In this document: positions 1-63,255 of the stretch, in pieces
Position numbering within the stretch: position 1 is the stretch's first letter
Layout: every line of letters starts with the position of its first letter
From: Chrysochromulina tobinii
Taxonomy: Eukaryota
Assembly (NCBI GenBank): GCA_001275005.1
Contig: JWZX01003271.1
Span: 1-63,255, forward strand
Reading direction: 5' to 3'
DNA length: 63,255 nucleotides
Notes under the pieces: generated by a model
Told to the model about the DNA's origin: nothing
Database searches by the model: none
What the model saw: only the letters and a program-made list of their open reading frames with translations
Made by a program: the position numbers and the translations under genes

Positions 1-259
1 TGAACGTCTTGTTGCCGTGGTTGCGGTTGTTGTTCGTCAGGCGCCACTCGAGCTTCAACGCGGGGTAATCCGCCGGCATGATGTATGTGGTCGGGAAGAA
101 TTTGTACGGCTTGCCGCACGCGAGGAGCATCTTGTTGAGGTTGCGCGCGGTGCCCGCCTTGCGCACCAGCTCAAGCATGCCCGGGAAGTGGTTGATCTTC
201 TGCATGCGCCCCAGCTGGCCCACACGCTTGTTGGTCACCGCCCGGTCTGTCCAGCACAA
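1..259 (-). pseudogene. Fragment of a TTLL6/TTLL13-like tubulin polyglutamylase; 5' part cut off by the retroelement, 3' part runs off the window
   Basis: Manual minus-strand translation gives LCWTDRAVTNKRVGQLGRMQKINHFPGMLELVRKAGTARNLNKMLLACGKPYKFFPTTYIMPADY...KTF, the conserved N-terminal TTL-domain motif (WTD...QKINHFPGM...RK..ARN...FFP.T...PAD). Not in the ORF track. Confidence 0.85.
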
Positions 260-260
260 C

Positions 261-3200
261 GGTAGCGGCGACGGTAGCGCAGGTACTAACGACCGCGGCG
301 AGGACGGGGGCAGCGGCGACGAAGGCGAGGAGGGCGGATGCGGCGGCAGCAACGGCAACGGCCGCGCCGGTGGCGGCGCCAACATCACGTTCGGCTGCGC
401 CAGCGGCCGCGACGGCGGCGGCGACTACAGGTACGGAGGCGGCGGCGGCGACGGCAGTCGCAGCGCAACGGGTGCGGACGACGCGGGCGCAGGTGGGCGA
501 GGCACGAGCGCGAACAACGGCGAGAGCGACGGCGGCGGCGATGATCGCGGACGCGCCAAAACCCCGAGACGGACGGAGAAAAGGGTTGGCATCCTCCGGA
601 CACTACTCACATTGATGCAACTGGCGGCGGTAGAGATCGGCAACCCGAGGACGCACCGTACACCTCGACGCCCATCCCGCCCACAGGCAGACCAGCACAC
701 CGGGACGCCGGAACGGGCGGCCGCACGGGTCGCGGCGCCGATGGCGATATGGACGGAAGACGGCGGGTCCTACAGGGGAGACGACCGGGGCATCGGGGGC
801 GATGGCCAAGGCGGGCGGGGCGCCGACGACAGCGACCAACACGACGGCGACCGGGGACACGGAGGCGGGGGGTGGCTGGCCACGGTGATCGCACAGATGC
901 TACGCCATCGCCAAGAATCACGGCGTCGCACGAGTATCCTCAACATGGTCGCCCTTAACATTGCCCTATGGCACGGGGCAGCGACGTGGGCGGCGCGAGC
1001 GACGATGGCGGACGTGTACGCATGGGCCATTCGCGCCCCCGCGCATGTGCTGGTGCTCGGCACGGACCCAAGCGGCACCCGCGCGCTGGAACGCGCGGTC
1101 CAAGCGTGGAGGACAGCGACCGCGCAAGCATGCGACGGCGAAGGGGCGCTCATCATCACGGCGACGAGGATAGGGCTAAACGGACCATGGCAGGCAATCT
1201 TCGCGCCCAAGGACGCGGACGCCCACTCCCTCCTGCGCCTCGTGCGACAGGGCGTCACTCTCAGCCGGACGGAGGCGATCGCACAGCTAGCACCGGTCCG
1301 ACACGCTGTCGGCACGGCGCCCGCCATCACATTCATACCCCGCCTCGCTGCAGCGGCGCCATCCGGCGCAGGGCCATCGGGAAACGAACCGACCATGACG
1401 GCCAACGCAAAGGGGAAGCTGCCAGTGCGCCAATCGCGCGATCACCCGCGGGAAGGGCCGGCGGACCCGACGGCCGGACGACGGACAGCCTCTGAAGTTG
1501 CTTGGGCCACGCGGACTATGCAGGAAGAAGGGTACACCGTCACGGGGGGCATCCGACCCCAGGACGCGCGAGCCCTCGCCCGATACGTGTCGACAGGCAC
1601 CGACGACACCGAGCACGCCATGCGCTTCGACGAAGCGGCGATACGAGCGTACATCCAAGAAGTGGGGGGCGGACACGCGGACGATGCGTACACGACCGCA
1701 ATGCTGAAGCGGGCCTTCGCAGAACATGTCCGGCTGCGGCGCGGCGTCGAGTACGCCCACGGGCTCACCCGAGCGTACCTCACGGGTGGGGACACGACGG
1801 CAGACGAACCACAACACGTATGGCCGTTTGACGGCGTCCAATTACGCAGCGATCCGGGGGCGCGTCGACACCACTGCGAATGGGCAGAGGGCGCTACGGG
1901 CACGGTCATACGAAGCGCCGCGCGGGGTGACTGGACAGTGCGCCTCGACGGCACCGGCGCCAGTTACGAGGTGGACGTCCCGGGAACGGCGGTGCACCTA
2001 CTCACAGCGCGTGGATACTCAGCGGGGGACGTGGCCATCGCAGCGCGCGTGATCGGTACGGATCGAACCGCGACCGGGGCATCCGAGTCGACACACACAC
2101 ATAACGCCGTGCTACTCCTGCAGCGCACTCACAACAACGGGGGGAAGGACGTGGCCACATGGACAGCGTATCGCGGGGAAGACATGGCGACGGTGACGGT
2201 TTCGGAGGCCGACCTTCGGCGGGCACCATGGCAGGCGCGATCACGAGAACGCCCGGAAGACTCACCCAAGGGCGGGGAAGCGCTTGTGGCGATGGCGCAG
2301 CGGGCCTATGCAATCACCGGGGAGTGGGGAGAGGATGCGATCACACATATGCGGAGTGCCGCGAGGGGCAAAGGCCTCGCGATCAGCGACTCCGAGGCCA
2401 AGGCGGCGCTCGCGGAAGCGCGGCGCCGATGGCAAGGGGGCCACTCCTGCGCCCGCATGGTCACACTCAACCACGGGGGGATCGTCATGAGACTTCGAGA
2501 AGCAACAGCGGCGACGCCCGGTGTACGCAGAATGGCGACGGCGTCGGACAGCCAAGACACAGCCGCATTGTCCTGGGAGGCCGACGCCCGGCTCTGGAGG
2601 ACGATGCACACCCTTGCCGCCAACAATGACATCGTCATCCTCCAGGAAACACACCTCCCGGAACGGGATCCGGAAGGGCTCAGCTCGCGCGTCAAGCAAG
2701 CGCTCACATGCGGAGAATTCTCGGGGTGGAACGTAGCCGAGTCACCCGCACCCGAGGATGACACATTCGCGGGCATCTTGATGTGGTGGAACGCGGCGAC
2801 GGTGGAGCTGACGGGCATCGAGGTACTCGTGCCGGGACGGCTGCAGCGAGCACGGGTACGCATACGCGCGGACGGCACGGAGCTGTTGGTCGTGAACGCA
2901 TACGTCCCCACGAGACGTGGCAATCCGAACGCACGACAGGCCGCCGTGCTAGAATCCGTCCGGGCGCACATACAAAATGCAATTGACAAGGCCGACGAGG
3001 ACGGCGACGAGATCGCGATTGGAGGCGACCTGCAAGCACAGTCCACGGACGCACTCGACGCGCGCAAGGTCACCGGCAGCAACGAGTACAACGCATGGCT
3101 GGACGCGCTGTGCGCGGACAATTGCCTCGTGAGCGTCGGAGACGACGACCCCACATATAGCGCGGGAGCAGGAGGGCCGCAGACTACCATCGACCACTGG

Positions 3201-6200
3201 CTCGTCAGCTCGGGCCTGACCAGCAGGTCAACCGCGGAAGTGGGGGCCGGTGCGGACGGGCTTGCGGGGGACACGGCAGGCGCACACGGGCACCACTCAC
3301 TCCAGCTCAGCCTCGCGCTGCGCACCGCCGACGCTGAGGAGATGGAAGAAGAGTGGGAACGGCGGGAACCGCAGGTACCGCCTATGGACGAGGACGAATG
3401 GAGCGTCTTCCACGCGAAGGAAGAAGACACAGCGAGGGAGGCGGTGGACACAGCCGACAACGAGCACCGAAAGGAGGTCGAACACAAAGGAATCGGATCG
3501 TTCGGGCTGGCGGCGCGTAGACTGGGGGCCATCGAGGGGGCGCTCAAGGGCCTGGTGTCCGACATACAAGACCTGAGCAGCAAAACGGGTCCCCAACAGG
3601 GCACCAAAATCGGGCGCTTGCACGCGCGGATGCTCAGATGGCGCAGATGGCTACGCATCTGCGACGGCTCGAAGTACTTCCCCGACACGCACCCGATGTT
3701 CCGAACGGACAACTGCGCTGACGTCCTCGGGGACGCGCCAGAGCGCGACGAGTCGGTGCGCAGCGCCATACGAAGCTCGACTCCCGGGGTGCCGCGGCGG
3801 AATGCACTACGGGAGGCGTGCCGCCGCAGGTTCTTACATGCGCGAGACAAGTACGAGAGCGCGGTGACCGCCGGAGCGGTGGACACGGACAGGGTACGTA
3901 CTCGCCTCCTTGAGGACATCAGAAAAGCGGTCGAAGACGGGCGCGACCCGCGGTGGGAATGCTTCCGAGCGGTCGGTAGGGCGAAGGCGGCGCTCGCAGG
4001 CAAACGGACCGCGCCGAGACTGGATCAACCGGGCATGCGCACTATTAAACGCACGGGCGCCACCGTAGCGGAGACGGGCACGGGGCCGGTGCTGCACGCG
4101 ATCCACGACGAAAGCGTCGTCATGCACCAGGAGAGAGGGGCGAGCGCGGCGGGCGCCTTGATCGCGCAAGAGCGCATGGCGGCTGCAGGGCTGCCGGCAC
4201 CGTGGCCACACACGGTACACGAGCGGCGGGAAGACGCGGAAGTCGCAGCGGCAGATGAAGCGCGCGCGATGCACGAGGAGCGCTTGCGAGCAGCGTGGGC
4301 ACAATGGCACGCGGACACGGCGGTGGCGCCGGACGCGACATACGACCCGTGGGAAGCGATCCACACGGCATCATACCCGCCTCTCGTCGACGCCTTGAGG
4401 AAGGAGATGACGATACTCATCACAAACGACGGCATCGATCGCGGCCTCCAACGCTTCAGGGCACGACAGGGGGTCGGGGTGGGTGGATTCTCGGGCATAT
4501 GGGTGGCCCGTGCCAGCGACGCCACGCGACAACGCTACGCGACGGCACTAAGAGACATCGCCGCAGACGTACTCGTCGCCGCCGACGCGCTGGAACGTGC
4601 ACGCAACCCACAGGAAAGACGCGTCGCCGTGGAACTGATACGCGCGGCGGCGCCGCCAGGGTGGACACAGTGGATTATTATGCTCCTCACCAAACCCGGC
4701 AAAGCGCTGGACGTGCTCAGCAAGAGACGGGACATCTGCCTGCAGCCGCACTCGCTCAAGCTGTGCGCAAACGCGGTGGCATCCCACTACGTGGAGCTCC
4801 AGGAGCACGTCCAGCCGGAGGCGAACACTGGATTTCGGGAACGCGGAGCGGCAACGACCACGGCCCTTTGGCTAGGCCTAACCAAGGAAGAGGCGGCGTC
4901 GGAACGGAAGGGGTGGTACTGCGGCTTCGTCGACAAAGGGGGCTTCTTCCAGTCCTGCGTGCGACGAGCCCAGAGGGTCGTCGAAGCACGATTCGGCGTG
5001 CCAACTTCGGTCACCAACCTCATCATGGCTATCCATGAGGCACTCGTGGTCCGCTATGATTCGGGGATGGGAATCACCCACGGCACGGAATCCCACGTGG
5101 GCAACGGTCAGGGCGACTCTATCGCGCCCATGCGGAGTATGATACCACTCGCCATAGAGACGCGCGCGGTTGAGTGGCTCGTAGCGGGGTTTCAGTTCGC
5201 GGCCCCACGTGGTGTCCAACGCACTCGCACTCCACAAGGATGGTTCGCGGACGACGGCGCCTTCGTCGTGGACTCCCTCCGCGCCCTCCAACAGGCTTTC
5301 ACGGTTAGCTCGGCAATGGCGCGCGTCCTGGGATTCACCGTCGGAATCGACGTCGACGCTAAAGGCGTCCCGACGGGCGACAAAACCGGATGGATGGGCA
5401 GCGAGTGGCGCGACGGCCAGTGGGTGGAGGCGGGCGATGCAGTGACCATACGACTCATCGACGGCAGAGCGGTGCCGAGGGTGCAAGGTTACTACAAACA
5501 CCTCGGAATCCGGCAAACGCCCAAAGCCGACTGGGCGGTAGCCCGACAGGTGGTCACGCATCGGTGCGGGGGCATCGCAAGTGCGCTCTCACGCCTCGGC
5601 GTCCTCACGGCGGAGGAATTCATTGACACGGTGGACGCCGCAACCACCACGGTCGTCGCGTACTACGGCGCCGCATTCCCGATAGGCAGAAAGGCGTGCG
5701 AAACGATCGACGTGGCCAAACGACGCGGGCTCGCGCGCATGGGGCACGCAGGAGAACGCACATCCCGATGGCTCGCGCACGCGCCGCGACCGCTCGGACT
5801 CGGCATGGCCATCACGTGGGCACACGCGGCCGCGGCGCTCGTGGTGGAAGTGGACCGGGCCATCAACATGCCCGAGACGGCTCCGGCGCACGTGGCCGTC
5901 ACGAGCAGATTGGCCAAGGAGTTCTGGAGGTGGGGGTGGCGACCCTCTACGGGGGCACAAGTGCCGCTTGCATGGAACCCGACGTGGATCCACGACACGC
6001 TCACGGAGGAAGGCATCATTGAAGCGTGGCAGCTCTATCTGCAGACCGCCAAAGTGCGCACGAGCTCGAGTACCACCGGAAACGGATGCGCCGACGCACT
6101 CGCGCCTAACTACCGACTACCGGACGACCCCCTAGGCGCGGACGCTCCGATCTGGGAAAGAGAAGGGCGTACATACGGCAGGCGCCTGGCCAGACTTGGC

Positions 6201-9200
6201 GGCACCCTGCGCAGGCACTTTCTCGCCGACGACGGCGGATGGCGCAGCGAAAAGGAACTGGGCGAATATCTGGGCCGCGGAGGGCGCATCGTCGGGGGAC
6301 GCAGGATCGGAGCGAAACTTACGACGGCGGAGGCTCAAGAGTACCGCACCCTGCTGCAACAACTACACCCGGACGAGAACGAATGGGCATCGGATCAACG
6401 CCCGGGACCACGGGAGCGGCCAGCCGAAGTGCACGCCGTCGAGGTCCTCAGCGCGGGGGGCAATGAGTATCGCGGCACGGAGTATCTTCTCGAATACAAC
6501 GACGGCACCGTGCGATGGGAACGGCGCCCCAGGGCCATGGCACCGGGGCTGACAAGAAAGATGCGCGCGGCACGGGCACAGCACCTCGAGGAAGGGGAGC
6601 TCACCATTGCGCAACACATCGAGGGACGGCTCGGGGGCACACGCGGCGCACTGTGGCTCGCAACGAAAGCACCGCTATCGGTCGGAGCGCGCCACGTCCA
6701 GGACATCCTCGCCGAGGCGGCCAAGGAACTCGGGGAAGGATGGTTTCGACCCCCGATCGTCGCCGAGCGCACAGCGGCGCGCATGGGGCCTGGAACCGGC
6801 AACGCCCAAGGCGCGCGACTCGCAGCAACGGAGGCTCACGCGGCCGCGGCACGCGCGGACGGGGCGACGGCAGACGGGTCCGAGACGCCGGGCGCACGCG
6901 CCGCCCTCGCGGAAAAGGCAGAGGCCGCGTGGGCGTGGGCAGCAGTGATGGACGTTTACGCAACATCCCTTGAAGCGCCCGCAAACGAAAGGGATGCACG
7001 ACAACAATCCGTGGACAGGGCGTACGCGGAATGGATAGCGGCCTCGGCACGGGCGGCGACAGGGGCAACGGCGCAGGCGGTGATCGAATGGGCGCAGGCG
7101 CTCCCGGAACACGATATGGCGGCCGACACGAACGCCGAGGGCGCATACGCAGCGGCGGAGGCGGACGAGCGATCCCCGGCCAAAAGGTTTCGACCTAGCG
7201 CGCGGCCGGAATGCTTCATGGGATCAGTCGGGCCGGGGGGCGCGGATGGACGCAAACGAAGGCAGCCGTCCCTGGAGCTCTCCGAGGCACAACGGCAAGC
7301 CGCGGGCTCACTACCCCAGTGCATGCCCATACCTGAGGAGAACGACATGGAACAGGACCCGAGGGTGGCGTGGGACGGCACGTGGCGCCAGTGCGGGATG
7401 CACGTGGAACGGGTGGAACGCATGTGGAACATCGCACCGAGGCGGCTGGGATGGAAGCTCACCAGTGAGCAGCTAACGCAGATACAGCGCCAACACGACG
7501 CCGCCCTCGTACGCAAGGCCGCGACCCGCAGGACGCACCACACCAGCGACGCTCACCCAATCGCCGGGACACTGGCGGAAGAGACGCCGACTGCCGAGCA
7601 CGATTCGAGTGCACCCGCGTACGGCACGAACCATCGACAACGACAAATGGCGGAAGCCATGGCCGCAGAGGAGCGCGCGGACGACGCGGCGGACGCCGCG
7701 CTCGAGGACGAGTGGGGGATGACCGATTGGAGCGCGGCGGAGATTGAGGCCGCGGAGCGCGACGCCGCTGCCACAGGCTCGATGGACGACGACACGAGGG
7801 ATGGGTGGGACGCCATAGCGGCCATGGAGGCGTACGAAGACGCGGAGACCGCTGCAGAAGCGTATCTTCGCGAGGATACGGCGGCTCCCCACGGCCGCGA
7901 ACGGGCAGACGGCTTGACCGACGCGCAGCAACGGCACATCGCGACACAACGCGTCCTGGCCCTCGAACGCAAACAGAGACGCGAGGCGGAGGAGTCCCAA
8001 AGCAACGCCGACGCCCTCGCCGCCAAGACGGCGGAGGCGGAGCAGGAATGGCGGCACAGGAAAGCAGAGGCCCTGGAAGCACGACAAGCCGCGAATGCTC
8101 GCATGCTGGCCTCGGAGGGCGCACGCACGCTGAGCTGGGCAACGAACTATCAAGAGGCGTCCTCCAAGGACATGGAGCGTAACGCGGCGGCACGACGCGT
8201 TGATCTCGCACGAGCGGCGGAACAGACGGCCCGCGATGCGTGCGCCCACCTGACGGGAGAGACGACACGGCGCCTTCAAAAGGCGCGCGCAGAGCTCGCG
8301 CGCCTGAAAGGGACTGACGGTGACGAAGCGGGCATCACGGACGCGGAACGAGCCGCCCTCGAACAGGACGAAAGGGAGGACGAGGCGCTACGCGAGACCG
8401 CGCGGCAACAGGCCGCGGCACAAGTTGCAGCGGCGCAGGCCGACCGCGCGAAGCGCGCGAGCGTTGCGGAAACGGCGGACAGACTCAGAGCCGCGCGGGA
8501 AGCAACGACGGAAGCGCTCCACGCAATTAACGGGTCCGAGGCACACGCAAAAAGGCGCGAACGGCAGGAGGGGGAGCGGGCGGAGGAGGAAGCGCGGTAC
8601 GCGCACGTCGAGTACTGGGACACGCTCACGCCGGAGCAGCGAGCGGCAATCCTCGCGAGCCCGACGCTGCGCCTCTGCGTGCGACACCGGGAAATGGAGC
8701 AACGGGAGTCGATGCGCGCCACGGATAGCCGAATCGACATCAGCATGGAGCCCAAGGAGCGCCGCAACATGGACACGGCGCATACGAAACGCGCCGCGGC
8801 CATCGGGCTCGCCATCGAACGACGGTACGGAATAAGGTACGCGTACGCGGTGGACGGCAGCAAGGACGACGCGGAGGCGTGGGGGGAGCACGCGACCGGC
8901 GAACGAGCGGCGGCCTGGGGGGCATGGGACGGGATCACGGCATACGGTGGCGCGCTTCCTCCGGGCACGGGTAACCAGGAAGCCGAACTTTATGCGATTG
9001 AACGTGTCCTGGCACGGCACACGCGGGGCGATCGGATCCTCCTAATGTGCGACTGTCAAGCGGCGCTTGCGTTGATTGAGGCCGCATGGCGAAGCGGCAG
9101 GGCGGGCACGGGGAGCCCCGCGACCGGCAAAACGGGGGGCCTATTGGTCGAAGCGATCATACGGCACCGCCTGCGCATCACGAGCAGAGAAAGGGACGAC

Positions 9201-12200
9201 ACGCCCAGAGGGTGCGTCTGCTTCATGTGGGTCAAAGCTCATGGCGGCGGGGTGGTGCCGAACGCATACGCGGACGCGATCGCCAAGTCATGCCTCACCG
9301 CGGAGGTGGACTACGCCACCGTGGACGACCCATACCGCGCCTTGCCACGGGCGTGCCTCTATATGGCTCAGCCCGAGCCACGAGACGACACATGGGAAAT
9401 GGGGAACCGGCGGTTCTCATGCATCACCGCGGACCGATCCCTCCGCAACCTCATCATCGACGGCATCACGAGACAGGTCATCGCACAACTACCTCGGCAG
9501 TCGCACGCGAAGTGCGACGAGCGCGTAGTCGCGGCGGCGACGTGCACGGGGGGGCGACCTGCGGGAGCGACTACAGGCGCCGGACCGAAACATGGCATGA
9601 CGGAACCGACGGGGACCGGTCGCGCGATGCGACTGCGCTCCGACGACCTACGACAACGTCACGACGAATGCCCACTGTGCAAGGAGCAGGGGCCACATGA
9701 GGGGGTGCACGTCCTGAGGTGCGCCGGGATCCCTCCAGAACACAGAGACGCAGCCGTGACGCAAATGGTGGCCGCGCTCGCCGCGGCCGCGGACTCGCTA
9801 CCGTCGGGGAACCGGCGGGCACCCGCGGAGAACACGCTACAGGCGTGGCGAGAGGCGGCACATCGCGCCGGACAATACGGAGCAGTGGCGGCGCTCGGGC
9901 AGCCACCGACTGGTGAGGAGACCCGCGCACCTCAAAACGCACGCGAGTGGGCGAGATCTGGATGGCGACGAAAGGGCGATCTGTACGAACTCGACCTGCA
10001 CAGCGAGACGGAGAAGGCGGACTGGAGGATCGCGGTGTGGGGCGCCATAGCAGTTCGCAGCGCATACGCGTCCGCCGCCAAGGCGGCCAGCGCGGAACAC
10101 GCCACCGCAGAAGTGAAACAGGCGTGCGAAGAGGCCACACGGCGACTGGAGGACGGTCCCCTCGGTTCGGCGAGTCGCGCCGCGGGGGACGCGGCGGTGG
10201 ACGAACACACAGACGCGCCCCACATCACCCCCAGGACGGACGGGGGAGGCATCGGAGCAGTCCGCCTGCGCTTCACACAGCTCCAACCGCACCACCTCGC
10301 ACACACGCGTGACTGGACAGAGCGCCGCTCGTGGCTGCCCGCGGCGCGCGCAAAGGCCGGGACGACAGCCTGGTCCGCGCATGCACACAGGGGCTTCAGA
10401 TCGGAGGGTGGGGCAGCAGGACGGAAGGAGGAACAGGCGGTAGCCGTGGACGCTCAGGATGCAGTATACAAAATCGCGGCTCCAGCGGCGTGGCCGTGGC
10501 TGGTGGAGTACGAAATGGACGGATACGAAGCGACGCGACCGGACGGGACGGAGGGGGCGCGCACACTCACCACCCTCCGACTCGGACACGCGGAAGGCGC
10601 CAACACAGTGATCGTCAGCACGAGATACGTCCGGGCAAACGGCCAACGCTACCAGGACGGGGGAAACGCGATCACTATAGAGACAGAACTCATGGGGGAC
10701 GCAGACGGGAAAGGCATGCGAGCCATGTTCTGGGACATCGCCCTCGGAGGTCATGAAACGACGCACGGGGCACAGGCGACGGTACGGCGAGCCGCGGCTG
10801 CCGCCGCTTCCAGGTGCCTAGGGGACGCGGACGGCACGCAATGGCGCGCCCTCCGATGCGCGATGGGCGGGGAAATCCCGCCCCCCACAATTTGCGAACG
10901 CATGGAGGCGATACGGGCCCGAAAAGCGGCGGGCGACGCCGCGGCGACCGCGGCTGAGGCCCGCACGAGAGCTGCACTCAACGACGCCCAACACGAACAG
11001 GACCCCACCCCCGCACCGACACGTATCACCAATGGGGCGGAGCGACTGCGGAAGGCGGCGGCGGAGCTCGGGGTCCACGTCGACGCCCCCCGCCAGGCGC
11101 TGCGACGCGCCTACCTCCGGGAGGCTCTAGATGCACACCCAGACAAGGGGGGCAGCGACCTTGCCTTCCAGAAGCTGCGCGAGGCGTTTCAGGAACTGGA
11201 AGGCGCGACGGAGGAAGCGCGCCAGGGTGCCGCGCAGGAGATCCGAGACGGACACGACACGGCGGAGCGGACCCGACACGACGCGAGGCAGGGCACCGAA
11301 CGGGCGGAAGCGCGACTATCGGACGTGATTGCGAAGGCTCGGGCGGCCGCGGCCCAATGTGCGGAGGCCGAGTGGGTCCCGACATGGAAAGCCACGGCAC
11401 AACACCTCCGAGATGCCGGCGGGGCATTCATGCTACTATGGACGCGATACCAAGGATGCGTGATCCGGCATCTGAACGCGCTCGCACGCGAAGTACCTGG
11501 GGCGAATTACAGGACGCATGGAGAACGCCAAGCAGCGGCGGCCGTGGTACGTCGAGCCGAGCAACGCCACGCGAGAGAGTGCGCGAAACAACAAGCGGTG
11601 GACGAAATGCGACGGGCTGAACAACGAGTGCTACACGAGCGCAGAAAAGCGGCGGAGGCGGCGGCGGACTTACTCAGACGCCAGGGCGCGCTGGCGTACG
11701 CTGAGGCTGCGCGCCTGGATGGCGCCACCCTCACACAAGACTACCGCGTCAAACTCCCGTGGGCCATGTGGCCGAAGGAAGCGGAAAGCGAACGGTACGA
11801 ACTGTACGAGATCGCAGAGATCGACACCGAATGCACATACGTGGTGCTGGAGCGCACCGGCGCGAGCTATGCCGAGAGGCGGCGACCGATCCGCAAGGGA
11901 GCTCGACCTCACTGGAACCGCTTCACGGTCGACTGGGATTGCTTCACCGGCGTCCGACGATACGGAACAAATCAGCGGGGCGTCATCATCGTACACGAAG
12001 ACGCGACGGAAGGGACGTCGGCAGAGGATGAGGGCACAGACGAGGAGGAGCGCCAGCAACAAGGACTCGAGGCACGAAGAGCGGCGCACCGCGCGGCGCG
12101 CCTGATGGGGATAGCCCGCGCGACCGACCGCGACGCCGCGAAGCTGCTACATGAGGAGGAACAACTGGGGCGGGGACACACGGCAGCGGAGGACGCGTTA

Positions 12201-14486
12201 CGACGAGAGGAAGCGGAAGGAACGGACGACGTTCCATCGGACGACAGCGACGATCACCGACGAGACACGGCACCTGATGCCACGCCTCAAGAGACCGGGA
12301 CCGGGGGGACGCAACTCGCACGGCGCAGGGGTACGTGGAATGGGAAACACTGGGCCAAGGAGGCATGGACCGGACCCGTCGCGGCCATGGAGTACGCGGC
12401 GGCGTGGCGCGAGGACCCCCCCGAGCGCCCACCGCGATCGACGGCGGCGGACGCCGCGCAGCGGAAGGCGCACCAAAGGTCCCTCGAAGGGAACCGGGAG
12501 GGCAACCGAAGAGCGGCGACCACGGCGATACGCGAAACCGCGCGACGTAGCGGCGGACTGTGGGGCGCCGCCGCAGACGCGGAGGCCGTGGACGACCAGA
12601 GACATGCCATAGCGCATCTTGCACACGCCGCGCGACAGTGGCACGCACGGGAACAGCCGGGACAGCGGCGGCGAGGAGGGACAGCGGCGACGCAAGCAGT
12701 CGCGGCGGCGGCAGATGCCCTGCAACGGAAACGGCCCGCAGCGGATACAGTGGACGCGGCCGCTCGCAAGCGGGCCATGCTCGACACCGCCCACATCATA
12801 GCCGCCACGAGGGCTCACCTCGAGCTCCCCGGTGACAACAGCGAGGCGCGGGCTCGACAGATGCTCCGACGTGCCACGGGGGGCTCCTCCGCGCCCATGG
12901 GGGGCCGCGGACTACAGGGCGCGGAGGTGCTCATGGAGACCGTGCTCGCAAGCCTGCCGGAAGTATCGGAAGCGGACGGTGAACTGTACCGCGAAGCGCC
13001 ACAAGCCGCGGGGATACTTGGAATACCGGATAGCGAGGCCCACACGACGATCTCCGAAGACGCGACGGAGAGGAGCGCCGTACGACGGATATCACTCGAC
13101 GTCGACATCTGGGTCGGAAACTTGCACGCGCAGGGTCGCGCAGCGCAGCGACCGGAGGGCGCGATAGACAGAAGGGTGGACCGGACGACGGCGTGCGGCA
13201 ACCCGTTCCTCATCGCCCCGAACAACGAACGCGAACGGAACGCCGCATGCAGAGCATACGCGGAACTGATCCATGGTGACCCGGAGAGTCCCGATGTCCG
13301 GAAACTCGCCACAGAATACGGCCTACGCGTCGACCTGAAGTTCGCCACACCAGAGGCGAAGCAGGCGCGGGACAACGCGCTCCGCCAACTCGAACGGGAC
13401 GTGCTGACCCTGCACCGGGGGACATCCATCCGCCTCATGTGCCACTGCGCCCCCAAACGGTGCCACGCGCACGCCATCGCAAGGGAGATCCGGCGGCGCC
13501 TCCGGACACGCGGCGTGGACATACACGTGGACGACGGGGGTTGGGAAGGACCACCAGAGGAACGCATGGACGCAGACATGCACGCGGACAATGAGGAGGC
13601 CGGAGAGATGACGGTCGACGGAACCGACGTCACCGCGGCGCGCCAAACAGACCCGGGGACACCGAGCCATACCCCCACCGACACAACGCGCGCCCCGAGG
13701 GCGCTCCCGGGAGACTGGGTGAGCCGCCTGTTCGACAAACTACTCGCTCACAAATACAACGGGCGCAACCAAAGGGCATACGAGGAATTCATGGCACAGA
13801 TGGCGACGAAGGCAGCGGGGACGGCGGCGTCCTCGGCAGAGACGGCGACGGAGGTTGCGACTTCGCGGGCGGGGGCGGACGGGGAAAGAGCGCGGGCGGC
13901 AGAGGACAGAGGGGCGGGGGCGGCGAATCGGAGGAAAGGTCCGGAGGCGTCGGAGAGGAAGAGGGCGGCGGTGACTAAGGCGGCGGCGGAGAGGGAGCAG
14001 AGAGCGAGGGAGGTAGCGGAGAGGGGGAAGGGGTCGGTGGAGATGGCGAGGGGGGCGGCGGAGGAGACGGCGAAGGGAACGGAGGTGCCGAGAGCGGGGA
14101 CGACGACGACGACGACGACGGCGACAAGGGAAGCGACGACGGCGCAGGTGCTAGCGGAGGCAGAGACGACGGCGGCGGCGGACGAGTGGGCACGTCCGCG
14201 CGACACATTAGAACCAGACGACAGCCACGAGAACGGAACAGCCCAAGCAACACGGCCGAAGACCGCGCACGGCGACAGGGACGACAACGAACGGGCGCAC
14301 GGACACGACGGCACAACCAGGGGACGGGATGACGGAACGGAGGACACGAGGGCGGAGCAGCGAGCGGGGGGGGACGGCGACACGACAGGCGGCGTCAAGA
14401 TTCGCGCGCCACGCGTCCGGAACGAAGAATACCGGGCAGCGAAGCGCCGTCGCAACGACAAGTACCAGGGGGGCAAGGCGACGTGA
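261..14486 (+). CDS. Retrotransposon polyprotein (open from the junction; first element Met at 615 gives ~4620 aa)
   Basis: ORF 78..14486. The 78-259 part is antisense TTLL sequence, so the annotated start is spurious. Confidence 0.85.
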   Translation, partial: GSGDGSAGTNDRGEDGGSGDEGEEGGCGGSNGNGRAGGGANITFGCASGRDGGGDYRYGGGGGDGSRSATGADDAGAGGRGTSANNGESDGGGDDRGRAKTPRRTEKRVGILRTLLTLMQLAAVEIGNPRTHRTPRRPSRPQADQHTGTPERAAARVAAPMAIWTEDGGSYRGDDRGIGGDGQGGRGADDSDQHDGDRGHGGGGWLATVIAQMLRHRQESRRRTSILNMVALNIALWHGAATWAARATMADVYAWAIRAPAHVLVLGTDPSGTRALERAVQAWRTATAQACDGEGALIITATRIGLNGPWQAIFAPKDADAHSLLRLVRQGVTLSRTEAIAQLAPVRHAVGTAPAITFIPRLAAAAPSGAGPSGNEPTMTANAKGKLPVRQSRDHPREGPADPTAGRRTASEVAWATRTMQEEGYTVTGGIRPQDARALARYVSTGTDDTEHAMRFDEAAIRAYIQEVGGGHADDAYTTAMLKRAFAEHVRLRRGVEYAHGLTRAYLTGGDTTADEPQHVWPFDGVQLRSDPGARRHHCEWAEGATGTVIRSAARGDWTVRLDGTGASYEVDVPGTAVHLLTARGYSAGDVAIAARVIGTDRTATGASESTHTHNAVLLLQRTHNNGGKDVATWTAYRGEDMATVTVSEADLRRAPWQARSRERPEDSPKGGEALVAMAQRAYAITGEWGEDAITHMRSAARGKGLAISDSEAKAALAEARRRWQGGHSCARMVTLNHGGIVMRLREATAATPGVRRMATASDSQDTAALSWEADARLWRTMHTLAANNDIVILQETHLPERDPEGLSSRVKQALTCGEFSGWNVAESPAPEDDTFAGILMWWNAATVELTGIEVLVPGRLQRARVRIRADGTELLVVNAYVPTRRGNPNARQAAVLESVRAHIQNAIDKADEDGDEIAIGGDLQAQSTDALDARKVTGSNEYNAWLDALCADNCLVSVGDDDPTYSAGAGGPQTTIDHWLVSSGLTSRSTAEVGAGADGLAGDTAGAHGHHSLQLSLALRTADAEEMEEEWERREPQVPPMDEDEWSVFHAKEEDTAREAVDTADNEHRKEVEHKGIGSFGLAARRLGAIEGALKGLVSDIQDLSSKTGPQQGTKIGRLHARMLRWRRWLRICDGSKYFPDTHPMFRTDNCADVLGDAPERDESVRSAIRSSTPGVPRRNALREACRRRFLHARDKYESAVTAGAVDTDRVRTRLLEDIRKAVEDGRDPRWECFRAVGRAKAALAGKRTAPRLDQPGMRTIKRTGATVAETGTGPVLHAIHDESVVMHQERGASAAGALIAQERMAAAGLPAPWPHTVHERREDAEVAAADEARAMHEERLRAAWAQWHADTAVAPDATYDPWEAIHTASYPPLVDALRKEMTILITNDGIDRGLQRFRARQGVGVGGFSGIWVARASDATRQRYATALRDIAADVLVAADALERARNPQERRVAVELIRAAAPPGWTQWIIMLLTKPGKALDVLSKRRDICLQPHSLKLCANAVASHYVELQEHVQPEANTGFRERGAATTTALWLGLTKEEAASERKGWYCGFVDKGGFFQSCVRRAQRVVEARFGVPTSVTNLIMAIHEALVVRYDSGMGITHGTESHVGNGQGDSIAPMRSMIPLAIETRAVEWLVAGFQFAAPRGVQRTRTPQGWFADDGAFVVDSLRALQQAFTVSSAMARVLGFTVGIDVDAKGVPTGDKTGWMGSEWRDGQWVEAGDAVTIRLIDGRAVPRVQGYYKHLGIRQTPKADWAVARQVVTHRCGGIASALSRLGVLTAEEFIDTVDAATTTVVAYYGAAFPIGRKACETIDVAKRRGLARMGHAGERTSRWLAHAPRPLGLGMAITWAHAAAALVVEVDRAINMPETAPAHVAVTSRLAKEFWRWGWRPSTGAQVPLAWNPTWIHDTLTEEGIIEAWQLYLQTAKVRTSSSTTGNGCADALAPNYRLPDDPLGADAPIWEREGRTYGRRLARLGGTLRRHFLADDGGWRSEKELGEYLGRGGRIVGGRRIGAKLTTAEAQEYRTLLQQLHPDENEWASDQRPGPRERPAEVHAVEVLSAGGNEYRGTEYLLEYNDGTVRWERRPRAMAPGLTRKMRAARAQHLEEGELTIAQHIEGRLGGTRGALWLATKAPLSVGARHVQDILAEAAKELGEGWFRPPIVAERTAARMGPGTGNAQGARLAATEAHAAAARADGATADGSETPGARAALAEKAEAAWAWAAVMDVYATSLEAPANERDARQQSVDRAYAEWIAASARAATGATAQAVIEWAQALPEHDMAADTNAEGAYAAAEADERSPAKRFRPSARPECFMGSVGPGGADGRKRRQPSLELSEAQRQAAGSLPQCMPIPEENDMEQDPRVAWDGTWRQCGMHVERVERMWNIAPRRLGWKLTSEQLTQIQRQHDAALVRKAATRRTHHTSDAHPIAGTLAEETPTAEHDSSAPAYGTNHRQRQMAEAMAAEERADDAADAALEDEWGMTDWSAAEIEAAERDAAATGSMDDDTRDGWDAIAAMEAYEDAETAAEAYLREDTAAPHGRERADGLTDAQQRHIATQRVLALERKQRREAEESQSNADALAAKTAEAEQEWRHRKAEALEARQAANARMLASEGARTLSWATNYQEASSKDMERNAAARRVDLARAAEQTARDACAHLTGETTRRLQKARAELARLKGTDGDEAGITDAERAALEQDEREDEALRETARQQAAAQVAAAQADRAKRASVAETADRLRAAREATTEALHAINGSEAHAKRRERQEGERAEEEARYAHVEYWDTLTPEQRAAILASPTLRLCVRHREMEQRESMRATDSRIDISMEPKERRNMDTAHTKRAAAIGLAIERRYGIRYAYAVDGSKDDAEAWGEHATGERAAAWGAWDGITAYGGALPPGTGNQEAELYAIERVLARHTRGDRILLMCDCQAALALIEAAWRSGRAGTGSPATGKTGGLLVEAIIRHRLRITSRERDDTPRGCVCFMWVKAHGGGVVPNAYADAIAKSCLTAEVDYATVDDPYRALPRACLYMAQPEPRDDTWEMGNRRFSCITADRSLRNLIIDGITRQVIAQLPRQSHAKCDERVVAAATCTGGRPAGATTGAGPKHGMTEPTGTGRAMRLRSDDLRQRHDECPLCKEQGPHEGVHVLRCAGIPPEHRDAAVTQMVAALAAAADSLPSGNRRAPAENTLQAWREAAHRAGQYGAVAALGQPPTGEETRAPQNAREWARSGWRRKGDLYELDLHSETEKADWRIAVWGAIAVRSAYASAAKAASAEHATAEVKQACEEATRRLEDGPLGSASRAAGDAAVDEHTDAPHITPRTDGGGIGAVRLRFTQLQPHHLAHTRDWTERRSWLPAARAKAGTTAWSAHAHRGFRSEGGAAGRKEEQAVAVDAQDAVYKIAAPAAWPWLVEYEMDGYEATRPDGTEGARTLTTLRLGHAEGANTVIVSTRYVRANGQRYQDGGNAITIETELMGDADGKGMRAMFWDIALGGHETTHGAQATVRRAAAAAASRCLGDADGTQWRALRCAMGGEIPPPTICERMEAIRARKAAGDAAATAAEARTRAALNDAQHEQDPTPAPTRITNGAERLRKAAAELGVHVDAPRQALRRAYLREALDAHPDKGGSDLAFQKLREAFQELEGATEEARQGAAQEIRDGHDTAERTRHDARQGTERAEARLSDVIAKARAAAAQCAEAEWVPTWKATAQHLRDAGGAFMLLWTRYQGCVIRHLNALAREVPGANYRTHGERQAAAAVVRRAEQRHARECAKQQAVDEMRRAEQRVLHERRKAAEAAADLLRRQGALAYAEAARLDGATLTQDYRVKLPWAMWPKEAESERYELYEIAEIDTECTYVVLERTGASYAERRRPIRKGARPHWNRFTVDWDCFTGVRRYGTNQRGVIIVHEDATEGTSAEDEGTDEEERQQQGLEARRAAHRAARLMGIARATDRDAAKLLHEEEQLGRGHTAAEDALRREEAEGTDDVPSDDSDDHRRDTAPDATPQETGTGGTQLARRRGTWNGKHWAKEAWTGPVAAMEYAAAWREDPPERPPRSTAADAAQRKAHQRSLEGNREGNRRAATTAIRETARRSGGLWGAAADAEAVDDQRHAIAHLAHAARQWHAREQPGQRRRGGTAATQAVAAAADALQRKRPAADTVDAAARKRAMLDTAHIIAATRAHLELPGDNSEARARQMLRRATGGSSAPMGGRGLQGAEVLMETVLASLPEVSEADGELYREAPQAAGILGIPDSEAHTTISEDATERSAVRRISLDVDIWVGNLHAQGRAAQRPEGAIDRRVDRTTACGNPFLIAPNNERERNAACRAYAELIHGDPESPDVRKLATEYGLRVDLKFATPEAKQARDNALRQLERDVLTLHRGTSIRLMCHCAPKRCHAHAIAREIRRRLRTRGVDIHVDDGGWEGPPEERMDADMHADNEEAGEMTVDGTDVTAARQTDPGTPSHTPTDTTRAPRALPGDWVSRLFDKLLAHKYNGRNQRAYEEFMAQMATKAAGTAASSAETATEVATSRAGADGERARAAEDRGAGAANRRKGPEASERKRAAVTKAAAEREQRAREVAERGKGSVEMARGAAEETAKGTEVPRAGTTTTTTTATREATTAQVLAEAETTAAADEWARPRDTLEPDDSHENGTAQATRPKTAHGDRDDNERAHGHDGTTRGRDDGTEDTRAEQRAGGDGDTTGGVKIRAPRVRNEEYRAAKRRRNDKYQGGKAT
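2455..3320 (+). other. APE-type (EEP) endonuclease domain of the polyprotein
   Basis: MVTLNHGG, DIVILQETHL, VVNAYVP, GGDLQA, PTY, TIDHWLVS, GHH occur in canonical EEP order. Confidence 0.85.
4440..5520 (+). other. Non-LTR reverse transcriptase domain
   Basis: LLTKPGK..RRDICL, NTGFR, FVDKGGFFQS, GNGQGDSIAP, WFADD (FADD at 5244-5255), YKHLGI. Confidence 0.92.
7458..7982 (+). other. Two RPA32C-binding-like helical motifs (7458-7523 and 7914-7982)
   Basis: LTSEQLTQIQRQHDAALVRKAA resembles UNG2 LSAEQLDRIQRNKAAALLRLAA. LTDAQQRHIATQRVLALERKQRR resembles the TIPIN/SMARCAL1 motif (L.EEQ...IE.N...AL.RR). Reference motifs recalled from memory. Confidence 0.6.
8835..9290 (+). other. RNase HI domain with intact catalytic residues
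   Basis: YAVDGS, NQEAELYAI, MCDCQAAL, WVKAH, NAYADAIAK (D-E-D-H-D). Confidence 0.9.
9669..9722 (+). other. LINE-type C-terminal CCHC zinc knuckle
   Basis: CPLCKEQGPHEGVHVLRC downstream of RNase H. Confidence 0.7.
11058..11201 (+). other. J-domain (DnaJ) within the polyprotein
   Basis: LGVHVDAPRQALRRAYLREALDAHPDKGGSDLAFQKLREAFQEL, with the HPD motif at 11136-11144. Confidence 0.88.
13107..13480 (+). other. DUF4326-like domain within the polyprotein
   Basis: VDRTTACGNPF...RNAACRAY...LMCHCAPKRCHAHAI matches the DUF4326 pattern (R...GNPF; L.C.C.P..CH...I). Confidence 0.8.
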
Positions 14487-15069
14487 GCCACAGGAGGACT
14501 GTTAGCGCCCGCACAACCAGGGCAATCCCAGGGCCCCCCCTACGAGTATAACGGCAGCCAAGATCGGCCTCTGGCTCCCTAAGCACGAGAGCAAAGACAA
14601 ATACGAGGACCAGGCAACATGTCCTACCAGGGGGGTAACGGCGATCGCGCAACCAGGCTAATCCGTGCGGGCTTCCTACGAGCGCACGAGGGGCGCCGAC
14701 CGGCCTCGCATCTTCAAGAACACGACAAGCGGTACGACGAGTACGAGGACGAGACGACGTGTACTACCGGGGGACTGATGGCGTTCGCGCAGTCAGGCTG
14801 ATCCCAGCGTGCTCCCCTACGAAGGCGACGGCGACACGGAACGGCCTCGAGCTCCACACGCACAAGCGGAACAACAAGCACGGGGACGAGACGACGTGTA
14901 CTACCGGGGGACTGATGGCGTTCGCGCAGTCAGGCTGATCCCAACGTGCTCCTTACCGCGGGGGCCGACGACTCGATACTACCGGGGGACTGGTAGCGCT
15001 AGCGCAGCCAGGCTGATCCCAGCGTGCTCCACTTACCACTACGAGACAAACGCGACGCCGATCCGCCCT
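14474..15069 (+). repeat. Degenerate tandem array in the element 3' UTR: 5 copies of a ~70-bp core, period ~137 bp
   Basis: Cores at ~14474, 14611, 14751, 14888 and 14966 (consensus gacgacgtgtactaccgggggactgatggcgttcgcgcagtcaggctgatcccagcgtgctcc). Confidence 0.9.
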
Positions 15070-15373
15070 CGGTTTTAAAAACAAAACAAACGCTCGCAGG
15101 TTTTTTCCTCCCCACTTCACTAAAAGCATATCAAGGCAAGGACGGGCCGCGCCTAGCAATAGGTTCCCAGAGCCTAAATGTAACCGGGTAACCGGGTTCG
15201 CAGTCTACTTAATTAGAATTTAATATTGAATTTCGGATCGTTACATCCACTGGCAGGGGCACATCCTCTCTAGGTGCCGGTTGGCGCTGGGGAGGATCGA
15301 CTGCAAAAGCCAACATTTGCACTCCGCATCATCGTCGGATCCATACCAGTGGTGACGACCCACAACGGGCCGT

Positions 15374-15919
15374 CTATAGCACCCAAACGTCGTTCCCCTT
15401 CTTCTGCTTGAACCCGCATGCAAGCAGCGCCTCCTGCGCAATCGCCAGGTCGACCGCCGCATAGGGCGCGCCGTTGACCACAAATACGGCCGCCTCTTTC
15501 AGACCGGGGAGCATGATTTTCACCGAGCCCTGCACCGGCAGGGTGTCGGTGAAGCCAAACACCCAGGGTAACATGTACACGATTGCTGTGGTAATCACGG
15601 ATGGATTGCCCAATACGTCGCCCTTGAGGTATGCGCGCGCTTTGGCACGGGCGATGGGTGCCATCATAGCTACTTCGTTATTGTACCCATACATTTCCTC
15701 GAGCTGGCCGTTGAAGAGCGATGCGCGTACCTTGACACCGTGACGGTCTTCAGCAGCTGCAAGTGCCATCGGCAACGTCTTGGCTGCCTTTGCTCCGCTC
15801 TTTGGCAGAGGCGCATTTGCCATCGGGGGCGCAAAGGGACCTAGCGGCCCAATGACGCCCAGGAAAATGGCTGCTATCGCCATGGCCAAATAGTCCCGGG
15901 TCCGGAGGGGCTCGGCCAT
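15374..15919 (-). CDS. Hypothetical 181-aa protein with N-terminal hydrophobic segment
   Basis: 3' part of ORF 15374..17365 from MAEPLRTRDYLAMAIAAIFLGVIG; the upstream part is antisense to the PRMT gene. Confidence 0.6.
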   Translation of the reverse strand: MAEPLRTRDYLAMAIAAIFLGVIGPLGPFAPPMANAPLPKSGAKAAKTLPMALAAAEDRHGVKVRASLFNGQLEEMYGYNNEVAMMAPIARAKARAYLKGDVLGNPSVITTAIVYMLPWVFGFTDTLPVQGSVKIMLPGLKEAAVFVVNGAPYAAVDLAIAQEALLACGFKQKKGNDVWVL

Positions 15920-16069
15920 TGTGAACCGAAGAGATCGGAGCTCGTCTCGCGACTCCGATTGTTCACACGCGTGTTGAAATCGAAACTCGCACTCAGCGCG
16001 CTGGCCGGGATGAAATTTGTTCTGTGTCATTGGGGCTTTTCGGCGAGTTGCGGAATTCGCGCTTGCAAC

Positions 16070-17121
16070 ATGAGCGACGTCGATCTTGTGGACTGCCAGC
16101 TCGCCGACCTCCTTCCCGACGCGACGATCGACGACTGCCTCGTGATCGCGCCTAACGACGAGGAGGATGCGGTACCGAGTGTCGCTGCCGCCGAGCGCGT
16201 ACTTGAGGCGCGTGGCGTCAACATGGACGGCAGCGGTGGCCTGGCGTGGGCGGAGGCAGCTGAGGGCGCCGTGGTCGCTCGCAAGTACCGCATGATGTCG
16301 GCGATGCTCAAGGACGGGCCACGCAATGCGGCATATGCCGCGGCCATCGAGGAGGCGGTGCGTACGCACCTCGCGCGGCATGGCGCGCCGCCGCTCGTTC
16401 TTGACATTGGCACCGGCTTTGGCCTGCTTGGCATGGTCGCAGCACGCGCGGGCGCGCTCGTCGTCGGCTGCGAGATGAACACGGCGGTTGCCGCAGTGTG
16501 CGAGCGCGTGGTCGAGCGCAATGGACTGGCTGCACGCATGCAGGTCCTCCCTCGGCGCTCCGACGAGCTCACGCCGCACGTTCTGGACGGGCGGCGATTT
16601 GACCTCATCGTGACCGAGACGCTCGATAGCGAGCTGCTGCGCGAGGGGATCGTGCCGACGCTCCGGCATGCACAGGCGGTGCTGCTCGCGCCGGGTGGCC
16701 GCATCGTGCCCGCGCGCGCTCACCTGTACTGCGAGCTCGTCGCCCTCGACGCCACCACAGCGCCGTGCCTTTCCACACTCAACTCGGAGGCCGTGCTCGA
16801 ATGGGAGACGCTCGCTCCCACCACGGCGTCCGAGCTGGCAGACGCGGTGGATGCGGCCGGCGTGACGGTCTATGCCGCGCCGCTGGCCGCCTTGGACGCC
16901 TTTTGCAACCCTGACGAGATGCACACGCCCCTTCGGGTGCAGGCTGATGCGTTGCGGGCGAGCGGCGCGCTGCGTTCGCTCGCGGGACCAGTCAAACTGC
17001 ACTCGATCGCGCTGGCACAAGCCGAGACGCTGCCGGAGCGGGTGGAGGTGCGGCGTGAGGTGCAGGTGCATGCCGCAGGCCGGGCGGAGGGTTTGCTCGT
17101 CTGGTGGAGCCTCGAGTGTAG

Positions 17122-17174
<53 letters not shown>

Positions 17175-17755
17175 GCGAGGGCGGCGGTAGCAATGGCGTC
17201 GGCACCGGCGCGCCTTGCGTGGCTTCCATCGGCCCCACCCCAGGTGCGCCGTGGCAAGACCACTGGCACGCATGCCTCTACCCTATAGGGGCGCCGGCAG
17301 AGCTCAGCGAGGGGATGTGTGTGGCACTCCTCTCCCGCCACATTGACGAGTTGCATGCAGTCCAACTTGAACGACCCTCCGGAGCCGAACCTACCGCCGC
17401 CGCCGCTGCCTGCGCCGCATCCTCTCCCGCCACCGATTCGGCTGCCGCGGAACCCTCCTCAAAGCGAGCGCGGGTGGCGGCTCGGGGGATGGCTCGGGGG
17501 ATGGCACGGCCGCGATTGGACTTGCGACTGGCGTACGCGCCCGCCGACGAGGCCGCTGCGCCCGGGGCCATGGAGCGCGTCTTCGCATTGTGCACTCGCT
17601 CACGCACCACTGCCCTGATGCATGAGCTGCGACGGGGCCTTGCACGCGCGCCGGCCGGCGCGGCCGCCGTCGACGTCAACGACGGCTCGCTGTGCGCATG
17701 CCTCCTCGCCGGCCTACTTCGAAGTGATGGCGGCGGCGGCGGCGGCGGCGTCTTA

Positions 17756-17791
<36 letters not shown>

Positions 17792-18667
17792 AGCGGCAGG
17801 AGCGGGGGCGGCGGCAGGAGTGGCAGAGCGGCACGCGTGGTGCTCAGCCTCGAGAACCTCGAGAGTTCCCCACACGTGGCGACACGCCTGTGGCGCCGCT
17901 TTGTCGAACGGCTAGTGGACACGCTGGGCGCGCCGTATGTTCACTTGACCGAGACACGTGCCGACCAGACCGTGCAGATGAGGGAGGCCATTATTCAGGC
18001 GCTCGCGGGTGCTGATGATTTGGGCGGCGCTGACAGTGAAGAGGGCGCTGACAGTGAAGGCGGCCTCATCGGGATGATCATGGCCGAACCCTATTATCAC
18101 TGCTGCGCCGGCCGCGCCTCCCTGAGCGCGCTCCTCTTCTACGCCCAAGTACGCGTCCTCCGCCCCCTCTGCCACCCAGAGGGCTGCGCGGTGGTGCCGC
18201 GGCGCGCGGTCCTTACGGCGGTGGGCATCCGCTTCGGCTCCCTCGGGCGTGCGCACGGACTCCTGGGCCGCGGGGTGTGCGGCCTCGACCACAGCGCCCT
18301 CGATGAAGCGTGGGCTAGCTGGCACCGCTCGCCGTACGTCTACCATTTATGGCAGTATGAGCATCAGGTCGTCTCGGCCACGCCGCTCGTGCTACTCACA
18401 CTCGACTATGAGGCCGCCGCCGCCGCCGGCGGGGCGTTGGGATGGGCAGCGGACGCCGTACCGGTGACGCACACAATGCATCTCCGGCCGGGGGCCACCG
18501 GCATCGATGCTGTCGCAGTCACTGTCGACTTTGGCCTCGGGCCTGCAGGAGACACTCCCCATGACGGGCACGAGGTCTTCTTCCTGCCACAGCGGCGCGA
18601 AGGCGACGCGCCGCTCATGATGTCCGCCACGGTGGAAGGCGGCGCGCTCAAGCTTGAGTTCTGCTAG
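16070..18667 (+). CDS. Protein arginine N-methyltransferase, PRMT7-like (active module plus degenerate second module)
   Basis: MLKDGPRNAAY, VLDIGTGFGLL, VGCEMN, IVTETLDSELLREG, WQDHW; second module with MAEPYY and LWQYE. Confidence 0.85.
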
Positions 18668-18874
18668 GCGCGTAGCAGTTTTGGTATATCCGTCTTGGAT
18701 TCTCCTTTACATGCCCGAACCCTGTGAGCTCGGCTGCGTCGCCGACGAAGCGTCGTTTTGGGCGGCCACGGCTTTCGAGTAAGTTTGAGTTTGAAGTGCG
18801 GAGGGTCGCAGCAACACACATGGACATCGGCACCCTCGCGCTGCCGGCGCCGGTGCCCTGCGGGCTCAGTCGCC

Positions 18875-20242
18875 ATGCAAACATCCGACGCAACGCGCAT
18901 CCTCGTGGGTGAACTTTTGAAGTACGAAGCTGCTGCGACCGCCAACCTGCAGGAGCAGAGGCGGCAAGCTGCTGGGGTGCTCGCTGACCTACCGGAGCTC
19001 GCAACGCGCTTCGAAACGCAAGCGTCGGCGATCAGCATCAACGCAGCGTTCCTCCGCTCGATCGTCTCTGAGATGGGCCTCGTCGGCGACGTCGCGAGCG
19101 CTGAGCTCGACAGCCTCGGCGTGGTCGAGCTCACAGTGGACGGCATGTTGAAGCAGCTCGTACGCGAGTGGACGGATGCAGGCGCCGCCGAGAGGGAGCA
19201 ATGCCTCGGCTTCGTGCTCTCCTCTCTCGAGCGGCACGTGCCCATCAGCGGCGGCAGCCCTCCGCAGGTTGTCATTCCAGGCGCGGGCCTCGGGCGGCTC
19301 GTGTGGGAGGTGGCGATGCGCGGCTATGCCGCCGTCGGCATCGAGCGCGCGATGAGCATGATGCTGTGCGGATCCTATGTTATCAACCATCTGCTCAGCC
19401 ATGAACGCACCGGGCGCATCCAGCCGTACGCTGCGGTGGGCTCTGGCCCGTGTAACGTCGAGTCGGCGGCGAACGTCGGGCGTGAGTTCTGCGTACCCGA
19501 CGCTGACGCAGCCAAACGCTTCGCGTCCGCCACGGCAGAAGCGGACGCGACAGCCGGGCTGCAGCATCCTCACGAGCGGCTGCAGGTGATTACGGGCGAC
19601 TTCCGTGCCGTTGCCCGAGCGAGCGGCCCGTGCGCCGACGCGGTCCTCACTACCTTCCTGGTGGATGCGTGCGGTGACGTGGTGGGAGCACTCGAGACGG
19701 TGCATGCGCAGCTGAAGCCCGGTGGCGTGTGGATCAACCTGGGCCCCCTTGAGTATGAGGGGACCGCGGGCTACCATGCGAGCCGCAAGCTGCGCCTCTG
19801 TGCCGACGAGCTGGTGCAGGTGAGGATCCCATGGCCTCCTTCCACCGTCCCTCGCAACGGCCCTCCACCGCCCGCCTGTCACTCGTCACTGGCCGACCCC
19901 CCGATGACCCCTGATGACCCCGTGCGGCAGCTCGTGCGCCAGCGCGGCTTCGAAATACTCGAGACGCGCAAGGGCGTCCGATGCGACTACACGCAGGATC
20001 AGTTCTCCATGCTCCAGAGCCACTTCAATTGCCTCTTCATCGTCGCGCGCAAGCACATCGGGGCTGCAACGCCGGCGGGGGCACCACCCGAGCCACCTGG
20101 GGCCGGGCGCGCCCGAGAGCAAATGTGCGCGGCGGCGGCGCGACCCTTGCACGCCTCTCCCGGGAACCTCCAGAATCTCCCAGGAACTTATGAGAATCAG
20201 ATCGAAAGGCCTCTGAGCCATGATGATCGATCCCTTCACTAA
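18875..20242 (+). CDS. Carnosine N-methyltransferase (N2227-like), with a probable in-frame intron at 19820-19930
   Basis: LKQLVREWT..G..ER, VIPGAGLGRL, GDF, DAVLTTFLVD, LKPGGVWINLGPLEY; CAG|GTGAGG...GGCAG 111-nt intron. Confidence 0.88.
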   Translation: MQTSDATRILVGELLKYEAAATANLQEQRRQAAGVLADLPELATRFETQASAISINAAFLRSIVSEMGLVGDVASAELDSLGVVELTVDGMLKQLVREWTDAGAAEREQCLGFVLSSLERHVPISGGSPPQVVIPGAGLGRLVWEVAMRGYAAVGIERAMSMMLCGSYVINHLLSHERTGRIQPYAAVGSGPCNVESAANVGREFCVPDADAAKRFASATAEADATAGLQHPHERLQVITGDFRAVARASGPCADAVLTTFLVDACGDVVGALETVHAQLKPGGVWINLGPLEYEGTAGYHASRKLRLCADELVQVRIPWPPSTVPRNGPPPPACHSSLADPPMTPDDPVRQLVRQRGFEILETRKGVRCDYTQDQFSMLQSHFNCLFIVARKHIGAATPAGAPPEPPGAGRAREQMCAAAARPLHASPGNLQNLPGTYENQIERPLSHDDRSLH

Positions 20243-20753
20243 CCACCCATCCTTGAACCGTCTGCTCAGTCTCACACCCCCTTCCCACACGCTTGTCGAT
20301 TGCGACCCAGCGCGCAGGCCGAAAGCTAAGGGCAAGTCACATGGCAAGAAGCCACAGGGCAGGTAGCCCTAGCGGAGGCCGGTATCACGAAACTACCGTT
20401 TACTGTACGTGGTAAATTACACGTCACGGTGAGGAACATGGGAAATTCGCGTCTCGTGTGTGGCTCAGTTCTCTAAACTTTGAGGCTAATAGCCTGAGGC
20501 CGTTATGTTCAAGTCAAGTCAATAATTCCGCGTCGAATCCGGCGGCTCGAGTGCTCGACTCTCCCAGCGTACGAACTTTCAACTTAGCGATCGAGGATTA
20601 GTATACCGTACATAAAAATTTCATAGGGTCAAGGCCGCCGCCTCCGCCACCTTTTGGCCGCCTCCGCTCCCATATGGGCGGGCCGTCCGCAGCACGGACG
20701 CCCGTTCTCCGCCGCTGGTGCATTCGCCTCGCCGCCTCCAGCTCCACCATTAT

Positions 20754-23477
20754 CTACCCCTTTTCAGCCTCCTTCGCCGCCTTCTCCTCCTTCGCCGCCT
20801 TCTCCGCCTTCTCCGCCGCCTTCGCCTTCTCCGCCTTCGCCTTCTCCGCCACCTTCTGGGCCATCTCAGCCCCCCGCGGCGAGAGGGGCGGCGCGATCAC
20901 GCGCGGCGGCGGCCGACGCGGCGCCGGCGTGGCGAGGCGCGCGAGACGGAGCGCCTCGGCGACTAACCGCTTACCCACCGCCTCATGCACGAGGCGTGAG
21001 AAGTAGGTGCTTAGCATGGAGTCCACTCGTGCATCAGCCTCCGGCGTGAAATCGCCAGGCCTTGAGGCATTGCGCGCGGCGCGCCGCCCGGCGGTGTATT
21101 GGCGCCATGCCTCGAGCACCGCCCGGTGCGTGTGGGTGCGCCAACGCTCCACGACAGCCTGGAGGCTGGGTGGCTCGTGGGCACGCGGCGGAGGCAGCCA
21201 GGGAGCGGGCAGCGATCGTCCATAGAGCCTCACCCAGTCCACCCCTTCGAAGAAGGCGGCATCGCGTATGCTGGGAGCCAACGGTCGTCGTGAGGGCGAT
21301 CGCTGCAGCAAGCTGTGAATGAGCTCCCTCGCAGCGGCCGATGCATGCTCCGGACTGACCGTGACCAAAGGCTGCGAGAGTACATTCTCAATCGTCGCCT
21401 CGACGCGCCTCTCAATCGCTCCGCTCCGCGAGGCCGCCGCAGCCGCCGTGTGCATGGCCCGCTGCTCCGCCTCAAAGTCCTCTGGCGCCATACGCCTCGC
21501 ACCCATCGCGTCGAATCGTTGAGTTTCGTCAAGCCGGAGGGCGGATTCGAAGGTGAAGGGAGGAGCCCCATGAAGCAGTTCGAAGAGGACGACGCCCATC
21601 GCCCACACATCCACCCGACCGTCGTGCCCGCACCGCAGAAGCATCTCGGGCGCCATGTACTCGGGCGAGCCGCACAAGGTGTACGTGCGCTCCCGCCCGC
21701 TCGGCCGCCCGAGCACTGACGCGAAGTCACTTCCACCCAGCTTGGCGTATCCCTGCATGTCGATGAGCAGGGCCTCTGGGCGAAGGTCGCGATGGGCAAT
21801 GCCGTGCAGCGAGAGATGCTCGAGGGCAAGCACGGCACACGCGGCGTGGAACTGCGCCGCATACTCGGGCATGCCGCCGCCGCCCGAGACGGCGCGTGCC
21901 GGGTCCCTCATGTCCATTCCGGATCGTTGACCTTCGGGCCGCTCACCATCAGGCCCTTTGCGTGCTCGACTCATCGCGCTGAGCACCGTCCGCAGCGTGC
22001 CACAGGGCACGTGCTCCGAGAAAATGTAGAGACGCTCCCGATCAAAGTGGGCCCCGGCGAGCGCGACCACATTGGGATGGCGGCATGCGCCTAGGGATCG
22101 AATCTCCGCGAGGGCATGGGCCATTTGGGAGGAGGTGCGCAGGGCTGAGCGCGGCTTGATCTTGAGAGCCAGCGTCGCGCCGCCAGAGGGGAGCGAGGAA
22201 CGCGCGCCGTTTGCCCCACCCGCTCCCCTCTCATCATCCTCCTCCAGATAGTAGGGATGATTGTCATCATCTGTAATCAGGCCCGTAGCACGCCGCACGC
22301 GAACCTCCGCCTCGAGAAACGCGGCGCCGCTGCCAGCGCCAGCGCCAGCGCCATCGACGCCACGCGGCGCTCGCGCCTTTAAGAGAGTCATTCCCTCGAG
22401 GTGACCGATGACGCGCATCCTCGCAGCCAGCCGCTCCGTACCGGTACCGCTCGATGGGCGCACACGCGGTACGACGCGCGCCGTCGCCGCCAGTGGCCAG
22501 TCCCGCTCCGCACGCTGCGGCATCAGCTTCCACAGGCGCACCTGAGGGCTTTGAGGCTGGTCCGGCGGCACCGGAGGCTGGTCCTGCGGCATCGGGTGCT
22601 GCTGCTGCTGCGGTGTCGATGGCGGCGGCTGCGACGAGTGCTGCGCCATCGCGTGTGGCATGGCGTGAGGCTTGAAGAGCGCGGCGAGCAGATCCGCACG
22701 TCGCACGAACCAGAGCGATGCCCCCGCGAAGGGCGCCGTCTCCGAGGTAGCTCTCGGCTCGAGGGAAGGCGCCCACACGCTCACGCTCTCGGGCCGCGCG
22801 CAGTCCCATAGCAAGCCGAGGAGACCGAAGGTGTCGCCCGGACCGTACTCGGCTACCACGGCTACCTCGGAGCGCGGCGCGGCGGTCGCGGCGGCTAGAC
22901 TCGGAACCGCAGTCGATGCGGTTGCCTCCGCGCTATTGCCCGCCGCCGCCGTCCACGTCGCCTGCAGCCGACCCTCGTGGACGATGAAGAGGTCGCCCGC
23001 GCCTCGAGAGCTCCGCTCCCCCTGAGTGACCACGTGGCTGCGGGGCGGGTACCACTCGTGCCGCAGCGAGATCAACAAGGTTTTCCACTGATTCTCGTCC
23101 AGGTGCGTGAGCAACGAGCAACGCCGCAAGGCACCAATGACCACGTCCGGTGGTGGCTGTGGGCGATGGTGGCCACGCTGAGGCTCGTACGCGCTGGCGT
23201 CGGCCTCGTCGTAGGTGCTCGACGGCAAGCACAGCGACTGCGGCTCTGCAAAAACTCGGGCTGTCCCTCGCCAGGGCAGCGCTGCCATCTTCACGGCCGT
23301 CACTGGCTTTTGCCGCCGCTGCTCAAGCTGCTGCTGCTTCTGCTGCTTCTGCCTCTTCGGCTCGAGAGGCGCCACATGGATGCGCCCGAGCGGCACATGG
23401 GTAGTGGGCACCCCTCCGACCTCTTCGTAGACACCCTGCCAGTAGGCCAGCGGCGGATCAGCCAGGCTCGTCGACAT
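20754..23477 (-). CDS. cNMP-binding domain plus AGC (PKA/PKG-like) kinase domain, probable pseudokinase
   Basis: VVTQGE..LFIVHEG..YGPGDTFG..RPESV; LALK, HRDLRPEA, TYTLCGSPEYMAPE, DVWAMG, FFEGVDW..PAPW. Confidence 0.82.
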   Translation of the reverse strand: MSTSLADPPLAYWQGVYEEVGGVPTTHVPLGRIHVAPLEPKRQKQQKQQQLEQRRQKPVTAVKMAALPWRGTARVFAEPQSLCLPSSTYDEADASAYEPQRGHHRPQPPPDVVIGALRRCSLLTHLDENQWKTLLISLRHEWYPPRSHVVTQGERSSRGAGDLFIVHEGRLQATWTAAAGNSAEATASTAVPSLAAATAAPRSEVAVVAEYGPGDTFGLLGLLWDCARPESVSVWAPSLEPRATSETAPFAGASLWFVRRADLLAALFKPHAMPHAMAQHSSQPPPSTPQQQQHPMPQDQPPVPPDQPQSPQVRLWKLMPQRAERDWPLAATARVVPRVRPSSGTGTERLAARMRVIGHLEGMTLLKARAPRGVDGAGAGAGSGAAFLEAEVRVRRATGLITDDDNHPYYLEEDDERGAGGANGARSSLPSGGATLALKIKPRSALRTSSQMAHALAEIRSLGACRHPNVVALAGAHFDRERLYIFSEHVPCGTLRTVLSAMSRARKGPDGERPEGQRSGMDMRDPARAVSGGGGMPEYAAQFHAACAVLALEHLSLHGIAHRDLRPEALLIDMQGYAKLGGSDFASVLGRPSGRERTYTLCGSPEYMAPEMLLRCGHDGRVDVWAMGVVLFELLHGAPPFTFESALRLDETQRFDAMGARRMAPEDFEAEQRAMHTAAAAASRSGAIERRVEATIENVLSQPLVTVSPEHASAAARELIHSLLQRSPSRRPLAPSIRDAAFFEGVDWVRLYGRSLPAPWLPPPRAHEPPSLQAVVERWRTHTHRAVLEAWRQYTAGRRAARNASRPGDFTPEADARVDSMLSTYFSRLVHEAVGKRLVAEALRLARLATPAPRRPPPRVIAPPLSPRGAEMAQKVAEKAKAEKAKAAEKAEKAAKEEKAAKEAEKG

Positions 23478-23508
23478 GATGGGCCCCTTTCTAACCGTCC
23501 ATGTGAAA

Positions 23509-23542
23509 CTGGGTGTCGAATTCTAAACATGGCTGTGAAACA
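23509..23542 (-). promoter_or_regulatory. 34-bp element shared with 51307-51341, upstream of minus-strand start codons
   Basis: ctgggtgtcgaattctaaacat(t)ggctgtgaaaca occurs twice with one indel; partial copy at 34623-34639. Confidence 0.55.
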
Positions 23543-23649
23543 TGGTCCTAAGGTCTGCGCGCGGGCGCGGCGCGGCGCGACTCTCGATCATCTTCACGGC
23601 CTCGAGATGATCCTCTTCACTGTGAGTTTCCCCGCCAAAGTGACCGGGC

Positions 23650-25074
23650 ATGTCGCGCCCGCAGCGCGCCGCCGCTGCCAAGGGTGTGGCCGCGCGCATC
23701 GACGGGGGAAACGACGACGACGACGACGACGACGACGATGTCATGCAAGTGCCCTCGCCCATCGACAAGGACGACGATGGGGACGCGTCCGTCGGCGGCT
23801 CGGAGGACGACGACGACGATGAAGATGACGTGGAGGATGAGGCGAGCGCGGATGAGGCGGCAGGCTCGGACGACGACGATGCGTTCGCGAGTAAGCCGCC
23901 GCCCCAAAAGACGGCGTCGGCCAAGGCGCGCAAGGCGCCGTCCGCGGAGGCGCCGCCCGCCAAGAAGGCCAAGGTCGCTGGCAAGGGCAAGGAGGCGCCG
24001 CAGCCCAAGAAGGCGAGCGTGCTCAAGACGGTGCCCCTCAACGACCCCGCGTGCGCGCCCAAGGCAAGCCTCGCCAGCTCCTCCGCGTCGTCCTTGGCGC
24101 CTCCGCCGGCCGCCAAGCCGGCGGCGGCCAAGAAGGCGGCCAAGGCGGCGCCGTCGACAGCGGCAGCAGATGAGGACGACGGGGGTGACTTCGACGCGCC
24201 CGCGCCCAAGAAGGCGCCCGCGAAGCCTACCGCGGCCGCGGAGGCGCTCGAGCCGGACAAGGCGCCAGCTGCCAAACTTGCCGCCCCGGCTGCCAAGCCC
24301 ACCGCCCCAGCTGCCAAGCCCGCGCCCTCGGGCAAGGCACCAGCGTCGGGTCCGTCCAAGGCGCCGGCGGCGAGCGCGCCCGCGCCCTCGGCCACTGGCG
24401 ACCCGGTGCTCGACTTTCTGCGCCAGGCGTGCGCGCCGATGACGGCCCAGGCGATCGCCGATCACTTCCACGGCGGCTTGTCCAAGGGAGAGGCAGAGCG
24501 ACGGTGCGCGGAGCTTGCGGCGGCCGGGCAGGCGGATACTCGCGAGAGCGCGAAGATCAAGCTGTACTGGGCGACGCAGAAGGGGGCGGCCGTGCTGTCC
24601 GAGAAGGAGGCGGCCGATCTCGAGCGCCAGATCGCCGATGCCAAGGCGCAGGCCCTCGCCCGCCAGGCCGAGGTGAGCAAGCTCGCGCAGGCACTCAAGG
24701 TGCTGCAGCAGGCGCGCTCACTCTCCGAGGTGAAGGCCGAGATAGCGAGCGCGCGCGCCGCGTGCCAGGCGGCCGAGGAAGAGCTCGGGGCGCTCAAGAA
24801 GGCGCTCGGAGCGGGCGCGCCCATGAGCGAGGCCGAAGAGGCCACGGTCCTCAAGGAGTATGTCCGGCTGCGCAAGCTGTATCTGGACCGGCGGCGGGCG
24901 GCGCTCGAGGTTCTGGAGCAGATGGGCGAGGCACAGGGAGTGACGACCAAGAAGCTCATGGACGACCTCGGGCTCGAGCGCGACGAGGAGTACGGGTGCG
25001 ATCCGAAGGCGTTCCCCGTCCTCACCAACGCGCCTGTCGCGCCGCGTGCGAGCTTCGGCAAGGGCCGCGTCTGA
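23650..25074 (+). CDS. HOP2: HOP2/TBPIP (PSMC3IP) meiotic recombination factor with long acidic and Ala/Pro/Lys-rich N-terminal extension
   Basis: VLDFLRQACAPMTAQAI..GLSK..AELAAAG...KIKLYWATQ winged helix, followed by coiled coil and C-terminal KKLMDDLGLE. Confidence 0.75.
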   Translation: MSRPQRAAAAKGVAARIDGGNDDDDDDDDDVMQVPSPIDKDDDGDASVGGSEDDDDDEDDVEDEASADEAAGSDDDDAFASKPPPQKTASAKARKAPSAEAPPAKKAKVAGKGKEAPQPKKASVLKTVPLNDPACAPKASLASSSASSLAPPPAAKPAAAKKAAKAAPSTAAADEDDGGDFDAPAPKKAPAKPTAAAEALEPDKAPAAKLAAPAAKPTAPAAKPAPSGKAPASGPSKAPAASAPAPSATGDPVLDFLRQACAPMTAQAIADHFHGGLSKGEAERRCAELAAAGQADTRESAKIKLYWATQKGAAVLSEKEAADLERQIADAKAQALARQAEVSKLAQALKVLQQARSLSEVKAEIASARAACQAAEEELGALKKALGAGAPMSEAEEATVLKEYVRLRKLYLDRRRAALEVLEQMGEAQGVTTKKLMDDLGLERDEEYGCDPKAFPVLTNAPVAPRASFGKGRV

Positions 25075-25539
25075 GAGGCCTCTGAGCGGCCGAGCGACGC
25101 GAGTGAGAGGACGTCGACCTCGTCGTCACAGCGTCCCCCAGGTACATGAACGCGCGGCGAGGGCGGGCCCACGGACGCTCCGGAAAGGATTGATGGCTCA
25201 ACCAGCCTGGTGAAGGTGTGCACTGTCGGGAGCGACAACTCTGTCCCGGTGTGAGGTCTGATGATTTACAGATTTACGTGCAAAACGGTCGTTACCGGGC
25301 CGGTTATCCGATCGAGCCACGCGATCTGCCGAAGGACGACGTTTCACGAGTCGCTCATATGGGGATTCAGCGCCATATGCGCGGGAGGTATTATTCGATG
25401 CGATGGTCTCGCCGTTGCTCCATGCCTCGCTCCGACTCCTCTCTCTCTCCGGGGCTCCCGGCCATTCCACATTGCCACGGGCTGCCCTCCGCCGAGATCA
25501 GCTGAGCAATCTAGAGCTATTTCCCCCGAACCCCCTTGA

Positions 25540-28500
25540 TTACGATGCGCGGTGTAGTGCAGTAAAAGCGAACGCCTCCTTCTTGTCGAGAGTGAGGTTG
25601 GTCTGTTGGCTCACGTCGAACTTGGACACGCGCGCCTTAATCGTACGCAGGATCAGGCTCAGCAGGTGGTGGAGGCACCTGAACGCAGCCAATCATAGCA
25701 ATCAACCGCAGTCAACGGCGCTCGATGGCAAGCGATGCCACACTCAGTGACAGTCCCCCCTTGCAGGTAACCCTGCAGGCGGCAACGCGGCGTCTCGCAC
25801 CGGTGTACGGGTTGGCGCGGTGGCTCTTCCCAAGTAGCAGGGTGCGCGAGGAGCCATTTCGTGTGCTCGGCCCGATTCTCCTTGAGGTTCATCATGAATA
25901 TTCCCGCATCGAGGGCGCCCGCCTCGGCGATCTCTTCATCAGTCGGCAGGGACTGCGTGCAAATTTCCCCCGATCAGTCTCCATCAGTTGGATCCAATCA
26001 GTCTCCATCAGCAACCGTCCGAGGTGTACCAAGGCCAGTCGCACGCGTTCATGAGGGTTCATGGGGGCAACGTGCACGAGTGCCTAACCTTGACACTGCA
26101 TGCATCGCAATAGCATCGCAATCAGCCGCACTCAGACCCGATTTAGTCGCACCTTCATGAGGGCAACGTGCACGAGTGCTTCACAAAAGTCCTCAAATGA
26201 GAGGTTCTCAAGCTTGGTCTTGGACTGCTTGCCCGCGCTCTCGTCGATGACACGCATGCGACTCCATGCGAACGCGAGGGCGGCCTCGCGCGCCTGCGTC
26301 GTGGTGGGCGGTCAGCTGGCGGTTAGCGTCGTGGTGGGCGGTCAGCTGGCGGTTAGCGTCGTGATGGGCGGTCAGCTGGCGGTTAGGGCGTCGTGGTGGG
26401 CGGTCAGCTGGCGGTTAGGGGAGGCATCTGTGCGCGATCTAGTTGTTCGGTAATCAGTGGCCATCATCTATCTATGGCTATCAGTGGCCATCATCTATCT
26501 ATGGCTATCAGTGGCCATCAGTGGCCATCAGCGGCGGCGCGCGCACACACCGTGAACTCCTGATCAATGAAATCGAGGTCTTTCATCAGCTGCATCCACT
26601 CGTCGGACGAAAGGACTGTCGCCAGCTGCCGATTCGCGAAGTCGACACCCTCTGCGAGCGAATATGTCTCGAAGAGCGCCTGCGATGATGCGATCGAGCA
26701 ATCGCACGTCATCAGAGGCCATCAGACGTCATCAGAGGTCATCAGAGGCAATCATAGGTCATCAGAGCACAGAGGCAATCAGAGGTCATCAGAGGCAATT
26801 GCACGTCAGCAGAGGCCATCAGAGGCCATGCATCAGGCAGGAGCAGACAAGGCCGCCCCGAATGATCACCTTGAGCGACTCGAAGTGTTCGAGCAGCACG
26901 GCATCTGTTGCCTCCGAGTAGCAGTTCGCCATACGGAAGTCATTCGCATCAAAGCTTGAAGAGCTGCCGAGCAGTGCCTCAACCTTGGACGTGAACATGT
27001 GCTCGACGGCGCGAGATACCTCCGAGATCTGCTTCGAGAGCACGTACTTGAGGATGGCGATGCGCACGAGGCACTGCAGCCACTCGCACCTGCGATCCGA
27101 GGCCATCCGAGAGGCAATCAGAACCTTATCAGAGCCTACTCAGAACCCAACCGGAGCTAACCAAAAGGCCCATCAGAGGCCCCTTTGGACGACTTGGAGC
27201 GATTGGAGAACGAGTTGGGGCTAAGTTGGGCCCAGTTGAGGCTCAGTTGGGGCTGCCATGGGGCTTCCAGTGCCACGCACCGGTTGAGCGCAAGCTTGTC
27301 ATCGTCGACAGCCGCGCCCGTGTTCAAAGAGCCCAGCTCGCCGCCCACGAGTGCCAGGTCCACCTGAGCCTTGCCCACTCGCTTGGCAGTCTCGGGGGTG
27401 TTGACCATCAGAAAGACCTGCAGGTAGAGAGGAGGGGGGGGTAGGAGAGACGAAGGGGGGGTGGCAGATCCCTCGAAGCAAGAGCGACGGGTTCAGGCCA
27501 ATGTAAGGCCAATGTAAGGCCAATGTCAGGCCAATGGGTCCATCCGTGGCAATGTAAGGCCAATGGGTCCATCCGTGGCAATGTAAGGCCAATGGGTCCA
27601 TCCGTGGCAATGTAAGGCCAATGGGTCCATCCGTGGCAATGTCAGGCCAATGGGTCCATCCGTGGCAATGGAAAAGCAATGAGCGGCTGAGTGAGCGGCT
27701 GAGTGAGCGGCTGAGTGAGCGGCTGAGTCAGTGGGCTGAGTGAGCGGCCAGCTCACCTGGTCTAGGTGAGCCTTTTGGCAGAATTTGGACTTGGAGTCGG
27801 ATAGCTCGCAATCCTCGACAAAGCGTTTGAATGCGATTGCACTCATATGGCTTATCTGCGATCATGATCGAGAGAGAGACAGGGGGCGCATCATGATCGA
27901 GAGAGAGACAGGGGGCGCGTCATTAGCTAGTAAACAGGTGTTCCACTGCCAACCCCCCTCACCAACGCGGCGCGAATCGTCGCGCAATCGGTGGCAATCG
28001 GTGGCAATCAAGTGCAATCGGGAGCAATCAAGTGCAATCGGGTGCAATGTCCAGTGAGTGTACAGTGAGGGGCCCTCACCGTAGTGGCACTGATGATCGA
28101 ATACGCGTCGAAGGTGCGATAGATGGTCGCGTGATGCTTCCAAAGCACCTCGCCAATCTCGGCGATCTCGGAGGATTGCGAGATCTTACGAGCCGCGGCC
28201 TCTTCTGCCTTCACACGCCGCCGCTCTGCCAAGAGCTCGTCGAGGAGCGCGTCGTCCCGGGCGCCGTTCCCTGCCTCGTCGTCCGCGGCACCCTCCCCTG
28301 CCTCCATCTCAGATCGCCTCTCCGCCTTCTCTTCGTCCTTGCTCTCGCCACTGCCATGCTTGAGAATGTACGCCGCCAGTCCGTGCGACCGGAGCGCTCG
28401 AGACCAATCGAGTGCAAATGCCTTGCGGTACGTCTCCTCGGTGTCCAGGAACGAACCGCTGTCAGCCCAGGCGGCACGCGCCTTCCAAGCACTCTCCTCG

Positions 28501-30196
28501 AGCTTCCATTCCTTCTTGGCAGGCTCGTCACGCTTTCGTCGGCCGCCCGCACTGTACACGACCACTTGCGCGAGGTGCTCGGGCCTCACATACCTGTGTC
28601 GACGAGAGAGGCGATCAGTGAGGCACTCAGAGTCACAGAGGCGCGGCTCCTTAATTTGGTTCTTCTCGGAGGGGTCGATGAGAGTGGCCATCGGAAAGGG
28701 CATAGAATGGGCATCACTCAAAGGACATGATTCAGGGACAAAGGGCATCAAGTGCAGTTCTGCACAGGGAGGCAGTCGGCTTGGCAGTCTTTGGTCATCA
28801 GAGAGGGTGATGAATCCGATGATGAGAGGGCAATCCGCTAATGGTGCTAATGATGCTAATGATGATGAGAGGGTAATCCGATGATGAGAGGGCAATCCGC
28901 AGCGCACGCAGAGCCGCAGGACCTGTTCCACACGAGCGCCTGTGTTCTTCGAAGTAACCTTTCCTGCTTGGACGGGCACGCAACGTCGGCAGCCGCCGAG
29001 ACGAAGGCAGCGTGTGCGAGGGCGTACTGAGCGTCGTGTCGGGCGAAGAAGGCATGCGCCGCGTCCCGCTCCTCCTCTGTTCCAAAGCTGCGCAGCCTCA
29101 ATGCCTCAAGGCCGCTACCGTCAGGCTCCCGAGCGGAATCCTGCTGAGCTGGACGCCCATCATGACGCCCATCATGGCGCCCATCGTGAGGCTCGTCGTG
29201 CCTCCAAAGCGAGGGGATTGCGCGTGCGCCATCTCCGAGTCCAGACCCCATCGTGTTCACAGACCCCATCGCGTTCACAGGTCCGGTCGCAGGGCCGCGG
29301 GCGCCGTCCCGGGCGCCGAGGGTGGCACGCGTGCTTAGTAGTGGGCGCCCGTCGCCTTGCATCTGCCCCTGAAGTACCTCGAGTGCATGGCCGGTGTCGC
29401 TGTCCAGCATCGGCATGCGGCGAGAGGAGCTCGGTGGGCGAGCCGGCTGAGCAGTTGGAGCAGTCTGAGCATGCCGAGCAGCCAAGGCACTGAGCGCTTT
29501 GCTGCGAGTCTGACCGGGGATGGGAGATCGGAAGGCAGGCGGTGATCGGCTGACAGGGAAGGGGGCGGCCGCGGGTGCAGGGACTGTGTGCGGCCGCGGG
29601 TCCGGCCGCGGGAAGAGGCGGCCTCGATGCTGCTCCACCCTTGACTCCACCTTCGACTCCGGCTGCACAGTGGCGTGTAGTGCGGCTGAGGGCGGTAGAC
29701 CGAGGCCAGCCGCCGGCGGAGGTGAGAGTGACTTTGCCGAGATCGGTGGAGGCAAGGGCGGCGGTGGATCCCACAGGGGCGGGAACCATCCAGGTGGCGA
29801 GGTTGGCAAGAGGTCGAACGAGTCTTTCAAGCTCTTGAGGTACTTGGCGTCTGGACGCACGGCCAGGGCCTTGCGCACGCTCCACTGCCCCCGGCCGCTG
29901 GGCGAGACGACCTGCATTGCAAGCACCTCATCGAGCGATCGCTCGGGCATGCGCGGCATCCGGAGGTTGCGGCGCTCCGATTGCGGTTCCCTGGCCTCGG
30001 CTGCGTTGGGTCGCGCTTGTTCTGGCTCTTCATATCGGGACTCGAATGTTCGAAGCCCCACGTCTTCGGCAGCGTGGCGAGAGGACCTCGTGCCATGGCT
30101 TACCAACGAGGCTCTGGCCGTGTTGGGCGGCTCAGGCACTCTGAGCTCACCGAGACCGCTCGAGCCGCGCATTTCGCGCGCAGTATAGGGCGGCAT
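25540..30196 (-). CDS. Nine-exon conserved hypothetical protein (low-complexity N-terminus, helical C-terminal domain)
   Basis: Phase-compatible GT-AG introns at ~28594-28906/28922, 27856-28079, 27418-27756, 27090-27280, 26680-26869, 26294-26550, 25953-26152 and 25679-25800. Exons read FKRFVEDC, CEWLQCLVRIA, LSFEDFCEALVHVA; stop at 25540-25542. Confidence 0.7.
27495..27750. repeat. Intronic minisatellites (ggccaatgggtccatccgtggcaatgtaa)n and (gagcggctgagt)n
   Basis: Directly visible tandem copies inside intron 27418-27756. Confidence 0.9.
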
Positions 30197-30502
30197 AGCG
30201 ACAAAGTCGTCGAATGCTCACGCGATGCCCTTTTGATTGGCGCGAAGCTGTGTGTTCTACCCGTTCCGTTGCCCGAGCCCTGGCGACCCTGCCTGGAGCG
30301 CCACTTGAAACTGTCCAGGACTTCAACTGTGCTCGTGAAAGAGCGGACGGGATCGCCGAGCGCAGGCGGCAGGACGAACAGAAAATCGTCGCGTAACACT
30401 CGACCCATTTTTGGTGTTTTGACGCCGTGAAAGAAACAGTTTTTGTTCGGTTGGGGTTGCAAATGGATTCGGTTTCATGCATGCCAATAAACGAAAATGC
30501 CA

Positions 30503-33359
30503 CTAGAACCCCGAGGTTGCGGAGAGTGAGGCAGCGACGGCGCGGAGCGTGCCTGAGAGCGCATGCACCTCATCTTGCACAACCGCCTGCTCGTCATTCT
30601 GGAGCTGCAGCTGACGGAGCTCTGCCTCGAGCGCGTCCAGATGCGAGTCGTGCTCGCCGCCGCCGCCACCGCCGCCGCCCGGCGCGCGCGTGCGAAGCGT
30701 GGCTTGAAGCGAGGTGCCGGCGCCGTCATGGGCAGCTTCAGCCTCGTCCTCAGCAGCCTCGAGATCGCTATCGTCGGTTTCGTCATGCCCGGCCTCGTCC
30801 TCGTCGTCCTCAAAGTCGTCCTCGTAATACTCCGCCGCCGCCTCCTCCTCCTCTTCTTCCTCCGCCGCCCCTCCGCTGTAGCGCCCAGCGGCGGCATCGG
30901 CCGCCCCGCCGTCGTCGTCATCGTCGGGGCCCGTCCGGCCGCGCCGGCGGGGTGAGGCGCCGGGGGAGGGCAGGTCGGCGGCGCTGAAGACGTTGCCCTG
31001 GGCGCCGAGGAACCCAGGCATCACCGCGAGCCGCAGCGTCGCCGGCACCACCAGCCGTCCCCCGAGACCATCCTCGCCTTCATCATCCTCGTCAGTGCCA
31101 CCCGCACCGCCGCCGCCGTACGCGCCGTCGCCGTAGGTACCTTCGCCCCTGGACGGAGCATACCTGTATCCACCGACGGTTGCGGACGTCGTGCGGAGCG
31201 TCGCGTGATAGCCGCCCTCGAGGTATCCGCCACCACAGGACGGAGCTCCAGTCACGGCCTCGAGGTCGTCGTACCGCGCCGCCGCTGCCGTCGCCGCTGC
31301 CAGCAGCTCCGCCCTCTCCGCCTGCGCCTCCGCCTCATCATTGTGTGCGTCGTATCCATCCGCCTCGGCCTCCTCCTCGGCCGCCGCCAGCGCGTCCGCC
31401 TCGGCTCGTAATGCAGCCTCCGCCTCGGCCGCGTACGCCGCCTCCTCCTCCTCGTCGTATTCTCGCGCGCCCTCCTCGCGCCACGAGCGAGGCAGCGCAC
31501 CGTCCGCCATGTCCGCCCCGTCCGCCATGTCGGCGGTGTCCTCGGCGCCATACGCCGCGCCTTCCCAGCGCGCCGGCGTCTGATAAGGCGGGGGCTCCGA
31601 CCACGGCACCGCGCACGCGACCGCGGCCGCGGCCGCGGCGGCGGCGGCGGCTGCGGCCTCGAGCGCGGCGGCCACATGTACATGCGCGGGCGCGTTGGCA
31701 CCACTGAGGCTTCGGCTGAGCGCATCCCCGTCGGCGCCGGCAGCATACCGGCCGGCAGCCGGCATGGCGGCCGCCTCGTCCTCAGCATATCCAGCTTCCG
31801 CGTAATGCTGCTCGTCGTACGGCGGGTGGTGATACGAGGCGCCCAAGTCGTCGTGGTAGGGCAGCGCGTCGTCGTGGTACGGCGGCGCGTCGTCGTGGTA
31901 CGGTGGCGCGTCGCCATACTTGGGCGGCGCGTGCGTGAGCCGTTGGGTCTCGACGAGCTGCTTGGCGGCATGCAGTTGAGAGAGCGCGATCTGCAGACGC
32001 TCCTGCTCGCACTCGATGGCCGCCAACACCTCCGCCTTCCGGCGCTCCTCCTCTGCCCTCGCCCCCGCCGCGTCCGTCGCCGCGTCCGTCGCCGCGTCCG
32101 TCGCCGCTGCGTCGGAGGTGAGGCCCGGCGCTGCTGCTGCTGCTGCCGCTGGGAGGGCGCTGCCGGCCGCCCTTGCGAATCGATGAGCTCTCAGCCCCCG
32201 CCTCGGCCGCGGCGGAAGAATGGGCATGCTGCGACGGTGGGCGCTCGAGCTGCGGCGAGCGCGATCGCGGCGGCTCGAAGAGAGGCGGCTGCTGGGTGGC
32301 GGGCTGGGCGGGCTGCTGTGTGGCGGGCTGGGCAGGCTGCTGGGTGGCGGGCGGCTGCTGGGTGGCGGGCCGGGCAGGTTGGGCGGGCGGAGGCCGAGAC
32401 GAAGGGCGTCCAACCTCTCGGGACGGCGGCGCGGCCGTTGCGGTCGGGCGCGGCTGCGCGTGCGCCGCCGGCTGCGTGGGCGTCGGCTGCGCGCTCGGCG
32501 TCGCATGAAGGGGAGCGGTCGGGTCGATCTCTTTGACAAAGGCGAGCATGCGACGCTGCACGAGAGGTGTGCCGAGCAGCGACGGGAGTGACGCCCGCTG
32601 GTGCGGCGGCTTGCGGATCATGGTGCGGAAGATGGCATCGAGGCTGCGCACATCGCCGCCCACGGACGCCGGCCGCCGCGCGCCTATCGGCTCCGGCTCC
32701 GTGCGCAAGATGCGGTCGGCGAGCTGTGGGAAGTTTTTGGCGTCGAAGGGGTGTTCGAGCGTGGCGATCTCGTACACGATGATACCGAGGGCCCACACGT
32801 CGGCGGGCGGGCCGTACGGCTGCGACTGGAGCAGCTCGGGGGACAGGTAGTACGGCGTCCCCACGAACGTCTTCGCCAGCTCCGCTGTTGCCGAGAGCAC
32901 TCGCGCCACTCCGAGGTCGCCGAGCTTGACGATGTTCGCGCGCGTCAGGAAGACGTTGGCGGTCTTGAGGTCGCGGTGGAGGACGCGCTGGCTGTGCAGG
33001 TACTGCAGCGCGAGCGCCATCTGCACAAACCAGTCGAGCAGCTGCGCCTCGGGCACGTGCCGACCCTCCTTCTTGCACGTCGCCAGACGCTGCTCGAGGT
33101 CACCGCCATCGCAGTACTGCATGAAGATGAAGAGCTTGGAGCGCGTGCTGATCATATCGACGTAGGCGACCACGTTTGGGTGGTCGAGCCGCTTGAGCAG
33201 GTTGGCCTCCTGCAGCGCCGATCGACGCTCCTTTTCGTTGAGTGCGTTGAGCTGCAGCCGCTTCATCACGCACTGCTTGCCGGAGGCTTTCTGCCGGCAG
33301 AGGTAGACGGAGCCGTAGGTGCCCTGCCCGAGCTTCCGGATGGTCTCGTACTTTTCCAT
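30503..33359 (-). CDS. NIMA-related (NEK) Ser/Thr kinase with long low-complexity tail; +1 frameshift near 32180
   Basis: MEKYETIRKLGQGTYG, HRDLKTANVFL, KLGDLGVARVL, FVGTPYYLSPE; the tail continues in ORF 30503..32539. Confidence 0.88.
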
Positions 33360-33577
33360 CGCGCACCTGGGTGCGAAGGTGGCGGCGGCGGCGGCGGCGG
33401 CGGGCGGCGCGGCGTCAGAGTCCGGTGCGTTGGTCGCGACCCGAATCGATTTTCACATGTTTTCACAGCTCAGTCAGTTTCGTCGCGGTCCACCCGCGCT
33501 CACCAGACCACCGTCTCAAAGGGCGGCTCCGCACCCCTCGGTCACCACAAGCTCAGGACCCCCGGCGTTCACAAACG

Positions 33578-34600
33578 TCATCCATACTCCATCCGCACCG
33601 TGCGCTCCGTCGTGCCGAGCCCGGCCTGGCCTACGCGCTCGGCAGTGCTCCTCGAGCTCGCGTTCCCCTCGGCCGCGCGCTGCGTTTTGGCCTTGGCCGC
33701 CGCCCTCGTGGCCGCCGCCTTGGCCGCCGTCTTGGTCGCCGCCTCGGCCTCGTTGAGGCCCATGACGCCGAACGCGTACGCGGGGATCGCGTCATCGAGC
33801 ACGCGGGCCGCACCGCTGCGCCGTGCGTCTACGGGGTGGCCGCCCCCGCCCGAGCGCGGGCGGTACCCTTCGACCATCTGCTCCCACGGTTGCGAGGTCG
33901 CAAACGGTGCGGGCGGCGGCACACTCCGTCGCTCGAAGACGGTCCCGAGGGTCGCGGCGCTCGGGAAGGCGCGCACCTTGGTTGGGCTGGCGGAGGTGGC
34001 GGCGGACCAGGCGGCGGCGGACGCGGCCGAGCCGGCGGCGGCGGCGGATGAGGGATCGGCGGCTGGGGGTGGTGGCGGCGGCGGCGGCGGTGATGGACCT
34101 CCTCCAGCTGGCGGGAGCCGCACCGGACCTGCCGCGTCCTGCCTAGTGGCGGCGGCGGCGGCCTCACGCTCGGCACCCGCGGCAGTGGCGGGCGCGAGGG
34201 CTGCGGCCACGCCCTCGCGCAGGAAAAGCGACGTTGTCGAGAGCGACGTGGCGTATGCATGTGAGCGCCGTGCGCACTCGCGGCCGCAGAACGAGTGGAG
34301 CGACGAGATGTCGTAAACCCTGCGATCGTCGATCGAAACGTGAAACTTGGGGCCCTGGCCCTTCAGCGGTGCCGCGTTCGTGCACGGCGGGTAGCCGCAC
34401 AGCCCATCGATTGCGCGCTCGGCCACAATGTCCTCATAGTGCGAGGGCTGCAGCACCCGCGCAGCGGCCTCGAGCTGCTCCGCCGTGACGCCCGGCTCGA
34501 GCAGCTCCCACTGCATGTTGTATGCGGCCTTCTCGCAGTTGACCTTGGCGCGAATGGACGCCTCGAGCGCTGCGCGCTCGGTGCTCGGGACTGGAGGCAT
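33578..34600 (-). CDS. RPAP2: RPAP2/Rtr1 RNA polymerase II CTD phosphatase homolog
   Basis: PSHYEDIVAERAIDGLCGYPPC...VYD...FCGREC...S zinc motif. Confidence 0.85.
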   Translation of the reverse strand: MPPVPSTERAALEASIRAKVNCEKAAYNMQWELLEPGVTAEQLEAAARVLQPSHYEDIVAERAIDGLCGYPPCTNAAPLKGQGPKFHVSIDDRRVYDISSLHSFCGRECARRSHAYATSLSTTSLFLREGVAAALAPATAAGAEREAAAAATRQDAAGPVRLPPAGGGPSPPPPPPPPPAADPSSAAAAGSAASAAAWSAATSASPTKVRAFPSAATLGTVFERRSVPPPAPFATSQPWEQMVEGYRPRSGGGGHPVDARRSGAARVLDDAIPAYAFGVMGLNEAEAATKTAAKAAATRAAAKAKTQRAAEGNASSRSTAERVGQAGLGTTERTVRMEYG

Positions 34601-35000
34601 CGCTCTGGTCGCTGCTGCTGTGAAACCATTGGCTGTGAATCACACTACCAACTCTTCAAGCTCACCGTAGACACACACGTCCTGGGGAATCTCGTCCTGG
34701 ATCTCCCCCCCGCTCGCACCAACCACTGCCGGCTGCGTTTGCGCCGCAGGCTGCCGTGAGTGAGTGCCGGAGGTATCGTATTGACACAGACACACCGTGG
34801 AACAATACGGGGTTCGGGTCGAGATATCCCTTGAGGCACGTAGGGTATCCCATAGCAGCACACACGCAGCCTCTAGCTCGTGGCCATGTTTTGAATCCAC
34901 ACTCACTCACTCACAGGTACTCACTCACTCTCCTCACTCGCTCACTTACTCACAGGCTGCCGCCCGCCGCCCGCCCGCCGGCTGCGTGTGCGCCGCAGGC

Positions 35001-38000
35001 TCAAAGCTCTTCTTTGGCCTCAATCGGCTTGGCTTTGGCACCACCTTTGGTGGGAACGCATTCGGCGTTGATGGCCTTGTGCACAGCAACCTTGACCACG
35101 GAGCAGCGTGGTGCACACGGCAGCGAGGCCCACGCGATGTCCGAAAAGAGTTCGTCCATTGTCAGACCGCACAGAATGCTCACGTCTGCAAGCCGGTCCA
35201 CTCCAAGGGATTGCAGCAAGGGAAGATGCTGGGTCTCGCTCAACTCATGGGCTCTCAACCATCGTCTCAACGGATCTGCTGCCTCGAGAATGCGAATCGC
35301 ATCTGCATGGCCCATCCTTGCAGCGAAGTGCAGCGGCGTCGCCTTCTCGTCGGCCTGAGCTTCGACCGACGCGCCCGCCGCCACGAGCGCCTTGATCGCA
35401 TCTGCGTGCCCTTTTCCCGCAGCGACGTGCAGCGGCGTCCTCTTCGCGTCGTCCTGAGCTTCGACCGACGCGCCCGCCGCCACGAGCGCCTTGATCGCAT
35501 CTGCGTGGCCTCGTAACGCAGCCAAGTGCAGCGGCGTCCTCTTCCCGTCGGTCCGAGTTTCGACCGACGCGCCCGCCGCCACGAGCGCCTTGATCGCATC
35601 TGCGTGGCCTCGTAACGCAGCCAAGTGCAGCGGCGTCCTCTTTGTGTCGTCCTGAGCTTCGACCGACGCGCCCGCGGCCACGAGCGCCTTGATGGCATCT
35701 GCGTGGCCTTCTATCGCGGCGATGTGCAGCGGCGTCATCTTCTCGTCGTCCTGAGCTTCGACCGACATGCCCGTCGCCGCTAGCGCCTTGATCGCATCTA
35801 CGTGGCCTTTTCCCGCGGCAGAGTGCAGCGGCGTCCTCTTGTTGTCGTCCCGAGCTTCGACCGACGCGCCCGCCGCCACGAGCGCCTTGATCGCATCTGC
35901 GTGGCCTTCTATCGCGGCGATGTGAAGCGGCGTCCTCTTCTCGTCGTCCTGAGCTTCGACCCACGCGCCCTTCACCACAAGCACCTTGATAGCATCTGCG
36001 TGGCCTTGGGCCGCAGCCGAGTGCAGCGGCATCCATTTCGTGTGGTCCTGAGCTACGACCGACGCGCCCGCCGCCACGAGCGCCTTGATCGCATCTGCGT
36101 GGCCATTTCCCGCAGCCCAGTGCAGCGGCGTCATCTTCCCGTCAGTCCGAGCTTTGACTGACGCGCCCGCCGCCACGAGCACCTTGATCGCATCTGCGTG
36201 GCCATTTCCCGCAGCCCAGTGCATTGGCGTCGCCTTCTCGTCGTCCTGGGCTTCGACCGATGCGCCCGCCGCCACGAGCGCCTTGATTGCATCTCCTTGG
36301 CCATATATCGCAGCGAAGTGCAGCGGCGTCGCCTTCTCGTCGGCCTGAGCTTCGACCGACGCGCCCGCCGCCACGAGCACGTTGATCGCATCTGCGTGGC
36401 CATTTCCCGCAGCCGAGTGTAGCGGCGTCCTCTTCTCGTCGGCCAGAGCTTCGACTGACGCGCCCGCGGCCACGAGCGCCTTGATCGCATCTGCGTGGCC
36501 ATTCCCCGCCGCCGAGTGTAGCGGCGTCCTCTTCACGTCGTCCTGAGCTTCGACCGACGCGCCCGCCGCCACGAGCGCCTTGATAGCATCTGCGTGGCCA
36601 TTTTCCCGCAGCCGAGTGTAGCGGCGTCCTCTTCTCGTCGTCCAGAGCTTCGACTGACGCGCCCGCCGCCACGAGCTCCTTGATAGCATCTGCATGGCCA
36701 TTTCCCGCCGCCGAGTGCAGCGGCGTCGCCTTCTCGTCAGCCAGAGCTTCGATCGACGCGCCCGCCGCCACGAGCGCCTTGATCGAATCTGCGTGGCCTT
36801 GATTCGCAGCCCAGTGCAGCGGCGTCATCTTCGTGTCGGTGTGAGCTTCGACTGACGCGCCCGCCGCCACCAGCGCCTTGATCGCATCTGCGTGGCCTTC
36901 TGCCGCAGCGACGTGCAGCGGCGTCCTCTTCACGTCGTCCTGAGCTTCGACCGACGCGCCCGCCGCAACGAGCGCCTTGATAGCATCTTCGTGCCCTTGG
37001 GCCGCAGCCCAATGCAGCGGCGTCATTTTCTCGTTGGCCGGAGCTTCGACTGGCGCGCCCGCGGCCACGAGCGCCATGATAGCATCTTCGCGGCCTTCTA
37101 CCGCAGCAATGTGCAACGACGTCAATTTCTCGATGGCCGGAGCTTCAACTGACGCTCCCGCCTCCACAAGGGCCTTGATCGCCTTTGCGTGACCATTTCC
37201 CGCAGCCCAGTGCATTGGCGTCGCCTTCTCGTCGTCCTGGGCTTCGACCGATGCGCCCGCTGCCACGAGCGCCTTGATAGCATCTGAATGGCCTTCTGCC
37301 GCTGCAATGTGCAGCGGCGTCCTCTTCTCGTTGGCCTGAGCTTCGACCGATGCGCCCGCTGCCACTAGCGCCTTGATAGCATCTGCATGGCCTTCTGCCG
37401 CTGCAATGTGCAGCGGCGTCCTCTTCTCGTCGTCCTGAGCTTCGACCGACGCGCCCGCCGTCACGAGCGTCTTGATAGCATCTGCGTGGCCATTTCCCGC
37501 CGCCGAGTGCAGTGGCGTCCTCTTCTCGTCGTCCTGAGCTTCGACTGACGCGCCCGCCGCCACGAGCTCCTTGATCGCATCTGCATGGCCATTTCCCGCC
37601 GCCGAGTGCAGTGGCGTCCTCTTCACGTCGTCCTGAGCTTCGGCTGACGCGCCCGCAGCCACTAGCGCCTTGATAGCATCTGCATGGCCATTTCCCGAAG
37701 CCGAGAGTAGCGGCGTCCTCTTCACGTCGTCCTGAGCTTCGACTGACGCGCCCGCGGCCACGAGCGCCTTGATCGCATCTGCGCGGCCTTGTGCCGCAGC
37801 ACCGTGCAGCGGCGTCCTCTTCTTGTCGTCCTGGGCTTCGACCAACGCGCCCGCCGCCACTAGCGCTTTGATAGCATCTGCGTGGCCTTGTGCCCCAGCA
37901 ATGTGCAGCGGAGTCCTCTTCTTGTCGTCCTGGGCTTCGACTGACGCGCCCGCCGCCACGAGCGCCTTGATAGCATCTGCGTGGCCATTTCCCGCAGCCC

Positions 38001-38370
38001 AGTGCAGCGGCGTCATCTTCTCGTTGTCCTGGGTTTCAACCGCCGCGCCAGCCGCAGCGAGCGCCTTGATCGCATCTGCGTGGCCATCTGCCGCAGCGAT
38101 GTGCAGCGGCGTCGCCTTCAGCGGCGTCCTCTTCACGTCGGTCCGAGCTTCGACCGACGCGCCCGCCGCAACGAGCGCCTTGATCGCATCTGCGTGGCCT
38201 TGTGCCGCAGCGATGTGCAGCGGCGTCCTCTTCTCGTCGTCCTGGGCTTCGACCGACGCGCCTGCCGCCACGAGCTCATCGATTTTCGTGACATCATTAG
38301 CACGCGCAGCTCGATGCATGTCAGTGGAGGCCTGCGAGAATGCAAGTACAAGTACAAATGCCGCCATCAT
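35001..38370 (-). CDS. Signal-peptide-like N-terminus, ~30 near-identical ankyrin repeats and a C-terminal SAM-like domain; +1 frameshift at 36601-36604
   Basis: MMAAFVLVLAFSQA; 99-nt repeats TPLHxAAxxGHADAIKALVAAGASVEA; LRRWLRAHEL...LQSLGVDRLADV. An extra base in one GGAAAT unit splits the ORF. Confidence 0.85.
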
Positions 38371-38791
38371 CACTATGGAGTCGAACTCGACAAATCCACA
38401 CGGGGCTGCTGTGTGAACCAGTGAACGTACCGGTAACACGACAGACCACAGACGCGACAACCTGTGTGAATGTTAACACGCGTCGGGATCCTCTTAACAT
38501 TCAGGGCGGGTCTGGTTCCCAATAAGTTCCCCATCGGCTCGCGGGGGTCCTAATAGTTAAAAAGAGACGCTCGGGGTCAAACTTACCTATAACCCTAACC
38601 TCCCCGCTAACATCAAACATGTATCAGTTTCTTTCCGTTAAACATCCCTTACTCGCCTGTAGCATGTGCGACTTTTTCGACGGGAACGAAAGAGCCCGTC
38701 CGCGGTCTTTTCTCTTTATACATTTACTACCCCGGGACCACTTGCCTCCCTAAGATGACCATTGAAGATGACCAAATAAATGCGCGCCAGG

Positions 38792-40723
38792 TCACCTCAA
38801 CCCCAGCGTTCTTTCGTCCAGCTCTTGCAAGCCGCCTTTGGCCACGCCGGCAGGCCAGTCGACATTTGCAAAGCTCTCGAGGCTGAGCTCGCCTCCGCGC
38901 GCGTCCTCGGCCTCGAGGCGCCTCTCGAGCCACTCGCCGAGCCGTTCCTCGAGCTGTGCGACGCTCGCGCCCGCGCTCGGCACAGCGCTCACGCTCGGCA
39001 CAGCGCCCGCGCTCGGCACGGCGCCTGCCCTAGACGGCGCGCTCGACGACTTGCCGGCGGCACGGCCGCCGAGCGCTGTGCCGAGCGCCTGCGCCTGCTG
39101 GTGGGCGATCTGGCGGCGGAGCCAGCCGGCATAGCCCGGGAATCGCTCCGCAAACTTGGGCTTGGGTGCCATGAGGGCGCTGCTGACCGTGATGGTCTCC
39201 AAGCCGCCCGGCACAGCGCGCAGCACAAAGGGCAGGCGGCTGAGCACGCCCCAGCTGCTCATCAGCAGTCGAGGATTGGCAACGACGATGCGGGTCGCCT
39301 CCGCGGGATCGCCCAGCATCGCACCCAGGAAGGCGAGCCGAGGCCGTAGGGACCCTTCGACGTCACGCCGGAGCAGCGCTGGCTGCTTGCCGACCAGAGC
39401 GATCGTATCCACTTCGGGCAGCAGAGCGCTCAGCCGCTCAAGTCGGCGCTCGACCGTCGCCGTATCGAGGGCCGCGAGGCGCAGAAGACCAATCGTGCTC
39501 GGCCCGCGCGCGCTGCCGCCGCCTCTGTCGCCACGCGCCGCCGCCGCCGCCGCCGCCGCCGCTGTCACAGGCCGGCGCGGCCCAGTGACGGCGGTGCGAC
39601 CGGTAGGGTTTCGTCCGGGCTGCCGGCCGCCGAGGAGCTTCGAGGTGGCGAGGCGCCGCGCCGCGCTCGGCGGCGGAGGCGGCGGTCCGATCGCGCGCGG
39701 ATGGAAGAGTGCCCGGAGCGCCGTCAGCTTTGGCGGGAGTTTCGTCTCCACGTCATACCTGTGGAGAGGGGATGGCGCCGTGGTGAGCACGTGCATGCAA
39801 GCAGTTTTTGGCGGGAGTTTCGTCTCCACGTCGTACTCAAGCAGCTGTGGAACACTCTTGATGAGCCTTGGAATGTCGGCGCCTGGGAGGGCGTCGGCGA
39901 GCGCGGCGAGCTTGCGCGGCAGCATCGTCGCCACGTCATAGCTCAGCAGCCGCGGCGCCGCTACAAGCAGCTTAGTGGCATCAAGGTTAGGGAGCCATGT
40001 CTCGAAGACGCGCACCTTGGCAGCAAGGGTATGGCGCACATCGTACGTGAGCAGTGCGGGCTCGCGCTTCACCATCGCGGCGGCGTTGGCGGCGGAGCCA
40101 AACAGCTCAGCCAGCTCGTCCAGCTTGCGCACCACCGCCTCCGGCGCGTACGCGAGCAGCGACGGCGCACGCGACACGAGCTGCGATGAGGAGACTCCCG
40201 GTAGCAGCGCGCCGAGCGCCGCAAGGCGCTGCTCGAGGTCGGGCAGATGCAGGAGGGTGGGTGCGCGGCGCACGGTGCGTGCGACGTCAACGCCTTTCGG
40301 GAGCATCGCCTCCAGCTGGCGCACGCGCGGCTCCAGCATCGTTTGCAGGTCAAGCTCGAGCACTGCCGGCGCGCGCACCACAAGCGTGGGTATGTCGACG
40401 CCAGGCAGAAGCTCGCGCAGCGCGGCGAGCCGCGGCTCGAGGGTCCACTCCAAATCGCTGGCGAGGACCAGCGGCGCGCGCAGCATCAAGATGCGCGCCG
40501 CGTCCGAGCCGAGCGCTGCCTCGAGGATGGCAGCCCGCCGGTCTAGTGCTGGCGCATCCGCAAAGACGCTCTGGTCCTTCCAGGTCTGCGCGACGCGCCG
40601 CTGCACGAGCTCCATGCGATTGCTTCCCAGGGGCACCCCGAGGCGCGAGTACAGCGCCTCGAGGGGCGACACGGCTGCCGTAGCCGTCGCGAACAGCGCA
40701 GCCAGGAGCACGAGCGGGCCCAT
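38792..40723 (-). CDS. mTERF-repeat protein with signal peptide (probably plastid-targeted); 78-nt intron at 39759-39836
   Basis: Repeats such as LVSRAPSLLAY, MVKREPALLTYDV..L..KV, LVGKQPALLRRDVEGSLRPRLAFL. Confidence 0.8.
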   Translation of the reverse strand: MGPLVLLAALFATATAAVSPLEALYSRLGVPLGSNRMELVQRRVAQTWKDQSVFADAPALDRRAAILEAALGSDAARILMLRAPLVLASDLEWTLEPRLAALRELLPGVDIPTLVVRAPAVLELDLQTMLEPRVRQLEAMLPKGVDVARTVRRAPTLLHLPDLEQRLAALGALLPGVSSSQLVSRAPSLLAYAPEAVVRKLDELAELFGSAANAAAMVKREPALLTYDVRHTLAAKVRVFETWLPNLDATKLLVAAPRLLSYDVATMLPRKLAALADALPGADIPRLIKSVPQLLEYDVETKLPPKTACMHVLTTAPSPLHRYDVETKLPPKLTALRALFHPRAIGPPPPPPSAARRLATSKLLGGRQPGRNPTGRTAVTGPRRPVTAAAAAAAAARGDRGGGSARGPSTIGLLRLAALDTATVERRLERLSALLPEVDTIALVGKQPALLRRDVEGSLRPRLAFLGAMLGDPAEATRIVVANPRLLMSSWGVLSRLPFVLRAVPGGLETITVSSALMAPKPKFAERFPGYAGWLRRQIAHQQAQALGTALGGRAAGKSSSAPSRAGAVPSAGAVPSVSAVPSAGASVAQLEERLGEWLERRLEAEDARGGELSLESFANVDWPAGVAKGGLQELDERTLGLR

Positions 40724-40951
40724 TAACGCGACGATTTTCGGCAATGTGACGAAACATTTGCAGGGATCTCACAGAAGCTTGCATAGCCTTGGTGAGTGTC
40801 TTGAGGGGGCACTCCCTCTACATGAACTCGGGGAATTCTTTGCGGTTCAAACTCCGCTGTTTCGCGTGCATCTTGCAAGTTCAGCACTTGCGTCTCACTC
40901 GTGGGTTCAGTCCAGGGTCTCTTTGGTCGTGCTCGTGGACAGAGGCGGGGA

Positions 40952-41287
40952 ATGGACGACATCAGCGACAAGCTACGCTCGAAACGCGAGGAAGAGGCGA
41001 CCATTCGAGCGCGCGAGCTCAGGTTTCTAATCGAAATACACCACACGTGCTCTCAATGCGGCAAACGGAAGTCAGCCGGGACGTGCAGGCTGTGCCTTCC
41101 GAAGAGCAGGCTTGATCCTGGCATGGACGCGAGGAGGAAAGTGTCGCAAAAGGCCCGCCATTCGATTATGTGGCTAAATAGCAACGTTTCCCAAACTTAC
41201 AACCGGCCAGGTTTTGAGTTCGCACCTGGCTCGCACCCGTCTTTGAACGGCTCGTTTCGGAAAACGGTGCCGGCCAAATCGTTCTAG
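40952..41287 (+). CDS. Hypothetical 111-aa protein with a CxxC..CxxC motif
   Basis: ORF filling the intergenic space; CSQC..CRLC. Confidence 0.4.
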   Translation: MDDISDKLRSKREEEATIRARELRFLIEIHHTCSQCGKRKSAGTCRLCLPKSRLDPGMDARRKVSQKARHSIMWLNSNVSQTYNRPGFEFAPGSHPSLNGSFRKTVPAKSF

Positions 41288-41364
41288 ATGCACGCGATCT
41301 GTAAGCGTGTTAAAGAGCTCGGAGCTAAACTCTGTACGGTGCCGGCACAATCATGCGCCGACGG

Positions 41365-42312
41365 CTATTCACCGTCCTCGTCCCAACCATCCTCTGCACT
41401 CCACGCAGCTCGTTCATCCACCGATGAAGGAGTTCGACGCGGCGCGGCGCGCTTTTTCCGTTCGCGGCGCACGTGCCGCACGAGCGCCTCGGCGGCACGA
41501 GGCTGCTTGCTGGTCGTGCGCACGAGTGACGAGAACTGCAGCGTCGCGTCCCTCGCGTCCCTCGCGTCTTCCGCGACTGCCGCATCTGCGACTGCAGCAT
41601 CAGCGACTGCCGGCGCCTGTGTCACAGCTGCTGGCGCCGCCGATGTCGGCGTCGTCCATTTGGAAAGCTCCTCGACCCGGTAGGTTTCCCACGCGCCACC
41701 CCACACGCGACGCACGGCGGTCACGTCCCCCGTCTTCGCGAGCGCCTCCGCCAGGAAGAACGCCTGCTCAAAATCCGACAGGAACATCGGTGGCACGGCG
41801 TGTCCCACACGCGCCGTGAGCAGCAGCGCCTCGAGGTCCGGATTGGCCATGATGACCGGCCGATCACCTGCGCCGCACACGAGCTGCTGCACGGCTTCCA
41901 GGTGGCGCGTGCGAGTCGCGGGCGCTCGGTTACGCGGCCGCACGAGCACAAGCACGGAGTCATCTGGATGCATCACACCGTCGGCCAGCAACGAGAAGCG
42001 GCATTCGCGCGAAATGGGCAGCCGTGCCCACGCTTCGACAGCGAGCGGCGTGTCGAAGAAGAAGTGTACATTCTTCCGCGCGCACAGCGCCGTGGTGAGC
42101 CGCTCGCACAGAGCACCCAGCGGCAGTGGCTCGGGCTGCTCAATCGCGTCGCCAAACAGGTCCAAGCGCAGCCGCCGGCGGCCCGCATCGAGCGCGGAGA
42201 GCGTTGCCGCAGTAGCCTGCTCGCTCGCGGCCGCGACGCTCAGCGGGAGCGGCGCCGGCACGGTGCGTCCGGCGGCCGATAGAGCAAGATGGAGGAACGC
42301 CCAAGCCACCAT
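41365..42312 (-). CDS. DUF1995-domain protein with signal peptide (plastid-type)
   Basis: RRLRLDL, LVLVRP.N, AGDRPVIMANPDL, FLSDFEQAFFL, RRVWGGAW. Confidence 0.7.
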   Translation of the reverse strand: MVAWAFLHLALSAAGRTVPAPLPLSVAAASEQATAATLSALDAGRRRLRLDLFGDAIEQPEPLPLGALCERLTTALCARKNVHFFFDTPLAVEAWARLPISRECRFSLLADGVMHPDDSVLVLVRPRNRAPATRTRHLEAVQQLVCGAGDRPVIMANPDLEALLLTARVGHAVPPMFLSDFEQAFFLAEALAKTGDVTAVRRVWGGAWETYRVEELSKWTTPTSAAPAAVTQAPAVADAAVADAAVAEDARDARDATLQFSSLVRTTSKQPRAAEALVRHVRRERKKRAAPRRTPSSVDERAAWSAEDGWDEDGE

Positions 42313-42494
42313 CCGCGCCGCGGAAAGTCGGCTCCCGCCCACCTCGGCGCGTTGACACACAGAGTTCCGCCAACCTCGCCCACCGGGGTCGATTATCAGC
42401 TGAATGTAAATCCTATGCGCCAAGGAAGATTGACCTGCTGGAGGGCAGGACCACGTGTTTCGACAGAGGCCTCCTCGTGCGCGTTGGTTTCAAC

Positions 42495-43995
42495 ATGAAA
42501 GAGCGCGAAGGCGCGGCGCGGCGCGCGCCTGCACCAGGCCTCGATTCCGTCGCGGACATACGTCAACTCCTCCTTGCGCAGCAATTTGCGGAATTCGTCG
42601 CTGCAAACGAAACCGAAAAATCATTTCGTGCAGACACCCCTCATCGGCTCGTTCCCGTCCACGGGCTTGCCGCAGCCATGGGCTGCTCTCACAGCCGCTC
42701 ACTACAGCCGTTCAACGTGCCCCTTCAGGGCCTGCCCTCGAAAGCGCTAGCGCAGGATAGGAACTCGCCCGACGGCTTTCCGCTCAAGCCTCTTGACGAG
42801 GCTATCCTGAGCTTGCTGAAGGAGGTGCAGCCGGAGGTGCTGCCCTCGCTGGACCTGCCACAGCTGGAGGTTATCAGCAGCATCGCATTGAGGCGCTCGT
42901 ACGAAGCGGGCTCGACCGTCGTGCAGCAGGGCGAGCTGTACGACAGCCTCTATATCGTCGAGTCCGGCGATGCAGAGGTCCTGTGCGATGGGAAACGGCT
43001 GGGCAGCCTCGGGCCACGCCAGCACTTTGGCGGGCGCGCCCTCCGTCAGGGAGCAGCGCAGCCGGCCGAGATCACCATCGTGGTGCCAGCGGCCGAGGGC
43101 GGTCGCGGCCAGGCGCCGCTGCAGTGCGTGCGCATCTCGGCAGCGAGCTTCTGTGAGGCGCTCGGCCCGAATGCATGCAGGATTGCAGCCGCGACGCCGC
43201 TGCCGATGCCCGCAGCCGAGGCGGCGGCGGCCGCCGCCGCGGAGGATGCAACGGCGCCGGTCGTTTGGTTTTACGTCGACAGCAAGCGGGAGCGGCAAGG
43301 GCCGATGCGTCGGCACACGTTGATTGAGCGGCTCGAAGGAAAGGCACCGCTGCCAGAGAGTACCCTCGTCTGGACGCCGCCCATGGAACAGTGGCACCAA
43401 TTAGACGGTGTCGCAGAGCTCACGAACGCCCGCGCCGCCCGCGCTGCGCGCGCACGGGCCAAGGCGCACGAGGAGCGATGCCTGGCGCTCGACGTGGCGT
43501 TCACAGCGGCGGTGACAGCGTCCCTGCCCCAGAGCTTGGTCGACCACTTGAACCTCGCCATCCAAGTGGTCGCGGAGCAGCTGCTCACCCACCGCGAGGC
43601 GGCCGCAAGTGCCCTCAAATTTCTCGTCACCCCCGCCCTTGCCCCGGCTGGGGAGCCTAGCGCTGCCCTGAGCGCTGCCCCCTGCCCTCTGCCCGCTGCC
43701 CTCGTCCGCCAACGCGCCGACATTTGGCGCCTCGCCCGCGCCCGCCGCCTCGGCGCCCTCCGCCCCCGAGGCCGCCGCCGACGAGGTCACTGCATCAGTT
43801 CCGGAGGCCCTCGACTCTCCCGCCTCGGAGATGGAGCAGATGGCTCTTGCGAGAGCCCCCGCCCCAGCGAGCTCTGCTGCATGCACTGCTGGGATTGAAG
43901 CGGCCACTTTAGGCGCCGCAGCACCCGCGTCCGCTGCCACGGCCGCCACCTCACCCCACGGTGTGGCTGCGGAGCTGCATGTATTTCGTTCATAG
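42495..43995 (+). CDS. cNMP-binding domain plus GYF_2-like domain protein; probable +1 frameshift near 43690
   Basis: YEAGSTVVQQGE..LYIVESG..LGPRQHFG; WFYVD..QGP...TLVWTPPMEQW. An Ala/Pro-rich tail reads in the next frame to TAG at 43993. Confidence 0.7.
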
Positions 43996-44204
43996 CGATG
44001 AGAAAAGTAGATGATCTCGTTTTGCCATGCATGCAAACCCCGACGTTTCTTTTTTTCGGAGAGCCGCTTCACATTTCGGCGAGCCTTCACGCATTTCGGT
44101 CGCTGTCGGGCGAAGGCCGAAGCCGAAGTCACCCGACCTGGAGCGGGCGCATCGCGACCTGAGAAGCGGGTAAGGCGCGCGGCGTGACTCGACTGTGGAC
44201 CCAG

Positions 44205-44759
44205 ATGGCCCTTTCGCCAGCATGGCCCATTGCTCCCGCAACGCGCCGGCCTCCGAGCATCATGCCTGTACGCGACCCTAAGTTTGGCTTCCACAGCCCG
44301 CGGCGGCACGCTGGTGTGCCCGAGCCCCTAGCCTCCCAGCTCCGCTCTGGCACGTACGCGACGAAGCAGCAGGTGTACCTCGGAACGTGGCGCGGCGGCA
44401 TCATTGGCACGGCGGCGAATTCATCTCCTCGTACTCCTGACAGCGGTGCTACGATCGTGACCCCTTACGAGGTGTGCCAGCAGAGCTCCATAACAAGGAG
44501 CGCCTCACCTCGCGACACCGCACGCGCCGTGACGCCCGGGCTCGCAGAAGACAGGCGCGGGCCCAAGCGGCTGGGGCTTCCCGACAGGTTTGGCATGCGC
44601 GGTGTGATTGTGCGCGAGCGTGGCTATTGCGGGCCTGAGCACGCGGGCTTGTGGCCACATCAGCTCGACACGCGCCACAACAAGGTGTACGCGACCGCCG
44701 AGCGGCTGAGCAGCGCAGGGATCAGCTTGCCTTGGGCACAGTCGCGCACGCCAGCTTAA
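44205..44759 (+). CDS. Hypothetical protein
   Basis: ORF filling the intergenic space; no recognised domain. Confidence 0.45.
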   Translation: MALSPAWPIAPATRRPPSIMPVRDPKFGFHSPRRHAGVPEPLASQLRSGTYATKQQVYLGTWRGGIIGTAANSSPRTPDSGATIVTPYEVCQQSSITRSASPRDTARAVTPGLAEDRRGPKRLGLPDRFGMRGVIVRERGYCGPEHAGLWPHQLDTRHNKVYATAERLSSAGISLPWAQSRTPA

Positions 44760-45291
44760 CGCCAGCGGAGCGTAGCGTAGGGCAAAGTAACTGTCTCTTC
44801 TCGCGCCGGTATGTGCATGAGTATGTGCATGAAGCATTGATTGATAGTGATTGATCGTAATTCAGTCGTAGTGTCGTTGTGTGGATCGAGGCACCTACTA
44901 TAAAGTCAAGTCAAGTAAACGTCAAGTCAACTCACAAGTGTCATGTCGACACCTCGCGGCACACGGGCGCGTTCCTACACTCCACACACAGATCACGAAG
45001 CAACAGATCACGCGAGCTCGAAGCGTCAAGGAGTAAGGACCCGACTGTCGGACTACCCCAATACAAGGAAACAAGGGACACTCAAGGGCCCCAATATCCC
45101 CAGCCCAAGTGCGCCAAGAGGTCACTGGAGCACAGCGCGATCGGCGATGACGAGCGCGCCGTCTGCCACTTGTGAGCGCAGGTGCAGGACTCACTTTCGG
45201 AAACGGCACTCTTTTCTCACGCGAAAAAAGCGTCAGCGCGTTCACTGAGGGGGTCAAGCACGAGGTAGTGGGTCGGCCCAAGCGTCGCGAG

Positions 45292-46740
45292 ATGCACGCC
45301 GTCGCCGCGATGACGCTCGCGTTAGCGAGCACCGCGCTGCAGTTCCGTCCAGTGGGCACCCCCACGTCCCAGCAGTCACGGCGATCATTCTTTCATGGGG
45401 AGCGTTTGGGCGCGCCGCCAAGGCTTGTGGTGCCAGTTGGCAGCCGCGACGAATCGGCGGTGGCTGCAAGCGCACTTGATGAACCGCCGCGTGCAGCTGC
45501 AGCCGCGCCAGCCGCGCCGCTCGCGCCGCTGGTGGTGCTCAGCCTCGTTCCGCTCGCGTGGGGCACATACGGCCCGGCGATCAAATCGCTGTACAGCCTG
45601 GAGGCGCCACCGCCCGAGCTGCTCTTCAACTGGATGAACTACGTCGTCTCGGCGGCGACGCTGGTGGTGGTGTCGCTCGTGCGCGCGCAGCTCGAGGCGC
45701 CCAGCAATCCATCCGCTTCCTTAGCGGGAGACAGCTCCTCCTCTGCGAGTGCCTCGGGTGCCTCGGATGGCGCGGACGGCTCCGACGTCTCAGACAGTCC
45801 GCGCAGTGCGATGCTCGCGGGAGCCGAGCTTGGTGGGTACCTGTTCCTCGGCTCGACGATGCAGATCTTTGGGCTGCGGTACACGAGCGCGGGGCGCGCC
45901 GCCTTCCTCGTCCAGCTCACCACCGTCATCGTCCCCCTCCTCGACGCCCTCCTCGTGACCAAGCAGCTGCCCAGGCCGCGCGTTCTTGGCGCTTGCCTCC
46001 TCGCCTTCAGCGGCGTGCTGCTTCTGACCGCGGGCGGCGGCGGCGGCGAGGGTGAGGGCGCAGCGGCAGTCGCGGCGCTGGCTGGCGGCTTTGGAGGGCC
46101 AAGCCTAGGCGATGGGCTCGTGGGCGCTGCGGCTCTCATCTACTCGATGCACGTGGTGCGCCTCTCATACCACGCCCCGCGGCTGAACCCGTTGCGGCTG
46201 GCGCGTGCGAAGGAGGTGTCGCGGCTCGGGTACGCGTCGGCCACGCTCGCGGTGGGGGTGGCTCTCTCGAGTCAACAGGCAGATGCCCTCGGCGCTTTCG
46301 TCGCCAGCTTCGGCGATGCGCCAGACGCGGCGCGCCTCGCCCTCGGCATCGTGCTGTGGAATGGAGTGGTGACCACAGCTTTCCCCACTTGGGCACAGTC
46401 GTTTGGGCAGGCGCGCGTGAGTGCGGGCACGGCACAGGTGCTCTACTCCCTCCAGCCTCTCTGGTCTTCTCTCTTCGGATTCCTTCTCCTCGGTGAGACC
46501 TTTAGCGCCGCGGGGGGCGCTGGCGCCGCCCTGATCCTCGCCGCCGTCCTCCTCGCTGGCACCGACGCCGGAGCGGGCGAGAGCACCCAATTGGGCGTGA
46601 GCGTAACCACCGATGCCGCGTTGGTGGACGCTGATGTCGACGGCGCGGGAGCGGTTAAGGGAGGCGCTGGGCTCGTGGTGCCCGTGGCGGCTGCGCTGCC
46701 GGGCAAGGAGGAGGAGCCTACGGGCAAGCCTTCGCGATGA
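45292..46740 (+). CDS. EamA/DMT-family transporter with N-terminal targeting peptide
   Basis: LAWGTY, GAELG..LFLG..QIFGLRYTSAGRAAFLVQLTTVIVP, GDGL, QSFGQARV, YSLQPLWS..LLGE. Confidence 0.88.
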   Translation: MHAVAAMTLALASTALQFRPVGTPTSQQSRRSFFHGERLGAPPRLVVPVGSRDESAVAASALDEPPRAAAAAPAAPLAPLVVLSLVPLAWGTYGPAIKSLYSLEAPPPELLFNWMNYVVSAATLVVVSLVRAQLEAPSNPSASLAGDSSSSASASGASDGADGSDVSDSPRSAMLAGAELGGYLFLGSTMQIFGLRYTSAGRAAFLVQLTTVIVPLLDALLVTKQLPRPRVLGACLLAFSGVLLLTAGGGGGEGEGAAAVAALAGGFGGPSLGDGLVGAAALIYSMHVVRLSYHAPRLNPLRLARAKEVSRLGYASATLAVGVALSSQQADALGAFVASFGDAPDAARLALGIVLWNGVVTTAFPTWAQSFGQARVSAGTAQVLYSLQPLWSSLFGFLLLGETFSAAGGAGAALILAAVLLAGTDAGAGESTQLGVSVTTDAALVDADVDGAGAVKGGAGLVVPVAAALPGKEEEPTGKPSR

Positions 46741-46820
46741 GAATCTCGTGTTCGCGGAGATGTAGTCGCGTTACTGAACTTTTACGGTTTCGAGGCGAAA
46801 CCACAATTTCACGCACCGCG

Positions 46821-48080
46821 ATGGCAAATTTCAACTCGCGCCATTCGTCCCGCTCCGAGTGGCGCGCGCTGCGTGAGCGCAGCCTTCTGAAGAAACTGCT
46901 CGCCGCAGCGTCCGTCGACGAGAGCGCCGTGCTGTCTGAGATCGACGGCGCTCTCACGCGCCAGGACAAGACCGTTTCCGAGAGGCTGGAGCGGCTGGGC
47001 GCCATGGAGGCAGCCATGCAGGAGGCACGGCTAGCCTTCGCGGCAGACGTGCGCGCGATCACCGAGCGTGTCATGTGCGCGCGCGACATGTGCTTGCTCG
47101 AGGCGGCGGCATCGCGCGGGCACGACGGGTTGCACGGCTTGCGGCTGCTCGGCGAGCTCAACCCGCCGTGGATGGTATGGGAGGAGTTGGCGGCCGCTGA
47201 TGGCGCGCGCGAGGCGTTCAAGCGGCTTGCGGCCGCACTCGAACAGACGCGTGTGGCGCGCAGCCACGCGCTTGCGCAGACACTCGCCAGTGAGGTGAGC
47301 GCGCGCCGCGGTCGGCACGGCGGCCAGCGCCCACCACGGATGCTGGCGCATGCGGACGTGGGAGCGGTTCTGACGGCGCGCGACGTGGCGCACCTGCGCG
47401 CCGGTGGATGGCTCGACGTTCCGCCTGGCGCGCCCTTTTTGCTCTCGCCTGCCGCCATGCGCGAGGTCGAGCGCGACCTGCGCGCGCACGTGTCTGTCTC
47501 GGGTACCGAGTCGACATCTTCATGCAACCAACGCGCGCGCACGGCGGCAGTGCCACTGCTCGGCGAGGGATTCGCGCTCTCGGCGCCGACACGTCGACTA
47601 CTCGCGCTGCTCGCCGCGCTGCCCGCCGAAATCGAGCGCCATGGCTGGCCGCGGCCTCTCCAGCTGCCGCCGCTCGTGCAGCTCGGGTTGTACACGGGAT
47701 CGAGCGGTGCGCGCTACTCAAGACACCTCGATAGGAACGCTTGGGAGAAGCATAATCGGCGCGAGATCACAATCCTGCTGTACGTCAACACAGAATGGGA
47801 CGCGGCCACGCAGGGCGGCTGCCTTCGCCTCCATCCAAACCCCGCCAGCGCCGCCCACGCCGCCAATGCCGCCCACGCCGCCAACGCCGCCCACGCCGCC
47901 ACCTCGGCACCAGTGGGCGTGGCTCCCGTCGACGTGGCGCCGCTCGCGGGCCGCTTGGTGCTCTTCCCCTCGGCCACGCAGTACCACGAGGTGCTCCCGT
48001 GCACTGGCTGCGCTGAGCGGCTTGCCCTTACGCTTTGGGTCGAGTTCGGAGATGATGCAGCCAGATCCGGGGAGACCTGA
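46821..48080 (+). CDS. 2OG-Fe(II) oxygenase, EGLN/PHD prolyl-hydroxylase-like
   Basis: YSRHLD, REITILLYVN, GGCLRL, PLAGRLVLF, HEVLP, RLALTLW. Confidence 0.85.
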   Translation: MANFNSRHSSRSEWRALRERSLLKKLLAAASVDESAVLSEIDGALTRQDKTVSERLERLGAMEAAMQEARLAFAADVRAITERVMCARDMCLLEAAASRGHDGLHGLRLLGELNPPWMVWEELAAADGAREAFKRLAAALEQTRVARSHALAQTLASEVSARRGRHGGQRPPRMLAHADVGAVLTARDVAHLRAGGWLDVPPGAPFLLSPAAMREVERDLRAHVSVSGTESTSSCNQRARTAAVPLLGEGFALSAPTRRLLALLAALPAEIERHGWPRPLQLPPLVQLGLYTGSSGARYSRHLDRNAWEKHNRREITILLYVNTEWDAATQGGCLRLHPNPASAAHAANAAHAANAAHAATSAPVGVAPVDVAPLAGRLVLFPSATQYHEVLPCTGCAERLALTLWVEFGDDAARSGET

Positions 48081-48502
48081 CAGCGTCAGCCGACTGGAGC
48101 AGAGCGTGGGTTGGTAGCGTAGAAGGAAGTATACGGTCGGGTGCGTGCCGTGCGTACGGTCTAGCGCGTACGGACTACGGCCCTCTCTCGGCGTTCGTTG
48201 AAGGTGTAAGTTCGCGGAGTCATGTATGCTCTTTAGACTTTTAGGAAGCATGTGAGGAGCTGACACACCGAGCACGCGTACCCGGACACCCGCACGGCAC
48301 CAGCCATTACGGGTGCGCGCGAGGGCTCAGCGAGCTTTCATAGCGACCACGGCGGAACGCCCATCCCCTCCGCGGCCACACACGGCCGACGAGGAGAGGT
48401 GCGATTCGGTAGAGGAGTGATAGGCCTCGGCCTGGCGCGAGCGCGTGGCCGCGTCTGCTCGCAGCCTCTCATGCCAGCCCATCCCGCCTAGAGCGGTTGA
48501 GT

Positions 48503-49048
48503 CTAGAGCCCGAAGAGAGATGGCTTCTCCTCGCCGGACGCCTCCCGAGCTGAGATGCGCTCTGCCTGTTTGTTGACCGTCTGCACGGCGTACTTGCTCT
48601 TCTTATCGCTCGAAGTGGCCCCGGTGGACTTCTTCTCTCCCGAGGCAACTACTTTCTTCTCCGCCGCCGCCGCCGCCGCTGCGGCGGCCTTTTTGGCCTT
48701 GGCATCCTCGATGGCGGCCAGCTTCTTCGCCTCTCTCTCCGCAATCGTCTTCTGCGCCTTCTCGTACTCGGCGGCCGCCTTCTCCTCCTGCTCCTGCTGC
48801 GCCCGCTTCAACGCGTCCTTCTTCGCCTGAAACGCCGCATCCTTTGCGGCCTGCTCCGCAGCAAAGTCATCCAGGCCTGCAAAGTCCCCGAGTCCGGCGG
48901 CCAATGTCGTAGTCGGAAAGATGGAGGACGCGGCGGCAGAGCTGCTCAGGACCGCCGGGCGCGGCGCGACCACAAGCTGCTCCATTGGCGGGGGCGTGGC
49001 GAGCCACGCCATCATCACCGCCGCAGTGCAAGTGAGCAAGGCAACCAT
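48503..49048 (-). CDS. Hypothetical protein with targeting peptide and Lys/Ala/Glu-rich helix
   Basis: Hydrophobic N-terminus and charged coiled region. Confidence 0.55.
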   Translation of the reverse strand: MVALLTCTAAVMMAWLATPPPMEQLVVAPRPAVLSSSAAASSIFPTTTLAAGLGDFAGLDDFAAEQAAKDAAFQAKKDALKRAQQEQEEKAAAEYEKAQKTIAEREAKKLAAIEDAKAKKAAAAAAAAAEKKVVASGEKKSTGATSSDKKSKYAVQTVNKQAERISAREASGEEKPSLFGL

Positions 49049-49163
49049 CGTCGGGTCGGAGATTGGTAAAGTCGCGGAAAAGCACCGTCCGTGTGTGACT
49101 GTGAAGGTCATAATGACGAAACTGATCGGAAGACTGACTGACAACGGCAGCGTGAAGGTATTC

Positions 49164-51242
49164 TCATTCGGCGACCTCGGCCTTCCACGCCTCCTCGAGG
49201 CGCGCCTCGAGCGCCGCCGTCGCCACGCTCAGCAGCTTTGGCTCGAGAGAGGCGGCCATGAGGCGCGCGGCGTCGCATTCGAGGACGAGGCCGAGGTCGA
49301 AGAGCTCGGAGGGGTCAGCGGCGAGGAGGGCCTCCTCGTGCAGCGCAAAGGCCGCCGCCGCGGCGCGTAGCAGTGCGACCTGCCCGTCCACAAAGAGCAT
49401 GTCCCACACGCGCAGTGTGCTCTCGAGGGGCAGCGAGTCGAGGAAGGCGCATAGGAGCCATGAGGTCGATTGCTCCTTGATGGGGACGCCCTCACGTTGT
49501 AAGCGCTCGAGGGCGCGCGGGGTCGTGGCCGCGATCACGTCTAGCAGCGCCGCCTGTGCCACGTGCAATCCTTCCATGCGTGGCGAGTGGTACCGCGGAA
49601 GCAACCGGGCACAGAAGGTTGCAAGGAGCGCGAAGGCGTCGGACGTGTCGGCATGAAGGAGAAGGAGGCCAGCGACGAAGTTGAGGCCCTGGCAGTAGCC
49701 CACACACGGGTTGTGCGCGGCGAGGGCGTGGAGGACGCGCCGTAGCGGCGCGATCAACCCTGCCGCCCCGTGACTGAACCACGGATGGGAAGGGAAGGTG
49801 CGTAGGAGATCGACTGCGATTACACGGTGGGCCGAGGCCAAGGCGGATGCCGCATCATCCGTCGCCGCTACCGTGTCGGCCACCGCCGCCAACTTAGAGC
49901 GCGCGCCGTCGCCGTCGCCGCCTTCGCCGTGTCCGCCCATCCGTAGGTCGCCGTGTCCGCCCATCCTTAGGTCGCCGTGTCCGCCCATCCGTAGGTCGCC
50001 GTGTCCGCCCATCCGTAGGTCGCCGTGTCCCATCCATAGGGCGAGGGGCGCGCCGCGGCAGCTGTGAAGCCAAACGTGCGCACGGTGCTGGAAGGGCACC
50101 CCGCCGACGAGCAGCCGGCGCAGTCGACGCGGGTGCACCTCATCAAGCGAGGCGCAGCTGCAAATGGACGCATTCCACACCCGCAGCTGCATCGCATCCG
50201 TCTCCCACCAGCCACCCGCTGCGTGCCGCGCTTGCTCACTCTGCTCGCGCTCGGCTGCTGCGCCTCTCTGACGCAACGGAGTCTCCATCTCGCGCTGGCG
50301 CTGCCGATGTGTGCGGTGTGGAGTGGAGGGAGTTCCACCCGCTGCGCCGGGCAGCTCAAATCCCAGTGCGTCCAGAGGCGGCATGGCGGCCGCACCGACG
50401 GCCGCACCAGCGCCCACCCTCTGCGCAGCCAATGCCGACTCCGAAGCTGCGAACGGTCGCCACTCGAGGCGCACACAGAGCCGCACACAGAGCTGGCGAT
50501 GACCGTTGGAGGCGCCCGATGATGGCCGCTCCGGCGTCGCCATCATCCGATCCGCAGCCCACGGGACAGCGCCGACGTAAGCCATCTGCGGCGCCTCCGA
50601 GCCGCTCAGCTCGCCGCTCACGACCGAAGAGACGAACGGCGTGAGCGAGAGCGCGTCGGCGTGCAGGGTGCACGCTGCGAGCGGCGTCCCGCCGCCGTCG
50701 CCGTCGCTCTCGCACACAATCGCACGCAGAGGCACCGGCTGCGCGGGCGCCGTACGCGCTCCCGCCGTGCCCTCTGCCAGCACGGGCAGCGCAAACGCCT
50801 GGTTCCACTCGCGCAAGCACGCATCGCCACCACCCGGGCTACCGCGGAGTGCGTGCGAGCGCACCACACCCTCGCCGAGTCTGAGCTCCACAAACAGGGC
50901 CGCCTCGGCGTCGAGGAGCTCTTCGGCCGCCGCGCCGGCGATCGGCTCGAGCGCCAACAACCGCACCATGATCACGCCCACGCACGCGTCGCGGTCTGCT
51001 GGAGGTGGAGGTTGCGGCGCTTGTGGGAGCGGCGATGGAGCGAACGATGGGCTCGCTGGCGTGGGCGCATCGCGTCGGGCCTCCCACTTGCGTTGCAGCG
51101 ACGCGCTCTCAGCAAGCAGTTGCTCGACGAGCTGCTCGAGGGCTGTCACCTTGGCTGACTCCTCAGCAGCGAGCTGCTCGGCCGACTCGGCACGCTGGCG
51201 CAGGCGCACGAGCTGCTTCTCCTCAAAGTGCGAGCTATTCAT
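49164..51242 (-). CDS. Coiled coil, C2-like domain and Rab-GAP TBC domain protein
   Basis: GGVPFQHRAHVW, IAVDLLRTFP, GYCQGLNFVAGLLL, LPLESTLRVWD; C2-like WNQAF. Confidence 0.88.
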   Translation of the reverse strand: MNSSHFEEKQLVRLRQRAESAEQLAAEESAKVTALEQLVEQLLAESASLQRKWEARRDAPTPASPSFAPSPLPQAPQPPPPADRDACVGVIMVRLLALEPIAGAAAEELLDAEAALFVELRLGEGVVRSHALRGSPGGGDACLREWNQAFALPVLAEGTAGARTAPAQPVPLRAIVCESDGDGGGTPLAACTLHADALSLTPFVSSVVSGELSGSEAPQMAYVGAVPWAADRMMATPERPSSGASNGHRQLCVRLCVRLEWRPFAASESALAAQRVGAGAAVGAAAMPPLDALGFELPGAAGGTPSTPHRTHRQRQREMETPLRQRGAAAEREQSEQARHAAGGWWETDAMQLRVWNASICSCASLDEVHPRRLRRLLVGGVPFQHRAHVWLHSCRGAPLALWMGHGDLRMGGHGDLRMGGHGDLRMGGHGDLRMGGHGEGGDGDGARSKLAAVADTVAATDDAASALASAHRVIAVDLLRTFPSHPWFSHGAAGLIAPLRRVLHALAAHNPCVGYCQGLNFVAGLLLLHADTSDAFALLATFCARLLPRYHSPRMEGLHVAQAALLDVIAATTPRALERLQREGVPIKEQSTSWLLCAFLDSLPLESTLRVWDMLFVDGQVALLRAAAAAFALHEEALLAADPSELFDLGLVLECDAARLMAASLEPKLLSVATAALEARLEEAWKAEVAE

Positions 51243-51589
51243 GTGATCGCCCGACAGCGCCAAGGATCGCTGTTGGGCGTCATTCCGCTCCGACTGTTGC
51301 TGGCTGCTGGGTGTCGAATTCTAAACATTGGCTGTGAAACACACAACGCGCGCTCTCCGGACCCCCAAGCACGGGGGCCGCTATCGCAATGGACGCTCCG
51401 ACTTGGCCACTGTGCCGCGACGGCGCGTTATGCTGTGAACGGCTTTTGGCCGGAGCTTGCGGAGTCAGGGGCCCGGAGGACTCACATCGAAAAGCGGGAC
51501 CGCCGTCGTGCGAGCCTAGTGTTTTCACTTTTGTAATATGGCGAGTTATCTGCAAAACAACCGCCCTCCAGCAACAAATACAGTTCAGA

Positions 51590-52676
51590 TTATAACGCCA
51601 CAGAGCCGGGGGCTGGGCCAGGCCTTGGCGAGAGAATCGTGCCCGGTGGCAGGTAGGTAGAGCTCGTGCCGCCGCCACTGCGGCTGAGCGTCGTCTTGAG
51701 CGCGCGCTTGACCTGTGCCTTGGCCGCCCGGATCTGCTCGCGCCGCTCCGCTTTGCGCGCGTCGCGAGCGAGGAGCGCCTCCGCTCGCTCTCGCTCGTCG
51801 GCACTCAACGCATCGGGCGTGGCCGTGTACCGCGCGCGCAGCGCCGCGTTCGCTTCGGCGGAGCCTGCGGCGTTGGTGCCTTGCCATGCGCGCGTCGGGT
51901 CGGAGGGGGGCTTCTGCCGCTTGGCGCTCGGTCCGCCAGCGCCTCTGCCAACGTCCTCGGGGGTCGAGCCACCCTCCGCCGCCGCCAACGGACGCTTGCT
52001 ACCCGCCACCGCAGCCGTGCAGTGCCGTGCCCAATGGCCCAGTTGGCCGCACTTTTTGCAGCGTCCCGTCTCGCCTGCGGCGGCTGCGGCCGCGGCGGCT
52101 GCCGCGACGAAGCTCTCATCAAGGTCTGGACGCGTGGCGATCGGCGCTGGCGCGGGCGGTGCGGCCGACAGCGCCGCCTTCCTCAAGGACACTTTGGGCG
52201 CGTCGTCGTGTTTGGGGCCCTTGGTGATCGTGGCCACCTGCATGAGGCAGCGCGCGTTGCACTTACGGCACTCACGCCGGTACGCAAAGTTGAGCTCGCC
52301 GCAGAACGCGCCCGCCACGCCCATGCAGACCCAGCCGCGCTTCTCGTCCTTCTTGAGCTTGCGGTCGGGGCGCCGCTCGGGCGGCAGCTTGAACAGTGGG
52401 ATGCCCACTGCCACGGGTGCGGCTCCGTGGGTGCTAATAGCGGCAGGCGGTGGTGATGGTCTCGTCGGCGAGCGCCTTGATGGGAGGGGCTGGCAACTCC
52501 TCCTCGCTGAGCTGCACTTGTGCTGGTACACCTGGCTGCTCTTGTCGAGCAGCCGCAGCTTCCTTGAGCTGTGCTTGCTTGCGATCGGAGGCTCGGTCCG
52601 CTGCCTTTTGCTCCTCGAGCGTCCGGCCGCGCTTCTCGGCGCGGCGCCTCATGGCCTCCTCTGATCGCACGCCCAT
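51590..52676 (-). CDS. RanBP2-type and CCHC zinc-finger protein; +1 frameshift near 52455
   Basis: WVC...CGELNFAYRRECRKC and CKKCGQLGHWARHC; N-terminus MGVRSEEA lies in ORF 52434..52703. Confidence 0.75.
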
Positions 52677-53318
52677 TGATGGCTCTGTCGGCTCCGTCCA
52701 CACGCAGGTCGACGTCGCCCAGGATTAATCCAGGGTTCTGCTAATTACTGTCGTCATCGACGGGCCGTCCAGGCCGTTGGACGTGCGCTCCACGGACGCC
52801 CACTCGATGGCGATTGCCATTAGGGCTGGGTCGACTAGTGGGTTTTTTCTCGGATAGCCTAAGGATAGCCACCTCGCGACAGGCACAGCACCCACCGTCA
52901 CACGACAGTACGACTGAGCCTCAGCTCCCCAGTGTCCGTCTCGCCGACGATCGCGGAGCGGCACGTCGACACGGTACATGTAGATCTAGTAGATCCGTCT
53001 GGAGTTCCCAGCGCAGAGGCAGAGACGAAGACCACGGAGAGGAGCGTGGAGCGAGACGACAACCCTCCATGCAACCCTCCCACGTCCGTTCAATCGTCAT
53101 GAGAGAGGCTCACCGCCCGAAAGCGCGCGCGGGGCTGCACTGACTATAGGTGGCTGCACTGCACCATCGGCGAGGCGTGGTCACACGGTCCAATGGATGC
53201 CTCTCTCCACGGATCGTGCGATGCAATAAGGATGCATGTGTGCATGCACGGCCTGGGCCCCTCGACCGTGCATGCATTGGCTTCGCTCAGCCCTCGACCG
53301 TGCATGCATTGGCTTCGC

Positions 53319-54536
53319 TCAGCCAAAGGTGACGGTAGGGGTTGGCTCGACGGGTGTGGCGCCGGGCGTCAGCCAGGGCGTCGCGTACACGTCCGCCGGC
53401 TTGGTCGGTGCCGGCAGGTCCAGGATGGTCGAGGACGGCAGGATGGTCGGCGCTTGGTGCTCGGCAACCGCCGTACCTTCTTGCTGCATGCGAGCGTAGA
53501 TCGAAGCGTACAGCGCGCGGCGGTCGACGCCGACGAGCGAGCCTCCGGCCGCCTTGCTTGCCAGAGCAGCGGCGCCGCTCTCGCGCCGCTCAAAGATGCT
53601 CCGTTCGATCTCGAAGCGGCGCGTCTCACTCGACGTTCCCAAAACCGGACGCGCGAGCGGCCACGGCCACGCGTCCTTCGGCGGCGCGGGACGGTAGGTA
53701 GGTCGATTGCCGGAGTGCATGTAGGCGACCTGGCGCATCGCTGGCGAGGGCCGCTGCGATGCGGGGCAGTGCGCGTACAGGACCGGCGCCGCGCTCAGAG
53801 GGCGCGGCGGCTTGGCCCAGATCTCACGTGTGGCTGGCTCGAAGGCCCCAACGCGCTGCATGTCCTGCCTCGGTGCGCCGCACTGGAGGGCGATTTCCTC
53901 GAGGCCTGCCTGGCGGGCGAGTGCAAAGGCCTCGCGCAGCATGATCTCGCCATGACGCTCCTCGTGCCAGCGCAGCCCAGTCAACACCGTCGCGCTGTCC
54001 ACGGGCGCCACGCGCCGATTCTCCCACTCAATCTCACCCTCGAGAAGCGCCCATGCCCGCCGCCGATCCGCCGACCAGATGAGCGCGACGCCCACGGAGC
54101 GGTCGTTGTGCCACTGGCTCACGGTCACCACGCCCGATCGGTGATGGTACGCGCCGCGGCCAGACCGCTTGCCACTTTGGAACTCGCCTTCGTACACGTC
54201 GCCGCTCGGATGCCTCAGGCGGCCGGTTCCGTGCATGAGGCCGTCTACGATGTCGCCCTCGTAGTGCGCGCCCGTGGCCCACTCGATCGAGCTCGCCGAC
54301 ACTTGCACGCAGGCACGCGGCGGCAGCTTCGGCGCCGGCGACGGAAGCTTCGGCGCCGGCGGCGGCCTATGCTTTGGAACCGTGCTGTTGTCTGGGCCCC
54401 GCGTCCAAACGTGGCGCTTTTCGTGCGGGTACGAGTACGACTTCGGGTTGGGCGGCTCGGCCCATCGAAAGGCGGGCTCCAGCTTGCTCTCGGTCTCAAT
54501 GAGCAATGCGTGGGCTATTACGGACGAGTTGGGCAT
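53319..54536 (-). CDS. MORN-repeat protein
   Basis: YEGDIVDGLMHGTGRLRHPSGDVYEGEFQSGKRSGRG. Confidence 0.75.
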   Translation of the reverse strand: MPNSSVIAHALLIETESKLEPAFRWAEPPNPKSYSYPHEKRHVWTRGPDNSTVPKHRPPPAPKLPSPAPKLPPRACVQVSASSIEWATGAHYEGDIVDGLMHGTGRLRHPSGDVYEGEFQSGKRSGRGAYHHRSGVVTVSQWHNDRSVGVALIWSADRRRAWALLEGEIEWENRRVAPVDSATVLTGLRWHEERHGEIMLREAFALARQAGLEEIALQCGAPRQDMQRVGAFEPATREIWAKPPRPLSAAPVLYAHCPASQRPSPAMRQVAYMHSGNRPTYRPAPPKDAWPWPLARPVLGTSSETRRFEIERSIFERRESGAAALASKAAGGSLVGVDRRALYASIYARMQQEGTAVAEHQAPTILPSSTILDLPAPTKPADVYATPWLTPGATPVEPTPTVTFG

Positions 54537-54942
54537 CGGACCGAACAGCGACAGGGGGTGTGCCTGACGAGTATTGCCTCGGTGCTCAAGCTGCTGCCGC
54601 CGCCGCCGCTGCTGCCTGGAGAGTTAGAGGAAAATCGAACGAACTTAGCCCGCCGATACGACGCGTGAAGCAACTTGTGCTACTGATGGGCCAAGCACGC
54701 ACCCACAAGCCCCGGTGATGCACAGCACGTGTTGTCGGCTTCCTTTCAACTAAACATTTGAATTCCGGTAGGCCCCTCACTAGGAGACGTGAGAAATCCA
54801 GGCACGACCTTTTCAGCTGTGAGTTGGCGCCTTTACGGGAACCGCGAACAGCGTATACGGCTGAGCGGCATAAACTTCCAAGTTCGCTGACGAAATCGAG
54901 CGCGATGCGATGGCAAGGGAGGATTAGTGTGCGGTCTCCGCG

Positions 54943-57871
54943 ATGCCGTCGAGCACGGCCATCACCACGTTCCTGCGGCTGCGCCCGTCCAAGCACGGCT
55001 CTGGCTACTTTGCCGTCGATCCATCCGCGCCCAACAAGGTTGAGGTCTCCGTGCCTCCCGAGGAGGCGGCGGGCCTACACGTGAACCACAAGCGGAACCA
55101 ATGGAAGTTCAGCTTTGACGGTGTGCTCGAGACTCGCGCGACGCAAGAGGAGGTCTTCGAGCGCGTCGCCGAGCCCGTCGTCGCTTCCGTCTTCGAGGGC
55201 TACAATGGCACGGTCTTCGCGTACGGCCAGACGGGCAGTGGCAAAACGTTCACGCTCACAGGCGGCGTGAATGCCTTCGGCGAGCGTGGCATCATCCCGC
55301 GCACGCTGAGCGCCCTCTTTGCGCGCATCGCCGCTGACACGGAGGCCGAGTATACGGTCCGCATATCGTACCTCGAGATCTACAACGAGACTGGCTTCGA
55401 CTTGCTCGACTCACGGCAGGCCGCAGTGCAGTCCAAGGGACACGGCAACCTGGCGCATGCAGATCTGGCGCAGCTCGCGCGCGTGCAGGGCGGTCACCGA
55501 GGACGCGGATGGCTCCGTGCGCCTCAAGGGGCTCTCGTCGCACGTGGTGGGCAGCGAGGAGGCGGCTCTCAACCTGCTCTTCGTGGGCGATACCAATCGC
55601 GCCGTCTCGGAGACGTCGATGAACGCGGTCTCGTCGCGCTCGCACTGCGTGTTCACGGTGGCGCTCGAGGCGCGTCCGCACGGCTCGAGCACCGTGCGCC
55701 GCTCCAAGCTCCACCTCGTCGACCTCGCAGGCAGCGAGCGCGTGGGCAAGAGCGGCGCGAGCGGCACGACACTGAACGAGGCGATCCACATCAATTCGAG
55801 TCTTTTTCAGCTCGAGCTTGTGATCATGGCCCTCCATGAGCGCCAGACAGCGAGCAGCCGGCACGTGCCCTACCGAAACTCAATGTTGACCTCCGTGCTA
55901 CGCGACTCCCTCGGCGGCAACTGCAAGACGGTCATGGTGGCCACGGTCCACCCGGCCGTGAGCCACACAGACGAATCCATCTCCACGTGCAAGTTTGCGC
56001 AACGGGTGGCGATGGTCAAGAACGAGGTGAGTGTGAACGAGGAGGTGGACCAAGCAGTGCTCATCGCGCGGCTGCAGGACGAGAATCGCAAGCTGCGCGA
56101 GGCGGGTGGTGGCGCTGGCGGGAGTGCGGAGGACGACCCGACCAAGCAGCTGAGTGCTGAGGAGTTGCAGCAGTTGCATCGCGACGTGCGTGCCTTTGTG
56201 AGCGACGCGGACCCACAGGTGACGCTCGCGTGGGGGCCTGGCAAGCGGCTGGCCAAGGTGCGCCACGCGCTCTGGATCCTCAAGGGGTTGCTGCTCGAGG
56301 GGTGGCGGCCGCACCGGGCGCCACCCGCCGAGGCTTGGTCTGCTGAACGGCTCGCACGGAGTGCGCCGGCACCGACGGCCGGTGTGGTGGCCGCTGGGGC
56401 GGCAGGGGCGAGTGGCGGCGTGGGCACTGGAGGCGGCGGAGGCGGCGACGAGGGGCCGAGCTCGACGACTGGTGGCACGCGGGCGGCGGACGAGGCGGAG
56501 GCGGCTGAGGTGCGAGAGCGGCGCGAGGAGTTGCTGCGGCGCGCTGACGACGCGCCTGTGGTGACGGCGGCGGAGGAGGCGACAGCGCTACGTAGCGTCG
56601 AGCAGGCGTACTCCCTGTTTACAAGCTGCTATGCCCAGGGCGTCGCCTTGACGCGAGCCCATCGCGAGGCGCGCGCGGCGCTCCGTTTGCATGTCGAGAG
56701 GGCGCAGGCGATCGGCCAGTCGCTGCGGGCGGTGCGGGACGCGGTTGGAGCGGCCAAAGCGGCGGTCGAGGCGCGCCGCGTGTCGCTCGCCGTCGCCTCC
56801 GTGCTCCCTGCTGCTGCGACGGCGGACGCGGCGGCGGACGCGGCGGCGGACGCGGCGGCGGTGGACTCGGCGGCTGCTTCCCATGGGGTGGGCGAGGACG
56901 AGGAGGAGCGACGGTTGTGTGCTGAGCTGCAACACGCCAAAGATCTGTACCATGCGCAAGCGACGGAGCTCAAGCACTTGAAGCAGCAATGCACTGCGCT
57001 GCAGGGGCGTGCGGATGGATTGCACGCAGCGGCGGAGATGGCTTTCCATTCTTGGTGGCCTCTCGCGTGCGAAAGGCTGCAAGTGCCGCCGCCGCCGACG
57101 AGCGGTGAGGGGGGCGAGGAGCAGCCTACCGCCTTCCACCCCCCACCCCCCTCTTCCGAGCCGACACCGCGCGCACCACCGCGCGCACCACCGCGGGCAA
57201 CAGGGCTTCCGCCGCCGCCGCGGCCCGCGCCGCCCCCACCGCCGCCGGCGGCGGCCGCTTCCGCCGCTCCGGTGGCGGCGGCGATGAGTGCGGCGGCGTG
57301 GCTGGCGCTGCTGAGTGATCCTCACGCGGCGCTCGCCGAGTTCCGTCACGCGCACTGGGACGCCGCGCGCGCGAGGGAGAGAGACGAAACCAAGCGCGCG
57401 CTGCATGAGGCGTATGCGGGCGCCAAGGAGGCGGGTGAGCTTGTGGGTCGCAAGCGTGCGGCGGTGGCACAGCTCAAGGAGGCGCTCGGGACGGCGCTCG
57501 AAGGTCAGGCCGGTAATCAGGCCGGTAGCCAGGCCGGCGAGGAGCGCATGCGCGCGCAGCTAACGCTCGAGACGACGCTGTACAAGGGCGGCGTGGCCTC
57601 ACTCAAGGAGCTCAAGGGCGAGATTGAGAGCCTTCAGCTCCAGCTCCAGCGTTCGCAGCAGCGCTTGCAGGCGGACTTTGAGAGCTGGCACACGGGTGCG
57701 CTCGCAGACGCCAGCAAGCGCGCCGCCGCTGAGGGCGCCACCGCCACGCTCTTGGCCGGCGCGGCCAGCGCCGCCGCGCCCAAGGCACCTACCGCCGGTG
57801 CGATGCCAGCAGGGCTGTTTGTGCGCGGCAGCTTGCCAGGGCCGCCGACGTACGCTTGGGCGGCCGACTAG
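54943..57871 (+). CDS. Kinesin-9 family (KIF6-like) motor; +1 frameshift at ~55488-55490
   Basis: FAYGQTGSGKTFT, SYLEIYNE, MNAVSSRSH, LVDLAGSER, HVPYRNS, ESISTCKFAQRVA. Confidence 0.88.
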
Positions 57872-58018
57872 GCTAGGGGTTTCTAGACGCCGTCACCGAG
57901 TCCGAAATAAGACTGTTTCAGTGAACTTGAGACCCTCACCTGCGGTCGTGAATTTCGGTTGACGAAATTGAATCTCTCGAAAAACTCAGTTGTGTGTGTG
58001 TGGGAGCGCGGAATCTTC

Positions 58019-59296
58019 ATGTCGTCGCCAGAAAGTTTCTCCACCCCGACCGAGGCAGCGGTCGTGCGCTGGCTGAAATCGCAGGAGATCCCGGCGGATG
58101 TGTACCTGAGGGAGGCCCGCGCCGCACTTGAGGCAGCTGTCGAACAAGTGCTCATCGACAGGCCGGTCAACCCATTGTTGGCCATCGGGCAGCACCTCTG
58201 CGCTTACCAGGTGCAGGCGGAGTTGGCGCTGGTGCAGCGCAGCTCGAGCACCTCTTCTCGCATGCCGACGCACGAGCTGGAGGTGGAGGCGGCGCCGGTG
58301 CAGCGCAGCTCGGGCACCTCTTCTCGCATGCCGACGCACGAGCTGGAGGCGGAGGCGGCGCCGGTGCAGCGCAGCTCGAGCACCTCTTCTCGCATGCCGA
58401 CGCACGAGCTGGAGGGGGAGTCGGCGCCCGTTCAGAACTTCAAGACTGAACGCAGCGACTCCACCATGCCCGAAAGTGTCTCCATTGTGGCCGCGGTCGC
58501 GCCTGTCCAAACGCCGACCGCCAAAGAGCAGCTGTTGCTGCCCAAGATGCTCGCGGCGCTCGCTGTGCGCGGGGTGAAGCCGCGTCCGCTCGGGGCGGGA
58601 GAGACGAAAGAGGACGCGCTCCTGCGGTACCTGCGCGCGCGTCACCACAATGTGGAGAAGGCAGCGAACCAGTACGCGGCGACCATTAAGTGGCGCGAAG
58701 AGCATCATGTCGACCACTTAAGAACGTTGACGCCCGATGAGGCATTGGGGGCGCCTGTCGCGGGCATGCGGCATTTCGTACCGCACGCGCAGACCGGCAT
58801 TGATCGCAAAGGCTGCCCAATCATCTTCAAGGTGATGGGAGCTAACTGCCGCGTGAAGTTGGCTGTCGAAGCGGGCTATTCTCTGGACGCCATCGGACGG
58901 TATAATGTCTGGCTGAATGAGTCGTACATGGACGCGCTGGCGGCGGCCAAGGCGCGAGAGTGGTCGGTGGTCATTGACGCCGCGGGCTGGCATCTCGGCC
59001 TTTTCGATTCGTATGGGTTCAAGTTCCTCAAGCAAACGGCGACCACGGACTCATCGCACTACCCAGAGCTGCTCAGCACGATGCTGATCGTCAACGCGCC
59101 TCCGGTGCTTGCTGTAGCGTGGCGCGTTATCCGAACGTGGGTGGACGAGGACACACGCGAGAAGATCGATATCCTCTCGTCTGAAACCTCGCGAGCACGG
59201 CTGCACAAGATGGCCGACCCGGCGCAGCTGCCTGCACAATACGGCGGAACCGCGAAGCCCTTGCCAGGCTGGCCGCCTGAGGCGGGCGTTCCCTAA
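58019..59296 (+). CDS. Dpy-30/RIIa-like motif, 3 x 66-nt repeat and CRAL-TRIO (Sec14) protein
   Basis: AVEQVLIDRPVNPL; LLRYLRAR..NVEKA, DRKGCPI, HYPELL..IVNAP..WRVIRTWVD..TREKI, QLPAQYGG. Confidence 0.88.
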   Translation: MSSPESFSTPTEAAVVRWLKSQEIPADVYLREARAALEAAVEQVLIDRPVNPLLAIGQHLCAYQVQAELALVQRSSSTSSRMPTHELEVEAAPVQRSSGTSSRMPTHELEAEAAPVQRSSSTSSRMPTHELEGESAPVQNFKTERSDSTMPESVSIVAAVAPVQTPTAKEQLLLPKMLAALAVRGVKPRPLGAGETKEDALLRYLRARHHNVEKAANQYAATIKWREEHHVDHLRTLTPDEALGAPVAGMRHFVPHAQTGIDRKGCPIIFKVMGANCRVKLAVEAGYSLDAIGRYNVWLNESYMDALAAAKAREWSVVIDAAGWHLGLFDSYGFKFLKQTATTDSSHYPELLSTMLIVNAPPVLAVAWRVIRTWVDEDTREKIDILSSETSRARLHKMADPAQLPAQYGGTAKPLPGWPPEAGVP

Positions 59297-60375
59297 ACTT
59301 GCAGGGCAAACGTCCTTCTCCTCAGCGAAGAGGCAGCGCGGGCTGCTGGCACATGACCGTGAGGTCGTGTCCAAAGCACGCAGCATCCGTCGCTCGGGAT
59401 GTCGAGCTTTACGTGTCCAACCTATTTTGCCTCAACAATGGTTACCTCAATGGTGTTTTGCACTTTTTGCATTTGTACGGTCGATCTGCGTCGAGAGGTA
59501 GTTCTGTCAGTGTGTGTCATTTGCACCATGCATTTGCACCCTGTCCGGTCCGGTATCGGGTACGGGTTCGGGTTATATAAAATTTTAGGGGTAGTGCGGT
59601 GAGTGAGTGAGTGAGGTAACCTATATTCAAAGTTAAGTAGTATATTAACGCGGTTATGAAAGGGAAGAGGGAGGCGAGAAACGATGAACTCACACCAAGG
59701 TTCGGTAAACGGTAAACCCAAACGCCGCGGGCGTTTCACCAGGACGTGACGAACCTCCTCTCACTCTCTCGAATTCAATGGAATTCTGCGCAATCCTTCG
59801 CCTTTCGATGGAGTCCATTCAGCGTCCCTCGCCTCAGTCAATCAATCGCCCTCACCCTTCGCCGCACCTGTGTCGCATGATAGGGGTACGGATACATACA
59901 TCATGCTGTGTTAGATTGTAACCGGGCATGCCATATGTCCCCCCGCGGTCCACACGCCAATCAGGCGAGGTGGTTGCACGGCCTAGAGGTCTAGACCGTG
60001 TCCGTGGGGGGGACTACAGGTCCTGCCCGGGGTCGCATACGGTGAGGCTCGGCCACGCGCGAGACGTCAGCGGCTGACGAAATTCGGTTTCGTCAATGAC
60101 GAAACTCGCGCGGTCTGGAGGTATTCACTATGAACAACGACTCTGAGTGACCACAAGCGGAAAGGGCGAGAACCACTCCTCCCCGTTTTCCCCACAGGGG
60201 AGTCGGCCCGGCGCCGGCGCCGGACTCACGCTCGGCGTGGAGCCCCCATTCACAATGAGAAAAGAGGGGCTGGGCGAGAACTGAAAAACTGAAGCCTAGT
60301 ACGACCCTCATACCCTCCGTCACCTTCGACACCAAGCGCAGCGGGCGCTTCCTGCTGCAATTCCTGCTCGTCGGA

Positions 60376-61835
60376 ATGGCCCTCTTCCATGTCTTCTCCA
60401 TCGCGCCCGTGTTTGCGTCGGTCAAGGTCGAGCGTCATGCGGCGCCGGAGCCCTTGGCGGACACCTCCGCCTCGCCGAGCCCTAATGCGTCGACGATCGT
60501 GGGCACGGAGCTCACCCACAGCCTCGACGACGGACCCGCGTTCCTCGTTTGCATATCGGCCGCCGACTTGCCTCTGGTGGGCCGCCTCACGGCGTGCATC
60601 ATCGACGACGGCTCGTGCCTGAACACGATGTCGTGCCCGTACCTGTCCACCGCTGTCGGCGGCACGGGCCTCTACCGCATCCCGGCTGGCAACTCCACCA
60701 TCGACCCGTGCGCCTTCTGCCGCGGTGCCACGAGCACGCGCGCTGGGCGTAACTCGATGGCGGCCGACGACGGGCTGCGCAAGGGCGCGCGCCAGGTCTT
60801 TGAGGTCGCGCTCGAGGAACCCTTCTTCGAGGGCAAGCTCGGGGACGCCGACGTCAAGTACGAGTACTCGTTCCCGTACGGCCAGACGAGTGTGAACGCG
60901 GACGCGGCGGGTGGCCCCGTCGAGGAAGCAGCGAAAAGGGACGGGGTGCCTTTGCGGTGGGTGGAGCGCTTCGACGGCGCACTCGTGCTGCGCTGGCTCG
61001 GGTTGCTCGGGTTCATCTTGGTTGCAGGTTGCTCGGAGCAGGATCGGTGCAGACCAAACAAGCACTCCGCGATTTGGTCGAAAACCAATCGCTCCTACCA
61101 TAACAAGTGGTTCGAAATGGCCTTGCTCGCGCACTTGGTCCCGCATGCGTCGCCGTCGCCGCCGCCGCCGTCGCCGCCGCCGTCGCCGCCCGACGTTGGG
61201 TTCTCCCCCTCAACCATCGCGCCGAACACACATATCACTCTCAGCGTCCTCGGCACCTTTGCATCCCCAGGCGACACCCTCGTCCTCCTCCCGGCCGGCA
61301 CGCCCGACTGCACCGGCGCCGTCCACGCCTTCTCCACCTCCGGCGGCCTCGTCAGCTCCTCGAGGACCCTGACCGTGACCATCGGCGTGAGCGGCACGTA
61401 CAAGACGTGCATCTCGCGCCTCACCGGCCCAACGCTCGACTCGCAGTTCATCTACCTCAACGGGCCTCGGCTGATCGTTGCGAGCGCGAACGCCTACTTC
61501 ACCGTCACCTCCGGCCCATGCACTGTCGATCCGAGCGCCCCGAACTGCATTCGCTCGCCCAACTTTCCGTCGGAATACGGCAGATACCAGCTACCCTGCT
61601 CCATCACGTCCACCACGCTCGCCATCGGAAGGCCCCTGACAGCGACCTCCTTTAACACGGGCGGCGCGTCGTACGACTCTCTCAACATACCTAGCCACCC
61701 GTCGGGCACGTTGACGAGCTTCTCAGGATATTATATATATAACGGGCCTTCCAATTTCATCTTGGGTCCGGGGACGATCACATGGTCTTCAGGCTACTAC
61801 AGCAACACCGGCTGGCGAGTGTGCTCGCACTCGTG

Positions 61836-61873
<38 letters not shown>

Positions 61874-63033
61874 CGCCGCCGCCGCCGTCGCCACCGCCGT
61901 CGCCGCCGCTGAACACACTGAGATTTACCGTCACCTCCGGCCCATGCACCGTCGATCCGAGCGCCCCGAACTGCATTCGCTCGCCCTACTTTCCGTCGAA
62001 TTACGGCGTCAACGAGACGTGCTCCATCACGTCGACCGCGCTCGCCATTGGAAGGCCCCTGACAGCGACCTCCTTTAATACGGAGGCTGGTTACGACTAT
62101 CTCCACATACCTAGCCACCCGTCAGGGACGTTGACGGCCTTCTCAGGATACACCGGACCTTCCAATTTCATCTTGGGTCCGGGGACGATCCAATGGTCTG
62201 CAAACCTCTATCACGCCTCCACCGGCTGGCGAGTGTGCTCGCACTCGTGGCCGCCGCCGTCGCCGCCGTTGCCGCCGCCGCCCCCGTCGCCGCCGCCGTC
62301 GCCGCCCGACGTTGGGTTCTCCCCCTCGACCATCGCGCCGAACACACAGATCACCCTCAGCGTCCTCGGCAGCTTTGCGTCCCCAGGCGACACCCTCGTC
62401 CTCCTGCCGGCCGGCACGCCCGACTGCACCGGCGCCGTCCACGCCTCCTCCACCACCGGGGGCCTCGTCAGCTCCTCGAGGACCCTGGCCGTGACCTTCG
62501 GCGTGAGCGGCACGTACAAGACGTGCATCTCGCGCCTCACCGGCCCAACGCTCGACTCGCAGTTCATCTACCTCAACGGGCCTCGGCTGATCGTTACGAT
62601 GCCGACGTCGCCAACGGCTGCCACGTCGGTCGAGGCCCTCGCTCAACAGATTGCCGCTCTCTCTGCCAGCGTGGCTGCCCTGTCCCCTCTCTCTGCCAAT
62701 GTAGCTGCTCAGAGCAGTGCTCTTGCGACTCAGAGCAGTACTCTCTCGACTCTCTCTGCCAGTGTGGCTGCCCTGTCCCCTCTCTCTGCCAATGTAGCCG
62801 CCCTTTCGGCAGCCCTCTCATGCGGCGCGGGCGGCCGCCGGCTGGAAACGGACGCGTCTTCCGCAGCCTCCGTGCTATCAGAGCCATCGGGGCCATCCGA
62901 GTCCACCACTGCACAGACAGTCGTGGACGACTTCCTGAGCCTCCGCCCCGACCTTGCCGGGACGCTCACCGCGGAGCAGCGAGCGGGGATGGAGGAGCTC
63001 GGGCAGCATTTTGGGCTGCCGGCGCTCGCGTAA
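60376..63033 (+). CDS. Pro-rich modular surface/secreted-type protein with two CUB-like domains between two copies of an unknown beta-rich module
   Basis: Duplicated FTVTSGPC..CIRSP.FPS.YG..CSIT..FNT..YD.L..GWRVC; duplicated VGFSPSTIAPN..GTYKTC; poly-Pro linkers; RRL near the C-terminus. Exact start and introns are uncertain. Confidence 0.7.
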
Positions 63034-63255
63034 GGCGATCGAGCGTCGGCATCCCATCGCCTAGTACCCCATCCGTCATGACATCCGCATTCGCTCTATC
63101 GGCGGCGCTGTTGTCCCGCCGTCGTCTTCAGGGGAGTACGTGCCCGCTCGCCGCTCTTGCAAGCCGGTGCTCCTGCGGACCGTTACAGTACCCGCCAGCT
63201 CCACCCTCGCTGCCGCCTTCGCCACCACCACCGTCGCCGCCCCCGCCCTCTCCAC

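Follow-up and report, generated by a model that had tools for sequence, protein, structure and literature searches.

The 63,255-nt window analysed here, the whole stretch of Chrysochromulina tobinii DNA introduced above, contains a non-LTR retrotransposon whose protein carries, between reverse transcriptase (RT) and RNase H, an RPA32C-binding-type helix (motif 1; positions 7458 to 7523, plus strand) resembling the peptides by which SMARCAL1 and TIPIN bind the winged-helix domain of RPA32 (RPA32C). The motif is real and partly conserved and, judging from its sequence, appears to be a host motif mimicked by a retrotransposon. It is likely that motif 1 would bind host RPA32C as SMARCAL1, TIPIN and UNG2 do, and we give a probability of roughly 0.6 to the fuller reading that it docks on the RPA2 winged helix and tethers the retrotransposon protein to RPA-coated single-stranded DNA (ssDNA) during insertion. 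A second helix of the same type (motif 2; positions 7914 to 7982, plus strand) is weaker and decays in some lineages. The main doubts about the RPA reading are the Gln in place of Asn at position 12 of the motif and the loss of the motif in four distant relatives.

The retrotransposon copy occupies positions 260 to 15197 of the plus strand, since alignments of related loci start at 260 and stop at about 15197, and the 3' flanks differ between copies. Its 5' junction lies at about 260 and its 3' end is a tandem GTAACCGG tail (15180 to 15197). The same tail was present at nine of the 10 loci examined and was followed there by differing flanks, which marks the family as mobile non-LTR elements. 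A single open frame, 4,805 amino acids from stop to stop, runs from 69 to 14486, and its portion upstream of about 260 is not derived from the element. This frame encodes, all on the plus strand, an APE-type endonuclease domain (2619 to 3245; Pfam PF03372, E 3.2e-5, slightly below the curated cut-off), a divergent RT core with an FADD motif (4719 to 5342; Pfam RVT_1, E 0.029 only), a conserved block ending in DPRVAW immediately 5' of motif 1 (7086 to 7376), an RNase H domain (8898 to 9290; PF00075, E 9.8e-5, below the curated cut-off), a CCHC zinc knuckle after RNase H (9669 to 9722) whose Cys/His pattern is kept in alignment A11, a DnaJ domain (11067 to 11201; PF00226, E 1.6e-7) and a DUF4326 domain (13158 to 13481; PF14216, E 2.5e-8). 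RT and RNase H are about 1,000 residues apart. An APE endonuclease and an RT in a single frame, a structure without LTRs, a tandem-repeat 3' tail and dispersed copies were all found, the domain scores being weak. RT is the best-conserved part of the element, with a mean pairwise identity of 0.88 among four lineages; neither the RT profile nor a whole-family profile gave a useful match in the PDB.

Metagenome contigs yielded 17 related loci, and a gene model named as Chrysochromulina (P0009) is 84% identical across the linker between RT and RNase H. The viral contigs yielded neither relatives of the element nor a match to the RPA32 pattern. Short contigs of three RNA libraries, which come from two studies, match parts of the element, with low depth and with no library accounting for more than 0.11 of the sampled words; as the coverage is partial and the libraries possibly contain DNA, these contigs are not taken as evidence of transcription. 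The remainder of the window holds eukaryotic genes, and this, with the identity to P0009, makes a haptophyte the likely host. A 99-nt ankyrin repeat occurs about 30 times at 35221 to 38407, where a one-base frame shift near 36500 splits the ORF, and a fragment of a tubulin-tyrosine-ligase-family gene on the minus strand (1 to 260) adjoins the element. One related locus (L009) has the same 3' flank as the window, yet its element sequence extends upstream of 260, so the 5' junction in the window reflects either an allele truncated at its 5' end or a misjoin.

Several further features of the element were observed. The DnaJ domain, lying here in a retrotransposon ORF, is kept in the distant relatives P0003, P0004 and P0028, and DUF4326 is also kept in P0028. 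After the CCHC knuckle, within 9576 to 11048, lies a conserved beta-rich domain whose predicted fold has a pTM of 0.65 and for which Foldseek found no match in the PDB. The 3'-UTR contains repeated hairpin-forming units (14597 to 15040, plus strand), two to six per copy in the window and in L010, L012, L013, L014 and L020. The frame of these units is fixed and their inner hairpin variable, with pairing maintained across lineages; they are a candidate structured RNA element and have no match in Rfam. Relative to the window copy, internal inversions of 0.1 to 0.9 kb occur in L011, L012, L013, L014, L018, L021, L022, L023 and L024, caused by either biology or assembly. At the 5' end of the ORF of a P0002-type copy (L020, 18 to 2600) there is an in-frame fusion to an ARM-repeat-like sequence of about 860 residues.

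Both motifs, which the sequence-only reading had proposed as RPA32C-type peptides, lie in frame between RT (the weak RVT_1 match) and RNase H, at residues 2464 (motif 1) and 2616 (motif 2) of the ORF. They share with the SMARCAL1 and TIPIN peptides a 20-residue pattern in the same register, consisting of L, T, EQ, a hydrophobic residue at position 9, Ala16, Leu17, Arg19 and Arg or Lys at position 20. Ala16 and Arg19 of motif 1 are invariant in all 11 rows of alignment A7, and the C-terminal half of this motif is rich in Arg. Motif 2 of the window also has Ala16 and Arg19, although Arg19 is replaced by Gly in three of seven motif 2 rows. Position 12 was correctly read beforehand as Gln in place of a conserved Asn: in alignments with SMARCAL1 and TIPIN, which have Asn there, both motifs of the window have Gln. 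Positions 12 and 19 are those that we take to correspond to N77 and R84 of UNG2; the Asn equivalent to N77 is absent from both window motifs.

Every window of the ORF was scored by its match to the positions common to the SMARCAL1 and TIPIN peptides. The result showed that motif 1 scored 40 and motif 2 scored 36, the next best ORF window reaching 23. When the ORF was shuffled 3,000 times within 200-residue blocks, two shuffles reached 40, five reached 36 and none had two windows of at least 36, a test that corrects for position in the ORF and not for the earlier choice of this motif from among known ones. In the six-frame translation of the rest of the window, none of 95,992 windows reached 36 (maximum, 29). 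Motif 1 ranked first of 2,830 windows even when the LTxEQ half of the pattern was left out, and motif 2 came second among the 2,830 aligned windows when the whole pattern was used and third when only its second half was.

These scores bear on an explanation that dispenses with RPA. The two peptides might be ordinary N-capped linker helices rich in Glu, Gln, Arg and Ala, with motif 1 packing on the conserved block that precedes it and motif 2 starting a long spacer helix, so that their likeness to the host peptides would come from chance and from the reader's selection. Several LTxEQ-type helix starts are indeed present in the ORF and the key Asn is replaced by Gln, as this explanation would have it. 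However, shuffles that preserve local composition do not reproduce the scores, and motif 1 is singled out by the second half of the pattern alone. With the structural and conservation evidence given below taken into account, we consider this explanation unlikely.

Profiles made only from element sequences were then searched against 177,635 distinct PDB sequences. The profile of 13 copies, comprising both motifs, retrieved first the RPA32C-bound SMARCAL1 peptide (4MQV_B, E 7.2e-5), from an entry given in PMC11387677 as an RPA32C–SMARCAL1 co-crystal, and second TIPIN 193–216 (7PFO chain L, E 9.8e-4). This profile gave six matches at E ≤10, the third of which had an E of 0.023 and spanned 13 columns only. 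A profile of motif 1 alone returned the same top two (SMARCAL1, E 6.4e-4; TIPIN, E 0.23) among six matches, and a profile of motif 2 alone returned SMARCAL1 (E 0.017), TIPIN (E 0.1) and nothing else. The PDB matches included neither UNG2 nor XPA; the UNG2 peptide of 1DPU, with 16 residues, falls below the 20-residue limit of the library. Searches of the PDB with each motif peptide as a single sequence gave no match, the 13 motif copies matched no Pfam family, and a search of the ESM Atlas with residues 2419–2658 gave no usable match.

Two further sites, at 7278 and 8625, had been described beforehand as weaker echoes of the motif. The letters are present, but the resemblance is limited to the helix-start, LTxEQ-type part, and the sites were rejected as RPA motifs. 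When only the second half of the pattern is counted, they come 2442nd and 62nd among 2,830 windows, and both lack the Ala-Leu-x-Arg-Arg half. The first lies within the conserved block that ends in DPRVAW, and the second (8625 to 8651, plus strand) opens a block just before RNase H that is highly conserved, with an identity of 0.90. As a control, a profile of the echo sites gave 41 PDB matches, led by repeat proteins with the same helix start, and neither SMARCAL1 nor TIPIN was among them; that other LTxEQ helices fail to retrieve the two RPA32C ligands speaks against the plain-helix explanation.

Conservation was assessed among four lineages that are 59–70% identical over residues 2330–3090. 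The mean identity of motif 1 was 0.65, compared with a linker median of 0.44, and was equalled by 2% of 294 other windows within residues 2440–2840; over a wider span that includes structured blocks (residues 2100–2845), 17% of 639 windows matched it. Within motif 1, identity was 0.73 at the pattern positions versus 0.48 at the remaining ones. Motif 2 had an identity of 0.50, which 32% of linker windows equalled, and its pattern positions showed no excess (0.48 versus 0.52 elsewhere). Three of its seven rows (L013, L014 and L019) have Asn at position 12, and it has decayed in L022 and L023. The check proposed by the sequence-only reading, conservation above that of the surrounding linker, thus came out in favour of motif 1 and against motif 2, and the ordinary conservation of motif 2 is a point for its being a plain helix. 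So is the fact that motif 1 adjoins a conserved block and that the residues directly 5' of it, WNIAPRRLGWK, exceed the motif itself in conservation, a feature that the RPA reading does not explain.

Across a wider set of related sequences, motif 1 scored at least 35 in 18 of 25 distinct segments reaching past the DPRVAW block, a set from which one false anchor and one too-short segment had been left out; the 18 include many that are nearly the same copy, and one of them (L011) spans the breakpoint of an inversion. The motif is kept in P0031 and P0035, which are about 40% identical over the linker. Gln at position 12 is fixed within the close family, and the distant P0012 and P0039 have motif 1 with the canonical Asn at this position, P0039 in two tandem copies. 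Both have lost the LTxEQ start, yet their binding half is closer to the host pattern, which is hard to reconcile with likeness through a common helix start. In the same 25 segments motif 1 is missing from the distant P0003, P0004, P0032 and P0099, and it is therefore not required family-wide. The other negatives are P0009, which has a four-residue gap inside the motif, and P0040 and P0076, whose sequences diverge straight after the anchor. As only two of the 18 branches of the RNase H-region tree are well supported, gain of the motif cannot be ordered against loss. Taken together, the PDB profile, the chance test, the conserved pattern positions and the canonical Asn in distant relatives support the RPA32C-motif reading for motif 1, whereas motif 2 passes the tests of resemblance and is no better conserved than the linker.

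An AlphaFold model of residues 2330–2700 was built from 14 rows and had a mean pLDDT of 60, a modest level of confidence. In this model motif 1 is an isolated helix flanked by low-confidence stretches, and it is accordingly predicted to be free. Motif 2 forms the beginning of an 82-residue high-confidence helix, as expected of a spacer. The description of this region as a disordered linker is hence apt around motif 1 and does not hold at motif 2.

According to PMC8053108, UNG2 docks on the winged helix of RPA2 through a helix whose binding requires N77 and R84, and N77D abolishes binding. XPA, UNG2, SMARCAL1 and TIPIN are described in part of PMC11387677 as using one common RPA32C surface. By analogy, the motif 1 helix would dock onto the winged-helix domain of host RPA2, and docking could hold RT and the neighbouring RNase H at the displaced target strand or at the new cDNA strand, which would be single-stranded once RNase H has acted. 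RPA might then shield the insertion intermediate, or docking might direct insertion towards forks and gaps. On this reading motif 2 would be a helper helix: it would increase avidity, and some lineages could do without it.

The same sequence evidence would also suit a helix that binds RPA32C as a competitor, occupying the site of XPA, UNG2, SMARCAL1 and TIPIN and denying repair factors and fork remodellers access to the insertion intermediate instead of serving as a tether. The host ligands share one surface (PMC11387677, in part), and two copies could saturate nearby RPA. Nevertheless, the motif lies inside an RT/RNase H polyprotein that is probably scarce relative to RPA, and RPA promotes L1 insertion according to PMC10760644 and PMC8210275, so that we regard competition as improbable as the main role; tethering and local exclusion are, moreover, compatible with each other.

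Least probable of all is that the helix has a different partner, namely another winged-helix protein such as STN1 or a nucleic acid, or that it acts as a basic import signal. STN1 is a paralogue of RPA32. The Arg-rich C-terminal half and the fixed Gln at position 12 in the close family would fit such a role; the searches, however, indicate no other partner, and the only clear PDB matches are the two known RPA32C ligands. As a side observation on the RPA side, a eukaryotic RPA2 gene with introns (L001, 139 to 1440) was found on a short contig inside a bacterial genome assembly, and is likely contamination. The RPA32 proteins retrieved came from eukaryotes other than the host.

Two other candidate sites for fork proteins were seen in the ORF. 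One, a PIP-box-like site of non-canonical type in the variable tail at the C terminus (13770 to 13793, plus strand), has the form N[EQ][RS]A[IY]xxF[FM] and was found in nine of 17 element loci scanned (the window, L010, L012, L014, L016, L020, L022, L023 and L024), at one homologous place that forms a conserved island in the otherwise variable tail. The window has Q..Y..FM, and L014, L016, L020 and L024 have E..I..FF, which is nearer the canonical form and resembles the p68 box listed in Table 2 of PMC7225939; non-canonical PIP boxes without Gln exist, according to that source. The strict PIP box (Q-x-x-hydrophobic-x-x-aromatic-aromatic) had no match in the 15 proteins scanned, and shuffles yield a loose match 1–7% of the time. 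Because it is non-canonical and loosely matched by shuffles, the site is treated as a lead only. The second candidate is an acidic, helical stretch with a conserved Trp between motifs 1 and 2 (7698 to 7868, plus strand), the composition of which possibly fits an RPA70N-type motif (PMC10479964, in part). A PDB search with this stretch gave no match, which argues neither for nor against such a site, as motifs of this type have little common sequence (the same passages of PMC10479964).

A broader proposal can be built on these sites: an algal non-LTR family whose protein has an RPA32C-docking helix of its own, single or doubled, possibly with a box in the tail for binding PCNA and, between the helices, an acidic site of the RPA70N type, and recruits RPA directly, without the PARP2 step, copying the way in which UNG2 and ETAA1 ride the replication fork. 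We hold this proposal tentatively, at slightly below even odds.

The proposal bears on how non-LTR elements link their insertion to replication and keep their single-stranded intermediates safe, and motif 1 offers a 22-residue handle for testing direct recruitment of RPA. If the reading is true, a mobile element joins the host repair proteins from which this class of motif is known. No transposon-encoded RPA32C motif was found in the literature, in a search conducted largely outside subscription journals; none is described in the L1 passages of the reviews PMC10760644 and PMC8210275, and the retrotransposition section of one review that names RPA32C gives the PARP2 route only.

In its architecture the element is closest to the Dualen/RandI elements of algae, which likewise have one very long ORF with the order APE, RT, RNase H and CCHC (the ORF of Dualen-1_GCr being 5,287 residues; PMC5029228, in part). 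It differs from them in having DnaJ and DUF4326 domains after the CCHC knuckle, in its RT-to-RNase H distance of about 1,000 residues and in that no restriction-like endonuclease was detected after the knuckle, by Pfam, by eye as a conserved PD-(D/E)xK pattern or by Foldseek with the modelled residues 3170–3660. As no second endonuclease was detected, the element was not filed in Dualen/RandI.

With SMARCAL1 (4MQV chain B) and TIPIN (7PFO chain L) the element shares the pattern, its register and, for motif 1, the predicted free helix. It differs from them in having Gln for Asn at position 12 in the window lineage, in being encoded by a transposon and in carrying two copies. Human L1 is likewise a non-LTR element whose protein engages fork proteins through a short host motif, the PIP box by which ORF2p binds PCNA (PMC10760644 and PMC8210275, in part). 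In the same passages, the RPA that promotes L1 insertion has the proposed role of protecting new cDNA once the RNA is removed, and it is recruited indirectly, via PARP2 and poly(ADP-ribose). Recruitment of RPA in L1 is thus indirect, whereas in the element described here it would, as proposed, be direct.
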